A program made the position numbers and the translations under genes. Below are positions 1 through 64,000 of a stretch of 64,000 nucleotides of DNA, in pieces. This DNA is from Octopus vulgaris (taxonomy: Eukaryota): positions 51,274,001 through 51,338,000 of the forward strand of contig OX597814.1 in the NCBI GenBank assembly GCA_951406725.2, in the 5' to 3' direction. Position 1 is the stretch's first letter; each line of letters starts with the position of its first letter. The notes beneath the pieces were generated by a model. The model had not been told where the DNA came from and made no database searches. It saw only the letters and a program-made list of their open reading frames with translations.

Positions 1-104
1 TTACCTCTCTTTCACCATCCCTCAACTGTGTCCTGAAGAATGGTTTTGGGCAGTGAGTTGTGGCAGGATATGTGCTAGTACCATTCAAGCTTCCATCTTT
101 TTAC

Positions 105-150
105 CTGTGCAAGGAGTGGTTCCAGTTTGCTAATGTATTTATGTGTTCAG
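105..150 (-). CDS. LRRK2: Probable LRRK2-like coding exon ((T)EHINTLANWNHSLH)
   Basis: ttatttgtAG acceptor and GTAAAA donor on the minus strand; phase-1 start matches the exon at 506-642. Short, so less certain. Confidence 0.45.
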
Positions 151-505
151 CTACAAATAATATCTTAGTTTTCGGCAGCAGTAGCTCTGGTTTTCCCCTG
201 ACTTTCACTTTTGGCTCCAAGACCTTTCTCAGCCACACCCTAGTAATTACTTCTGCTGGCAAGCTAAACTAAATGATGGATTGGGTGCTTCAAGAAAAGA
301 TGGGCATCAGACATTTCTAAAACCCACTAAAATGCTGTAGTTAAGACTTATATATCAGAATATTCCATAAATATTCCTTATTTTTAAAGGTGTATGTATG
401 TATATTTTTATGCATGTCTATGTATATGTATGCATGGTGTAGTTATGTAGCAATGTTTTTACAAGTTTATCTGATATGAGACAATAACAATGAAGTTAAA
501 CCTAC

Positions 506-642
506 TGCATTCTAAAAGATTTGCCAGTACACACATTGCTTCCATCAAAATTGCAGGATTGTCGATGAATGATGTAAACAGGTTTTCAAATAATTCTTTA
601 ATACATGTATCTTGGGTAATCTGCAACCTTTCATTATAAGGT
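506..642 (-). CDS. LRRK2: LRRK2-like ARM-region exon (PYNERLQITQDTCIKELFENLFTSFIDNPAILMEAMCVLANLLEC)
   Basis: ttttatttcAG acceptor, GTAGGT donor, open frame, phase 2 in and phase 1 out; amphipathic ARM-like helices. Confidence 0.75.
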
Positions 643-785
643 CTGAAATAAAACAGAGAGAATGAAAAAGAAAGGCATCAGAGGGGCAATGCATACTCTG
701 CACGCAGATAAACTTTTTCACAAATTACAGTGTGACTTATAAGGCATTGCTTATCTATGCTTTTTGACTGAATGGAATTTTTTTT

Positions 786-1420
786 CATTATAGATATTTA
801 TACTCCAGTGAAATTAAGAAATCAACTCATAAATAAATTAAACCCTTGAATCCATCAGTGCACACACGTGCACGCGCACACGCACAAACACATACACACA
901 CACACACACACTGAGTCGCATATCTATGTATGTATGTATGTATGTATGTGTCTATGTGAATAGATACACCATGATGGGGGTCAATTCATATGAAAAAAGA
1001 AAGTGAACAAAATAATATGACCACTTGCTTATCAGGAAATTTGTAAGTTCGATTAAAATTTTAATTTTTTAAAGTATCATACTTATTTATACTCCAGTGA
1101 AATTAAGAAATCAAGTCATAAATTAAGTTTCACCATTATAGGTATTTATACTCTGGTGAAATTAAGAAATCAAGTTGCAAATAAGCAAAACCCTCAAATC
1201 CATCACTACACACACACACATGCATGCACACACACACACACACACACTGTTACATATCTATGTCAGTATTTATGTATCTATGTATGTATGTATGCACACA
1301 TGTCTATGCACATAGGTACACCATGATCTATACACATGCAGATGAGGGTTGATTCATATGAAAAAGAAAGTGAACAAAATAATACGACCACTTGCTTAAT
1401 GGGAAATTTGTAAGTTCGAT
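786..1420. repeat. Local tandem duplication (~350-bp unit x2 plus a partial copy) containing CA/TATG microsatellites
   Basis: tttatactccagtgaaattaagaaatcaa recurs near 797, 1086 and 1145; gaaagtgaacaaaataata...ggaaatttgtaagttcgat recurs near 1000 and 1366. Confidence 0.85.
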
Positions 1421-2103
1421 TTTAAAAAATTGTTTTTTTCTTAAAAGATAATCAAACCAAATGTTCAGCATTTTGAGCCACTCACCCAATGAGTATTTCT
1501 GCCAAATGTAGTGAAAATCTATTCAGCTATTTTCCAGTAATTTTGCAAACAGACTAAGATGAGTGCTTACAATACCCTGCTTTCGCTTACACACGCAGGG
1601 TAATGCAAAGTCATTTCCCATTTATATACACAACAAAGTTGGCTGGTTTTCTCTTTTGCTGTTATGTCAGATAATAAAGGACTATACCATGTGGTGAAAT
1701 GTGCAAGATCTGCCAAACCTATACCAGCATTGATGAGTGGATGTAGGATGACAGCTACCAGCATTTCTTATCAGACTCTCCCCCCTCTCTCTCTCTCTCT
1801 TCTAGTTACATATCATTCTCTCTTATTCAAACTCCCCATCCTCTGCCCATCTCTTGTTCCACACTCTCCAATATTTTCACTCTCACACTTCAGCCTCTCT
1901 CTTCTACCCTCTATGTCTCATTTCTCTCCCAACAACTGCTTATAGCATTCTTATAGCATTCTATAACTGACTTTAACAATGTAGTTTGTGACTGAGAGCC
2001 TTCACAAGGAAGCTGTAGACACCACAAGCTGCAGTGAAGGCAGTCTGTTTAGAAGAGCCATAATTCTGATTAAAAGAGGCCATCAACACTTGAGAAGCTG
2101 TCA

Positions 2104-2240
2104 AGTGATGGTGGCCTCTTTAGTGATGATGGCACTCTAGTGATAGTGGCCTCTCTCATGATGATGACAGCCTCTAAAGTGATGGTGGCCTCTTTAGTGA
2201 TGATGACACTCTAGTGATTGTGGCCTCTCTTGTGATGATG
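2104..2240. repeat. Minisatellite of degenerate gtgatg(g/a)tggcctct units
   Basis: Repeated ~17-19-bp subunits forming two ~74-bp higher-order copies. Confidence 0.75.
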
Positions 2241-3523
2241 TTATAATAAAACACTAAAAATAACTGATTTAATAGAAATACTAATCACAGAGAAAACAGT
2301 GATCCTAAGTAAATGCCCAAAGTTTGATATAGCTGTAGGTTTCCAGAACATAAAATCATTACACCCATATCTACAATGCACTGCTATGAATACATAAACT
2401 TAGACTCTAACCATATGAAGGAGAATTCTGCAAACCACTTGCAGTGAAGGAATTCTTTAAGAACAAAGTAAAAAAATAATGCCAAGGCCTGTTAAGAACA
2501 ATGAAGTTTAACCACTCACCAACCTGAGAGCCAGAGAGACATCCATCTTTAACCCACTAAGGAACAAGAATTGTATATACTTGCCATCAGACAGAGCTGG
2601 TGGAGGTTGAAGAATTATGTGTGCATGATAAAATACCTTCAAGAAGGCAGCCCTGTCCTACCTATTACAGAATGGTATACACACCTAATGTCATAGTACC
2701 ACTGTGAACGGAATGGGAAACCATTGCAACAGTCTTACAGAAGAGCATATCCAGAAGTATGCAACTCAGGATGTACAAATACAAAAGTTTTCTACTATAC
2801 AATTGCTCTGTACCATGATTCTATTAACTAATAAAAACCCACAAAGATAGCATTGATATAAGATCATCTAAGGTATACTAAATCATTGCCAGCACCAAGC
2901 CTTCAACAAAGCTCAGTACAAAGTTATTTACGAACTAAGGTTATCTTATTTATATTTAACTATCTATATATTTATCTGTCTATCTAGATACGTGTTAATA
3001 TACTATTTAACAATCTCTATCAACGTCACCTTCTTTCCTTGTATTTATCAATCTAATTTGACAATATGGATGAACATTTAAACCTATTGAAAAACTTAAC
3101 AACTGCACACCCAGCAACAAGGTACAGTTCAAGGCAATTTGCTAAGGTTATTAGTTATTTCACTTGAATTTAACTTTCTATCTATCTATAGATATATCTT
3201 TCTATCTTTCTACCATTTTATCTGTTGATATATCTTTCTATCCAGCTGTCTTCTCTGATAACATGATTAAGCATTACGATGGATAACAACAATTAACTCT
3301 TACTGTTACACTTGTCTGTCACACTTTTTGACAATATAACATTTAAAAGCATTTACCTGCACGTGCTATATTCACAGTAAAGGAAATAAGAATCAAGTGA
3401 CCTTTTAGTTGAAAAGCTGCTATTTTATTTCTCTAATTATTACTCGTAATTGTCATTAAGTATCAAGCTAAACATTTTGCCAACCATCTAAAGACAAAAG
3501 ATATATGTATATTTTTAACATAC

Positions 3524-3653
3524 CTGAACAAACAAAGTGCTCGCAGAGCTCTGCAGCTTGAGAGCACCACAGCAGCATTGCTTTGGTGACTCTGCATTAT
3601 CCCTAAGATTTGCTGATAGGTGTTCTTTAGCATAAAAAGATCTGAAACGTGAT
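3524..3653 (-). CDS. LRRK2: LRRK2-like ARM exon ((D)HVSDLFMLKNTYQQILGIMQSHQSNAAVVLSSCRALRALCLF)
   Basis: tttattttcattaccAG acceptor, GTATGT donor, phase 1 to 2. Resembles my recollection of human LRRK2 'KGIHLNVLELMQKHIHSPEVAESGCKML'. Confidence 0.8.
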
Positions 3654-5117
3654 CTGGTAATGAAAATAAATGAATTACTGTATAAGAGAGTTGTTAAATA
3701 TTGATACATGCATTTTTCATTTGAAAACTTTTATGGATTTTAACAATTTATCGTAATTTTGATTGCTTTTTTTTAAGGACATTTTTAGTTTGAAATTTAA
3801 TGTTATAAAATATACTGTGTAAATTGATTTGTGAATGAGTGGAGACAAAATAGGGTTGAAAGGATACTTTAGTCTTGTTGAGGGTATGACACTCTTTCTA
3901 ATGTAGGTGCCATGATAGAATACACCCAGTATACTCTATAAAATGGTTTGTGACAGGAAGGGCATCCAAACATAGAAGCCAAGCCAAAAATGAAACAGAC
4001 AAGCAAAATGTATTTCTCTGACCTGACCAGGAGGACAGAAACTATGAATAAGGACAGAGCTAGATAGTAACAATACATCCAACCCATTTCAGCATAGAAA
4101 GCAGACACAAAATGATATTTTAATGTGTAAAAATCAGAAGAAAAGAATCCTGGAATTGTATTTAAACTCAATAAATATAAATAAGAAAATAATTTTTACT
4201 ATTTCAATCAATTTGATTTTGAGGTTTTTCTTATTGAATTTTGGAATTTTATTTTTAATTTCAGTATTTTAAATGCCTTCATTTTGATTTTTGCTTCCAA
4301 ATTTTTGCTTATACTATTTTTAGATATATCAATTTAAAACTTTAAAAAAATTACAAAAACAAAATAGAAAAATACATACCAAAAAATACCTTTGAAATAA
4401 AAATGTAATATGATTAGCTAGCTGCAATATTTGGCACATTTGGTTAATCTAGATGTGTTATGGCCTCTCATGTTTAATGTTGCACTATTTTAATGTTAAA
4501 TCATGTATGGACACGTATTACTCTTCATGCCAAAACTAAGTGCCAATAAGACCATTGGCTTCATCATAATCATCATCGCTTAACATTCACCTTCCATGTT
4601 GGCATAGATTGTGCAATAACTAAAATTGATCCCCTCTTTACCAAAAGGGTCCTGTTTCTGTTTAAACTTGTTAATGTAGCCATAATTGAACTGTATGCTC
4701 TATAGAACAGGAGATAAGCTACAGGTGAACTGAGACTGTGATATAGTTTTTGATTCCAGATTGAAGCCATTTTGACTCACATTATGATTGGAAAAGTCAT
4801 TAACCTCACAATATTTCAAATTCTGACTCCTCTAAAGAAACTGCTATATTTATGGTTATCATTTGGAATAAAATTTGATTTTCCATGATGATAAATGATT
4901 TCTCCAAATGTTCTTCCAGTGGATGTTACATAATTACTTCAAATGTCCAAGTGGATATTCATACAAAATGTCTTTAAATGTCTATCAAAGTGAACATATA
5001 ACAAAATTTCCATGATTATACCACTTATCTGCATATATAATTATACAGACACACACATTTCTACAAAAATATACATATATGTATAATATTTCTCAGTCAA
5101 AATAAATAGAGTCTTAC

Positions 5118-5224
5118 CATTTCCAGCTGCTAACCAATAAATAGCTTCACAAGCTGTGACATAAATGTTGCTGTCTTCATTTTGTTGCAGGATTGTTCCC
5201 AGACATAATGTATGAATTGGATAC
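5118..5224 (-). CDS. LRRK2: LRRK2-like ARM exon (YPIHTLCLGTILQQNEDSNIYVTACEAIYWLAAGN)
   Basis: ctttacAG acceptor, GTAAGA donor, phase 2 to 1. Resembles recalled human LRRK2 'FPAHREVMLSMLMHSSSKEVFQASANALSTL'. Confidence 0.82.
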
Positions 5225-6301
5225 CTGTAAAGATCAAACCTAGAATTAACAAACTATACTTATTTAAAGATTATTCACTAATGATTTTATTTAAATTTCG
5301 CATTTCCACACATATATATATTCCAGTTAGAGTTTGGTTGAAAATCATAACAATGTAGAATAAAAGAAAAAATGAATTTATTCCAAGAAAAATTTGACAC
5401 AAATGAAAGCCTTCTTAATTTTAAGTGTTGGAATTATTTGATAATAGTAAAGAATTGAAATTTGAAAAATAGTACTGAAATGTCTCCAGCCAATGGTGTA
5501 ATGAGATAAATACTGTGTTAAAAGCAGCCCACTGAGCTAAGTTTCTGACTTTAATTCAACATTTATGAATTAAAGCCAGAAACTTAGCTCAGTGAGATGT
5601 TTTAAAGTGTCCTATTTCCCTTTCTAGAAATCAAATATCATCAGATATTTTAATTGGTACATTGCTGTATGCTGTAACTCTGTTTTGCAGTTCCTAACAG
5701 TGCTCTGGTTTAATTTCAAAACTTTTAGTACCTTCTCCAATCCTCCTAAATCATTAGGGCCTCTACATAATAACAATAAGCATGCACACACAACATATTG
5801 ATCAGAATACTACTGCATACAACACAGTAGTCTTTGAAACTTCTTTACAATTGTATTAAATTTTAAATTGTCTGACCTAGAAAAATATACTACAAATTTA
5901 AAACATTCTCCAAAATAGATGTTAAAGCTTGAGCTGGGTTGCCAACAATCTCTCAAATCCCAAGGATTCAAGTCAATACTATACACAATCAACACCTAAA
6001 CCTCCTGACAACAAAACGACATAACCACGACATTTATCTCCTTAAACTGTTGTCTAAAAACAGTGCAGTATTAATTTTCAAGTTTCATTTTTTTGTAAAC
6101 TTTCTATAAAAATCATTAAAATTCAAAATTAAAAAGAGTTTTATTTGAATAAATTTGTTTTTTGACAACTAACTGAACAATGTATTCTGTCAACTGACCA
6201 TCTTACTTTAATCATAAATGATAATGAATAATTTTATGCAATGTATAAATTGAAAAGAAAAATAATTGTACCAATAAGAAACTTTCAAAATATCAACTTA
6301 C

Positions 6302-6387
6302 TGATTCTTTGTGGAATCTTCCCCAATGGTATTAATAAACTCTGGGTAATTCTTCAATATTTCAACAACAGTTTTATAACCTGTGAT
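6302..6387 (-). CDS. LRRK2: LRRK2-like exon (ITGYKTVVEILKNYPEFINTIGEDSTKN)
   Basis: ttttaaaacAG acceptor, GTAAGT donor, phase 0 to 2. Confidence 0.78.
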
Positions 6388-6614
6388 CTGTTTTAAAATT
6401 TAAAAAAAAAATGATCTTCTCAATAAAAACGATATAAAAATGATGTGTTGTTATAGGTTCAACTTATTAATGAGTAATCTTTATCAAGAGCAAATATTTA
6501 AGCATTATATCACTGAATAAAAAAAATGATCTTGAATTCAGTTTTCATATATCTCATTCTTTTCCATGAAGTTAAAAAGATTCACCCGTCTGGGCAAAAG
6601 TGGTTCTGGAAATA

Positions 6615-6853
6615 TACTCTTTTTACTCTTTTATTCTTTTACTTGTTTCAGTCATTTGACTGCAGCCATGCTGGAGCACCGCCTTTAGTTGAGCAAATCG
6701 GCCCCAGCACTTATTCTTTGTAAGCCTAGTACTTATTCTATCGGTCTCTTTTGCCGAATTGCTAAGTTATGGGGTTGTAAACACACCAGCATCGGTTGTC
6801 AAGCGATGGTGGAGGGACAAACACAGACACACAAACATATATCACACACATAC

Positions 6854-6907
<54 letters not shown>

Positions 6908-7020
6908 ATATTTCAGAATGGTCATTTTGCCAGTTTAGCCAATAAAAAATCTTTCACAACAAATATATATATATACATATATATATGACAGACTTCCTTC
7001 AGTTTCCGTCTACCAAGCCT
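6615..7020 (-). mobile_element. tRNA-derived octopus-type SINE, 5'-truncated, with internal (TA)n
   Basis: cttttacttgtttcagtcatttgactgcagccatgctggagcacc matches further copies at 11535, 19898, 20655, 38258 and 57057. Confidence 0.8.
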
Positions 7021-7269
7021 TTAGTAGTACTCAAATAATTAAATGAGTTACAAAGCATTATGTTAAAAAAACATTAGTAAAGTGCCAAATAATATCTTTA
7101 GTTAGCAGTGTTTAGTCACGTCTTTTATGTTCCCAGTTCAAATCTGGCTGGGTTCAACTTTGTCTCTCACCCTTCTCACGTTCATAAAATATGATATATG
7201 TGGCCATATAAGAAGCAGTGTTTTTCTAGAAAAATATACAAAAAAACTTAATCTGCAAAACCACTTTAA

Positions 7270-7477
7270 TCCTTTAGCATTCAGATGTAATGCTTATTTA
7301 TTCACATTGTTTTGAATTAATCATTCATTATCTTGCAGCTTCAAGAATTTGATGATGTAATTGTTTATTCTTAGAATGACATTGAAAAGGAGGTATGAGA
7401 GACTAGATCTGGCCAGTTTGAATATAAATCAAACAGAATAATTGAGGCTGGATATGGCCAGATTAAATGCTAAAGGA
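7270..7477. mobile_element. piggyBac-like MITE
   Basis: TTAA at both flanks (7266-7269, 7478-7481); terminal inverted repeat tcctttagcatt/aatgctaaagga. Related copies near 14703-14908 and 46371-46594. Confidence 0.7.
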
Positions 7478-8187
7478 TTAAAGCTACTTTCACTAGATGC
7501 ATTTGAAATATGCTAAGATTATTTATTTTTCAACAGAAATATCCTTGAAAATAGAAGTGTGTCTCAAGCAGATGCATGCTTGATGTGAAGTCATGTCTTG
7601 TGCAGAGTCATGTTTTATGCAAGATTTGCATCACATGTCAGCAAATACAGTAAATTTCAAATTTAGCTCTCTTTTTTTTCCCCAGTTATCATTTGCAAAT
7701 GATTTCCTTCTTCTTCATTTTACCTTCACTCTCGTTTTAGATGTTTAAAGCTTCCTGTAGGTATACTGCTTCCTATAGGTCCAACCAATGACATCTGTAG
7801 TCACTGAACCATAGTGAATGTTACTGCTATTGGTCTGCAAATACTTATTAGCCATGAAGCCACATTATTTAAAGCAAGCCTCTATATTTCGAAACTGCTC
7901 CACTATCCACTGGAGTTGTGCTGCTATAAGGTGTGGACACACCTTATAGCAGTACATCACCAGAGTGAGGATAAAGATAAGTAATTTCTTTAACCAATTA
8001 TACTCATACCTAAAATATGTAGCCTTGTCCCATAATTAGAAATCATAGTTAGTATAATTTATAATTAGTATATTTGTCATTATTGTTTTTATTAGCATTA
8101 ATGAAATACTATAGAAAATTTTCTGAATAACTGGAGTTCAGAAAAGGGAAAGAAAACTGAATTATGAAATTAACAAACTGCTCTCAC

Positions 8188-8276
8188 CTGAACTTTTGAT
8201 GATACCATATGTTTGAAAAGTGAATTATAAATAGGGAAAATCCATTTTTCAATTTGGTCAACACAATGAAAGCTCA
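8188..8276 (-). CDS. LRRK2: LRRK2-like ARM exon ((V)SFHCVDQIEKWIFPIYNSLFKHMVSSKVQ)
   Basis: ttttctttgttAG acceptor, GTGAGA donor, phase 1 to 0. Resembles recalled human LRRK2 'WLEACYKALTWHRKNKHVQ'. Confidence 0.8.
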
Positions 8277-9159
8277 CTAACAAAGAAAATGAAATACTTT
8301 ATAATATATTAGTTAAAAATGAATATTCATACATGAAGATACGAGGCCTCCCACTTTTGTAAGTGAAGGCACTATTGGAAAATGGTTTTGAGAGTAGAAT
8401 ATGTAGGGAAACTCAGTCTGACAGAACATTCTTTTTCAAGCTATATCACTATAAGAACTGAAACTACCTCTTCTATCCAAAGAAACATAGTTCAATTTTA
8501 AAGTGATCTCGCTGGCTAACAACATTATACTTTAACTACATCTGAAACTTTTCATAACTAGTATGAATCAGCTACTGAAAATTAATTCATCCTAAGCATT
8601 CAACTAGCTCAGCCTACCTCACTGAATACAAAATAATAAACTGGACACTGAATGAGATGTGGCCTGTTATACAGTAGCATTTTATACAATAAAATTATTA
8701 AAAAATTATAAAAGACCATGTGACATGATCCAGGTTCAGATAATATTAAGACTAAATAAATAAAGTGAAATGAATAGAATGAAATAACAAACGTTTATAT
8801 TTTCAATTTGTAATATCCATCAACATTAGAGGAACAGACAATTGGAATTATGTCTGCTTGACAGTCATACCTTTAGAGACATAGTGCCAACTAAAAGTGA
8901 GATTTGAAACAGGATTGTAAATTAGTCAGTGTAATCGTATCTCTTTTTCATATGCTTGCTATTTCATTAAAAATTAAGACTTGCCTGATTACCCTCATGG
9001 TCAATTACCTATTCATGGTCAGATTTTTATTTTTACTAGAGTTAACTAAGTCCACTTATAGATAATTTTCACAAATCATTAAACAAAGGAATACAAAATA
9101 AGTAACTGAATATTAATTAAAAGAATGTGGAAGTTATTAAAATAAGATTTCTGTCTTAC

Positions 9160-9279
9160 CTGCTATTTTAAGCAACTTCAACCCTTCAATAGTAATACAA
9201 ATGTTTTCAGAATAATCTCTTATGATTTTAGAAAGGTCTCTGGCTATAAAACCAGTGTCAGCCAAGTAGCAAAAAACAG
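9160..9279 (-). CDS. LRRK2: LRRK2-like ARM exon (VFCYLADTGFIARDLSKIIRDYSENICITIEGLKLLKIA)
   Basis: atatttcAG acceptor, GTAAGA donor, 120 bp, phase 1 to 1; lies within ORF 9137..9388. Confidence 0.78.
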
Positions 9280-10754
9280 CTGAAATATATGAAAGTAAAA
9301 AGTTATTGGGCAGATTGTAAAATATATAACACCAACAGTAACAATGCAATAAAACCACCAATAAAATCTTTTGTATTATAACAGCCAAATTTCTGTATTA
9401 CGGTATCTAAATCTGCATGTTAAAATAACCAAACTTCTGCATTATAACAGCTAAATCTCTTTCAACAAAATTCTTTCTTTCTGAAGAATGAGGACTGTGT
9501 ATTAAAGTCTAAGTTCTTATGACAACATGCCTTATAAGAAAGATTTTATTTCTAAAGCTCCTGTAGAAATATCCCAGCTGACCTACAGTATTCCTGATGG
9601 GTGAACTAAGGCACTATTTTTCAAGTTGGTAAAATCCAGCCCACCTACTTGTCAAAAATATTAGTGAAAATTTTTTGCCCCTCCCTCCCTCTTTAACAGT
9701 GAAAAGACAAAAGAAGGTCTACATTCATATATTTTTTCTTTCTTTACCCTAGTGTTAAGCTTAAAAAGTTTGACACTGTGGATAAACTCAAAAAGTTTAA
9801 AACACTCTCGGTAATTTGCCTCTTTTTTAACACTCAAAGCCACAACAAAAAACACTGAACTAAAACATGCAGAGCAAAGTGGTTTACCTAAGCACACAAC
9901 AAAACACTGGCAAATGATTTGAACTCAAAATTTATGAACTCCTGTAAATAATGGCTCCAGCCAGTAATATTGATTTTTTTCACAAGATAGAAGGAATGAC
10001 CATAGAAAATTTAGTCAAATGGTTTCTTTTCAGATACCTCTGTGCTATAAAACTGAGACACTTCAATGAAAGTGAAAAATTAAGCTAGTAGGAAACTGTA
10101 GCAGTCAAAACTGTATCCCAATTTCATACAATCATAATTTCTAGTATGTTACTGGTGAAATAATGTAAAGTTGTGTATCATAAAGGAAGGTGACTTCTAA
10201 CATGTCAAGCAGATCATCTCTTTTGAGCACAAGAACTAATAACCTCTCCTTGTGGCATATAAATTGGCTCAATTTTTAATTAGATTTTACAAATACAAAC
10301 TAAACACTATCTTCAGAGTCCAGAGTTTTCATAATGTTTGATTTACTCCATAGCACTTGTCATTGGTCTATCCAAGCATAATGAAAATAATGATAACCTC
10401 TAACAGTGCTGTCATCCCTACCATCAGCAGTGCTACTGATCCAAATACTACATGGAATTATCATGTGAAATACTTTTTCTGAAGTCAAAATTAGGTTATG
10501 TTAAAATATACTTTTACAAAAATTGTCATTTTGCAATAATCTATTCTAATAGATAGGAAAATGTACAGTTAATCTTAACAGATATAAGGCCTTAATGTTT
10601 AAGGAAAACAGAGATTTATTAAGTTGTGAAGTTTATGCCATTTCCAACATAAATTAAATAAAACATCTTCGGTCAGGAATCAAAACCAAACCCTTTCACT
10701 GGTGGCTTTTGATACACATTAGAAACTATAGCAAGAGAAATGTTTTAGCCTTAC

Positions 10755-10883
10755 TTTTATTCTCCAAGTTGACCAGCATTTTCATGATCATCTCCAACAG
10801 AGATTCATTTTTCAAATACTTGCAGAGAATAGTACACAGATGCTCATGAATATTATTTTCAATCAAGGTGTGACACAAATACT
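10755..10883 (-). CDS. LRRK2: LRRK2-like ARM exon (YLCHTLIENNIHEHLCTILCKYLKNESLLEMIMKMLVNLENK)
   Basis: aatttacAG acceptor, GTAAGG donor, 129 bp, phase 1 to 1, about one ARM repeat long. Confidence 0.8.
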
Positions 10884-10944
10884 CTGTAAATTAAATATCA
10901 ATATAAAGTAATGGCACATTTACAAATTCACTGCATGCATGCAT

Positions 10945-10985
<41 letters not shown>

Positions 10986-11534
10986 TAATAAAGGAGCCAA
11001 TGGTAAGAATTTGGACAATTATGTTAAAAGGTGGAGTACCCTGAGTAATAAATAAAAAATTTATTATAGCACTAATCAGTACACCATTCTTCCAATATTT
11101 TAATCATTGTTTCAATGTTCACTTTTGCACACTTGTATGGATCAAATAGAATTCATTGAGACATTTTTCTATGGTTTGATGCCCTTCCTGTCACCCACCC
11201 TTACTGTTTCCAAGCAAGTTGACATGATCTCAACAGGAGACTGGAAATGAACAATATTGCTGGCATGACAGAGTGTTCATCACGTGCTGTCAAGACAAGG
11301 GTGTAAACACACACACACACAAATATGTTTCCCAGCAAGGTCATATTTTTCCACAGCCAGATGTTTTCACGGAAATTAGCTTACATACAGTTTCCACCAT
11401 TTACTCACTGGACTTGTGTGTAAAACTGAGGTTTTGGTGAAAGACAATCATCAAAGGTGATATGATCTGTCACATGATTTGGTATGAAATACTCCACATT
11501 TTGCCAGATAGCAGATTTAATCAAGTGAATATTC

Positions 11535-11760
11535 TCTTATTCTTTTACTTGTTTCAGTCATTTGACTGTGGCCATGTTGTAGCATTGCCTTAAAGGGTTT
11601 TAGTCGAAGAAATCACCCCCAGGACTTATTCTTTATAAGCCTAGTACTTATTCTATTGGTATCTTTTACAGAGCTGCTAAGTTACAGGGACATAAACACA
11701 CCAGCATTGGCTGTCAAGCAATGGCAAGGTGGGGGGAGACAAGTACGGACATAGATAACT
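11535..11760 (-). mobile_element. SINE 3' half (same family as 6615-7020)
   Basis: Shared sequence cttttacttgtttcagtcatttgactg...aaacacaccagcat. Confidence 0.75.
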
Positions 11761-11762
11761 GC

Positions 11763-11798
<36 letters not shown>

Positions 11799-11799
<1 letters not shown>

Positions 11800-12114
11800 G
11801 AGGTGCAATGGCCCAGTGGTTAGGGCAGCGAACTCGCGGTCATAGGATCACGGTTTCAATTCCCAGACTGGGCGTTGTGAGTGTTTATTGAGCGGAAACA
11901 CCTAAAAGCTCCACGATGCTCCGGCAGGGGGTGGTGATCCCTGCTGTACTCTTTCACCACTCTTTCTCCCACTCTTTCTTCTGTTGGCCTGCTTGCTTAG
12001 CCAGTGGGGTGGCGTCATTCGAAGGGGTGGCGTCATTTGAAGGGGTGGCATTCGCATTGTGACCAGCGATGTGTAATGACATCTGATGGTCTGATCGGTC
12101 ACGTGATCACGTGA
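11799..12114 (+). mobile_element. tRNA-derived SINE (second family)
   Basis: Pol III A-box-like TGGCCCAGTGG and B-box-like GGTTTCAATTCC; a related inverted copy lies at 34707-35094. Confidence 0.75.
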
Positions 12115-12135
12115 TATATATATGTATATATATAT

Positions 12136-12363
12136 CATCATCATCATCATCATCATTTAACGTCCGCTTTCCATGCTAGCATGGGTTGGACGGTTCAACT
12201 GGGGTCTGGGGAGCCCGAAAGCTGCACCAGTCCAGTCAGATCTGGCAGTGTTTCTACAGCTGGATGCCCTTCCTAACGCCAACCACTCCGAGAGTGTAGT
12301 GGGTGATTTTATGTGCCACCGACACAGGTGCCAGACGAGGCTGGCAAACGGCCACGCTCGGAT

Positions 12364-12366
<3 letters not shown>
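12136..12366 (-). mobile_element. RTE LINE 3' end with (ATG)n tail
   Basis: (cat)n-ttaacgtccgctttccatgctagcatggg; the same sequence forms the 3' end of the RT-coding RTE copy at 39624-40512. Confidence 0.8.
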
Positions 12367-12436
<70 letters not shown>

Positions 12437-12879
12437 ATGAATGTATGTATATATATGTGTGTGTGTATATATATATATATGTTTATATATTTGTTTTGCA
12501 AGATTCTTGATGTGAAATCATTGAAACATATATTGTTGTATTTAGGGATGGTCATGTAGCCAGTTTAGCCAATAAAAACACACGCACTATATATTTGGTG
12601 TTAATTTGCTTCAGCTTTATTTATTTTTTACATTATCTTAATCTTATTTCGGCCAGAGTTCTTTTGTCACACTTCTGTGACTTCATGAGTGGTCCTTTGC
12701 TTTCTTCCTTCTTATTTGTGTGTCTCTCCTTACTAACGATCAGCCATTTTGTATATTATATTCCTATTGTATGTGTCTTTATTTGCGCATGTGTATACCC
12801 TATGTGTGTCTATGTTTAGTAAATGTGTGTGTGTGGGGGGGAGTGCCTGTATTATCTGTATCCCCTGTTTATACAACAC

Positions 12880-13082
12880 TGATATCAAGAAATCCTCTTG
12901 CGAGCATGACCTAGGCATCACTGTCAGCAGTGATTTGCGTTGGACAAAGCATATCTCTAAAATTGTCAAGAAGGCCGAGGGTGTCTTGGCATCACTCAGC
13001 AAGACTTTTGTTAGCCGCTCTCCAGCCATCTATTTAAAGCTGTATACAGCTATGGTACGACCACACTTGGAATTTGCATCAA
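12880..13082 (+). mobile_element. CR1/L2-clade LINE ORF2 fragment (C-terminal to RT core)
   Basis: Translation EHDLGITVSSDLRWTKHISKIVKKAEGVL...LKLYTAMVRPHLEFAS contains the CR1-type DLGI and VRPHLE motifs. Confidence 0.85.
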
Positions 13083-13200
13083 CATATAATTTGTTTTTAT
13101 TTATTTTGTTCATGTGTTTATACCTACTTATTAAAGTAGGTATATACACATGAATATTATAAACAGAAACTGAGAGAAGTCCATTGTATATATATATATA

Positions 13201-13677
13201 TCATCATCATCATCATCATCATCATTTAACGTCCGCTTTCCATGCTAGCATGGGTTGGATGGTTCAACTGGGGTCTGAGGAGCCTGAAGGCTGCACCAGG
13301 CCAGTCAGATCTGGCAGTGTTTCTACAGCTGGATGCCCTTCCTAACGCCAACCACTCCGAGAGTGTAGTGGGTGATTTTATGTGCCACCGACACAGTGCC
13401 AGACGAGGCTGGCAGACGGCCACGCTCGGATGGTGTTTTTATGTGCCACCGACACAGGTGCCAGATGAGGCTGGCGAACGGCCACGATCGGATGGTGTTT
13501 GTTACGTGCCCACAGCACGGAGGCCAGTCGATGCGGCACTGGCTACGGCCACGTTCGGATGGTTTTCTTGTATGCCACCGGCACTGGTACCACAAAGATA
13601 CAAATTCCATTGATGTTCATCTATTTTGATTTTGATTTTGATTTTGATTTTCACTTGCCTCAAAAGGTCTTCACAAG
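13201..13677 (-). mobile_element. RTE LINE 3' UTR with internal ~58-bp tandem repeats
   Basis: Near-identical reverse complement of 41670-42160. Confidence 0.85.
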
Positions 13678-13973
13678 ATGTTCATCTATTTTGATATATA
13701 TATATATATATATATATAGTGCATCTAGAAGGCATGAAGTGTGTTGTGTGTGTGTGGGGGGGGCTGTGTTATCTGTATCCCCTGTTTATACACGTTCGGG
13801 TAATTTGATTTTATTTATTTTGTTCATGCGTTTATACCTACTTTTAATAAGTAGATATAAACACATGAACAAAATAAAAACAAATTACACGAACGTGTAT
13901 AAACACGTGATACAGATAATATAGGCACTTACACACACACACACACACACACACACTTCATGCCTGCTAGATG

Positions 13974-14013
<40 letters not shown>

Positions 14014-14434
14014 GACTTCTTTCAGTTTCTGTTCACCATATTCACTCATAAGGCTTTGGTCAACCTGAGGCTATAATAGAAGACACTTGTCTAAGGTGCT
14101 AGAATCATGTGAATCAGAAGCAAGCTTCTTACCACAACAGCCATGCCTATTATATTTGATCAGAAATTTATAGACTTTTTATTTGTAAGTTAATTATAAT
14201 TTTGGGGGTGCATTTTTCAGTTGGTGATGGCTGGTGAAAGTTGTAGAATAACATTAGAGAAGAGATCACAATGCAGAGCTTGGAGGAGGAGCACACATTG
14301 TAAGGTAAGCCTTGGGTTCTGAATACCTTGGTATTGGCTCTGATTCAAATACACATATATGCATGTATGTGTATACATACATTCATATTCTGAAAGTTGG
14401 CTGTTCTTGCCCCTTGGATGATGAAATATCTTAC

Positions 14435-14700
14435 ATCATCATTATCGTCATCATCATTTAACACCCGCTTTCCATGCTAGCATGGGTTGGACGATTTGAC
14501 TGAGGTCTGGCGAACCAGATGGCTGCACCAGACTCCAATCTGATCTGACAGAGTTTCTACAGCTGGATGCCCTTCCTAACGCCAACCACTCCAAGAGTGT
14601 AGTGAGTGCTTTTACGTGTCACTGGCATGAGGGCCAGTCAGGTGGTACTGGCAACGGCCACGCTCAGATGGTGCTTTTTATGTGCCACCTGCACAGGAGC
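14435..14700 (-). mobile_element. RTE LINE 3' end fragment
   Basis: (cat)n tail plus the cagctggatgcccttcctaacgccaaccactcc motif. Confidence 0.75.
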
Positions 14701-14977
14701 CACTCTTTAGCATTTAAACTGGTCATTTCTAGCCAAAATATTTTAGTTGTTTTATGTTCAAATTAGCCAGATCTGGTCTCTCACACCAACCCTACAATAT
14801 CATTCTAAAAATTAACAGTTACCTCATCAAAATCTCATATCGAAATAATGCATGATTTATTCAAAATAAGGTGAGTAAGCATAGGATAGTGTGAATGCTA
14901 AAGGGTTAAAGCTTCAGGAGGCAACTGATATCTTCAGTGCTCTTGAGTCTTGTATCTGGTCCCAACATAGCATCACA

Positions 14978-15037
<60 letters not shown>

Positions 15038-15106
15038 GTGGTGATACTGACGATAACAACTGAAAGGAGTAAATATACAACTATTCAAATATGTCAATAT
15101 TTTTAC

Positions 15107-15235
15107 CTGAACTGCTGGATATGATGCTATAGATGGGAAGAACAGCTTCAAAAATGTCTTGTTTTAAAAGGCTTTGGAAACACAACGCATCAAATATGTG
15201 TAGATTTGACACAAAAAAATCTAAAGGAAGAACTT
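15107..15235 (-). CDS. LRRK2: LRRK2-like exon (VLPLDFFVSNLHIFDALCFQSLLKQDIFEAVLPIYSIISSSS)
   Basis: Long polypyrimidine tract and tAG acceptor, GTAAAA donor, 129 bp, phase 1 to 1. Confidence 0.72.
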
Positions 15236-17198
15236 CTACATAAGAGAGAAAAAAAAAGAGGAAAAAGAATGAAGAATTAATCTGTAATGATTTATTAGTT
15301 AAGTACAGCATTAGTCATAATTCTTTAGTCTCAGGAAAGAGGTATGCATTCATTAAACAAACCTATGTTATGATCACAGGTGTTCCAGTCAGGTCCATCT
15401 CTTCTTATTAAGGTATACTGTATTTGGCACTACCTTTTTGTGGTTCATATCCTGTCACTGCATGTGAACACAAGTCTAATAGAGAGAACCTCTATGTGGT
15501 TCTCTCAGCCAGCTAGAAAGAGCAGCCATCTCCTTTAAATCCTCACATTATTGAAAAGCATGCATTCGATAATGTAGCCCTGGATTCCTTCCATTTAAGA
15601 AAAAGATACTGGAATGCTTTCAATGATAGATCACCAAATCGGAGCTGATCTGGCACTAAACAACTAATCTACATTTTATTTAATCACTAAATAACATTTG
15701 TTTTAATGTTTCAAACTTTTATCGAATACATTATCAGTCAAGTGTTCTGTCTAATCATGATGCCTCCACCACAAACACACTGCCAATTTATAGTAATCTC
15801 TATAACCCTACACTAATTATCACTGCATATGTCAAGTAGTAGTAGTAGTAGTAACAGCTGGTGTTGTTGGTATTGTTGTTGTTGTTGTCTTTGTTGTTGG
15901 CAGTGGCAGCAGCTGCAGGGCAATTTATTAAATAGTGTTTAATTTCTCTCAAATACTGAACTGTAGTTCATACAATATATTTTGAATTTTGTTAGTTTTA
16001 TTAATCTTAATTATCTAGTGGGAAAACAGAAACTATTGTGATAAGTATGTGCTGGAAAACTTGAAACTTCAGTTCAGTGAAAAGATTAAAAACTTAAAGA
16101 TCTGAATTTTAGATAAATTAAAGGTAAATTCACATCATCATAGCTCATCTTTTTAAATTGCAAATACTAATATATTACCAACCACAGTTCTGCCAAATTG
16201 CAAAAGTTTATTTTTCTAATTTGTTCTAATGGATGCCAACTGCAGATATGAAAATCTAAATGCATATTTTTGATTGAAAAGACCTTGAAATATGTTTTAG
16301 CTTCTGATATTTTGGCTATAAACATTTCACTATACAGCATATGACATAATCTTTGTATATATGTAAGCATACTTAATTATGCTTTGAAGATCGTTTTGCG
16401 TCTTCCAAATCTCCTTAGATCCTTTTAAGACTCATTATACCTGAGTCTGTGCCCTCTGAGTAAAAAAGAAGCATTTTTCAAACCCTGTAAAATTAGATTG
16501 CTCATCGTCAGTTCAGGGTAGCCTGCCTCACTCGCTGATGCAATTAAAGCACTGTATTATAGGTCCACTATCCAAGTTTCAGACCAGTAATGTTGCAATG
16601 TACCCTTAGGTAAAACACACAACTGCCTCAGAGAATCTAACTGAAAACAGGAATAACATTACATTTGTTCACAAGAACAAACTCCAACAATTCATGCAGC
16701 AAGTGTACACTAAACATTATAGCTCATTTATCATTCAAACTACAGTTATTTTGTTATGTGAGAATTTTAGTTTTCTGCTGTCTATTTATAAAGATCTATG
16801 ACCTGTTTAAGCAGAGCTAATCAGACTCTTAACCAACATATTTGTACAGAAATCTCCAGAAATAATTTTATATTATTGGTTTTCTTTCTGGCTAATGGAT
16901 AACATAAAAGCTGACTCAGTTACAAAATGTATTTTCTAAAATATTACAAGAATGCTTTAAATCATATTCTAATATATTTATCAAACCTACTCTTGAACTT
17001 ATTTCTTGCTCTCAACTACCATAACTCTCTTGATAAATAAATTAATTCTAAATTGTATGGATACTGTTGGCTGCCTTAAAAGTTTGCAGCAACATCTTTT
17101 CGTAAATAAACATAAGCAAAATCTGTCATTTATTTTAATGTGTAGTAACACCACTAAAATTCAATGAGAATAATACATTCAATGAGAATTATATGTAC

Positions 17199-17324
17199 CT
17201 GTTTCAAATAATTGATTCAAAGTTTGAAGAGCAGCAGTTTGAACATCTACAGATTCCTTGAAGCCAGCTAGTAAAACCAGAGACAGTTCAGCCACTTCCT
17301 TTTGATCCACATTCACAAGTATTG
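17199..17324 (-). CDS. LRRK2: LRRK2-like ARM exon (ILVNVDQKEVAELSLVLLAGFKESVDVQTAALQTLNQLFET)
   Basis: tAG acceptor, GTACAT donor, 126 bp, phase 1 to 1; ARM-like VQxAALxxL motif. Confidence 0.78.
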
Positions 17325-18208
17325 CTACATCAAATTCAGTTTCAGGAGAAAATAGGAAAAATATTCAAATTACTTTTAATAACATACATTTAATATAATA
17401 ATTTTTCTTCCATACAGTACACAGAATACAGGATAGATATTATCATTAAAATGATTACTCACATATATACATATGTATACACACATACACATATACCCCT
17501 TTCCCCCCTCTCTCCCCCCCACCATGATCTCTCATACTCCTCTTTTTTTCAATGATTAAGGATTCATCTCTACCCTAATCTACAGCTCCCTTTTTATTCC
17601 CTTTCCCTCAAACCTTGTGTTTATATCCATCCTATGTACTATTGGATAGCCCTAGTCCCTATCCACTCTCAACCCATTACCTTCCAACTGTTCTTCTGGA
17701 AAATTCAGCTTCAAATAGGGATTTATCTCATTTTCTTGGCTCTAAAATTTTATATATCAGCAAATTATGATTTTAACCAATACCACTGACTTGATAAAAC
17801 ATATCCTGAATATGACAGGAACAACTCTCATTGGTTTAAAAATTCATATATCTTCTGTCATGAAAATAGCTGCTCTTCAACCATACTTGCTAACAATAAA
17901 ATATCTCTGTGTACAGATATGGTATAAACAAAGGACACAAACACCAGGAAAATATTTGAAGGCAAATGAACCACAATATATAACATACACAGTAAAGTAC
18001 GAGAGTTATGAGCTGGGGATTAAAGAGAATATATTATTTACACTGATAAAGATTTTTGAACCTTGACCTGAGCATTTTTAAGATTAAGAGATAATGTTAT
18101 GACACATTTGATATAAAAGTAGCAAGACTCAAGAAGTTTTCTTCTATTATATTACATAATGTGAGGATATGTGGGCTGCAAGTAAAAATTTAGGGAAATT
18201 CTACTCAC

Positions 18209-18297
18209 ATTTATTTACAAATAATTTCATAAGTTTCATGCCAGAAGCTTGAATTATTTCATCAGTTAAATGCTCTTGCATTATATTCATTACCAAC
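18209..18297 (-). CDS. LRRK2: LRRK2-like ARM exon (LVMNIMQEHLTDEIIQASGMKLMKLFVNK)
   Basis: ttttctctgcAG acceptor, GTGAGT donor, phase 2 to 1; MxxHxxxxxIQxxG pattern as in LRRK2-type ARM repeats. Confidence 0.8.
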
Positions 18298-18704
18298 CTG
18301 CAGAGAAAACAATTTGAGTTAAATAATAACAAGAGCATTCAGAGAGTGCAAACCTCCACCAAAGCAACATCAATGTCCTCTCAACGATTATCTAGAGATG
18401 ATTTTTAAAATGAGAATATCCGAAATAAATTCTACTGCTCTCACAAATGATAATACTAAAAATGAACCCGACCACTCTCAAAAATTAAGTAAAAAAGAAA
18501 ACAGGAAAAATAATCCAGAATCCTTGTCTGGTTCCGGATCAATCGCAAAATCTAATCAGTTCGTGCCAGTCATAAGGCCAAACATCTCTGAAAGTTTCAT
18601 CTGAATCCATCCAGCGGTTCTTGAGATATCTTGTCCATGGACAAACAAACAATGACTGAAAATAATACCTCCGCCTTCACTAAGGCAGAGGTAATAATAA
18701 TAAT

Positions 18705-19140
18705 CCTTTCTACTATAGGCACAAGGCCTTAAATTTGGGGGAAGGGAGCTAGTAGAATACATCGACCCCAGTGCTCAACTGGTACTTATTTTATCAACCC
18801 CGAAAGGATGAAAGGCAAAGTCGACCTCAGCGGAATTTGAGCTCAGATCATAAAGCCATACAAAATACCACTAAGCATTTTGCTCAGTGTGCTAATGATT
18901 TTGCCAGCTTGCCTCTAATTATAATAACGGTTTCAAATTTTGGCAAAAGGTCAGCAATTTCAGAGGTGGGCATGAAACAATTATATCAACCACAATATTC
19001 AACTGGTATTTATTTTATTGATCCTGAAAGGATGAAAGGTTAAGTTGACCTCAGTGGAATTTGAACTCAGAACATATATACAGCAGAAATGTTGCTAAGT
19101 ACTTTTCGGAGTTTTAACAAGTCTGCCAGCTTGTTACCTT
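18705..19140 (-). mobile_element. Two adjacent copies of a SINE family
   Basis: gaaaggatgaaaggcaaagtcgacctc..gaatttga occurs twice here and again at 58442-58585. Confidence 0.7.
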
Positions 19141-19430
19141 AACAATGCTAATAATAAAAACAATATTATTATTTTATTATGTCTGGGGAGAGTCATTCTG
19201 TTTTAATGCCTTATTAATTAACACACTTTCTGGTTTAATTTCTGCTCATTTGCTTATTTATTTTTTTCTAAAATTTTCATTGCTTCTTGCAATATTATTA
19301 TTGTTATCTATATATTAATACATTAAGGCTGAACACATTGCACTGTAATTATAATAATTTCTATATCTAATTTTTAAAATATCTTAAATTATGAAAGAAA
19401 AAGAAGATAAATAAATTTTTAAATTATTAC

Positions 19431-19507
19431 TTGGGTAATGATTGGTAATCAACTGCAAGTTTAGATACATTCCACCAAAGACTTCTTTCCAGAATCTGAA
19501 AATTCAT
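19431..19507 (-). CDS. LRRK2: Probable LRRK2-like exon (MNFQILERSLWWNVSKLAVDYQSLP); acceptor position uncertain
   Basis: cattttcAG acceptor and GTAATA donor; phase-2 end matches exon 18209-18297. Other AGs are possible. Confidence 0.5.
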
Positions 19508-19897
19508 CTGAAAATGAAGTACAAAGTTACTTAAGAGTGCGTTAATTCATTGAAATTGCACAATTTAAAGCACTTAAAGAAATATTTCAAAGTGGTAAAG
19601 GTAGGATAGGCCCAACAGTGTACTGCTGAGCATATCTCTGTTTATGCATGAAAGTTTATGGGGGTAACACTGGCTCATTAATATTCTATCGAGATTTATT
19701 TTTCAATTTTTCCAGCTAAGTGGACTGCAGCAACATGAAGTAAAATGTCTCTTTATTTAATTTTATTTCATACAAGGAGACAAGGCACTTGGACAAAGAA
19801 TCGAATTCATGACCTTAGGATCAAGAGCAGGGTTGCTTAACGACTAGGCCATGGACATTCTTGAAGAAATATTAACGTGGCTGTGTGGTAAAAAGGT

Positions 19898-20283
19898 GCA
19901 GGCATGGCTGTGTTGCAAGAAGCTTGCTTCCCAACCACATGGTTCCAGGTTCAGTCCCACCATGTGGCACCTTAGGCAAGTGTCTTCTACTATAGTCTCA
20001 GACAGGTGTGTAGCTTTGTCAGTGGATTTGGTAGAGAGAAATTGAAAGAAGCTCCTTGTATATATGTATGTGTGATTTTCTGTCTGTCCTCCACCACTGC
20101 ATGACAACCAGTGTTTGGGTGTTTACATCCCCATAACTTAAAAGGTTTGTTAAAAGAGATCAATAAAATAAGTATGCGGCTAAAAATATAAGACCAGGGG
20201 TCAATTAGTTCAACTAAAACCCTTCAAGGTGGTGCCCCAGCATGGCCACCATCAAATGATTGAGACAAGTAAAAGACAAAAGA
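19898..20283 (+). mobile_element. Near full-length tRNA-derived SINE
   Basis: tRNA-like head gcaggcatggctgtg...ggttcagtccc, central caccttaggcaagtgtcttctactatag and a 3' tail; a reversed copy of the same family lies at 20655-21072. Confidence 0.8.
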
Positions 20284-21712
20284 TTTGAATACAATACTCT
20301 CATTAAACCAATTAATAAATCAGGTTACGTAACACGTGAATAAAATAGTAACAAATTTAAATCTGTCACGAGTTATACTAGCAGAACAAGTGGGAAGAAA
20401 TTAGGACCAACAGAAAATAAATAATAATAGAAAAAAATGCCCAAAATAAATTACATCCTACACACCTGCTAAATTTATATTTATGTAATGGGCGTATATG
20501 TTCTATTCATCTCTCTCTGACTCATTCACACATGCATGCACACTCACACACACACAAACTCTCACTCTCTCTCTCACTCTCTCTCTCTCTCACACACACA
20601 CATACACTCACATAGAGAGTTAGATATGTATAAAGACATATTTTATGTTATTATGTTTTACTTGTTATAGTCATTAGACTGTGACCATGCTGGGGAATCA
20701 CCTTGCAGCATTTTGGTCAAATGAATCGACCCTAGTATTTATTATTTGTTTCTGTAAAGCCCAGTACTTATTCAATTGGTCTCTTGTGCTGACAGTGATG
20801 TAAACACAACATCACCTGTTGTCAAGTAGTGGCAAGGCTCAAACACAGACACAAAGATATGCACACAAACACACACACAAACACACACACTCAAACACAC
20901 ACTTATCTACAATAGGTTTCTTTCAGTTTCTGTTTACCAAATCCACTTACAAGGCTTTGGTTGGCCTGAGGTTACAGTAGAAGACACTTGCCCAAGGTAC
21001 CATGCTGTGGGACTGAACACAGAACCATGAGGTCGGGAAGCAAGCTTCTTACCACACAGCCATGCTTGCACCTATGTTTATGTATATATAGAGAGAGATG
21101 TATGAATGCAGGCATGACTCTGTGGTCTAGTAGCTTGTTCAATTCTACTGTATAACATCTTGGGCAAGAGTATTCTAGCATAATATCATAATTACAGATT
21201 AACAGTGGAATTTAGCAGACAGAAACTTCATGGAAACCTATTATATATTATGTGAGTGTGTATGTGCATGAATGCATGAACATATATGTGTGTTTGTGTG
21301 CATATATGTATGTATGTATGTGTGCACATTTCTTGTTTTTTTTTTCTCTTCTTAATTTAGAGTTAATTTTGACCAGCTACATTTTTAGTAGAAATGTTGT
21401 GATGGAAAGCATCTTGTTTTGTTTATTATCCTTACAAATTTTTATTATTCCAGATATCACAATCTCTTTCACTCTCTCCATACATTTCCACTTCATTTCC
21501 TATACTTTCAGAAGAAGTACTGTCATCCAAAACTCAAAGACACTCTTTCTCCTTCATTTAAGTGTCAAGCTAGTTCCTTATTTATTGTATTATGCTCTTT
21601 TTGTGCATTTTACTTTTTCTCTTTTTTGTTGTTGCATTTTATATACATACATGCATGTGTACTTACATAAGCCTATATATATATATTGATTAGGCACAGC
21701 AATACTAATAAC

Positions 21713-21739
21713 CTGGTTCCAGAACTCATTAAGCATATG
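21713..21739 (-). CDS. Candidate 27-nt microexon (HMLNEFWNQ in phase 0)
   Basis: gcttttttctgcAG acceptor; weak CAG/GTTATT donor; frame-preserving. Confidence 0.3.
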
Positions 21740-22843
21740 CTGCAGAAAAAAGCATTAGTCAAATACAGGACATAATAAGAGATTACATGACAAGAAATTA
21801 CATAATGAACTTCATCAGCTTACAGCTGTTTTTGCTATAAGATGCAATGCACTCATAATTGAGTGTTATGTATCACTTTATAGCTTCTTCAAAGAGCTTA
21901 AAAAAAGAAAGAAAGTAATGTGGTGGAGACTACATAAGACAAATGGGATAGAATGACAGTACACTGCCAACAGATAAGAGATCCCAGGATCATAAAAATA
22001 CCTATGAATAAACACCTAGGTCTTTGCTCAACAAACAAATTTCCTAAAAACAAAATTTTCCCTCTATATCAATGCATCAGGAACACCTCAGCTCATTTCC
22101 AATGAAGCAAAGAAAATATATTTATTAATAAATCTAAACCAAATCTAAATACACTATAACCCAACTACAAATAACTAGAAACAACAAAATTAATAAAAGT
22201 AAATCAAGAATTAAGGTAACAGTCTTCTTCAAGGATTCAAGACCCTAACTTCAAATCCCTGTGTACTGACACATTACACTTTTTGATACTATGTGTTGAT
22301 GTCAGCCTAGAATTGACCAATTAGAAATTCCATAATTCAAAGCATTTAAGGAAATATTTGAAAGTGGTAATGATAGGATAGGCCCAACAGTGTACTGCAG
22401 AGCATATCTCTGTTTATGCTTGAAAGTTTATGGGGGTATCACTGGTTTATTGACATTCATGTATTAACTTGACATTGACCAGGTGCTCTATCAAGACTTC
22501 TTTTTCAATTTTTCCAGCTAAGTGGACTGCAGCAGCATGAAGTAAAATATCTCTTTACTTCATACAAGGAGACAGGGCACTTAGGATCAAGAGCGGGATT
22601 GCTTAATAACTAGGCCATGCACTTTCTTAAAGAAATATTAACATGATTTTAAATCAAAAAACAAAAAAAATTTTGCGCATGCATGGCTGTGTGCTAAGAA
22701 GCTTGCTTACCAACTGCATGGATCTAGATTGTGTGGCACCTTAGGCTAGTGTCCTTTACTATAGTCTCACGCTGGCCAAAGCTTTGTTGGTGGATTTGGT
22801 AGATGAAACTGAAAGAGGCCTGTTGTATATATATTGTGTGTGG

Positions 22844-22879
<36 letters not shown>

Positions 22880-22880
<1 letters not shown>

Positions 22881-23372
22881 TTCTATCTGTCTGTCTGTCC
22901 TGCACCACTGCATGACAACCAGTGTTTGGGTGTTTACATCCCCATAACTTAAAAGGTTTAATAAAAGAGATCAATAAAATAAGTATGCGGCTAAAAATAT
23001 AAGATCAGGGGTCAATTAGTTTAACTAAAACCCTTCAAGGTGGTGCCCCAGCATGGCCACCGTAAAATGATTGATACAAGTAAAAGATAAAAGATTTGAG
23101 TACAATACTTTCATTAAACTAATTAATAAATCAGGTTATGTAACATGTGAATAAAATAGTAACAAATTTAAATCTGTCACGAGTTATACTAGCAGAACAA
23201 GTGGGAAGAAATTAGGATCAACAGAAAATAAATAATAATAGAAAAAAATACCCAAAATAAATATACATCCTACACACCTGCTAAATTTATATTTATGCAA
23301 TAGGTGTATACATTCTACTCATCTCTCTCTAACTCATACATAAATGCATGCACACACACACACACACACACA

Positions 23373-23411
<39 letters not shown>

Positions 23412-24011
23412 CCTCCCTCTCTCTCACACACACCAGAGAGAGTTAGATATGTATAAAGATATCATTTATGTATTATGCTTTACTTGTTACAGTTATTAGA
23501 ATGCATCCAAATTCAGGCACCACCTTAAAGAATTTTATTATTTTTCTGTAAAGTCCAGTACTTATTCAATTGGTCTCTTTTGCCAAACCATTAGGTTACA
23601 GGGACATAAACACACCAACACCAGTTGTCAAACAGGGTTGAGGGAAAAACACAGACACAAAGAAACGCACACACACACATCTTCAGTAGACTTCTTTTAG
23701 TTTCTGTTTCCCAAATCTGCTTACAAGATGCTTACCCAAGGTGCCATACAGTAGGACTGAACCTTGAACCATGAAGTTGGGAAGCAAGCTTCTTACCACA
23801 GCCATGCCTGCACCTATGTTTATGTATATATAGAGAGATATGTATGAATGTAGGCATGACTGTGTGGTCTAGTAGCTTGTTCAATTCTACTGTAAGGCAT
23901 CTTGGGCAAGAGTATTCTACCATAATTAAAGATTAATTCTGGAATTTATTGTATGAGTGTGCATATGTATACATGTGTGAACGTGCATGTGTGTGTGTGT
24001 GTGTTTGTGCA

Positions 24012-24051
<40 letters not shown>

Positions 24052-26337
24052 TTCTATCTGTCTGTCTGTCCTGCACTACTGCATGACAACCAGTGTTTGG
24101 GCGTTTACATCCCCATAACTTAAAAGGTTTGTTAAAAGAGACCAATAAAATAAGTATGCGGCTAAAAATATAAGACCAGGGGTCAATTAGTTCAACTAAA
24201 ACCCCAGCATGGCCACCGTAAAATGATTGAGACAAGTAAAAGATAGAAGATTTGAGCACAATACTCTCATTAAACTAATTAATAAATCAGGTTACGTAAC
24301 ACGTGAATAAAATAGTAACAAATTTAAATCTGTCACGAGTTATACTAGAACAAGTGGGAAGAAATTAGGATCAACAGAAAACAAATAATAATAGAAAAAA
24401 ATGCTCAAAATAAATTACATCCTACACACCTGCTAAATTTATATTTATGTAATAGGTGTATACATTCTACTCATCTCTCTCTAACTCATACATAAATGCA
24501 TGCACACACACACACACACACACACACACTCTCTCTCTCTCTCTTTCTTCCTCCCTCTCTCTCACACACACTAGAGAGAGTTAGATATGTATAAAGATAT
24601 CATTTATGTATTATGCTTTACTTGTTACAGTTATTAGAATGCATCCAAATTCAGGCACCACCTTAAAGAATTTTATTATTTTTCTGTAAAGTCCAGTACT
24701 TATTCAATTGGTCTCTTTTGCCAAACCATTAAGTTACAGGGACATAAACACACCAACACCAGTTGTCAAACGGGGTTGAGGGAAAAACACAGACACAAAG
24801 AAACGCACACACACACATCTTCAGTAGGCTTCTTTTAGTTTCTGTTTCCCAAATCTGCTTACAAGATGCTTACCCAAGGTGCCATACAGTAGGACTGAAC
24901 CTTGAACCATGAAGTTGGGAAGCAAGCTTCTTACCACAGCCATGCCTGCACCTATGTTTATGTATATATAGATATGTATAAATGTAGGCATGACTGTGTG
25001 GTCTAGTAGCTTGTTCAATTCTACTGTAAGGCATCTTGGGCAAGAGTATTCTACCATAATTAAAGATTAATTCTGGAATTTATTGTATGAGTGTGCATAC
25101 GTATACATGTGTGAACGTGCATGTGTGTGTGTGTGTGTGTGTGTGGGTGTGTGTGTGTGTGTGTGTGCGTGTGTGTGCGCATGCGTGTGTGTGTGTGTGT
25201 GTGTGTATGTGTGTGTGTGTCTTCTATCTGTCTGTCTGTCCTGCACCACTGCATGACAACCAGTGTTTGGGCGTTTACATCCCCATAACTTAAAAGGTTT
25301 GATAAAAGAGATCAATAAAATAAGTATGCGGCTAAAAATATAAGACCAGGGGTCAATTAGTTCAACTAAAACCCTTCAAGGTGGTGCCCCAGCATGGCCA
25401 CCGTAAAATGATTGAGACAAGTAAAAGATAAAAGATTTGAGCAAAATACTCTCATTAAACCAATTAATAAATCAGGTTATGTAACACGTGAATAAAATAG
25501 TAACAAATTTAAATCTGTCACGAGTTATACTAGAACAAGTGGGAAGAAATTAGGATCAACAGAAAACAAATAATAATAGAAAAAAATGCCCAAAATAAAT
25601 ATACATCCTACATACCTGCTAAATTTATATTTATGTAATAGGTGTATACATTCTACTCATCTCTCTCTAACTCATACATAAATGCATGCACACACACACA
25701 CACACACACACACACTCTCTCTCTCTCTCTCTCTCTCTTTCTTCCTCCCTCTCTCTCACACACACTAGAGAGAGTTAGATATGTATAAATATATCATTTA
25801 TGTATTATGCTTTACTTGTTACAGTTATTAGAATGCATCCAAATTCAGGCACCACCTTAAAGAATTTTATTATTTTTCTGTAAAGTCCAGTACTTATTCA
25901 ATTGGTCTCTTTTGCCAAACCATTAAGTTACAGGGACATAAACACACCAACACCAGTTGTCAAACGGGGTTGAGGGAAAAACACAGACACAAAGAAACGC
26001 ACACACACTCACACACACACACACACACACATCTTCAGTAGACTTCTTTTAGTTTCTGTTTCCCAAATCTGCTTACAAGATGCTTACCCAAGGTGCCATA
26101 CAGTAGGACTGAACCTTGAACCATGAAGTTGGGAAGCAAGCTTCTTACCACAGCCATGCCTGCACCTCTGTTTATGTATATATAGATAGATATGTATGAA
26201 TGTAGGCATGACTGTGGTCTAGTAGCTTGTTCAATTCTACTGTAAGGCATCTTGGGCAAGAGTATTCTACCATAATTAAAGATTAATTCTGGAATTTATT
26301 GTGTGAGTGTGCATACGTATACATGTGTGAACGTGCA

Positions 26338-26369
<32 letters not shown>

Positions 26370-26864
26370 TGCGTGTGTGTGTGTATGTGTGTGTGTGTCT
26401 TCTATCTGTCTGTCTGTCCTGCACCACTGCATGACAACCAGTGTTTGGGCGTTTACATCCCCATAACTTAAAAGGTTTGATAAAAGAGATCAATAAAATA
26501 AGCATGCGGCTAAAAATATAAGACCAGGGGTCAATTAGTTCCACTAAAACCCTTCAAGGTGGTGCCCCAGCATGGCCACCGTAAAATGATTGAGACAAGT
26601 AAAAGATAGAAGATTTGAGCACAATACTCTCATTAAACTAATTAATAAATCAGGTTATGTAACACGTGAATAAAATAGTAACAAATTTAAATCTATCACG
26701 AGTTATACTAGAACAAGTGGGAAGAAATTAGGATCAACAGAAAACAAATAATAATAGAAAAAAATGCTCAAAATAAATTACATCCTACACACCTGCTAAA
26801 TTTATATTTATGTTATAGGTGTATACATTCTACTCATCTCTCTCTAACTCATACATAAATGCAT

Positions 26865-26938
<74 letters not shown>

Positions 26939-27548
26939 CCTCCCTCTCTCTCACACACACTAGAGAGAGTTAGATATGTATAAAGATATCATTTATGTAT
27001 TATGCTTTACTTGTTACAGTTATTAGAATGCATCCAAATTCAGGCACCACCTTAAAGAATTTTATTATGTTTCTGTAAAGTCCAGTACTTATTCAATTGG
27101 TCTCTTTTGCCAAACCATTAAGTTACAGGGACATAAACACACCAACACCAGTTGTCAAACAGGGTTGAGGGAAAAACACAGACACAAAGAAACGCACACA
27201 CACACATCTTCAGTAGGCTTCTTTTAGTTTCTGTTTCCCAAATCTGCTTACAAGATGCTTACCCAAGGTGCCATACAGTAGGACTGAACCTTGAACCATG
27301 AAGTTGGGAAGCAAGCTTCTTACCACAGCCATGCCTGCACCTATGTTTATGTATATATAGAGAGATATGTATGAATGTAGGCATGACTGTGTGGTCTAGT
27401 AGCTTGTTCAATTCTACTGTAAGGCATCTTGGGCAAGAGTATTCTACCATAATTAAAGATTAATTCTGGAATTTATTATGTGAGTGTGCATACGTATACA
27501 TGTATGAACGTGCATGTGTGTGTGCGTGTGTGTGCGTGTGCGTGTGCA

Positions 27549-27600
<52 letters not shown>
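22880..27600. repeat. Tandem array of four near-identical ~1.17-kb units (SINE fragments, unique DNA, CA/CT/GT microsatellites)
   Basis: cttctatctgtctgtctgtcctgcac starts units at about 22880, 24051, 25221 and 26399. An older diverged copy spans ~19552-21200, matching ~22324-23925. Confidence 0.92.
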
Positions 27601-27607
<7 letters not shown>

Positions 27608-27736
27608 ATGTGTGTTTATGTGTGTTCTGTATTTTATCATCTATATTCTTTCTCAGAAGAAAGAGCTGGTTTGTAACAAAGATAAAAAAAAATCCATCGT
27701 TGGAATGTAGATAACAAAAGCAGAATCAAGCCCTAC

Positions 27737-27815
27737 ACAGAAGCACAAGTTTATCATTCTTATCAATATTTCTCAGAACTGTTCTCAGATCACCACAAAA
27801 ACTATTTATTTCATC
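27737..27815 (-). CDS. Candidate LRRK2-like exon (DEINSFCGDLRTVLRNIDKNDKLVLL); donor uncertain
   Basis: gtttatctccAG acceptor in phase 0 matches exon 28829-28920. The best donor (GTAGGG) gives phase 1, which I cannot cleanly join downstream. Confidence 0.45.
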
Positions 27816-27944
27816 CTGGAGATAAACAAGAGTCAGCACATAAATACTAATCACTGTCATGGATTGCTTTGAGTCAGTCCATCCATCAATCCATCCATCC
27901 ATCCATTCATCTGTTGGATATATATATAGGCTGATAATACTTAA

Positions 27945-28012
27945 TTGATGGTTTCTAATTTTGTGAGGTTCTGTGGCATTGATGGTTTCTAATTTTGTGA
28001 GGTTCTGTGGCA
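27945..28012. repeat. Perfect 34-bp tandem duplication
   Basis: ttgatggtttctaattttgtgaggttctgtggca x2. Confidence 0.9.
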
Positions 28013-28828
28013 TATATGGACACACACACACACACACACATACACACATAAAATGAGCTTCCATACAGTTTCTGTCAACCAATTCCATTCACAATGCTGT
28101 AGTAGAAGATATTTTCCCCGAGTACCATGCAGTTGGACAGAACCCAAGACCATCATCATCATCGTTTAACGTCCGCCTTCCATGCAGAAGCCTGCACCAG
28201 ACTTCTGTAACTGTTTTGGCAGGATTTTTACAGCTGGATGCCCTTCCTAACACCAACCACTCAGCAAAGTGGACCCATATGGTTGTAAAGTGAACTTTTT
28301 AACCACATAGCCATGCTTGCACCTATATGTATGTCTATGTATGTGTACACACACACATTCAGTGTTTGCACATGAACATATGTGTGAGTCTATACATGCA
28401 AACTCTTGATGATAACCCAGTGATTTATTAAGATATTTATAAGACATGATTTTTATCTCACTATAAAGAGGCAAAGTGGCCAGTTGAATAAGATATTAGA
28501 TTATAAATGAGTTTTGAGTTCAAGTCTATTATAGTGTTTTGTTTTGTTTCTAGCAGACCACATTATACTGCTTTCATCAGGAATGGTTACAAATTAAAGG
28601 GAATTTTCTCTTTGAGCCACTTCAAACTAAGAGCCAAGTCCTGGTGACCTAAGGTATATTTAACTGGCACTACAATGAACTGGAGCAACATGAAAATAAA
28701 GTGACTCGCTCAAGAACACATGCGATCAGGAATCAAACTGATGGCCTTACGATTATGAACTGAATGCCCTAACCATGACCGTGAGCCACACACCTTCACA
28801 AGATATATTTACATTGGGTTCTAAATAC

Positions 28829-28920
28829 CTGCTGTAGTTGATAATCTTTGGTTTTTGATGTCATTAAAATGCAAATGTTCTCAATCATACAGTTCTGCAG
28901 GTGCTGCTTTATATCCAGAT
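28829..28920 (-). CDS. LRRK2: LRRK2-like exon ((D)LDIKQHLQNCMIENICILMTSKTKDYQLQQ)
   Basis: cctttcAG acceptor, CAG/GTATTT donor, phase 1 to 0; joins exon 29996-30241 in frame. Confidence 0.7.
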
Positions 28921-29995
28921 CTGAAAGGTATTAAAAAACATAGCAACAATTATATTTAAAGAGATTACATTGCAAAAAACCTCTTTCGTCAAAATATCTT
29001 TTTATCTAAATTTTTCCATTTCATAAATTAAACAACTAAAACTTCATTAATTGATCATTTTCTATTTTATGCTTTGCTCTGAAAGTAGAAGCTGTACCAA
29101 AACCCTTTGCTGGCCTTTCTAAAAGCAGAAAGACCAATGTGATTGATGTTCTTTTTAAACAATAGCAAAAGGAAAACTGCCATAAAAATATGGGTAGGGA
29201 AGGATTTCTGAAGAGCTGACATTTAGGTGAGAGAAACATTTGAGCATGATAATTTTTGTAGGTGGAGAGGGAAGTAGACAAAATACAGGTAAGCAGAGGA
29301 AAAGAGCCAATTGAATCAAGCAGATGGCAAAAGACTGACCAGCTCCCAGTAGAGAAGGCCACCATAATAGTAGTAGTAAAGACAGTGTGAAGGGACAACA
29401 TGTTATCAAATTAGAGGCTGGAATGTGTGCAGTGACTTCTAGTCAGCCTTCTTTTGGAAGTGGTTAAAAATGACCATAGGTGTAGCAGCAGCACTGTCCT
29501 AATTAAGATAGCATTGATCAAATAGATTAGAATATTTAAATTGGATGGTAGCACAATAAAAGACAATCAGGATACAACAAGAAGGAATAACAAGTGATCC
29601 CTTTGCACACACGCATGCACGTGTGGTTGTGTGTGTGTGCGCATGTACATGCACATGCATGTATGTATGTCACCTTGATGTTTCCCGCTGACACTCATAC
29701 TCAGTGCCTGAGATAAGCATGGTAATATAATTTCATAGCTTGGCTGTGGTGTAGTATGACATTGACACAGTTTGATAAAATCTATTTTGTAGTGGTGCAT
29801 TTATTGTAACAGTAATGCAGTATTATCATAGGTTTACCATAACAAACCCTGAGATTACAACATTGTTGACATTTGAGCGAAATGAAGCTAATAAAATTCA
29901 ACATTAGAAGATACATAATTTAATACCTTCTTTCACAATGTATAAATTTACTTCACTCATACTAATAAAAAAAAAAATGCAATTACATCACTTAC

Positions 29996-30241
29996 CATTT
30001 GTCTTCAATTGCTCTTTGAATAAATTCAATAAAGCCTGTACAATAATTTTAACAGAGAAATATGGATCATCTTGTTCCAACTGAGACAGACTCACAATTG
30101 CTCTCTGACATGTTTCCACGATGGTTTTCTCTGTACTATTTTTGTCCAACAAACAACTGCTGACATTATTGATGCTGACATGGCTAGGGAGGACAATCTC
30201 CCTGGGCTCGCTGTGTACAATCATTCTAAGGCATTTAGTAT
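29996..30241 (-). CDS. LRRK2: Probable first (or near-first) coding exon of the LRRK2-like gene (MIVHSEPREIVLPSH...LLNLFKEQLKTN)
   Basis: ttttcaccttcAG acceptor, in-frame ATG at 30224, GTAAGT donor in phase 1; matches ORF 29988..30224. Confidence 0.68.
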
Positions 30242-31319
30242 CTGAAGGTGAAAAAAAAAAAGAAATTTTTATATTGTCACAAAGTCATGCATTTTGGGAT
30301 TGGGGCATAGTTAATTGAATCAACTCCTAGTATCATATTTTTACTTATAACATTGGCACCAGACAGGTGAAAGGCAAAAATTACCTTGTAATGAATATAC
30401 AGAGATATAACTAAACATTACAAGCATTTTTACCCAGTATTTTACTAATTCTGCTATCCCTACTTTTCTGAAGGTATGTTAGAAAAATTCTATAATTCCA
30501 ATCATAAGAGAAGTCCCTTGCCTTTCTGTCTATCTTTTATTTTATTACTAAACTGAAGAGCAAAGCCTTAACAATAGACTTTCCAAATTGCCTTTCCTTC
30601 ATCATGGGACAAGTATTGCAACTGATGCTTAATTTTAGTTGTAGGAAAAAATGCAATTTGAGAATGGAATTTTAGTATAAGCCACTAAAGAAAAGAGGGG
30701 ATTAAACAAAGCCATTTCTAAGTAAACCAAATTTGGGTGGCAGTGAATTCAAGTGAGGGACTGAATTTGAGTGGGAGACTGAATATTGGGTGGAAAGACT
30801 GAATTTGTTGCCTGGTTGGATACCATCATCTGGTCTTTGAGTACCTTTACTGGAGCCCTCACTTCTGCAAGTATTCAAGTCAAGTCCTCAATTTGAGAAT
30901 GTGCTTTCTTCTCACAGTGAGTCTTAGAGTACCTGCAAGAATCATGAGCACTTCAGACCAAGCTAACAAAAAAATGCAAGCTTTCTCTCATAAAGTAGTA
31001 GAAATTTCACTTTACTACTATAAATCCATCTTGACTAAAAGACAAAAAATGTTGACAAATGCAGGAAAGAACTGTGGGGAAAGAATTCTAGAGAGTTGAC
31101 CACTAACCCCAAGGATTAGGAACCAGTACAGTAGTCAGTTGGATAGTTATTTTATTTGATACAAATATACTATGCACAACCTCTCCATACAGTTATTCTT
31201 TCCATTCCTCACTTTCTCTAAGTCATATACTTTCAGTACTATCGCCAACTGGTTTGAAACACACTCTCTCTCTCCCTCTCTTTCTCTCCTCCTCTCTCTC
31301 TCTCTCTTTCTCTCATTAA

Positions 31320-33453
31320 ATACATGTATTTAATGAATATGTTTTATACAATTTAATGACAAGCTATACAATATATAAATTTCAGTGTAAACATAGAAGT
31401 TGTAAACTTCATGACTCAAACTGTTATATTAGACACACATTGGACTCAAAACTGTTACGTTGGGGACAGGACACATTTTTTCATTGGTTGGTCACATTTT
31501 ACAACAAAGAGCCATCACAACTCATTATAACATTGTGCACAAAATAAAATTAGATAGAAAAACATTAGTTGGCACCACTACGATATTATATAGAATTCCT
31601 TGGAAAATTACATTAACCATGGAACCTCTACCAATAACAAAATACAAACAAAATATCAATGCACAAATACATTACATACAAAATAAATTATGAAATCAAC
31701 CAGAACTTAACCACTGTGTAATTCTTAATATGTTGTTGATGATTTTATCAGTTAAAACAGTATTCCCAAGATCCTTTTATAACCAATTGCAATGGGTGCA
31801 AACAATACACCATTATTACAATCACTTTAATGAGATTGTGATGGATTTAGAAACAGACTAATGGTTTTAGAAACACTTCAGTTTCAAAATAAACATAAAG
31901 GATTGATATGGAAATATGAAAAAAATTTGATCAAAATGATCAATCTTAAACAGACACGTTTGAAAGAAAAGCTGTTCCTGCACTGAATATTAGTTTGGTA
32001 CAGTATAATTATGCAATACAATTAACTGTTAAATTACCCAATCCCTAACCAGAGACCAACCAAACAAGAGTTTTCTCTCCCATCTAGGGCAACCTGTGTA
32101 TGACCCATGATGGTCTAATTTCTATATTCATAATAACACCTATATCTAGAAACTTTTCCTACTGGACAACTTAGAAATAAGGCCTCATGCAGATCAGCCT
32201 GTCTCTCAGTTTCAAGTGATTTGGCCTGGCATTTCTTGTTCTTTGTTGCATGTGTTTCTTTCCTGACTGAAAGCTTTTGTTGAAGAATCAGCTGACTTAC
32301 TATTGTTTAATGTTGTGAAAATTTTGACATCTATGAGATCAACTTAAAACAAGTTAGTGAATAAACACATTCCTCTTTTGTTGAAAAGTAAAAGTAAAAG
32401 AGTGATTCCAGAAAGGGAGAAGAAAACAAATAAATCACATTCTTATGTAGGTGTATCTATTCTAAAAGTTTCCAGGAAAAAATTGATTGCAAACAAGAGG
32501 CATAGATGTTTATCAGATTGTTTAGAATTGTTTGAAAGAGCAAGAAATATGCACCAAAATTTTAGTTTTAATCACAACAGATTGAGCACCAAGTATGGAA
32601 GGGATAAAGAAAGGATTTATGAAGCTATTGACAAATTTACTTAATGAAAAATTGCTATTTTTTCCCCACTGAATCATTCACAAAGGAACTCTGCTCTCAA
32701 ACTTTGCTTTTTGAATAATAAATGTTATGAATCTAATTGTCAGAATTGTAAACATGGTAAAGGCAAGAAGTGTAAATCACCAGCAGTTCTGTGTTCTGCC
32801 AGAAGAGGTTTGTTGTATTTATTTAGATTTCTTGTTTTAGTAGTAGTAATAATAGTTGTCCTGAACAGGAAAATCCTGACTGACTGGAAAATTTCTATAT
32901 CAAGAAGACATAACAAGTCCTTTAAGCTTAGTGAAAAAGTTTCAAGAAAAAGAAAACATATCTCTTCATTTGTTAGAAGAGATTTTAGCATATAGGTACA
33001 AATTAACAGTGCTTGTGAAAGGCTAATTTTTCCTCATTTAGAAATTTTAACAACTGAAGAAATAATATCAATAAATATTGTTTACAGCGATCTATAACCA
33101 TTCAAAATCATTTCAGTCAAAGGTTCTTGGAAAGAGAAAACAATTTTAATGTTCTCTGTTATATTCATTGACACTAAAATACCAGAAATAAATATATTTG
33201 TATTTTCAGAGATTAGTCAGTGTAAACTTTGGGATGGAAATACTTGATATAGCTGATGAGGAACTGTAGGCATTAAATTTTTTAATATATGAAAAAAATT
33301 CTTCTGGTCTACTGCCAGAAGACCAAACTTGCATCAAAATCATAAATGGACCAAAATTCAAAAGATTCCAAAACCAAACAAACTAATATTTGATAGTATT
33401 TACTAACTAAATAATTATACTAATACTAGACTACGCTTGACTCATTGGGCCAC
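31320..33453 (-). other. Candidate terminal exon or long 3' UTR of an unidentified upstream transcript
   Basis: About 2 kb of unusually repeat-free, U-rich (minus strand) sequence. It starts at a cttttcAG acceptor with an early TAG (33431-33433) and has ATTAAA motifs near 31330-31357. Confidence 0.3.
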
Positions 33454-33924
33454 CTGAAAAGTCTGAGTTTCCCAACAATGGAGTTTTGTTTCATAGGTTT
33501 TTTTTCTTTTCCAGGTTATTTTGCATGCTTTCAACAAATGTGACATCAAAATCATGCGTAAACAGCTCCTATCCCTGGAAAAGGAAAGATTTGGCTACTA
33601 TATCTGCTACCATGTAACAAGTATTTCAGGTCCTTTATCGCAAATAGCTGTTATGTGGTAGTAGGGTGTGCTAAAAATAGCAGCCAAATCTTTGGAGCTG
33701 AGATACGTTAAATGCATTCCAACTGTCATCTGGATCAGCTGGTTTTGTTTGTTAACTTCCGTAAAAATTTTTTATATATTTACTTTTGTTTTAAAGTGAA
33801 AGAGAGGAGAAAATGAATTATGTATGAATGAGTATATGAAATGGCTGTGTGTGTGTGAAAGAGAGAGAGAGAGAGAGCCACTTACACATACATGAGAACA
33901 CACACGTTCACTCACTCACACACA

Positions 33925-33958
<34 letters not shown>

Positions 33959-34706
33959 TGTACATACAAAAAGGGTGTACATATATGTTTTGATGTATGT
34001 GCGTATACATGACAACATACTCCTTCACTCACACTCTCTTTTCTCTCTCTTCCTCTCTCTCCTTCTCTTTCACACACACACAAGTCCATTTCATATACAT
34101 GTACATACATCTTTCACTTTCACTTTAAAACAAAAGTAAATAAATAAAAGATTTTTACAGAAATTAACACCTTAAAAATAATTTTTAAAAAACATTAAAA
34201 TATTGTCTGTTTGAAGAAAGTTAAAATATAAGTACTTACTGTACAAACAACTTATATTTTTGAAATCACATGCAGTTAAAAATATTTCTAAATGATTAAA
34301 ATATTGTGTACCTCAAAACGTCGATGTTTTTATTTTCCTTCGAGTGCACGAAGACTATGTGTGTGTATATGTTACAGATAGTGGATGTGTGCTTGTGTTG
34401 ATTGACATGCCATGACAGTCATTATATGTGTGTATTCTGTATGTGTGTAAGTATGTTGACCTCCAAGTAACACAAAAATTGTGTTTACATGTTTTCATTA
34501 ATAAATAGAGGTCCAAATGTCTCAAAAATTTACACTGCACTGCCAAAGGTAAGTATGAAAATAAATATGCAAAAAAAAAAAAAAAAAGGAAGACAAAATA
34601 TACTATTTCTGAGATATTTTGGGTACACACAAACATCCCTAGAGCTTTAGTATTATTAAGATTTGATGCTTTGAATTCAATCCTAGATAAGTATAAAAAC
34701 AAAAAC

Positions 34707-35094
34707 ATTGCTGTTGTTGGCACTCCGTAGGTTATGACAACGAGGGTTCCAGTTGATCTGATCAACGGAACAGCTCGCTCATGAAATTCACATGCAAGTG
34801 GCTGAGTACTCCACAGACACGTGTACCCTTAACATAGTTCTTGGGGGAGATTCAGCATGACACAGAGTGTGACAAGGTTGGCCCTTTGAAATACAGGTAC
34901 AAAAGAAACAGGGAGATAGAGTGAGAGAAAGTTGTGAAGGAGTACAGCAAGGTTCACCACCACCTCCTGCGGGAGCCTCATGGAGCTTTAGGTGTTTTCG
35001 CTCAATAAACACTCACAATGCCTGGTCTGGGAATCAAAACCGCGATCCTACAACAGCGAGTCCGCTGCCCTAGCCACTGGACCATTGCACCTCC
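34707..35094 (-). mobile_element. tRNA-derived SINE (family of 11799-12114)
   Basis: Reverse complement of the ggaggtgcaatgg...cctaaagctcca head at the right end. Confidence 0.75.
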
Positions 35095-37567
35095 ACAAAA
35101 AAAAAAACATTAGGATTCAATATTATACTGGTTTTTGGATTAATGTATTTGTGCAAATTTATTTGAATAAATTTTATCAAAATATTACACAAAGTTATCT
35201 GACCAAAGCCTTCAATCTTGAATTAAAATGAAAGCCATGACTTATGAACAAGACAAAAACAGAAATTCAGATAATATTTCAAACAAAAAACCACATTTAG
35301 TAAGAAAACAATAAGCTAAATTCATACTTTCTTCTATATACATTTTTTTGTTAATAACAAATCGTGCAACTCCAATATTATTATTTTTCTTTTGTTAGTT
35401 AAAATGGTTCTCTAGATTGAAAAGATCCTGAACCCTTCCCTAAAGTGGTATGTCATTACTTTCTGCAGGTCCAAGAGAATTTGAACTCAGCACAGCAAAC
35501 CAGTTTTCTAGTACTAGAGTACTATTATAATGGTGGTTACACTATTTTAGACTAGATTAACTCAGCTATCCAACATCTTAAATATCAGACACAATGCAGC
35601 TGTGACAAGGTGCAAATTACTAATCTCTTTGCTAACAGTCCAGTCATGTATGTACTCTGTCTTCAGTATTTTTTTTTTGGTGGGGGAGTTAAGTAGAGTG
35701 AATGCTATTAGATATCTTGACCAGGTGCAGCTTAGAACGTAACTTCCCAAAGTGAGCAATGTCGCCCACTGGTGGGTGATTTCAACTTACAGATGGGCGA
35801 TGGATGAATTACCAGAAAATGGTGGGCAATTTGAGATTTTGGTGGGTGATATGAACATTTTGTGGGTGACAGTGAACTTTTAGAAATTAAGTCTGCATTT
35901 ACTTGTATCTAAGCATGCCTAGAATAAGGATGCACTTTTATCAATTTGACTACTCCCATGAGACGTCCCTTTGTATTAAAAAAGCGGACTTGTTTATCGA
36001 TCAAATGTTTTTGTTGCGGTCATTAACATAGTTGTCATGCGTGCTAAAAATAGCAGCCAAATAGGCCTAGGCCTTAAATCACACTCCACTCAAATTTTTT
36101 TTTTTTTTTTGCATAATCGTATGAAGTTCCGCATATAGAATTTAAAACTCTAAAAAATAAAAAAAGTTATGAGGGGTTATATTTCATGTAAGTCTGTGGT
36201 TTCATATCAAAGTACAAGTGCTATTTTCAGGATGTTGACATAATGTGCAGTCACGCACAAAATGATAGCTTTGAAATTGTGTTTCTTGACTGGGTGATCA
36301 AACTTTAAACCTCTATAACTTTTTTAAAACATTTTTCTGGAAAAAGTTGAATAGCTCCAGCAATTTAGCTTGAAAAGGTATATTAATGTGCCACATTCTA
36401 AAATTTTCAATAAACTTGAACTTTTGAAATGCTTGGCAGCCAAACAAACTAGAACCATATTTGCTCCTGTAAAGACGTGTCATCTGACTCTGCTCTGTTG
36501 ACTTCTTCTTCTCTTTGGGAATACCATACTGCCTTTCTGACGCTGTCTGTAGAAATTTGTTTTCACATTTTCACTTTACTGATGCCTGCAGTCAAGAAAA
36601 TTTGTTGACAGTAGAGTAGTGATTATTTATTCCCTCTCCTCAGAACTGTCAGTAATCAATGTGTCTTCTTTGCCATCAAACATTGACCAATGAAGCAATG
36701 AAACCTTCATGCATGCCTAGAACCATTGCAGCAATACAAACTTAGTTTCATTTAATCACTTCATGTCCTTATTTGGTTAATGTAACAATGAATATCGAAA
36801 GATTTCCTAGTTTAAGGCATGTCAATACTGCTTCAGCTTATCAAATAATTTTAAGAACAAATTATCAAGCAAAAATAGAAAGCATTTAAAATATATCTAA
36901 TAAAAATATGATAAAATCTTTTGTAATTTAATATGGAGTAATAAAAATACTTTCTACCGGTTTCAAAGTTAGTTGTTGATGGCAGTAATTTCTGTGCTTA
37001 GTGCAAATGTTTTATAATAATAAATGTGACATTCTGTCTGTGTGTCTGTCCAGGACTCCTATATCTCAGTCTACAGTTGCTCTATGCAGATATATTATAT
37101 ATATTGTACCATCTGAAATCAGGATGATCCCAGAATTGAAAATCTGCCCTTCATTTGGTTCTTGAACATCCAGCATTGGGATCAGGCCTGGATGAGGATT
37201 TGTTATATGCTAACAGTTGAAAATTCAAATTTTAAGAGAACTCCAAACATTTGTCAACTTACAAGTTAAAGTAATACCATAAATGCTTCATTATTATTGC
37301 TCTCTTTAGTTTTGGGCAACAGGCCCAATTAGCTCTCTGCAGGAGCAAGCTTAAAGGTCCACATGGAGTGTGGCTTATAAGCTAGTTTATAATAAGGAAG
37401 CGGTTATTCTTAGCTGCAAACATTATAAGAGCAAGTGGACTGAGAAATTAAGAAAGTAGAATCCCAGGAAATTCATGCCAGCCATCTTTTTATGACAAAG
37501 ACTCCTACCTAAAATGTTAGGGTTCTCTTCTTCCTCATAGCAAACTAATTTATTCCATTTTGGAGAA

Positions 37568-37855
37568 CATCATCATCATCATCATCATCATTGTCTAACG
37601 TCCGCTTTCCATGCTAGCATGGGTTGGATGATTTTGACTGAGGGCTGGCAAACCAGATGGCTACACCAGGCTCCAATCATGATCTGGCAGAGTTTCTACA
37701 GTTGGATGCCCTTCCTAATGCCAACCACTCTGAGAGTGTAGTGGGTGCTTTTTACATGCCACCGGCATGGGGGCCAGTCAGGTGGTAATGGCAATGACCT
37801 TGCTCGAATCTTTTTACACATGCCACTGGCACAGGTGCCAGTAAGGCAACACTGG
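37568..37855 (-). mobile_element. RTE LINE 3' end fragment
   Basis: (cat)n tail and the shared RTE 3' UTR motifs. Confidence 0.75.
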
Positions 37856-38998
37856 TGGAGAAAAATAAAACATTGCCAGAAAAAAGATTATCCATATCTA
37901 ATGAACTATATAAAGTAACAGAAAAAGGATATAACATAGCAACCATTAATGTCATCATTATCATCATCAGTATCATCATTGTCTAACGTACCTGCTGTTC
38001 CATGCTAGCATGGGTTGGATATTCACAAAACCAAACTGGTGACAAATAAAAAACACACCCATTACAGCAGTTTTAAAAGAACTGGGTTTATTCTTTATTT
38101 GAATTGGAAAGAAGATATGTCATGCTGATTGATATATGAGCAATTTTCTGAATATGTTGAGTCACATAACAGCCTTAATAGCTTGTAAAGTAGACTATTG
38201 TAGTATTAACAGACATAGACACCCGGCCTTGCTAAGGACTAAAATGGCATAGTTTTTTTATTCTTTTACTTGTTTCAATCATGTGACTGTGACCATGCTG
38301 GAGCACCAACTTTTCATCGAACAAATCGACCAGAGGATTTATTCTTTGTAAATCTAGTACACACACACATGCACACACAGAGAGAAATATACACATATAT
38401 ACAACAGTCTTCTTTCAGTTTCTGTATACAAATTTCAATCACAAGGTGCTGGTCAGCCTGAGGCTATGATATAGATACATACATATATACACATATCTAT
38501 CTATCTATCTATATATATATATATATATGTAGGTCCCGGGTTGATTCGGGGTTAACCACAGTAAGTAAGGTACTCAATACATAGCAGAGTAAAATTAATT
38601 TATTATATAGAAGGAGCTTCTACAGGACTAGTACTGTTTCATTCAAGAGAAATCTCAGGAAGCTATTTAACAAGAATTGTATTAGCATTTATACATTTAG
38701 GCAGGTTTAAAGGAGTGGTGGTGGGGACTTTTTGGGGGTAGGCATAGCAAAATATCATACTTGGGGGAGTGGTCAAGGAGTCAGTGGTAAGTTAGATGAA
38801 AGAATAGATAAATAAAAAAATATTTTTTATCCTTTTATTTTTTTATTTTTTTATTTTTTTATTTATCTATTCTTTCATCTAACTTACCACTGACTCCTTG
38901 ACCACTCCCCAAGTATGATATTTTGCGTTGTAAATCTAGTACACACACACATGCACACACAGAGAGAAATATACACATATATACAATTCTTGTTAAAT

Positions 38999-39049
38999 AG
39001 CTTCCTGAAGATTTCTCTTGAATGAAACAGTACTAGTCCTGTAGAAGCT
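38999..39049 (+). ncRNA. Type I hammerhead ribozyme motif (Penelope-like relic)
   Basis: Stem I agcttc/gaagct, CTGAAGA, short stem II ttc/gaa closed by T.T, GAAA, stem III cag/ctg, GTA triplet (predicted cut after 39043). Confidence 0.6.
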
Positions 39050-39094
39050 CCTTCTATATAATAAATAAATATATATATATATATATATATCTCA

Positions 39095-39136
<42 letters not shown>

Positions 39137-39137
<1 letters not shown>

Positions 39138-39477
39138 GCCTGGCCGTTGCCGGTCTCGCCTGGCCCCCGAGCCAGTGGCACGTAAAAAGCACCATCCGAT
39201 CGTGTCCATTGCCAGCCTCACCTGGCCCCCATGCCGGTGGCACGGAAAAAGCACGATCCGACCTTGGCCGTTTGCCAGCCCTGTCTGGCAAGTATGACAG
39301 TGGCACGTAAAAGGTACCCACTACACTCAAGTAGTGGTTGGCATTAGGAAGGGCATCCAGCCATAGAAACATTGCCAGATCAGACTGGGCCTGGTGCAGC
39401 CTTCTGGCTTCCCAGACCCCAGTTGAACCATCCAACCCATGCTAACATGGAAAGCGGACACTAAATGATGATGATGA
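39137..39477 (+). mobile_element. RTE LINE 3' end
   Basis: Ends in gaaagcggacactaaatgatgatgatg. Confidence 0.8.
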
Positions 39478-39505
39478 TATATCTATATATACACATATCT
39501 ATCTA

Positions 39506-39590
<85 letters not shown>

Positions 39591-39623
39591 CTATACATAT
39601 ATCCATATATATATATATATATA

Positions 39624-40512
39624 TCATCATCATCATCGTTTAGCGTCCGCTTTCCATGCTAGCATGGGTTGGACAGTTTAACTGGCATCTGGGAAGTCAG
39701 AAGGCTGCATCAGGCCCAGTCTGATCTGGCAATGTTTCTACAGCTGGATGCCCTTCCTAACGCCAACCACTCCGAGAGTGTAGTGGGTGCTTTTTATGTG
39801 CCACCAGCACAAGTGCCAGGCGAGGCTGGCAATGGCCACGATCGGATGGTGAATTTTACGTGCCACCGGCACGGAGGCTAGTTGGGGCGGCGCTGGCAAT
39901 GGCCACGTTCGGATGATTCTCTTACGTGCTACCGGCACTGGTATCACAGCTACAATTTCCATTGATGTTGCTCGATTTCGATTTCGATTTTCACTTGCCT
40001 CAACAGGTCTTCGCAAGTAGAGTTTTGTGTCCCAAGAAGGAAAGGTATGTGTAAGTGGACTGGCTACATCCCAAGTAGAGGCCATGGGTTATGGTCTCAC
40101 TTGTCCTGCTGGGTCTTCTCCCACACAGCATAGTTCCAAAGGTCTCGGTCTCTAGTCATTTTCTTGGTGGGATCTAAAGTTCGAAGGTCGTGCTTCACCA
40201 TCTCGTCCCAGGTTTTCCTGGGTTTACCTCTTCCACAGGTTCCCTCAACCGCTAGGGTGTGGCACTTTTTCACACAACTATCTTCATCCATTCTCGCCAC
40301 ATGACCATACCAGTGCAAATGTCTCTCTTGCACACCACAACTGATGCTTCTTAGGTCCAGCTTTTCTCTCAAGGTACTTACACTCTGTCGAGTATGAACA
40401 CTGACATTACACATCCATCGGAGCATACTGGCTTCATTTCTTGCGAGCTTACGCATATCCTCAGCAGTCACGGCCCATGTTTCACTGCCATGTAGCATGG
40501 CTGTTCGTACAC
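39624..40512 (-). mobile_element. 5'-truncated RTE-clade LINE (ORF C-terminus, 3' UTR and tail)
   Basis: ORF 40097..40498 MLHGSETWAV...MLRWMCNVS...LHWYGHVARM...RGKPRKTW carries the RTE C-terminal motifs. Confidence 0.9.
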
Positions 40513-40854
40513 ATGTAGCATGGCTGATATTTTGTTTTTTATGGTCAGTCCTCTAAATTTTGTTTGTAAAAAAATTTTTAATCTTCAGATTTTTTAAAAA
40601 TATGCTAGGCCACTGGTTTTAATTGATTAATATCAATTTCTACTCTTATTCAATTTAAAATTTAAAAAATGTTCTCTAGCCGGTAAATTGACTGCTGTAG
40701 TTTATTACCTGCAGAGTAATTTCCGATCTCAGCGAGCGAAAGTGAAGGTATTTGAAAGATACACATAAATATAATTTGTAGAACTTTATACATGCTGGAT
40801 GTCAGTTGAGCATTCTGTATCTAGTTCTGGAAATTGTGTTTTATAAACGACAGA

Positions 40855-40929
40855 CTATGCTGATGATCTTGCAGATGTTTGCGTATCCATATATGTAAAT
40901 ATAAACAAGTGAAACTAATTAGTACATAG
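40855..40929 (+). ncRNA. Type I hammerhead ribozyme motif
   Basis: Stem I ctatg/catag, CTGATGA, extended stem II (cttg/caag plus atgtttgcgtat/atatgtaaatat), GAAA, palindromic stem III ctaattag, GTA triplet (cut after 40924). Confidence 0.65.
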
Positions 40930-41099
40930 GTAATCGTTTTTTTTATTTCGTATATTTTCATTTGTCTTGCTTATTTTTACACTTCGGTTTTTTGCTGAGT
41001 TTTTTCTTGAGAACACATTCTTCATGGAAATTGGCGATTTTGACATCTATATCTAGCATATAAGCTGTCCATTTTTTTAATGGTCAGCCCTCTAAATTT

Positions 41100-41360
41100 T
41101 GTATATATATATACATACATACACATATATATATACATATATATATATATGCATACACATATATACATACATACATATATGCATACACATATATACATAC
41201 ATACATATATGCATACACATATATACATACACATATATGCATACACATATATACATACATATATGCATACACATATATACATACATACATACACATATAT
41301 ACATACATACACATATATACATACATACACATATATACATACATACATACATACATATAT

Positions 41361-41410
<50 letters not shown>
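41100..41410. repeat. Compound TA/TACA/CA microsatellite
   Basis: Low-complexity tract; it produces the spurious YIYI/HTYI ORFs. Confidence 0.95.
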
Positions 41411-41411
<1 letters not shown>

Positions 41412-41444
41412 TGAAAAAGTTGGTTTGTGAAAGCACGTGGTTGA

Positions 41445-41663
41445 ATATATAGAAAATAGTAAAAAGTGAAAAAACTACAGAAGGCTTGTTTTAAAAGGTT
41501 AAAAAATATATATTTGAGTCAATATGTCTGAAGAATATTATAAATGTCATTGTAAGAAAAAAATTTATAATATTCTTCAGACATATTGACTCAAATATAT
41601 ATTTTTTAACCTTTTAAAACAAGCCTTCTGTAGTTTTTTCACTTTTTACTATTTTCTATATAT
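41445..41663. repeat. Perfect 101-bp inverted repeat with 17-nt spacer
   Basis: 41445-41545 is the reverse complement of 41563-41663. Confidence 0.92.
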
Positions 41664-41669
41664 ATAAAA

Positions 41670-42160
41670 CAAATCAAAATAGATGAACATCAATGGAATT
41701 TGTATCTTTGTGGTACCAGTGCCGGTGGCACATAAGAAAACCATCCGAACGTGGCCGTAGCCAGTACCGCATCGACTGGCCTCCGTGCTGTGGGCATGTA
41801 ACAAACACCATCCGATCGTGGCTGTTCGCCAGCCTCATCTGGCACCTGTGTCGGTGGCACATAAAAACACCATCCGAGCGTGGCCGTCTGCCAGCCTCGT
41901 CTGGCACCTGTGTTGGTGGCACATAAAAAACACCATCCGAGCGTGGCCGTTCGCCAGCCTCGTCTGGCACCTGTGTCGGTGGCACATAAAATCACCCACT
42001 ACACTCTCGGAGTGGTTGGCGTTAGGAAGGGCATCCAGCTGTAGAAACACTGCCAGATCTGACTGGCCTGGTGCAGCCTTCGGGCTCCCCAGACCCCAGT
42101 TGAACCGTCCAACCCATGCTAGCATGGAAAGCGGACGTTAAATGATGATGATGATGATGA
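41670..42160 (+). mobile_element. RTE LINE 3' UTR with ~58-bp internal repeats and (ATG)n tail
   Basis: Near-identical inverse of 13201-13640. Confidence 0.85.
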
Positions 42161-42216
42161 TATATATATATATATATATACAAATATATAAATATATAGA
42201 TATATATATATATACA

Positions 42217-42337
<121 letters not shown>

Positions 42338-42339
42338 AC

Positions 42340-42377
<38 letters not shown>

Positions 42378-42682
42378 GAAACACACTTTGAGTCGAACCA
42401 GCGACAGCTGATGAAGGCGAATTTTCCTTGTATTGTTTGTCCTGTACTCTGTTTTTTCGTTGTTTAAAAAAAGTCTGTTTCCTTGTTTGATTTTATGTTC
42501 TCGTCTCTCGTTGTGTTCTACGTTTATTTGTGGTGTCCTGTACTCATATATATATATATGTATGCATGTATATATACATGTAAGTATGTACATATATGTA
42601 TGTTTATATGCATATATTTTATTTATTAATTATATTACTATATGACCGAACGCACGCATTATTTCTCTATTTCTCTTCTCCA

Positions 42683-42766
<84 letters not shown>

Positions 42767-42799
42767 AAGATATAAATATATATACATATATATATATAT

Positions 42800-43050
42800 C
42801 ATCATCATCATCGTTTAATGTCCGTTTTCCATGCTAACATGGTTCAGCCGGGGTCTGGGAAGTCAGGAGGCTGCACCAGGCTCGAGTCTGATCTGGCAGT
42901 ATTTCTACAGCTGGATGCCCTTCCTAACACCAACCACTCTGTGAGTGTAGTGGGTGCTTTTTATGCGCCACTGACACAGGGTCCAGAGGAGGCTGGCAAC
43001 GACTACGATCAGTTTGTGCTTTTTACATGCCACCGGCCCGGATGCTAGTC
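42800..43050 (-). mobile_element. RTE LINE 3' end fragment
   Basis: (cat)n tail and the shared 3' UTR motifs. Confidence 0.75.
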
Positions 43051-43278
43051 AAGATATATATATATATATACAAATTGAGATAGGGGTTGTAAGTGCAACC
43101 CACCATGGGATAACATAGTACTTATTGTATCATATTACTCTTTCATGTACATTGTTTTGTTCTATATTATTATGTTTGACCTTAATGTTCATATGTAGTG
43201 GTTTAATAAATTATGTGATTGGGTATTATCTGGTAGTTGATCATTGATTAAGATGTGTTTCTCCATTTTCTTATTTTG

Positions 43279-43317
<39 letters not shown>

Positions 43318-43602
43318 TATATATATTTATATATAGAAAGATGAATAATCTTGTTGCAGATTAATCAAAAGTTTAACCGATACCTTGGTAGCAAAAATCA
43401 CGGTTGGAGGTACAACCATATGGTGTTGCAACCGTGCGTTGGTGCGGATAATTGAATTTTAATATTATTAGTGAATTGAAGAAATGGAGTTGAACGAAGA
43501 TTGAACAGAAATCCTTTTATTGTTTATATGCATATATTTTATTTATTAATTATATTACTATATGACCGAACGCACACGTTATTTCTCTATTTCTCTTCTC
43601 CA

Positions 43603-43644
<42 letters not shown>

Positions 43645-43746
43645 AAGATATAAATATATACATATATATATATATCATCATCATCATCGTTTAATGTCCG
43701 TTTTCCATGCTATCCTGTTCTGTTTTTGTTCTGCCAACGGAATTCC

Positions 43747-43839
43747 TATTTCTTCCTGAAGAGAAAGACACAATATGGTCTCCTTATTCAATCGGAATTT
43801 GGTAAATTGTGGCTTTCGAAACACGTGTAGAATGCAATA
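43747..43839 (+). ncRNA. Type I hammerhead ribozyme motif
   Basis: CTGAAGA (43756), stem II gaaag/ctttc plus cacaat/attgtg, GAAA, palindromic cacgtg stem III, GTA triplet; imperfect stem I ttc/gaa. Confidence 0.62.
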
Positions 43840-44136
43840 AAAGGATTTCTGTTCAATCTTCGTTCAACTCCATTTCTTCAATTCACTAATAATATTATAT
43901 TTATATATATATATTTATATACATATATAATTTCACCTTTTTATTATTATTGAAATATAGTTTACTCCCTGATCAAAAACTGCAGTTTCTCTGGGATTAC
44001 TCGTAACATATGTGGATAAATACATGTTCACATTCGGCTGTATATTTTTGGAAGTGTTGGTTGAATATTGGTTATTCAATGGTGTTTGATCGCATACATA
44101 TTTAATCCTAACACTCTCAAATTTATATTTCGAAAT

Positions 44137-44204
44137 GCTGCACTGAAGATGAGAAATAAGTAAGTAAATATAACTTTACTTTAATCTCGAAATGCATATG
44201 TAGC
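44137..44204 (+). ncRNA. Minimal type I hammerhead ribozyme motif (extra-U core variant)
   Basis: Stem I gctgca/tgtagc, CTGAAGA plus extra T, stem II gaga/tctc, GAAA, palindromic tgca in place of stem III, ATA triplet (cut after 44198). Confidence 0.62.
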
Positions 44205-44359
44205 TAATCTGAGGTGTGTAGATTCATTATTTTTTTCTTCTTGCCTCCGTAAAAAAGTGTGTTACTGTCTGGGAGATCTTTATGGTAGCAGAAAAGGCAT
44301 TTTAACCCCTATTTCTAAATTCGGTGCATGGCGAAGCAATTATGTTTGTAATTATAGAA

Positions 44360-44409
<50 letters not shown>

Positions 44410-45151
44410 AATACATACATACATACATACATATATATACAAACATGTATATAAATACATAGTGAAACTAATAGAAATGAAACTAATATACATATATATA
44501 CATAGTGAAAGTAATTGAAATTGAAACCATATAATAGTGAAACTATTATATAACTTTACAATAGAGATGTTACTGTTTCACTTTTGACATGTGTACGTAT
44601 ATGTTTTGATGTGTAAGAGATAAGAGATTCCATCAGGATCGCATTAGGCAAGAAGTTGAAAATTTTTTGGTTCCATATCACTGCATGGACTCTAATTAAG
44701 GCTTGTGTAAAATTTGAATGAAATCAGATGGGTAGTTCTCAAGGTTTAGTGATGCATGCATACATACAGACAGACATACATTCTCAGTTTTATATATACA
44801 GATTACTGAACCATAATTACTGGTATCGTATTTCTTGGAATTTTATTCTTCTGTTAGCATTCTGTGTTCATCTTGGCATTGTCTGAAAGTTGAAATGTGA
44901 CAACCAAACACAGACAATAAAGAAAATGTGTCTTCTCACTCATTATTAATAACACTATTCAATGTTTAATCCCAGGTCAGCTTTAAATGACGAAATCTAT
45001 GCTCAATTGTGACATCATGCCTATTTTTAATTTTAGAAGGCTGCATTTCCAATGTGTCTTTTTCATTTTAACTCTTTGCAAATGGGAAGTAGTACTGACT
45101 GCACCGAAACACTGCGCGTGTGAGCAGTGCAATGTCTCACTCTGTGTGGCA

Positions 45152-45350
45152 CTCATCATCATCATCATCATCATTTAACATCCGCTTTCCACGCTAGCAT
45201 AGGTTGAATGGTTTCACTGAGGACTGGCAAGCCAGGAGGCTGCACCAGGCTCCAATCTGATCTGACAAGGTTTCTACAGCCGGATGCCCTTCCTAACATT
45301 GACCACTCCAAGGGTGTAGTGGGTGCATTTTACATGGCACCAGCATGGCA
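45152..45350 (-). mobile_element. RTE LINE 3' end fragment
   Basis: (cat)n tail and the shared motifs. Confidence 0.7.
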
Positions 45351-46863
45351 CTATTTTCAAGTATACCACACTGAGAAGAATCCATAAATACACTGTAAAA
45401 TTCCTTGTCTGAAAAATTATGTAGTTACTGAATGGCTTAATACTGGTACACAGCACAGACTGTCAGTACTAAATCCATCTGCAAGGGGTTAAGATTGTAA
45501 AATATGAGTGCAGAGTGATTTGGCTGGTCAAGCTATCACATAAAAGACTTGATCATTCCCTTGCTATTCAAAGGTTGTGTCAATTTTGTGATTAGTTATT
45601 GACCTACTAATGTAGTATCTGTTAAAAACATCATTTCTGTTCATTTTCAGAACTTCTTAACCTTTCTGCTTTAAGCTGTACACCATTTTCATCTCTGCTT
45701 GCCTAACTTCCTGTCTCACATTACTAATCAACAGCTGCCTGTTTCATTTTCACTCTCTCTCTCTTTGCCCCTTTTATTTTGTCAAATTTCCCCCTGTCTA
45801 TCTGCTTATCCACTTCTCTTATATTTTCTCCCTTAACACTGCTACTGCTTTCTTCAGCAACATTATTTTATCATGTTATCTCTCTAATTCGCCCTCTCTG
45901 TTACTTTCTGCTCTTACCTGTATCCTTTTCTCAGTTACTCTTTCTTCTGTCCCTCCCTATACTTCATTGTCTGCTTATGTCTCTGTCTTGCTTGATGATC
46001 TCTCCTTCTCTCTCTCTCTTGCACCTATCTATTTATCTATGTGCTCCAACTCCCTTTATAATACTTTCTTTCTCTCTTTCACCCTTAGCAACACAAATTT
46101 TTTCTTCTACATTCCTATAATATGACAGAAGAGTGAACCGGTAAATAAAAAAAATTGACACATTACTTAACCTATTAACCTAGTGATCCATATTCTTTAG
46201 TCTACTGCCCTTTTTACACTAGTGTTATCTTTACAGCTTTATGCAGAAGCATGAATCAATTCCCACTATATAAGAAATTTTAGATGTAACCCCAATAGAT
46301 TCCCTCCTTCATAATCCTATAACTCCTGAGTAATTGACGCCTCCTGGTGTCAATTTTGGGAATTATTAACTAAACTCTTTAGCATTCAGACTACTCTGTC
46401 AAATGCAATCTTATTTATTCACATAGTTTTGAATTAGTCATGTATTATTTCATAGCTTTAAGAGTTCAATGTGATTTTTTAGTTTTAGAGTGACATTGTA
46501 GAAGAGGTGTGAGAAGCCAAATCTAACTGGTTTGAACACAAAACAGGTATTTTAGTTTGGCAAGATATGGGTGGTTTAAATGCTACAGGGTTAAGCAAGC
46601 TCTGCATGATTGCCAGTAAATATAATTTGTCTTCTGTTTCCAATTGTCTCCATTAAACTATTGAAATTCAGAATCTATATATCTGTGTGAGTGTACCGAG
46701 AATTTTGCTAAAACAGTCCATAGTGGTGGTGGTGCAAAAGTGTTTGGACAAATGAGCTCTTAAATAGAAGCCCTTTTGCTTAAAATAACTTCCAGTATAT
46801 TTCTGGACTTTGAAACATTCAAAATTGAATGATGTTGTTGATCCTTTTAACAACAAGGTGAAA

Positions 46864-47070
46864 TATGAGGGAATGCTGAAAAGTTCCAGGCATTAAGGGT
46901 ATTGCAAAAGGCTTGGTTGAGGCTTAACCTTCCCAGTTCTTTTAGAAAAACTGGAGGAACACTGCAATAAGTGTATAAATCTGAGAGGGGAATATGTTGA
47001 ATAAGATCATTATTAACTGATCCTCCTGTATTTTCTTTTACCCAAGGTCAGGAACGTTTTAGCACTCACT
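46864..47070 (+). mobile_element. Mariner-derived MITE (internal deletion derivative)
   Basis: TIR-like gagggaatgctgaaaagttcc / ggaacgttttagcactcactc; internal remnant LEEHCNKCINLRGEYVE* resembles a mariner transposase C-terminus. Confidence 0.7.
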
Positions 47071-47491
47071 CACAATTACCAACCATTCACAAAAAAAGAC
47101 AATCTACATAGGAAGTGAGAATGAGAAAGGAGCTGAAAAATATAGAAAAGAGTAAACTCAACAAAGCTAGATATTGATAAAGAGTGAAAAAGAGAATAAG
47201 AGAAACACATTGAAAAAAAAAGAAAAAGAAAAGAGAGTGTAAGGAAATGAAAAAGAAAATGAAAGGTTGTGACAGAGAGTGAAAGAAAAAAGGAGTGAAA
47301 CATTGATAGTCATAGAGCATATCTGTTTATTTCTTCTTCCCCCATGCTCATAGATTTTACCTGTGCTCAGTCTTTTTAATAGCAAAAGCAGCAAGAATGT
47401 GCAACATTGAATCCATTATATATTAGCATATGTGTGTGCTTTTTTGTATGAGTCAACCATATATATATATATATATTTATATATATGCACA

Positions 47492-48332
47492 CAGAGTGCA
47501 GTGAATAAACTGTTGTGTAAATTACGCAAAATGAAAATAACACTGACATCTCATTTTAACAGATATATTACAAAAATTATATAAAAATATCATGAAATAC
47601 TAAAGAGTAAATTTATTCAATAAAATCGCTTTCGGCTTCAACCATGGCCCCCAGCTGACTTCAGAATCTCCTGCAACTTTTCTGGACAGTCTCCTTGTTT
47701 AAGTTGGTGAATGCTACCATAATCTTGCCTGTCTTTCACTCAACTGCACCCCACACATAATAATCAAGGGGGTTGCAGTCCAGGAAGTTAGGTGGCCAGA
47801 TGTTAGGGGTGATGTGGTCGCAGAAATTGTCTGACAGCCATGATTGGGTTCTGCTGCTTGTGTGGCATGGTGCACAGTCCTGTTGCCAGACATAGGGTCT
47901 TCCAGCAGCCACCCTCTTCATCCAGGATAGCACTACCTCCTCCAGGCACTTGATGTAGGCTTCTGTGTTGAGTCTGAGGTCATGTGGAAAGATGAATGGA
48001 GGCATAACATCGCCATCACTAGTGATCACTCAAAACATCATGATACTGGCTGGATGTTTGATTTTTATCACTCAGTACATGTCCTCAGATTGCACTGCCC
48101 TCAGATTGGCATCCAAAACACTCTGAAATTAGAGCTTCTGGCATGAATGCCAAGCAGTACAGCATGTCATTTCCAAATTTCTGGCAGAGTGAACTGCGTC
48201 ATGGTGCTATTTTTCTCACAGATGGTGCCCAACTAACCCTACTATACTATGTAGTTCTCAAAATCAAAACAAACAATGCACATGTGCAAAATTAAAAATA
48301 TTAAATGGCGACAATTTACCCATCGCACCCTG
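47492..48332 (-). mobile_element. Decayed Tc1/mariner-superfamily transposon, DD37D (maT) type
   Basis: ORF 47736..48029 contains QQDCAPCH...WPPNFLDCNPLDYYVW with 37 residues between the 2nd and 3rd catalytic D. Degenerate TIRs cagagtgc.../...gcaccctg, with TA at the right flank. Confidence 0.85.
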
Positions 48333-48749
48333 TAATTATACACATACACACGCTCCCTCCTCAGTAGGGGTCTGTGCTTCATCCCCCTCACTCCACCCAG
48401 CAATGAATTTTGGACTCATGCCGATATCCACAGCTTTGTGCACCACATTAGGTTGTGTGCGCTTTTCTGCGACACTCCACCTGCATATCATGAGGAAGAC
48501 TGCTTCACCAACCTGGGCCACTGACCATCCCAGTGGATGCCAGCTCCTGGCCAGTTCCAAGCAGTCGATCCAGCCACATTATCATGTCTCCTTTTGTAGT
48601 GCTTTTGGGCCAGTCACATGTGAGATTACCTCATTTTTACTGCCATACATCCTACAAAGGCATGATTCACTGCTCTTATCTATTTGGACCAATTGTAATT
48701 TGATATATACATTTATGGGGCCATAGTAGAAGACAAGTGATTGAGACCT

Positions 48750-49028
48750 TGGGTGATTTGCTGTGCTTGAGAAGACACGTTGCGTGAAATTGTAGTTGTG
48801 GCCAGTGCCAGTGATACATAAACTATGCCATTGATGCACAAAAGTCATCTGTACTAGTGACACATAAAAGACAGCCATGCCAGTGACACATAAAAAGCAC
48901 CCACTATACTCTTGGAGTGGTTGGCATTATGAAGGGCATCCAGCTGTAGAAACCAAGCCAAATCAGACTGGAGCCTGGTACGGCTCTCCAGTTTACCAGT
49001 CCCAGTCAAACTCATGCCAGCATGGAAA

Positions 49029-49074
<46 letters not shown>

Positions 49075-49075
49075 C
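48750..49075 (+). mobile_element. RTE LINE 3' end with long (ATG)n tail
   Basis: gaagggcatccagctgtagaaac...catggaaaatgatgatg. Confidence 0.75.
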
Positions 49076-50003
49076 GACAACGAGGGCTATAGTAGGAGAC
49101 ATTTGATCAAGGTGCCACTGAACCTGAAACAATGTGATTGGAAATTATCTTGTCTCAGGACAAATTGGTTTTAAAACAGAAATCTGAATTACTGAACTAT
49201 TGTGGATAGACTTCAAAATTTTTTGGTTTCACTGAGCAATCAGTGTATATAACCATTTCTCCCTACTGTTTTTATCATTATTACTTGACCTTTTATTAAT
49301 TTCTGACCATCACATTCGATCTTTATACATTTTTTTACAGTTTTTACATAATATGGCTTTTCATCACTCAAGTTATAGGTTATATATATGGTTTTGCCCT
49401 TAATAGTAATATAAAGAATTTTATATTACTCCAGCTTGAATTTATTACACTGATTTTGTATTGATGCTGTTTTTTGTTTGTTTTTTTCCTTTTTCAGTGT
49501 CCTTGCATATTTGCTTTCCACACTATCACTTTCTGTTGAAATTGTATTTGCCTGATCATCCCACGTGTGTGTGCATGTGATTATCCAGTCTGTATGTCTG
49601 CATAACATACTTTATTGTACTTTAAACGCCTATGAATAAATTACATAATATAGAATATAATATCAGTTTCTCTGATATAACCATGCTAAATGTGAGTAAT
49701 AGAACTGCAAATAATGTCTCCTTGTTTTATGTTTTTTTTGTGTTTTTTTTCTCCATGTAACATAAGAGAAAGTGGAGCACACAAAATTGTGTATATGACG
49801 TACCAAGGCAGAGTCAAAGAAATAATATTTCCTAACTAAATATTCTGAGAAACATGACTGCAATAGTGGATTCAAATTTTAATAGGATAAACTATGATAA
49901 ACTTTTCAGCTTCTAAAACTACGATTTACAGGTATATATGTGCGTGTGTGTGTGTGTGTGTGTATAAAATATGTGTGCATGTGCATATATATATGTATGT
50001 ATG

Positions 50004-50055
<52 letters not shown>

Positions 50056-50167
50056 AGTTTCGCCATGGGAGTTTCGCCATGGGCTCTTAGGAGCATAGTT
50101 CGATTTGTTTTTGCTCCGCCTCTGTTCTGTTTTTGTTTTTGTTTTTGTTTTTCCAACGGATTTCCTA

Positions 50168-50258
50168 TTTTCTTCCTGAAGAGAAAGACACAATATGGTC
50201 CCATTATTCCATCGGATTTTGGTAATTTGTGCCTTTCGAAACACGTGTAGAATGAAAT
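50168..50258 (+). ncRNA. Type I hammerhead ribozyme motif (paralog of 43747-43839)
   Basis: CTGAAGA (50176), stem II gaaag/ctttc, GAAA (50238), cacgtg, GTA triplet, stem I tttcttc/gaatgaaa with one bulge. Confidence 0.65.
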
Positions 50259-50314
50259 AAAACGATTTCTGTTCAATCTGCGTTCAGCTCCATTTCTTCA
50301 ATTCACCAATAATG

Positions 50315-50315
<1 letters not shown>

Positions 50316-50386
<71 letters not shown>

Positions 50387-50441
50387 GTATGTGCATATAT
50401 ATGTGTGTGTGTGTGTATGTATATATATATATGTGTGTGTG

Positions 50442-50472
<31 letters not shown>

Positions 50473-50549
50473 ATATATATATGTGTGTGTGTGTGTATGT
50501 ATATATATGTGTGTGTGTGTGTATGTATATATATATATGTGTATATATG

Positions 50550-50580
<31 letters not shown>

Positions 50581-50600
50581 ATGTATATATGTGTATGTAT
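50316..50600. repeat. Compound TA/TG microsatellite
   Basis: Low-complexity tract. Confidence 0.95.
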
Positions 50601-52159
50601 CAGTGGTCACACTGATTCTGCCTAAGAGTATATGTGTCTAGGTCTCTCAGTCACGTGCATGCTAATGATCAACCATTGAAAGGCACCACTTAGATATATA
50701 TTGACAGTGGAATAAATAAAAGAAGACCATTAATTCTTATTCAGATATGATTTCATTTCTTTCAGAGGGTTAAATTTTCATCTTGATATCAACTTTACTA
50801 ATACATAATAACTAGAGCCTATAAGGTGGCGAATTTAGCTGGTAACATTGGTCCAGGGGTGAGACCATGGAGGGACCTGTGACTATCTTCTGGGTCCTTC
50901 CTTAGAAAGAAAAAAAACTTTACAACCCTTTGAAACTTAAGAGGACTTCCCCTTTCGGAACCTGAAGATATCTTGTTTTGCTTCCTCAGTTTTCTCTCCA
51001 AAGCCCTGCTTCAACTCCTTCAACTCACTGATTTGGGCCCTTTTATTTAAATACTTTGATTATGATTGATAGTGATTGTGAGTGTATACATATTTCATTG
51101 TTAATCTACCTGACCTTTCAATTTAAGAGAGTTGCCCCAGCATGGCCGTGGCCTTCAGGCTAAAACATTTTTAAGGATTTAAGGATTTATATCATTGCTG
51201 TAATAATGGTTAATTTTTCCCTATAGCTTAGTCAGAGGAGGAAGAGTATTATCTATGGCTGTTGCATGGTCCATGAAGTTTGTGGAATAAAATAATTCAT
51301 AGGTTGCTGCAGTAGGAAAAAACAAATCAAGAAATCAAGATATTCTCAGGTTGGACACTTGGTTTGAATGCTTGCAACAGAGCATATTCCACTTAAGAAA
51401 ACCTGAGGCTAAAGCTAAACAGGGTGATGCATAAGGATTAGAACCACCATCCAAGAAAAGATAAAGACTACTTCTGCCCAGTTCTATCTATCCACTTTCA
51501 CTCACACACCTTAAGTTGACCTAATACTATGTATTTATTGTATTGCACAGAGGGATAAAACTTAGAATCACATGATTGTAAAGTAAAGCAATCATACAGT
51601 CATGCCCGTATGCGTCTTACGTAATCAAAAGCAAACACATTTTTCGCATATCTTTCTAAAGTTAACCTATGGTAGAGTAAGTACAATGCTACTGATTTCA
51701 TGCAATATAATCAAGAATAAGTCAGTCTGACAAAGCTCCTATTTCTTATTACATTTCTGCAGCCGCCTAATATATTTTGTCCCATTTTAAGTAACCAAGC
51801 GATTTGTAAACAAGTTTCAAAACTTATCTTTGTTCGGAGAAGTGAAACTCACATGGCGTAACATGCGTGAACTATTTTGACAAGAGTATGACTAACAATA
51901 ATGCTTCATGCTGATTTATAACTGAAAGCTTTGACAAATGAATGACAAAATCGAAAGCAACAGTCTTTCAAATGAAACGTTGCCCTACATTTTAAAAAGT
52001 ATAAAGGCGAGTACTTTATTTTAAATTGGTAATGCTAATATATGAAAATAATTTGTCAACTGCCATTTCAGGGAATTCGATAAAATAGCTCCAGAATAAA
52101 CATGAATGAAATACAAAAGTAATTGGTATTGACTTGTATTGGTGGTTGTGTTTCTTAGA

Positions 52160-52510
52160 AAGTTGATTTTGGAGTTAGGTTTAGAGTTAGGGTTAGTTAG
52201 GGTTAGGGTTAGGGGTGGAGGAAGGGTATCTTTTTTTCTTCAGAAATGTAAATAAACCCAATCTGTTTCTTAAACGAGGGACATTTTCATATGGCACAGA
52301 ATGTTTTCACTCCAATAGACGTCATTGATTGGTTGAAATTGCAGAAATTGAAGAAAAAAGAACAAATATCTTACAAACTATAGCATTTTCTCAATAAAGC
52401 CAAGAGAAAAAGATGTTTTATAAACACATTCTACCAGTATGCGAAGTTTAAAAGTGTTTAGTTACGTGGAAATTATTTTAAAAAACTGCCGTTCAAACCG
52501 AAAAGATCCA
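52160..52510 (-). mobile_element. Non-autonomous element with TTAGGG-like internal repeats (Helentron/Helitron-associated type, tentative)
   Basis: ttagggttagttagggttagggttagggg at ~52186-52215 and the terminal aaaactgccgttcaaaccgaaaagatcc. Confidence 0.45.
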
Positions 52511-54214
52511 TACTTTTTTGTAGAACTTCTGTCTGGGTTGGAGATAATTTATACCAGCTTTGATTTACGCAAGCGTAATTAACTAGACTGGTAATAACAT
52601 GATGAGAAGCAATGATGAACATTAAATTATGCAAAGAGTCCAGTTTAGAGTTTAATGGTTGGAGAAGATATGGTTCGAAGTTGTTTAGCCTTATCCTGCT
52701 TCAATCACATATATGATCAAAGGGTCTGACCACCCCTATTTTTGGGTATTGTATATCTAGGATTACATTATCCAATGCGGCTCCCTTTTCATGACGGCAG
52801 GATGTAATTTGGGGAAGATTTGACTGTTATGTCTAGCAGATCAAATAACTTTGTGGAAGCTCCCTCTTGTTTTGCAATTGAAATGACAAGTGATTAAACG
52901 TAGATGGCCTTATCACTGAGTACCATTTGCTCTCAGCCGTTTCAATACCATGGAATACCATTTTGGTTTTTCTTGTTTTTGACCTTTCATATTCACTGTA
53001 TTTCAAACCTGTCCAGTTCTTGAAATTAATTCTTGGTTTTTCTCTTTCCTTTCTACATTCATTTTACCTTCTAACAGTTTGTGTAAACCATTTTCCCTGT
53101 CTCCAAAACATTTTTGGTTTGTTTTTTGGATTTTTTTTTTCATGCGGGTGTCTCATAAAATTTTCCTAGTTTTTACCATTTTTAGTATTCCATCATTGCT
53201 TTTATGTTCTGTCTACGATATCTTAAAAAAGAATATCACTGTCAGGATTCTATATGCCTGTATTTCATTTACAATCTCTTTGATAGTATTTTTTTTTTAC
53301 TTATGTCCGCGTTTCACCTCTGATATAGTAGAGTAGACCTTAACATTTTAATGATCACACCAGACAAAAAAATTAGTGGCATTTCTTCTGACTTTAGTTC
53401 AAATTCCACCAAGGTTTTTTTTATATATTTTTCATCGTTTTGGAGTCGACACAATAAAGTACCAGTCAAGTACTAGGGACGATATAATCGACTATCCCCC
53501 TTCCCACGTTTCAGGCCTTATGCTTATATTAAAGATATTAATGCTGTCTGATGTTAATACGTTAGATATTTACTTCAGATGGTTTAGTAGCTCTGTGAAT
53601 CCATCTCAGTTCACCATGTAAGAATATTTTACAAGAACATGATAAACCAACGATTGTTGCTCTGTATATTTTGAATATTTAATGTCTTTATCACAGAAAC
53701 TTAGAACGGTCGTATCTTGTTTGACACAAAATAGTCATGAATAACAAGCAAGATGATTATGAAACAATGAATATCTTGGTGAAAAGAAAATACACATCAA
53801 GAGATAAAAAAAAAATTAACAAAGGAAACCTCTATACGGTCGTTTTATTCGTTAGAAATACCAGTCGAGTTTCCCTCCAATCACTCATCTTATCATAAGA
53901 AGACTAAATTAGATAATGTAGATAGATTCTGCAATATATAAAGATGGAATAGTTATGATTAGAACACTATTGGTCATTGGTCTACTCAGTCAGGACTTAA
54001 CTGGGATTAAACAACAAATGCAAACATGGGGGGAGGGTAAGTCGTCTAAGAGTCTAAATTGGGACTCGAAGGTTCATGAAACCTGCGGAGTATCTCCTCC
54101 CATTACAATTATTTTCTGTAGTCTTAGAATCTGGAACTCAAAAGAAGAAGCTTACAAGTGGATGCAATTCAATGGTTGTTTATTTAGTTCTCATTCATGG
54201 GCTTCGCTCCCGGC

Positions 54215-54465
54215 GACCATTTATCTTCCCACATGGGCTCAGACTCAACATGGAAGCCTACATCATGTCCCTGGAGGAGGTAGTGCTGACCTGGGTCAAG
54301 AGGGTGGCTGCTAGTAGACCCTGTCTGGCAACAGGACTCTGCACCATGCCACACAAGCAGGAGAACCCAGTTATGGCTGTCAGACACTTTCTGTGACCAC
54401 ATCACCTCTAACATCTGGCCACCTAACTCCTCAGACTGCAAACCCTTTCAATTATTATGTGTGGG
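54215..54465 (+). mobile_element. Second DD37D/maT transposase fragment
   Basis: Reverse-complement similarity to 47750-48000 (PFIFPHGLRLNMEAYI...). Confidence 0.8.
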
Positions 54466-54798
54466 CAGGGCCGGCTCAAGGTACCGGCAACTCGGGCAAT
54501 TGCATGGGGCACCATGTGCTACTAGGCACCAAGGAGGGTGTGACAAAGATGTGGAAATTTCCACGGCTGTCAGCTTGTACACACCCAAGTTCAGCTAGCC
54601 CAGGGTGTCAGCAACTCGGTGTGTACAAGCTAAGCAAGAGCACACACAAACACAGAAAGTGTCTCTGAAGAAGTCACAGTTGTGTGACAAAAGATTTCCA
54701 GACAATGGACATGAGTTAAAATAAGAACAGTAATAAACGAGTGATGAACGAATATATAGTGCATGTGTTTATTTGATAAAGAATTACCATTCGGAAAT

Positions 54799-54845
<47 letters not shown>

Positions 54846-54887
54846 CTAGTGAAGGCTGGTTTATAGGGTTACCCTGGGTTTCTCACA

Positions 54888-56260
54888 ATTAACGTCTGTC
54901 ATTCCATGCTGGCATGGGTTGGACGGTTTGCCTGATGTCTGGAGAGCCAGCGACTGCACCAGGCTCCAATCTAATCTAGCAATATTCCTACAGCTGGATG
55001 CCCTTCCTAATGCCAACCACTCCAAGAGCATAGTGGGTGCTTTTTACATGTCACAGGCACAGAAGCCAGTCAATGGGGCCTGGCATCAATCACGTTTGGA
55101 TAATGATTTTTATGTGCCACAAGCATGGGGGCCAGTCAGGGGATACTGGCATCGACCACGTTCGGATGGTGCTTTTTACATGCCACCGGCATAGGAGCCA
55201 GTCAGGGGGCACTGGCAACAACTACGATATTGGTTTTACTTGACTCAACAAGTCTTTTCAAGCATATCATATCGCCTGATGCATCAGGGGTACTTTTAAC
55301 TGGACTGGACATGCATGGCTACGATCTCACTGCATTTCATCCATGGGACTAAGCCCTTTATGGATACGAAACCAATTAGTCACTTCTTCTCAATCACAAA
55401 ATATCACCAAAGGTATTGGTCTCCTGTCATTGCCTCTGTCAGGCCCAATGTTTGAAGGTCATGTTTCACCACCTCATCCCATGTCTTCTTGGGTCTACCT
55501 CTACCACAGGTTCCACAATTAGGGAGTGGCACTTCCTCACACTACTGTCCTCATCCATACACAATACATGACCATACCAGCGCAGTCATCTCTCTTGCAC
55601 ACTATATTTGATGCTTCTTATGCCCAACTTTCCTCTCAGGGCGCTTACACTCTGTCTTGTATGCACACTGACATTACACATCCAGTGGATCATACTAGCT
55701 TCATTTCTTTTAAGCCTACACATGTCCTCAGCAGTCATGTCCAATGCTTCGTTGCCGTGTAGTATAGCAGTTCACACACATGCATCATACAGTTTACTTT
55801 TCATCCTGAGCGAGAGGCCCTTTGTTGTTGCCAACAGTGGTAGGAGCTCCCTGAACTTTGCCCAGGCTATTCTCATTGTAGCCGCTACACTCTCAGAGCA
55901 ACCACCCTCACTACAGACTTGGTCGCCTAGGTAGTGGAAGCTATTAACTACTTCTAGTTTCTCCACCTGGCATGTGATGGAATCTATTTTCTGTACATCT
56001 TCAGTGTTTATTGCCCCTGTGCATCTGCCACACACAAAAACTATTTTCCCGGTTAACCTTACTTTGATATTGCTGCACCTTTTATGTATCCATAGCTTGC
56101 ACCGGGCACATCGTATGGAGTTTCTACCCACGCCTTTTCTACAGATCGAGTAGGACCATCTACCTGAAGGGGATTGTGATTTGACAGCCTTCCTACTTAC
56201 TAAGACTTTAGTTTTCGCTAGGTTAATCCTAAGGCCCTTCGATTCTAGAAGAAGCACACT
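54888..56260 (-). mobile_element. 5'-truncated RTE LINE, interrupted at 55330-55383 by a hammerhead-repeat fragment
   Basis: ORF 55772..56257 GLRINLAKTKVL...CKLWIHKRCS...FHYLGDQVCSEGGCSESV (RT C-terminus with an inserted Cys-rich segment), followed by RTE C-terminal and 3' UTR sequence. Confidence 0.88.
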
Positions 56261-56288
56261 CTAAAGCATACAGCAGTAATGTATTTAC

Positions 56289-56881
56289 ATGCAGTTAAAT
56301 ATATGACCGGTCATAGAGTGACTAATTGGTTTCGTATCCATAAAGGGCTTAGTCCCATGGATGAAATGCAGTTAAGTTTATGTCTGGTCATAGAGTGACC
56401 AATGGTTTTGCATCTATAAAAGGCTTAGCCCCATGGACTTTATAGCCGAAGGTATAGAGTTTTTCAACTCTGGGAGGTTCAAAAAAAGTTGAAGAATGAT
56501 ATGTCTTTGGCTTTAGAGTCTGATGAGTCATCCATGGGGCTAAGCTCTTTATGGATGTGAAACCATTGGTCACTCTATGACCGAACATATACTTAACTGC
56601 ATTTCATCCATGGGGCTAAGCTCTTTATGGATGTGAAACCATTGGTCACTCTATGACCAGACATATACTTAACTGCATTTAATCCATGGGGCTAAGCCCT
56701 TCATGGATGCGAAACCATTGGTCACTCTGTAAGAATTAGCACTTCCTTCTCTAAGAATAGATTCGAAACCGAATCCAAGAATCCTCGGTCGCCATTTTTA
56801 ATCATAAATCGGTTTACGTATTTGTTTACAAACACTCTTAACCACTACAACTCTATTACCAGACATATACTTAAGTGCATT

Positions 56882-56929
<48 letters not shown>

Positions 56930-57003
56930 TTTCACATCTATAAAGGGCTTAGCCCCATGGATGACTCATCAGACTCTAAAGCCAAAGGCATATCATTCTT
57001 CAA
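56289..57003. repeat. 76-bp hammerhead-derived repeat cluster in direct and inverted orientation
   Basis: Forward copies start at 56529, 56605 and 56681; inverted copies at 56289-56437 and 56925-57003. Confidence 0.9.
56514..56577 (+). ncRNA. Type I hammerhead ribozyme motif with canonical core and GUC site
   Basis: Stem I tagagt/actcta, CTGATGA (56520-56526), stem II catccat/atggatg, GAAA (56559-56562), stem III cc/gg, GTC triplet (cut after 56571). Confidence 0.75.
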
Positions 57004-57056
57004 TTCTTTTTATAGTTTAGACTCTTTTTATAGATTAGACAGACAGACAGATAGAT

Positions 57057-57580
57057 AAGTGTGTATGTGTCTGTGTTTGCCTCCCACTACCACTTGACAA
57101 TCAGTGTTGGCGTATTCACATACCCGTAACTTAGCAGTTTGGCAAAATAGGCAATAGAATAATTAGGTTTTAAAAAATAAGTACTGGGGTTGATTTGTTT
57201 GACTAAAGTTCTTCTAGGCAGTGCCCCAGCATAGCAACAGTCGAATGACTGAAAAAAGTAAAAGATAATATATATATAATATTATCTAGAAGAATTTTAG
57301 TCGAACGAATTGACCTCAGTACTTATTTTTTTAAACCTAGTAATTATTCTATCGCCTATTTTGCCAAACTTCTAAGTTACAGAGATGTAGATACACCAAT
57401 ACTGGTTGTCAAGCAGTGGTGGGAGACAAACACGGACACACACCCTATCTGTCTGTCTAATCTATTTCTTTCAGATTCCATCCACTAAATCCACTCACAA
57501 AACTTTGATGGGCATGAGGCTATAGTAGAATACACCCAAGTTGTCACGAGTGTGGCTGAACCAGGAAGCATGTTAATTGG
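57057..57580. mobile_element. Two tRNA-SINE fragments tail to tail
   Basis: + strand 3' half at 57057-57270 and - strand copy at 57295-57580, same family as 6615-7020. Confidence 0.65.
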
Positions 57581-57609
57581 AAAACAACGTAAAAAAAACA
57601 AAAACAAGT

Positions 57610-59115
57610 GTAATAGGTGTAAAAAACTGTGTAGTAAACAAATCTGAAAACCAAAATTTGTGCAAACGAACTGGGGGTAGGGAGAGGATTTTGAGAAAAT
57701 TCACACGATCCGATGTTTTCTCTCATAACTTTCAGGAAAATGAAAGTTTATACTAATACTTTTCAAACGGCATAGATTACAATTACAAAGAAATTTGTGA
57801 GGAATTTTTTTTTTTTCAAAGGATGTGGAGAGAGGAGTTTCGGACCAAGAAGACCACATAAGTTGGAATTTCTCCATTTTAAAGGGGATTTTTCAGTTGT
57901 TTTTCCGAGGGATATGGAGAGAGGAGTTTTGGAAAAATGGAGTTTTGGACCAAGAAGACCACATGAGTTGGAATTTCTCCATTTTGAAGGGGATTTTTCC
58001 AGTTGTTTTTCACCATTGCCTTCAAAATGATGTGGAACATCTTTTTATGAAAAAGCAGTTTGGAAAATTTATGATTTTTTTTTACTCCCCTCTCTCCTTA
58101 ATGATGGCACCAATGGACCACACGCCTTCTCCATTGGTAGGATATAAGCATCAATAACAAAATGGTAATTAAAATTTTTACCCCCACCTTAATTAAGTGA
58201 GGCAGTGTGTATGTGTAAGGAAAAAACATTTTCTCACAGAAAAGTATGCTATTAAAATGAATTATCATTTACATACCTATCTTTTAAAAATCACTGCAGA
58301 TAAACGCCAGAAATGACCTCAGGCTCTCCAGTATTTTAAATTATAAACAGAAACAATCAAGGGCAGGAGTGGGATTGAAAAAAAATTATAAATTTTCAAA
58401 TTTTTTTATAGCATAAATGTGTTTATGGGGAGAACAATATTCTTTTCTATTATAGGCACAAGGCCTGAAATTTTTGGAGAGGAGACCAGTCAATTAGATC
58501 GACCACAGTACACAACTTGTACTTAATTTATTGACCTCCGAAAGGATGAAAAGCAAAGTCAACCTCGGCGGAATTTGAATTCAGATGGGAAGAACAATAT
58601 TGAAAAAACATCAATACCTGCGACAGCGAGAAAGAAATGAGGAGGGTTGTTTTTGAGATGTTCTAGAAACGACAGTCAAATCTCCCTTAAATCACACTTT
58701 TTCTGAAAATATTTACAATTTTTTTTTTTTTTTTTACAGAAAAGGCTCCTCCGAAAGTTTTCAAGAGCAAAAAATTGACCAAAAACGGTCCGGAGAGGAG
58801 ATAAGGTGGGGAGTAAAAAAAGGAACTTATGTGGTCTTCCTGATTCGAAACTCCGTTTTTTTGAGACTTCTCTCCCCACCCCCCGGAAAAATTTTCCTCA
58901 CAAATTTCTTTATAATCGTAATCTATGCCATTTGAAAGGTATTTGCATAAACCATCATTAAAAGATAACCATTTTCCTGAAAGTTATGAGGGAAAAAATC
59001 GGATCGTGGGAATTTTCCAAAAATCCTCTCCCCATCCTCCACTCCCGTTCGTTTGCGCAAATTTTGATTTTCAGATTTTCGTTTATTACACTTTTTTGCA
59101 TCTTTACACTTTTTT
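57610..59115. mobile_element. Non-autonomous long-TIR (foldback-like) DNA element with a nested SINE
   Basis: 57610-57860 is an imperfect reverse complement of 58825-59115. The nested SINE 58442-58585 is flanked by a ~16-bp target duplication, atgggNagaacaatatt. Confidence 0.7.
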
Positions 59116-59878
59116 GGGGCCGGATGTTAGATATTAACCAAAACATGCGGTTACTCGAATTGCTAGAAATAACAGCTGCAACTTCAAATCATACCCTACT
59201 GTCTCTTAAAGAAAGGATCATTGTATTAATCTAACCCTGGGAGCACCATGTCTTGGGTAGGGAGGATGGAAAAGTACAGCTAAAATATCTTCTATCATCG
59301 ATCTGCTGAATCACAAGTGATCCAAGACAAACATCAGTAAAAATAAAGAGGAGAGATGTACCACAGCTACAAAAGCAGTTTTTCTCACAGAATACACCTC
59401 TGTGAGAATTAACTCACACAGCTTCAAGCAAAGAATTCCCCTAAGACATATATAAATGACAAAGGAATACTTTATTGTAAGCCAACCAAACATATAGGAA
59501 AGCAGTCTATTTAGAAACAAACAGAAGGCTAAGAAGACATTTTAGAGAATTATACTCCAAAAGGATAGACAAAGAGCAAACATATTTCTTTCATTTAACA
59601 TCGTTACCATTTTATAATTTCTCCTGAGAAAATGGGTTGAATTTTAAGAAGGTACTGAATAAACACACACACACACACGCACACAGAGGCTCACACACAC
59701 TTTTCATCTCACCTCTGAAACTAGTGGGACGAAGGGTCCACTTTTTATACTTAAAATCTAATATATTTTAACCTTTTATCTTTTTACTTAACACTCGAGT
59801 ATAATACTACCCAACTCCTACCCAATTTTAATCCTGATGTTTTGAATAAAATTTCTCACATGCACAAATAAGTTCATT

Positions 59879-59879
<1 letters not shown>

Positions 59880-59910
<31 letters not shown>

Positions 59911-59967
59911 GTATGTATGTATGTATGTATGTTTGTAAGTATGTATGTATGTATGTATGTATGTATG

Positions 59968-60008
<41 letters not shown>

Positions 60009-60257
60009 TATATTATATAATATATTATCGAAATGTACAGTATCATATCCATCACGTCTGTCTTATACCAATCGGTTTCGCGCTAGGGATACACCGGAGT
60101 GTAGGTAACAATCCGATTATATATATAAAAAATATACACACACACACACACAAAAATGAGCATGCACATACATACATACATGCATGCATGCATTCATACA
60201 TACATATATACACACATACATGCATGCATGCATGCATACATACACACACACACACAT

Positions 60258-60292
<35 letters not shown>

Positions 60293-60352
60293 TACATACA
60301 TACATACATACACACACACACATACATACATACACACACACACACATACATA
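59880..60352. repeat. Compound CA/TATG/TA/TACA microsatellites
   Basis: Low-complexity tract with a short unique insert at 60020-60115. Confidence 0.9.
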
Positions 60353-60986
60353 CAATTCACCTGTTGAGTGATATAGGGATTATTGTTTCAATAGTTTTAT
60401 GCATTTTCAAGTTGATATTTATTTTTATAGCGATTGATATAAACCTATTAAATCAATCGCTCGATCAAATTAAATTAATCGTTTGATATACCACAGTATC
60501 AATCGCTCGTGGGGAGATGCATAAAAAAGTTAGCACATTGTTGTTAAGCATCGACGATGCGAATGGAATTATAAAAGAGGTCCGTGTGTAGTAAAATAAT
60601 TACTATAGCAATCAATTAATCGATGTATCACAGAACCAACTTCCAATAATCGTCGACGTGTCTTTCATAAATAACAAGTAGCCTAAAAGCAATCGATGAC
60701 TTAACTTCAGATTTAATTAACATAGCAATTGATTGATTCTTGGATAAATGCTCTCGATTGTTAAACATACAATTAATTAAAAGGATGGAGGTTGTTGCTT
60801 TTTCTTATTTAACAAAGGAAAAAACCATTAGCCCTCATACCTTTCTCCTTTGTCCCCAGGGAGAAAAAGAAAACTGGCCCCTTAATCACGACCAAATAAA
60901 TAATTAAAAACTATATAATCAACGAACTAACACACACACAAAAAAGAAGTTAACTTAAAAATGCATAGAATTAAGAAATACTTTAC

Positions 60987-61120
60987 CTGAGCTGCGGGTG
61001 GAAAGTAAAACCAGGTGTATCGCTCAGAGCGACTGACTATATTATGCGTGTGAACTGAAGCGGGGCAGTTATATATACCTCGTAACATTTACGAAAATCG
61101 AATATCGTCACGTCATACTT
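60987..61120 (-). promoter_or_regulatory. Candidate minus-strand core promoter and non-coding first exon
   Basis: Locally CpG-richer unique DNA. On the minus strand, in order: TGACGTGACG (CRE-like), TATATATAA, TCAGT initiator-like motifs, and a strong CAG/GTAAAG donor at 60987/60986. Confidence 0.5.
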
Positions 61121-61404
61121 CTTGGAAATTAGGATTTAGTAGAGAATTAAACAAAATATTTATTTCCTATTGATTTACATTTAGTATATCCTACTATTGT
61201 TATTTAGATCCGTTATTTATGTTTTGGGGTTTCTATATTTTCATTTAAATTTTTCATGTGACAATATCACTCAATATCACTCACCCGCCAAACTTTACCT
61301 ATAGCTCTACCTGTCTGTCACTTTGTGTGTGTACGCGTTTATGTACATGGTGGAGGGGAAGGCCCGGCAATTTTTATCCTGGATTCATCCCTGTGAACAC
61401 ACAC

Positions 61405-61965
61405 TCACATACATACATACATGGTGGCTGTCCCCTCGTTATCGAGTATGGCCATTGCACGAAGCTTAATCAATGTTGTTATCGTGCAATGCCTGTGCAA
61501 GAAGATATTTTTTTAAGTGAGGAAAGGCTGTGCACTGAGTCAATCCCACTCACTAAGCAACAGCAGCCATAATCCGAAAAGAAGAACAAGTCAACATCAT
61601 CGGTAACCACTGAGCCGCAGATTTATGTCAGAGTTATCCCAGTTACCTGAGTTGCCTTCTCCTAGAAAGATGCCCTGACAAAGGCTATGAGTCCTTCCCT
61701 CCCAATTGTTTAACTGCGCAATCGGGTATTCAATCTGATTGTTTCTATGTCCCCGCGCATGATACAGCTTTAAGACATTTATTGGATGGCCGTTGACTCT
61801 CAAGAGTTCCTCCACCCTTTGATGGGTTTTGTTTTTTATCCCGCAGGGTGACCAATAAACACCCTCCTCACCAAGCAAGCTTGGTGGGGTTGCCGGTTTA
61901 GTCGCCGACAACTCAACCATGCAACAGGTAGTACTGGGTTACATGTTACCAGTAGCACTCGAAAG
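61405..61965 (-). mobile_element. Probable internally deleted non-LTR (RTE-type) derivative joining 5' and 3' ends
   Basis: GC-richer block with a ggcgactaaa-containing 5'-UTR-like right end and an (ATGT)n tail at the left end on the minus strand. Confidence 0.4.
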
Positions 61966-62941
61966 TGACACATACATACATACATACATACATACATACT
62001 ATCATCCTCATCCTTTTAACGTCTATTTTCTACGCTGGCATGGGTTGGAAGATTCAACTAGATCCAATAAGTTGGAGGACTGTGTTGCGGTATCGTTTCC
62101 ACAGTCTGTATCCTTCCTAAGGCTAGCCACTTTAACAAATGTACTGGGCGCATTTTTCATGGCTCCACCACTAGAAAGGTTGCTATGTAGCTAACAAAAG
62201 TAAAGCACCACTTTGACTAAGTGGGAGTACAATAGAGCGGAAGGCAGCTTCATGTTAGGTGTTGAGAGGTTAAAGTATAGAGAGGGAAAGGTTCAGATTT
62301 GTTACAATAAAAGATATATGGCTACCAGACATTATATAAGGGAGAATAGAAGTTACTAGGATGGAGCTGGAAAGAGAGCTAAAGGTGGTGGTGATATGTC
62401 AGAGCATACCCCTAAGGTACAAGGTGAATAGAAGGGAGTGAGAGAACCAAAGTTCAGTTAGTGCTGCGGGGAGAGTAAAGGTTGTAAGAATGTGTTTGAA
62501 GGAAAGAGGAGAATAAAAGATGGTTAGAGATAGGGTAGAGAGGAATATAATAAATGGTAAACATAAATGAAGGAATAGTTAATGATAAATATGAATTGGG
62601 AGAAGGTGTTAATAGTGACAGATGAATGTCAATAGAAATTGCTCAGGGGAGAGGAGGACATGACTGGCAGTACAGAAAGGGTGCAATAGATAGAATAAGG
62701 ATGAGAGATAGAGAGTTGATGGGTTATGGTAGAGGCAAAAGCTGCAAGAGTTGTGGAAGAAATGTGAGAAATGCATAATGATAGGGATGGGGTGGTAAAA
62801 GGTAGATATGAAATGATGTTAAAAATGGGTGCCAGTAGGAAGTTGCTCAAGGGGAAGGGAAAGATAACTGGTAGCATAGAAAGGCTGATTAATGGAAAAT
62901 ATAAGTGGGGAGGGGAAATGATATATATATATATGTATATA

Positions 62942-62979
<38 letters not shown>

Positions 62980-63411
62980 ATAGTCAACTACTTGCAACTA
63001 AGGTTGCAAAACACAATGAAAATTTTAGGAAAAAAATAAATAAGTAAATGAGTGGAAACTTTACTGGTGAGTGTATTAAATAATAAGGCACTAAAAGAGA
63101 ATGTCTCTCCCCAGACTCAACAAAATATGCTTCAACACAGGAACTCACATAAAGAATCATGCAAACCAAATCCCAAAACGAAATATATATATATATAGTT
63201 GGAATTTACAAAAAAAAAAACAAACAAAAGATGAAGACAGGTATGTAAACAACAAACAGTTTAATGCTCAGGAAGTGAGAAAGTCTTTTACATTTCAAGC
63301 CTATGCTCTTCAACAGAAAGGAACACAGAAATAAGCAGACAGAGAAAATAAAAATGGTTTAGTAGCTAGCAATCAATCATGGCGAATATACATACATACA
63401 TACATATATAT

Positions 63412-63461
<50 letters not shown>

Positions 63462-63556
63462 AAATGGATAAATGAATTATCTTGTTACGGATTATTCAAA
63501 ATTTTGTAGAATCTTCGTTCAGCTCCATTTCTTCCCTCGCTAAATATATATATACA

Positions 63557-64000
63557 TGTGGTGACAAAGGGCCTCTCGCCCAGAGTAAAAGGTAGACTGT
63601 ATGATGCATGTGTACGAACAGCCATGCTACATGGCAGTGAAACATGGGCCGTGACTGGTGAGGACATGCGTAAGCTCGCAAGGAATGGAGCCAGCATGCT
63701 CCGATGGATGTGTAATGTCAGTGTGCATACTCGACAGAGTGTTAGTGCCTTGAGAGAAAGGTTGGACCTAAGAAGCATCAGATGTGGTGTGCAAGAGAGA
63801 TGACTGCACTGGCATGGTCATGTGGCAAGAATGGATGAGGATAGCTGTGGGAAAAAGTGCCACACCCTAGTGGTTGAGGGAACCTGTGGAAGAGGTAGAC
63901 CCAGGAAGACCTGGGATGAGGTGGTGAAGCATGACCTTCAAACATTGGGCCTCACCAAGGCAATGACTAGTGACCAGGACCTTTGGAAATATGCTGTGCT
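63557..64000 (+). mobile_element. RTE-clade LINE fragment (runs off the window)
   Basis: KGLSPRVKGRLYDACVRTAMLHGSETWAV...MLRWMCNVS; same family as 39624-40512. Confidence 0.9.

What the first reader, a model, noticed from the sequence alone, without database searches (positions are those of the whole stretch)
55330..57003. Hammerhead-ribozyme repeat cluster: one complete GUC-site ribozyme plus tandem and inverted half-ribozymes
Seen: 56514-56577 folds by eye into a type I hammerhead (6-bp stem I, CUGAUGA, 7-bp stem II, GAAA, CC/GG stem III, GUC). Two more 76-bp-period copies follow. They keep stem II-GAAA-stem III-GUC-stem I(3') but lack CUGAUGA. Two inverted 3'-half copies lie upstream (56289-56437). 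An inverted 5'-half copy with CUGAUGA is cut off at the stem III loop by a TA tract (56925-57003). A further fragment at 55330-55383 is the reverse complement of ~56318-56370, so inverted copies bracket the RTE coding segment. Known: Penelope-like retroelements and metazoan non-LTR retrozymes carry type I hammerheads in tandem or inverted terminal repeats. Inference: this is a rearranged Penelope pLTR or a small retrozyme-like unit. One CUGAUGA strand might also pair with alternative 3' halves (I/II format), giving several cleavage sites 76 nt apart.
Basis: partly seen in the sequence, partly recalled or inferred. Interest (0 to 1): 0.75.

Follow-up and report, generated by a model that had tools for sequence, protein, structure and literature searches.

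The report
Decayed Penelope-like retrotransposon ribozyme end
This is the leftover tail end of a known kind of jumping gene, carrying one hammerhead-shaped RNA motif that is predicted to be folded shut by flanking mirror copies; its extra half-copies were found only at this one site, so it is likely an ordinary fossil rather than a new self-cutting RNA system.

Summary
The hammerhead at 56514-56577 and all listed copies are real. The 116-bp unit belongs to a dispersed family (1,242 candidates; 263 exact 22-mer hits). Longer copies lead upstream into an RT and C-terminal GIY-YIG ORF with the Hydra-clade motifs (RWK, DKT, CxCX5C, no CCHH). The locus is the family's usual two-armed insertion: a long-tailed inverted arm and a short-ended arm (29 of 30 other pairs follow this rule).

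The 76-bp junction occurs only here, and only one unit has CUGAUGA, so this is not a retrozyme. The family is decaying by CpG loss (17 of 60 copies keep an intact core).

Folding predicts that read-through RNA locks the ribozyme in 83-140-bp duplexes. Cleavage is untested. The scan has noted this class before on other DNA of this genome.

The parts
55329..55384 (+). 56-bp templated inverted copy of 56317-56372 (3' half of the ribozyme), inserted in the 3' end of an RTE-like LINE remnant in place of about 12 bases; youngest piece
   Evidence: 100% over 56 nt; RTE homology continues on both sides in L142 and L099 alignments, with AGTGA and AGT microhomologies at the two joints; bridged by a contig of run X2
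54890..56248 (-).
   Evidence: ORF remnant 55772-56260 with PHD-like Cys finger; very high depth in DNA runs
56249..56288 (-). Family 'tail' of the left arm (long 3' end), cut short at the LINE
   Evidence: more than 20 family loci align up to 56249
56289..56364 (-). Left arm unit A: 76-nt 3' half (stem II, GAAA, damaged stem III, GUC, stem I 3' strand); no CUGAUGA
   Evidence: 37 bits
56366..56478 (-). Left arm unit B: 5'-truncated pLTR with a 12-nt deletion of the CUGAUGA core and G12 changed to A
   Evidence: 57 bits
56479..56486 (.). 8-nt A-rich filler at the head-to-head junction of the two arms
   Evidence: family homology ends at 56478 and restarts at 56487
56487..56602 (+). Right arm unit 1: 5'-truncated pLTR of a Hydra-clade PLE
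   Evidence: matches query 48-163 at dozens of dispersed loci, 82-93%
56514..56577 (+). The only complete type I hammerhead; predicted cut after 56571; G10.1-U11.1 instead of G-C
   Evidence: sequence, alignment A1, pair counts, 107 bits
56603..56678 (+). Right arm unit 2: later 76-bp duplicate of unit 1's 3' part; no CUGAUGA
   Evidence: 2 differences in 75 from unit 1
56679..56727 (+). Right arm unit 3, first part: 3' half with C11.1 retained; GUC at 56721-56723
56728..56849 (+). Internally deleted solo LTR (TG...CA; intact copies about 580 bp) with 4-bp target duplication ACTC at 56724-27 and 56850-53
   Evidence: 376 candidates, 91-97%; both ends, and 4-bp TSDs at 5 of 6 other loci examined, exact in 3
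56850..56880 (+). Right arm unit 3, second part, ending at the family's short 3' end
56881..56927 (.). (TA)n target microsatellite
56926..57011 (-). Later inverted duplicate of 56481-56566, including the locus-specific A filler; has CUGAUGA, stops in the middle of the stem III palindrome
   Evidence: 94% over 86 nt; 4 differences in 79 from unit 1

Best explanation
This is a decayed, two-armed insertion of the 3' end (pLTR) of a Hydra-clade Penelope-like retrotransposon next to a TA microsatellite, carrying one complete hammerhead motif that is predicted to be locked by flanking inverted copies and likely no longer cuts. Shown: the unit's family, its linkage to RT and GIY-YIG remnants at other loci, the long-end/short-end arm layout, the locus-specific junction, the nested solo LTR and the relative divergences. 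Inferred sequence of events: (1) the element's protein nicked both strands of TA-rich DNA and reverse-transcribed one RNA from its two internal start sites, giving a long-tailed left arm and a short-ended right arm joined head to head; (2) that RNA likely already had a fresh 76-nt duplication of the ribozyme's 3' half, since both arms share the same junction; (3) DNA-level events then added the inverted 5' half, unit 2, the solo LTR and finally the 56-bp templated insert. In the active ancestor the motif likely worked like other PLE hammerheads, as a weak, dimer- or protein-assisted cutter not required for insertion.
For: Family: 1,242 candidates; 263 exact 22-mer hits, control 0. ORF linkage: L061 has RT thumb, then EN, then a unit 88% identical to the window's; L053, L101, L102 and L104 are similar; L099 is a near-complete relative with both pLTRs and an inverted upstream copy. 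Motifs RWK, DKT, YRDD, CxCX5C, CxxC-E and LLN..CxH are seen in copies and match PMC8557442 section 11; the stem III form ac(N)n-x-(N')gt matches that paper's Hydra table. Arms: 29 of 30 other head-to-head pairs have one long and one short end; 95 of 126 arms end in a dinucleotide repeat. Junction only here: 3 of 3 pattern hits, 2 candidates both local, 0 of 18 non-self loci fetched from 75 relaxed hits carry the pLTR. Age order: old units differ by 6-13 in about 75, as unrelated copies do (7-10); inverted 5' half 4/79; unit 2 2/75; insert 0/56. Decay: G8 and G12 changed in 34 of 120 cells; 17 of 60 copies keep the core, 8 of 60 with G10.1-C11.1. Locking: competent monomer fold lies 31-63 kcal/mol above the ensemble when either inverted arm is present.
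Against: The one full copy has kept all core nucleotides and a perfect stem I, as 17 of 60 family copies keep the core, so activity in a short RNA is not excluded. G-U at 10.1-11.1 need not kill cleavage: Hydra hammerheads often have U-U there, and an axolotl hammerhead with a U-U at the base of helix II still cleaves. Non-CpG core positions have diverged less (33/540) than 3' flank positions (57/540), which could be selection in master copies or ascertainment. No donor locus with the junction was found, so step 2 is not shown. Clade assignment rests on motifs read by eye; Pfam gave no hit even for an intact 717-aa relative and no tree was built. Nearest-neighbour energies ignore tertiary contacts and co-transcriptional folding.
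Confidence: 0.85

Rival explanations
1. The right arm is still a working composite ribozyme: one CUGAUGA strand uses the downstream half-copies as alternative 3' halves or as the stem III dimer partner, cutting after 56647 or 56723 in a transcript that starts at the arm junction.
For: For RNA 56500-56740 the swap with unit 3, which restores G10.1-C11.1, is the best competent fold (6.3 kcal/mol above ensemble against 11.3 for the monomer), and the unconstrained minimum-energy fold of 56480-56760 already pairs unit 1's 5' half with unit 3. The stem III palindrome allows 8 intermolecular pairs. The junction is old: a contig of organism E covers it with 4 differences in 73.
Against: It needs an RNA that excludes both inverted arms (31-139 kcal/mol penalty otherwise). 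The double-hammerhead fold with unit 2 is no better than the monomer (13.5 against 14.2; 14.4 against 11.3 with unit 3 present). A solo LTR landed in unit 3's stem I strand and was kept. PLE hammerheads are weak without protein.
Confidence: 0.08
2. The 76-nt unit is a small retrozyme monomer copied from a circular RNA.
For: Head-to-tail units with the same period on both arms; retrozymes are proposed to derive from pLTRs.
Against: Units lack CUGAUGA, are far below the 150-450 bp of animal retrozymes, are not amplified elsewhere, and unit 2 is a late duplicate of unit 1. Only 1 of 30 tail-selected copies starts within 5 nt of the cut site.
Confidence: 0.03
3. The shared 76-bp junction arose at DNA level after insertion (slippage in one arm, then conversion or fold-back copying into the other), not in the RNA template.
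For: The locus is demonstrably prone to templated inverted copying (56926-57011, 55329-55384); no donor with the junction was found; other loci show private short tandems with different junctions (L126, L012).
Against: The four old units are as diverged from each other as from unrelated copies and show no arm-to-arm homogenisation; the left arm has a tail that the right lacks, as the family rule predicts for RNA-templated arms. This changes only step 2 of the best explanation.
Confidence: 0.3

Closest known systems
Hydra clade of C-terminal EN+ Penelope-like elements, including Hydra-1_Obim (Craig et al. 2021, PMC8557442; passages, section 11, a supplement search and part 2 of 59 of the supplement read)
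   Same: RWK, DKT, CxCX5C linker, no CCHH, CxxC and CxH around E and N; canonical type I hammerhead with odd-palindrome stem III; (TA)n target; 5' truncation with inverted partner and a tail at one end.
   Different: Different hammerhead sequence from Hydra-1_Obim; longer stem II (1+7+5 pairs); tail about 60 nt rather than 30-40; a Ser/Thr/Asn/Asp-rich insert inside the endonuclease; no intact ORF among the 57-78% identical matches (longest open frame 441 aa).
PLE hammerheads (Cervera and De la Pena 2014, PMC4209133; parts 1-2 of 4 read)
   Same: Long helix II with an unpaired base near its 5' end, short palindromic helix III, mostly single dispersed motifs, sometimes two on opposite strands 100-700 bp apart.
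   Different: Here helix III has 3 pairs; G10.1-C11.1 has decayed to G-U in the one full copy.
Poseidon PAc of Anolis (Frangieh et al. 2024, PMC11167929; parts 1-2 of 4 read)
   Same: Two internal RT start sites explaining the tail; both strands nicked and extended; hammerhead cleavage not needed for insertion and no read ends at the cut site.
   Different: Different clade; the Hydra mechanism is inferred by analogy, not assayed.
Animal non-LTR retrozymes (PMC7229834, passages read; bioRxiv 10.64898/2026.07.22.740005, part 1 of 5 read, supplements closed)
   Same: Tandem units derived from a type I hammerhead region of pLTR origin.
   Different: Units are 76 nt, only one has a core, and the unit is not amplified.

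Membership tests
Hydra-clade PLE | C-terminal GIY-YIG endonuclease after RT, upstream of the pLTR | tested here: met
   Collinear RT, EN, hammerhead in L061, L053, L099, L101, L102, L104 by tblastn with a 717-aa genomic relative; GIY-YIG read by eye, no Pfam hit
Hydra-clade PLE | RWK motif and DKG changed to DKT | tested here: met
   RWK in L077, L078, L088; DKT in L068, L077, L084, L085, L088; some of these belong to a sister subfamily with a 70-80% identical pLTR
Hydra-clade PLE | CxCX5C linker; no CCHH; CxxC and CxH around conserved E and N | tested here: met
   P0001, L005 and L040-L047 translations, L099
Hydra-clade PLE | Insertion into (TA)n | tested here: met
   56881-56927 here; 95 of 126 arms end in a dinucleotide repeat within 14 nt, TA or other
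Hydra-clade PLE | Canonical type I hammerhead in the pLTR | tested here: met
   form matches the supplement table
Hydra-clade PLE | Short element (<3 kb) with a single ORF | tested here: inconclusive
   L099 coding remnant spans about 2.7 kb but is broken and interrupted
Hydra-clade PLE | RT phylogeny groups with Hydra elements | not tested
   No reference proteins were held as tool sequences; one search returned one unnamed protein
Type I hammerhead ribozyme | Core CUGANGA, GAAA, UH with three stems | tested here: met
   56514-56577; met by one unit only
Type I hammerhead ribozyme | G10.1-C11.1 pair | tested here: not met
   G-U here; G-C in 30 of 61 rows, G-U in 20, consistent with CpG decay
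Type I hammerhead ribozyme | Covariation in stems | tested here: met
   33 cells with change on both sides against 15.7 +/- 3.3 shuffled, 0/500; 88.8% paired against 32-53% slid. Mostly a few subfamily-level changes, so few independent events
Type I hammerhead ribozyme | Match to an Rfam hammerhead model | tested here: not met
   No hammerhead family listed
Type I hammerhead ribozyme | Mg2+-dependent self-cleavage | not testable with these tools
   Needs an assay
Non-LTR retrozyme | At least two consecutive units each with a complete hammerhead | tested here: not met
   One complete motif among seven pieces; criterion
Non-LTR retrozyme | Monomer of 150-450 bp, dispersed as a unit | tested here: not met
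   76 bp; junction only at this locus
Non-LTR retrozyme | Monomeric linear and circular RNA | not testable with these tools
   Only contigs of DNA runs could be laid

The most novel reading that the evidence does not exclude
The locus preserves a proto-retrozyme step: a Penelope-like RNA with a fresh duplication of its ribozyme's 3' half was copied into both arms of one insertion, and the right arm still forms a composite hammerhead in which one catalytic strand selects among three cut sites 76 nt apart, preferring the third, which restores G10.1-C11.1.
Probability: 0.07. Interest if true: 0.55.

Novelty: new member of a known kind. Interest (0 to 1): 0.2.

Why it matters
Little by itself: it is one of an estimated 900-4,000 decayed arms of an old Hydra-clade family (263 exact hits divided by the 2/30 to 9/30 retention seen in fetched loci). 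Two modest points are useful. The 29-of-30 long/short arm rule, with a tail of about 60 nt, fits two-site, two-strand priming as shown in vitro for a Poseidon element and extends it by inference to the Hydra clade. The right arm is also a ready-made natural construct for asking whether a core-less half-copy can complement a PLE hammerhead in cis.

Tried and rejected
Rfam scans gave no hammerhead. Pfam gave nothing for the PLE remnants or the intact relative and nothing for 138 of 229 filtered window ORFs scanned for a host exon, so a host gene is neither shown nor excluded. PDB sequence search was uninformative. The protein search returned one unnamed hit. The look-up of sequencing runs: no RNA holder listed; no evidence either way on expression. 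A relaxed junction pattern gave 75 hits against 12 control, which looked like an amplified unit, but 18 of 18 non-self loci fetched belong to unrelated repeats or unique DNA; 55 hits were not fetched. The GAAA...GUC in 56745-56772 looked like a second hammerhead half, but the piece is an LTR end with no CUGANGA upstream in 9 loci. Cleaved RNA as template: 1 of 30 tail-selected copies and 3 of 126 arms start within 5 nt of the cut site, no enrichment. The first arm-pair count (25 of 30) was contaminated by TA matches and was redone. Assembly artefact rejected. The search of earlier findings by sequence found no look-alike. Paper searches; the octopus+Penelope+hammerhead search listed only PMC8557442 as relevant, so I found no description of this particular family, but Repbase/Dfam and most of that paper's supplement were not seen.

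Full report
Setting. The window is G000:C1:51274001-51338000 of a 2.8-Gb animal genome, rich in microsatellites. That it is an octopus is my inference from recalled repeat content and from an earlier scan note; I did not test it.

Observation. The one complete motif is 56514-56577, with the predicted cut after 56571. Rfam has no hammerhead hit. A covariance model from genomic copies finds seven pieces at 26-107 bits, all in the cluster.

The family. Searching the genome with 56440-56760 gave 1,242 candidates, 40 scored; the dispersed matches cover 56487-56602 at 75-93%. An exact 22-mer occurs 263 times, control 0; it is retained in 2 of 30, 10 of 60 and 9 of 30 fetched copies by set, which gives a rough 900-4,000 arms. 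Walking upstream leads from the hammerhead into an endonuclease end (CxxC-E, LLN..CxH), a YIG motif, a CxCX5C linker, an RT with YRDD and N-terminal RWK and DKT motifs. These are the Hydra-clade features in PMC8557442 section 11. That paper's table lists an octopus member and hammerheads with the same odd-palindrome stem III. Single loci show RT, EN and hammerhead in order, for example L061 with a unit 88% identical to the window's; L099 is a near-complete relative with both pLTRs and an inverted upstream copy. The close relatives are broken; a separate young family with 717-aa frames, 54% identical, exists in the genome. Pfam recognises neither, and no tree was built.

The ribozyme across copies. 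Of 68 distinct full-length hits I aligned 60 plus the window copy, dropping one duplicate locus and seven rows with large indels. Pairs hold in 88.8% of cells; 33 cells change on both sides against 15.7 +/- 3.3 shuffled, 0/500. Most of that signal is three pairs that differ between subfamilies, so few events. CpG decay dominates: G8 and G12 are changed in 34 of 120 cells, against 33 of 540 at non-CpG core positions and 57 of 540 in the 3' flank; 17 of 60 copies keep the core and 8 of 60 also keep G10.1-C11.1. The window copy keeps the core and has G-U at 10.1-11.1. So the ancestor very likely had a real hammerhead and most copies have decayed.

Layout. Family arms end either about 31-40 or about 90 nt after the cut site; 29 of 30 other head-to-head pairs have one of each, and 95 of 126 arms run into a dinucleotide repeat. 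Here the left arm has the long end and the right arm the short end at (TA)n. An inverted 5'-truncated partner with a tail at one end is the standard PLE layout, and two internal RT start sites with both strands extended were shown for an Anolis element. An earlier scan note reported the same short/long rule on other DNA of this genome; I tested it independently on this family.

What is private to this locus. The tandem junction occurs three times in the genome with the tight pattern, all here; a 64-nt junction query had 2 candidates, both here; a relaxed pattern's other hits were unrelated in 18 of 18 fetched, of 75 total. Divergences order the events: left A, left B, unit 1 and unit 3 differ by 8-13 in about 75, like unrelated copies; the inverted 5' half differs from unit 1 by 4 in 79 and includes the locus-specific A filler; unit 2 differs from unit 1 by 2 in 75; the 55329-55384 insert is identical to left A. 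The counts are small, so the order of the middle events is soft. 56728-56849 has TG...CA ends, a 4-bp TSD and matches both ends of a 580-bp repeat with 376 candidates: an internally deleted solo LTR. The 56-bp insert replaces about 12 bases of the LINE's 3' end and has short microhomologies at both joints, which is the signature of templated repair (established knowledge). Because both arms share one junction but not later mutations, I infer that the RNA template already held the duplication; a DNA-level origin remains a 30% rival.

Reality and age. In DNA runs, X2 (organism A, another study) bridges the 56-bp insert with 51 and 30 letters on its sides; X1, X2 and X3 (organism B) cross the outer end of the inverted 5' half. 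X1 crosses the unit 2/3 junction exactly, and X10 (organism E) covers it with 4 differences in 73 and 30 letters on the short side, one short of the tool's bridging criterion. X1 may be the source sample. The junction is therefore probably older than the split of these organisms.

Can it cut? For 56500-56590 alone, the competent fold lies 8.4 kcal/mol above the ensemble. With units 2 and 3 added, the swap with unit 3 is best (6.3, monomer 11.3, double hammerhead 14.4). With either inverted arm present, all competent folds lie 31 kcal/mol or more above the ensemble, because 83-140-bp duplexes form. These energies ignore tertiary contacts and kinetics. PLE hammerheads are weak as monomers and one needed its protein. 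Expression could not be assessed.

Verdict. An old Hydra-clade pLTR insertion with local rearrangements: new member of a known kind, interest 0.2. The composite-ribozyme reading is not excluded (0.07) and is cheap to test.

Noticed in passing
window 54844-54887 (-): By eye, the 3' half of another Hydra-type hammerhead (GAAA, 3-pair stem III, GUA) ending in the (TA)n at 54802-54843; resembles the L019:1395-1476 hit.
   Followed up: no
window 56724-56727: The solo LTR's target duplication begins exactly one base after unit 3's GUC; probably coincidence.
   Followed up: no
L159 3285-3350 (G000:C11:8424300-8428600): A young Hydra family with many near-identical 717-aa open frames carries a hammerhead-like motif whose core reads CCGAAGA instead of CUGANGA.
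   Followed up: partly
L036, L045, L052, L053, L099 endonuclease region: The old family has a 100-150-aa Ser/Thr/Asn/Asp-rich insert between the two halves of the GIY-YIG motif; the young family lacks it.
   Followed up: no
L112, L115 near 1500-1760: Other copies of the solo LTR carry internal fold-back inversions of their 5' end.
   Followed up: no
L088 and L089 (G000:C7, 318 kb apart): Identical copies of a near-complete old element with flanks; recent segmental duplication or assembly duplication.
   Followed up: no
window 22760-27630: About 1.17-kb period repeats with CA/CT and TG microsatellites, four or more copies.
   Followed up: no
window 57063-57443: Nested inverted repeats (103 nt at 84%, 60 nt at 85%) of a common high-copy repeat directly right of the cluster; an 18-bp tandem at 57005-57040 marks the outer end of the inverted 5' half.
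   Followed up: no
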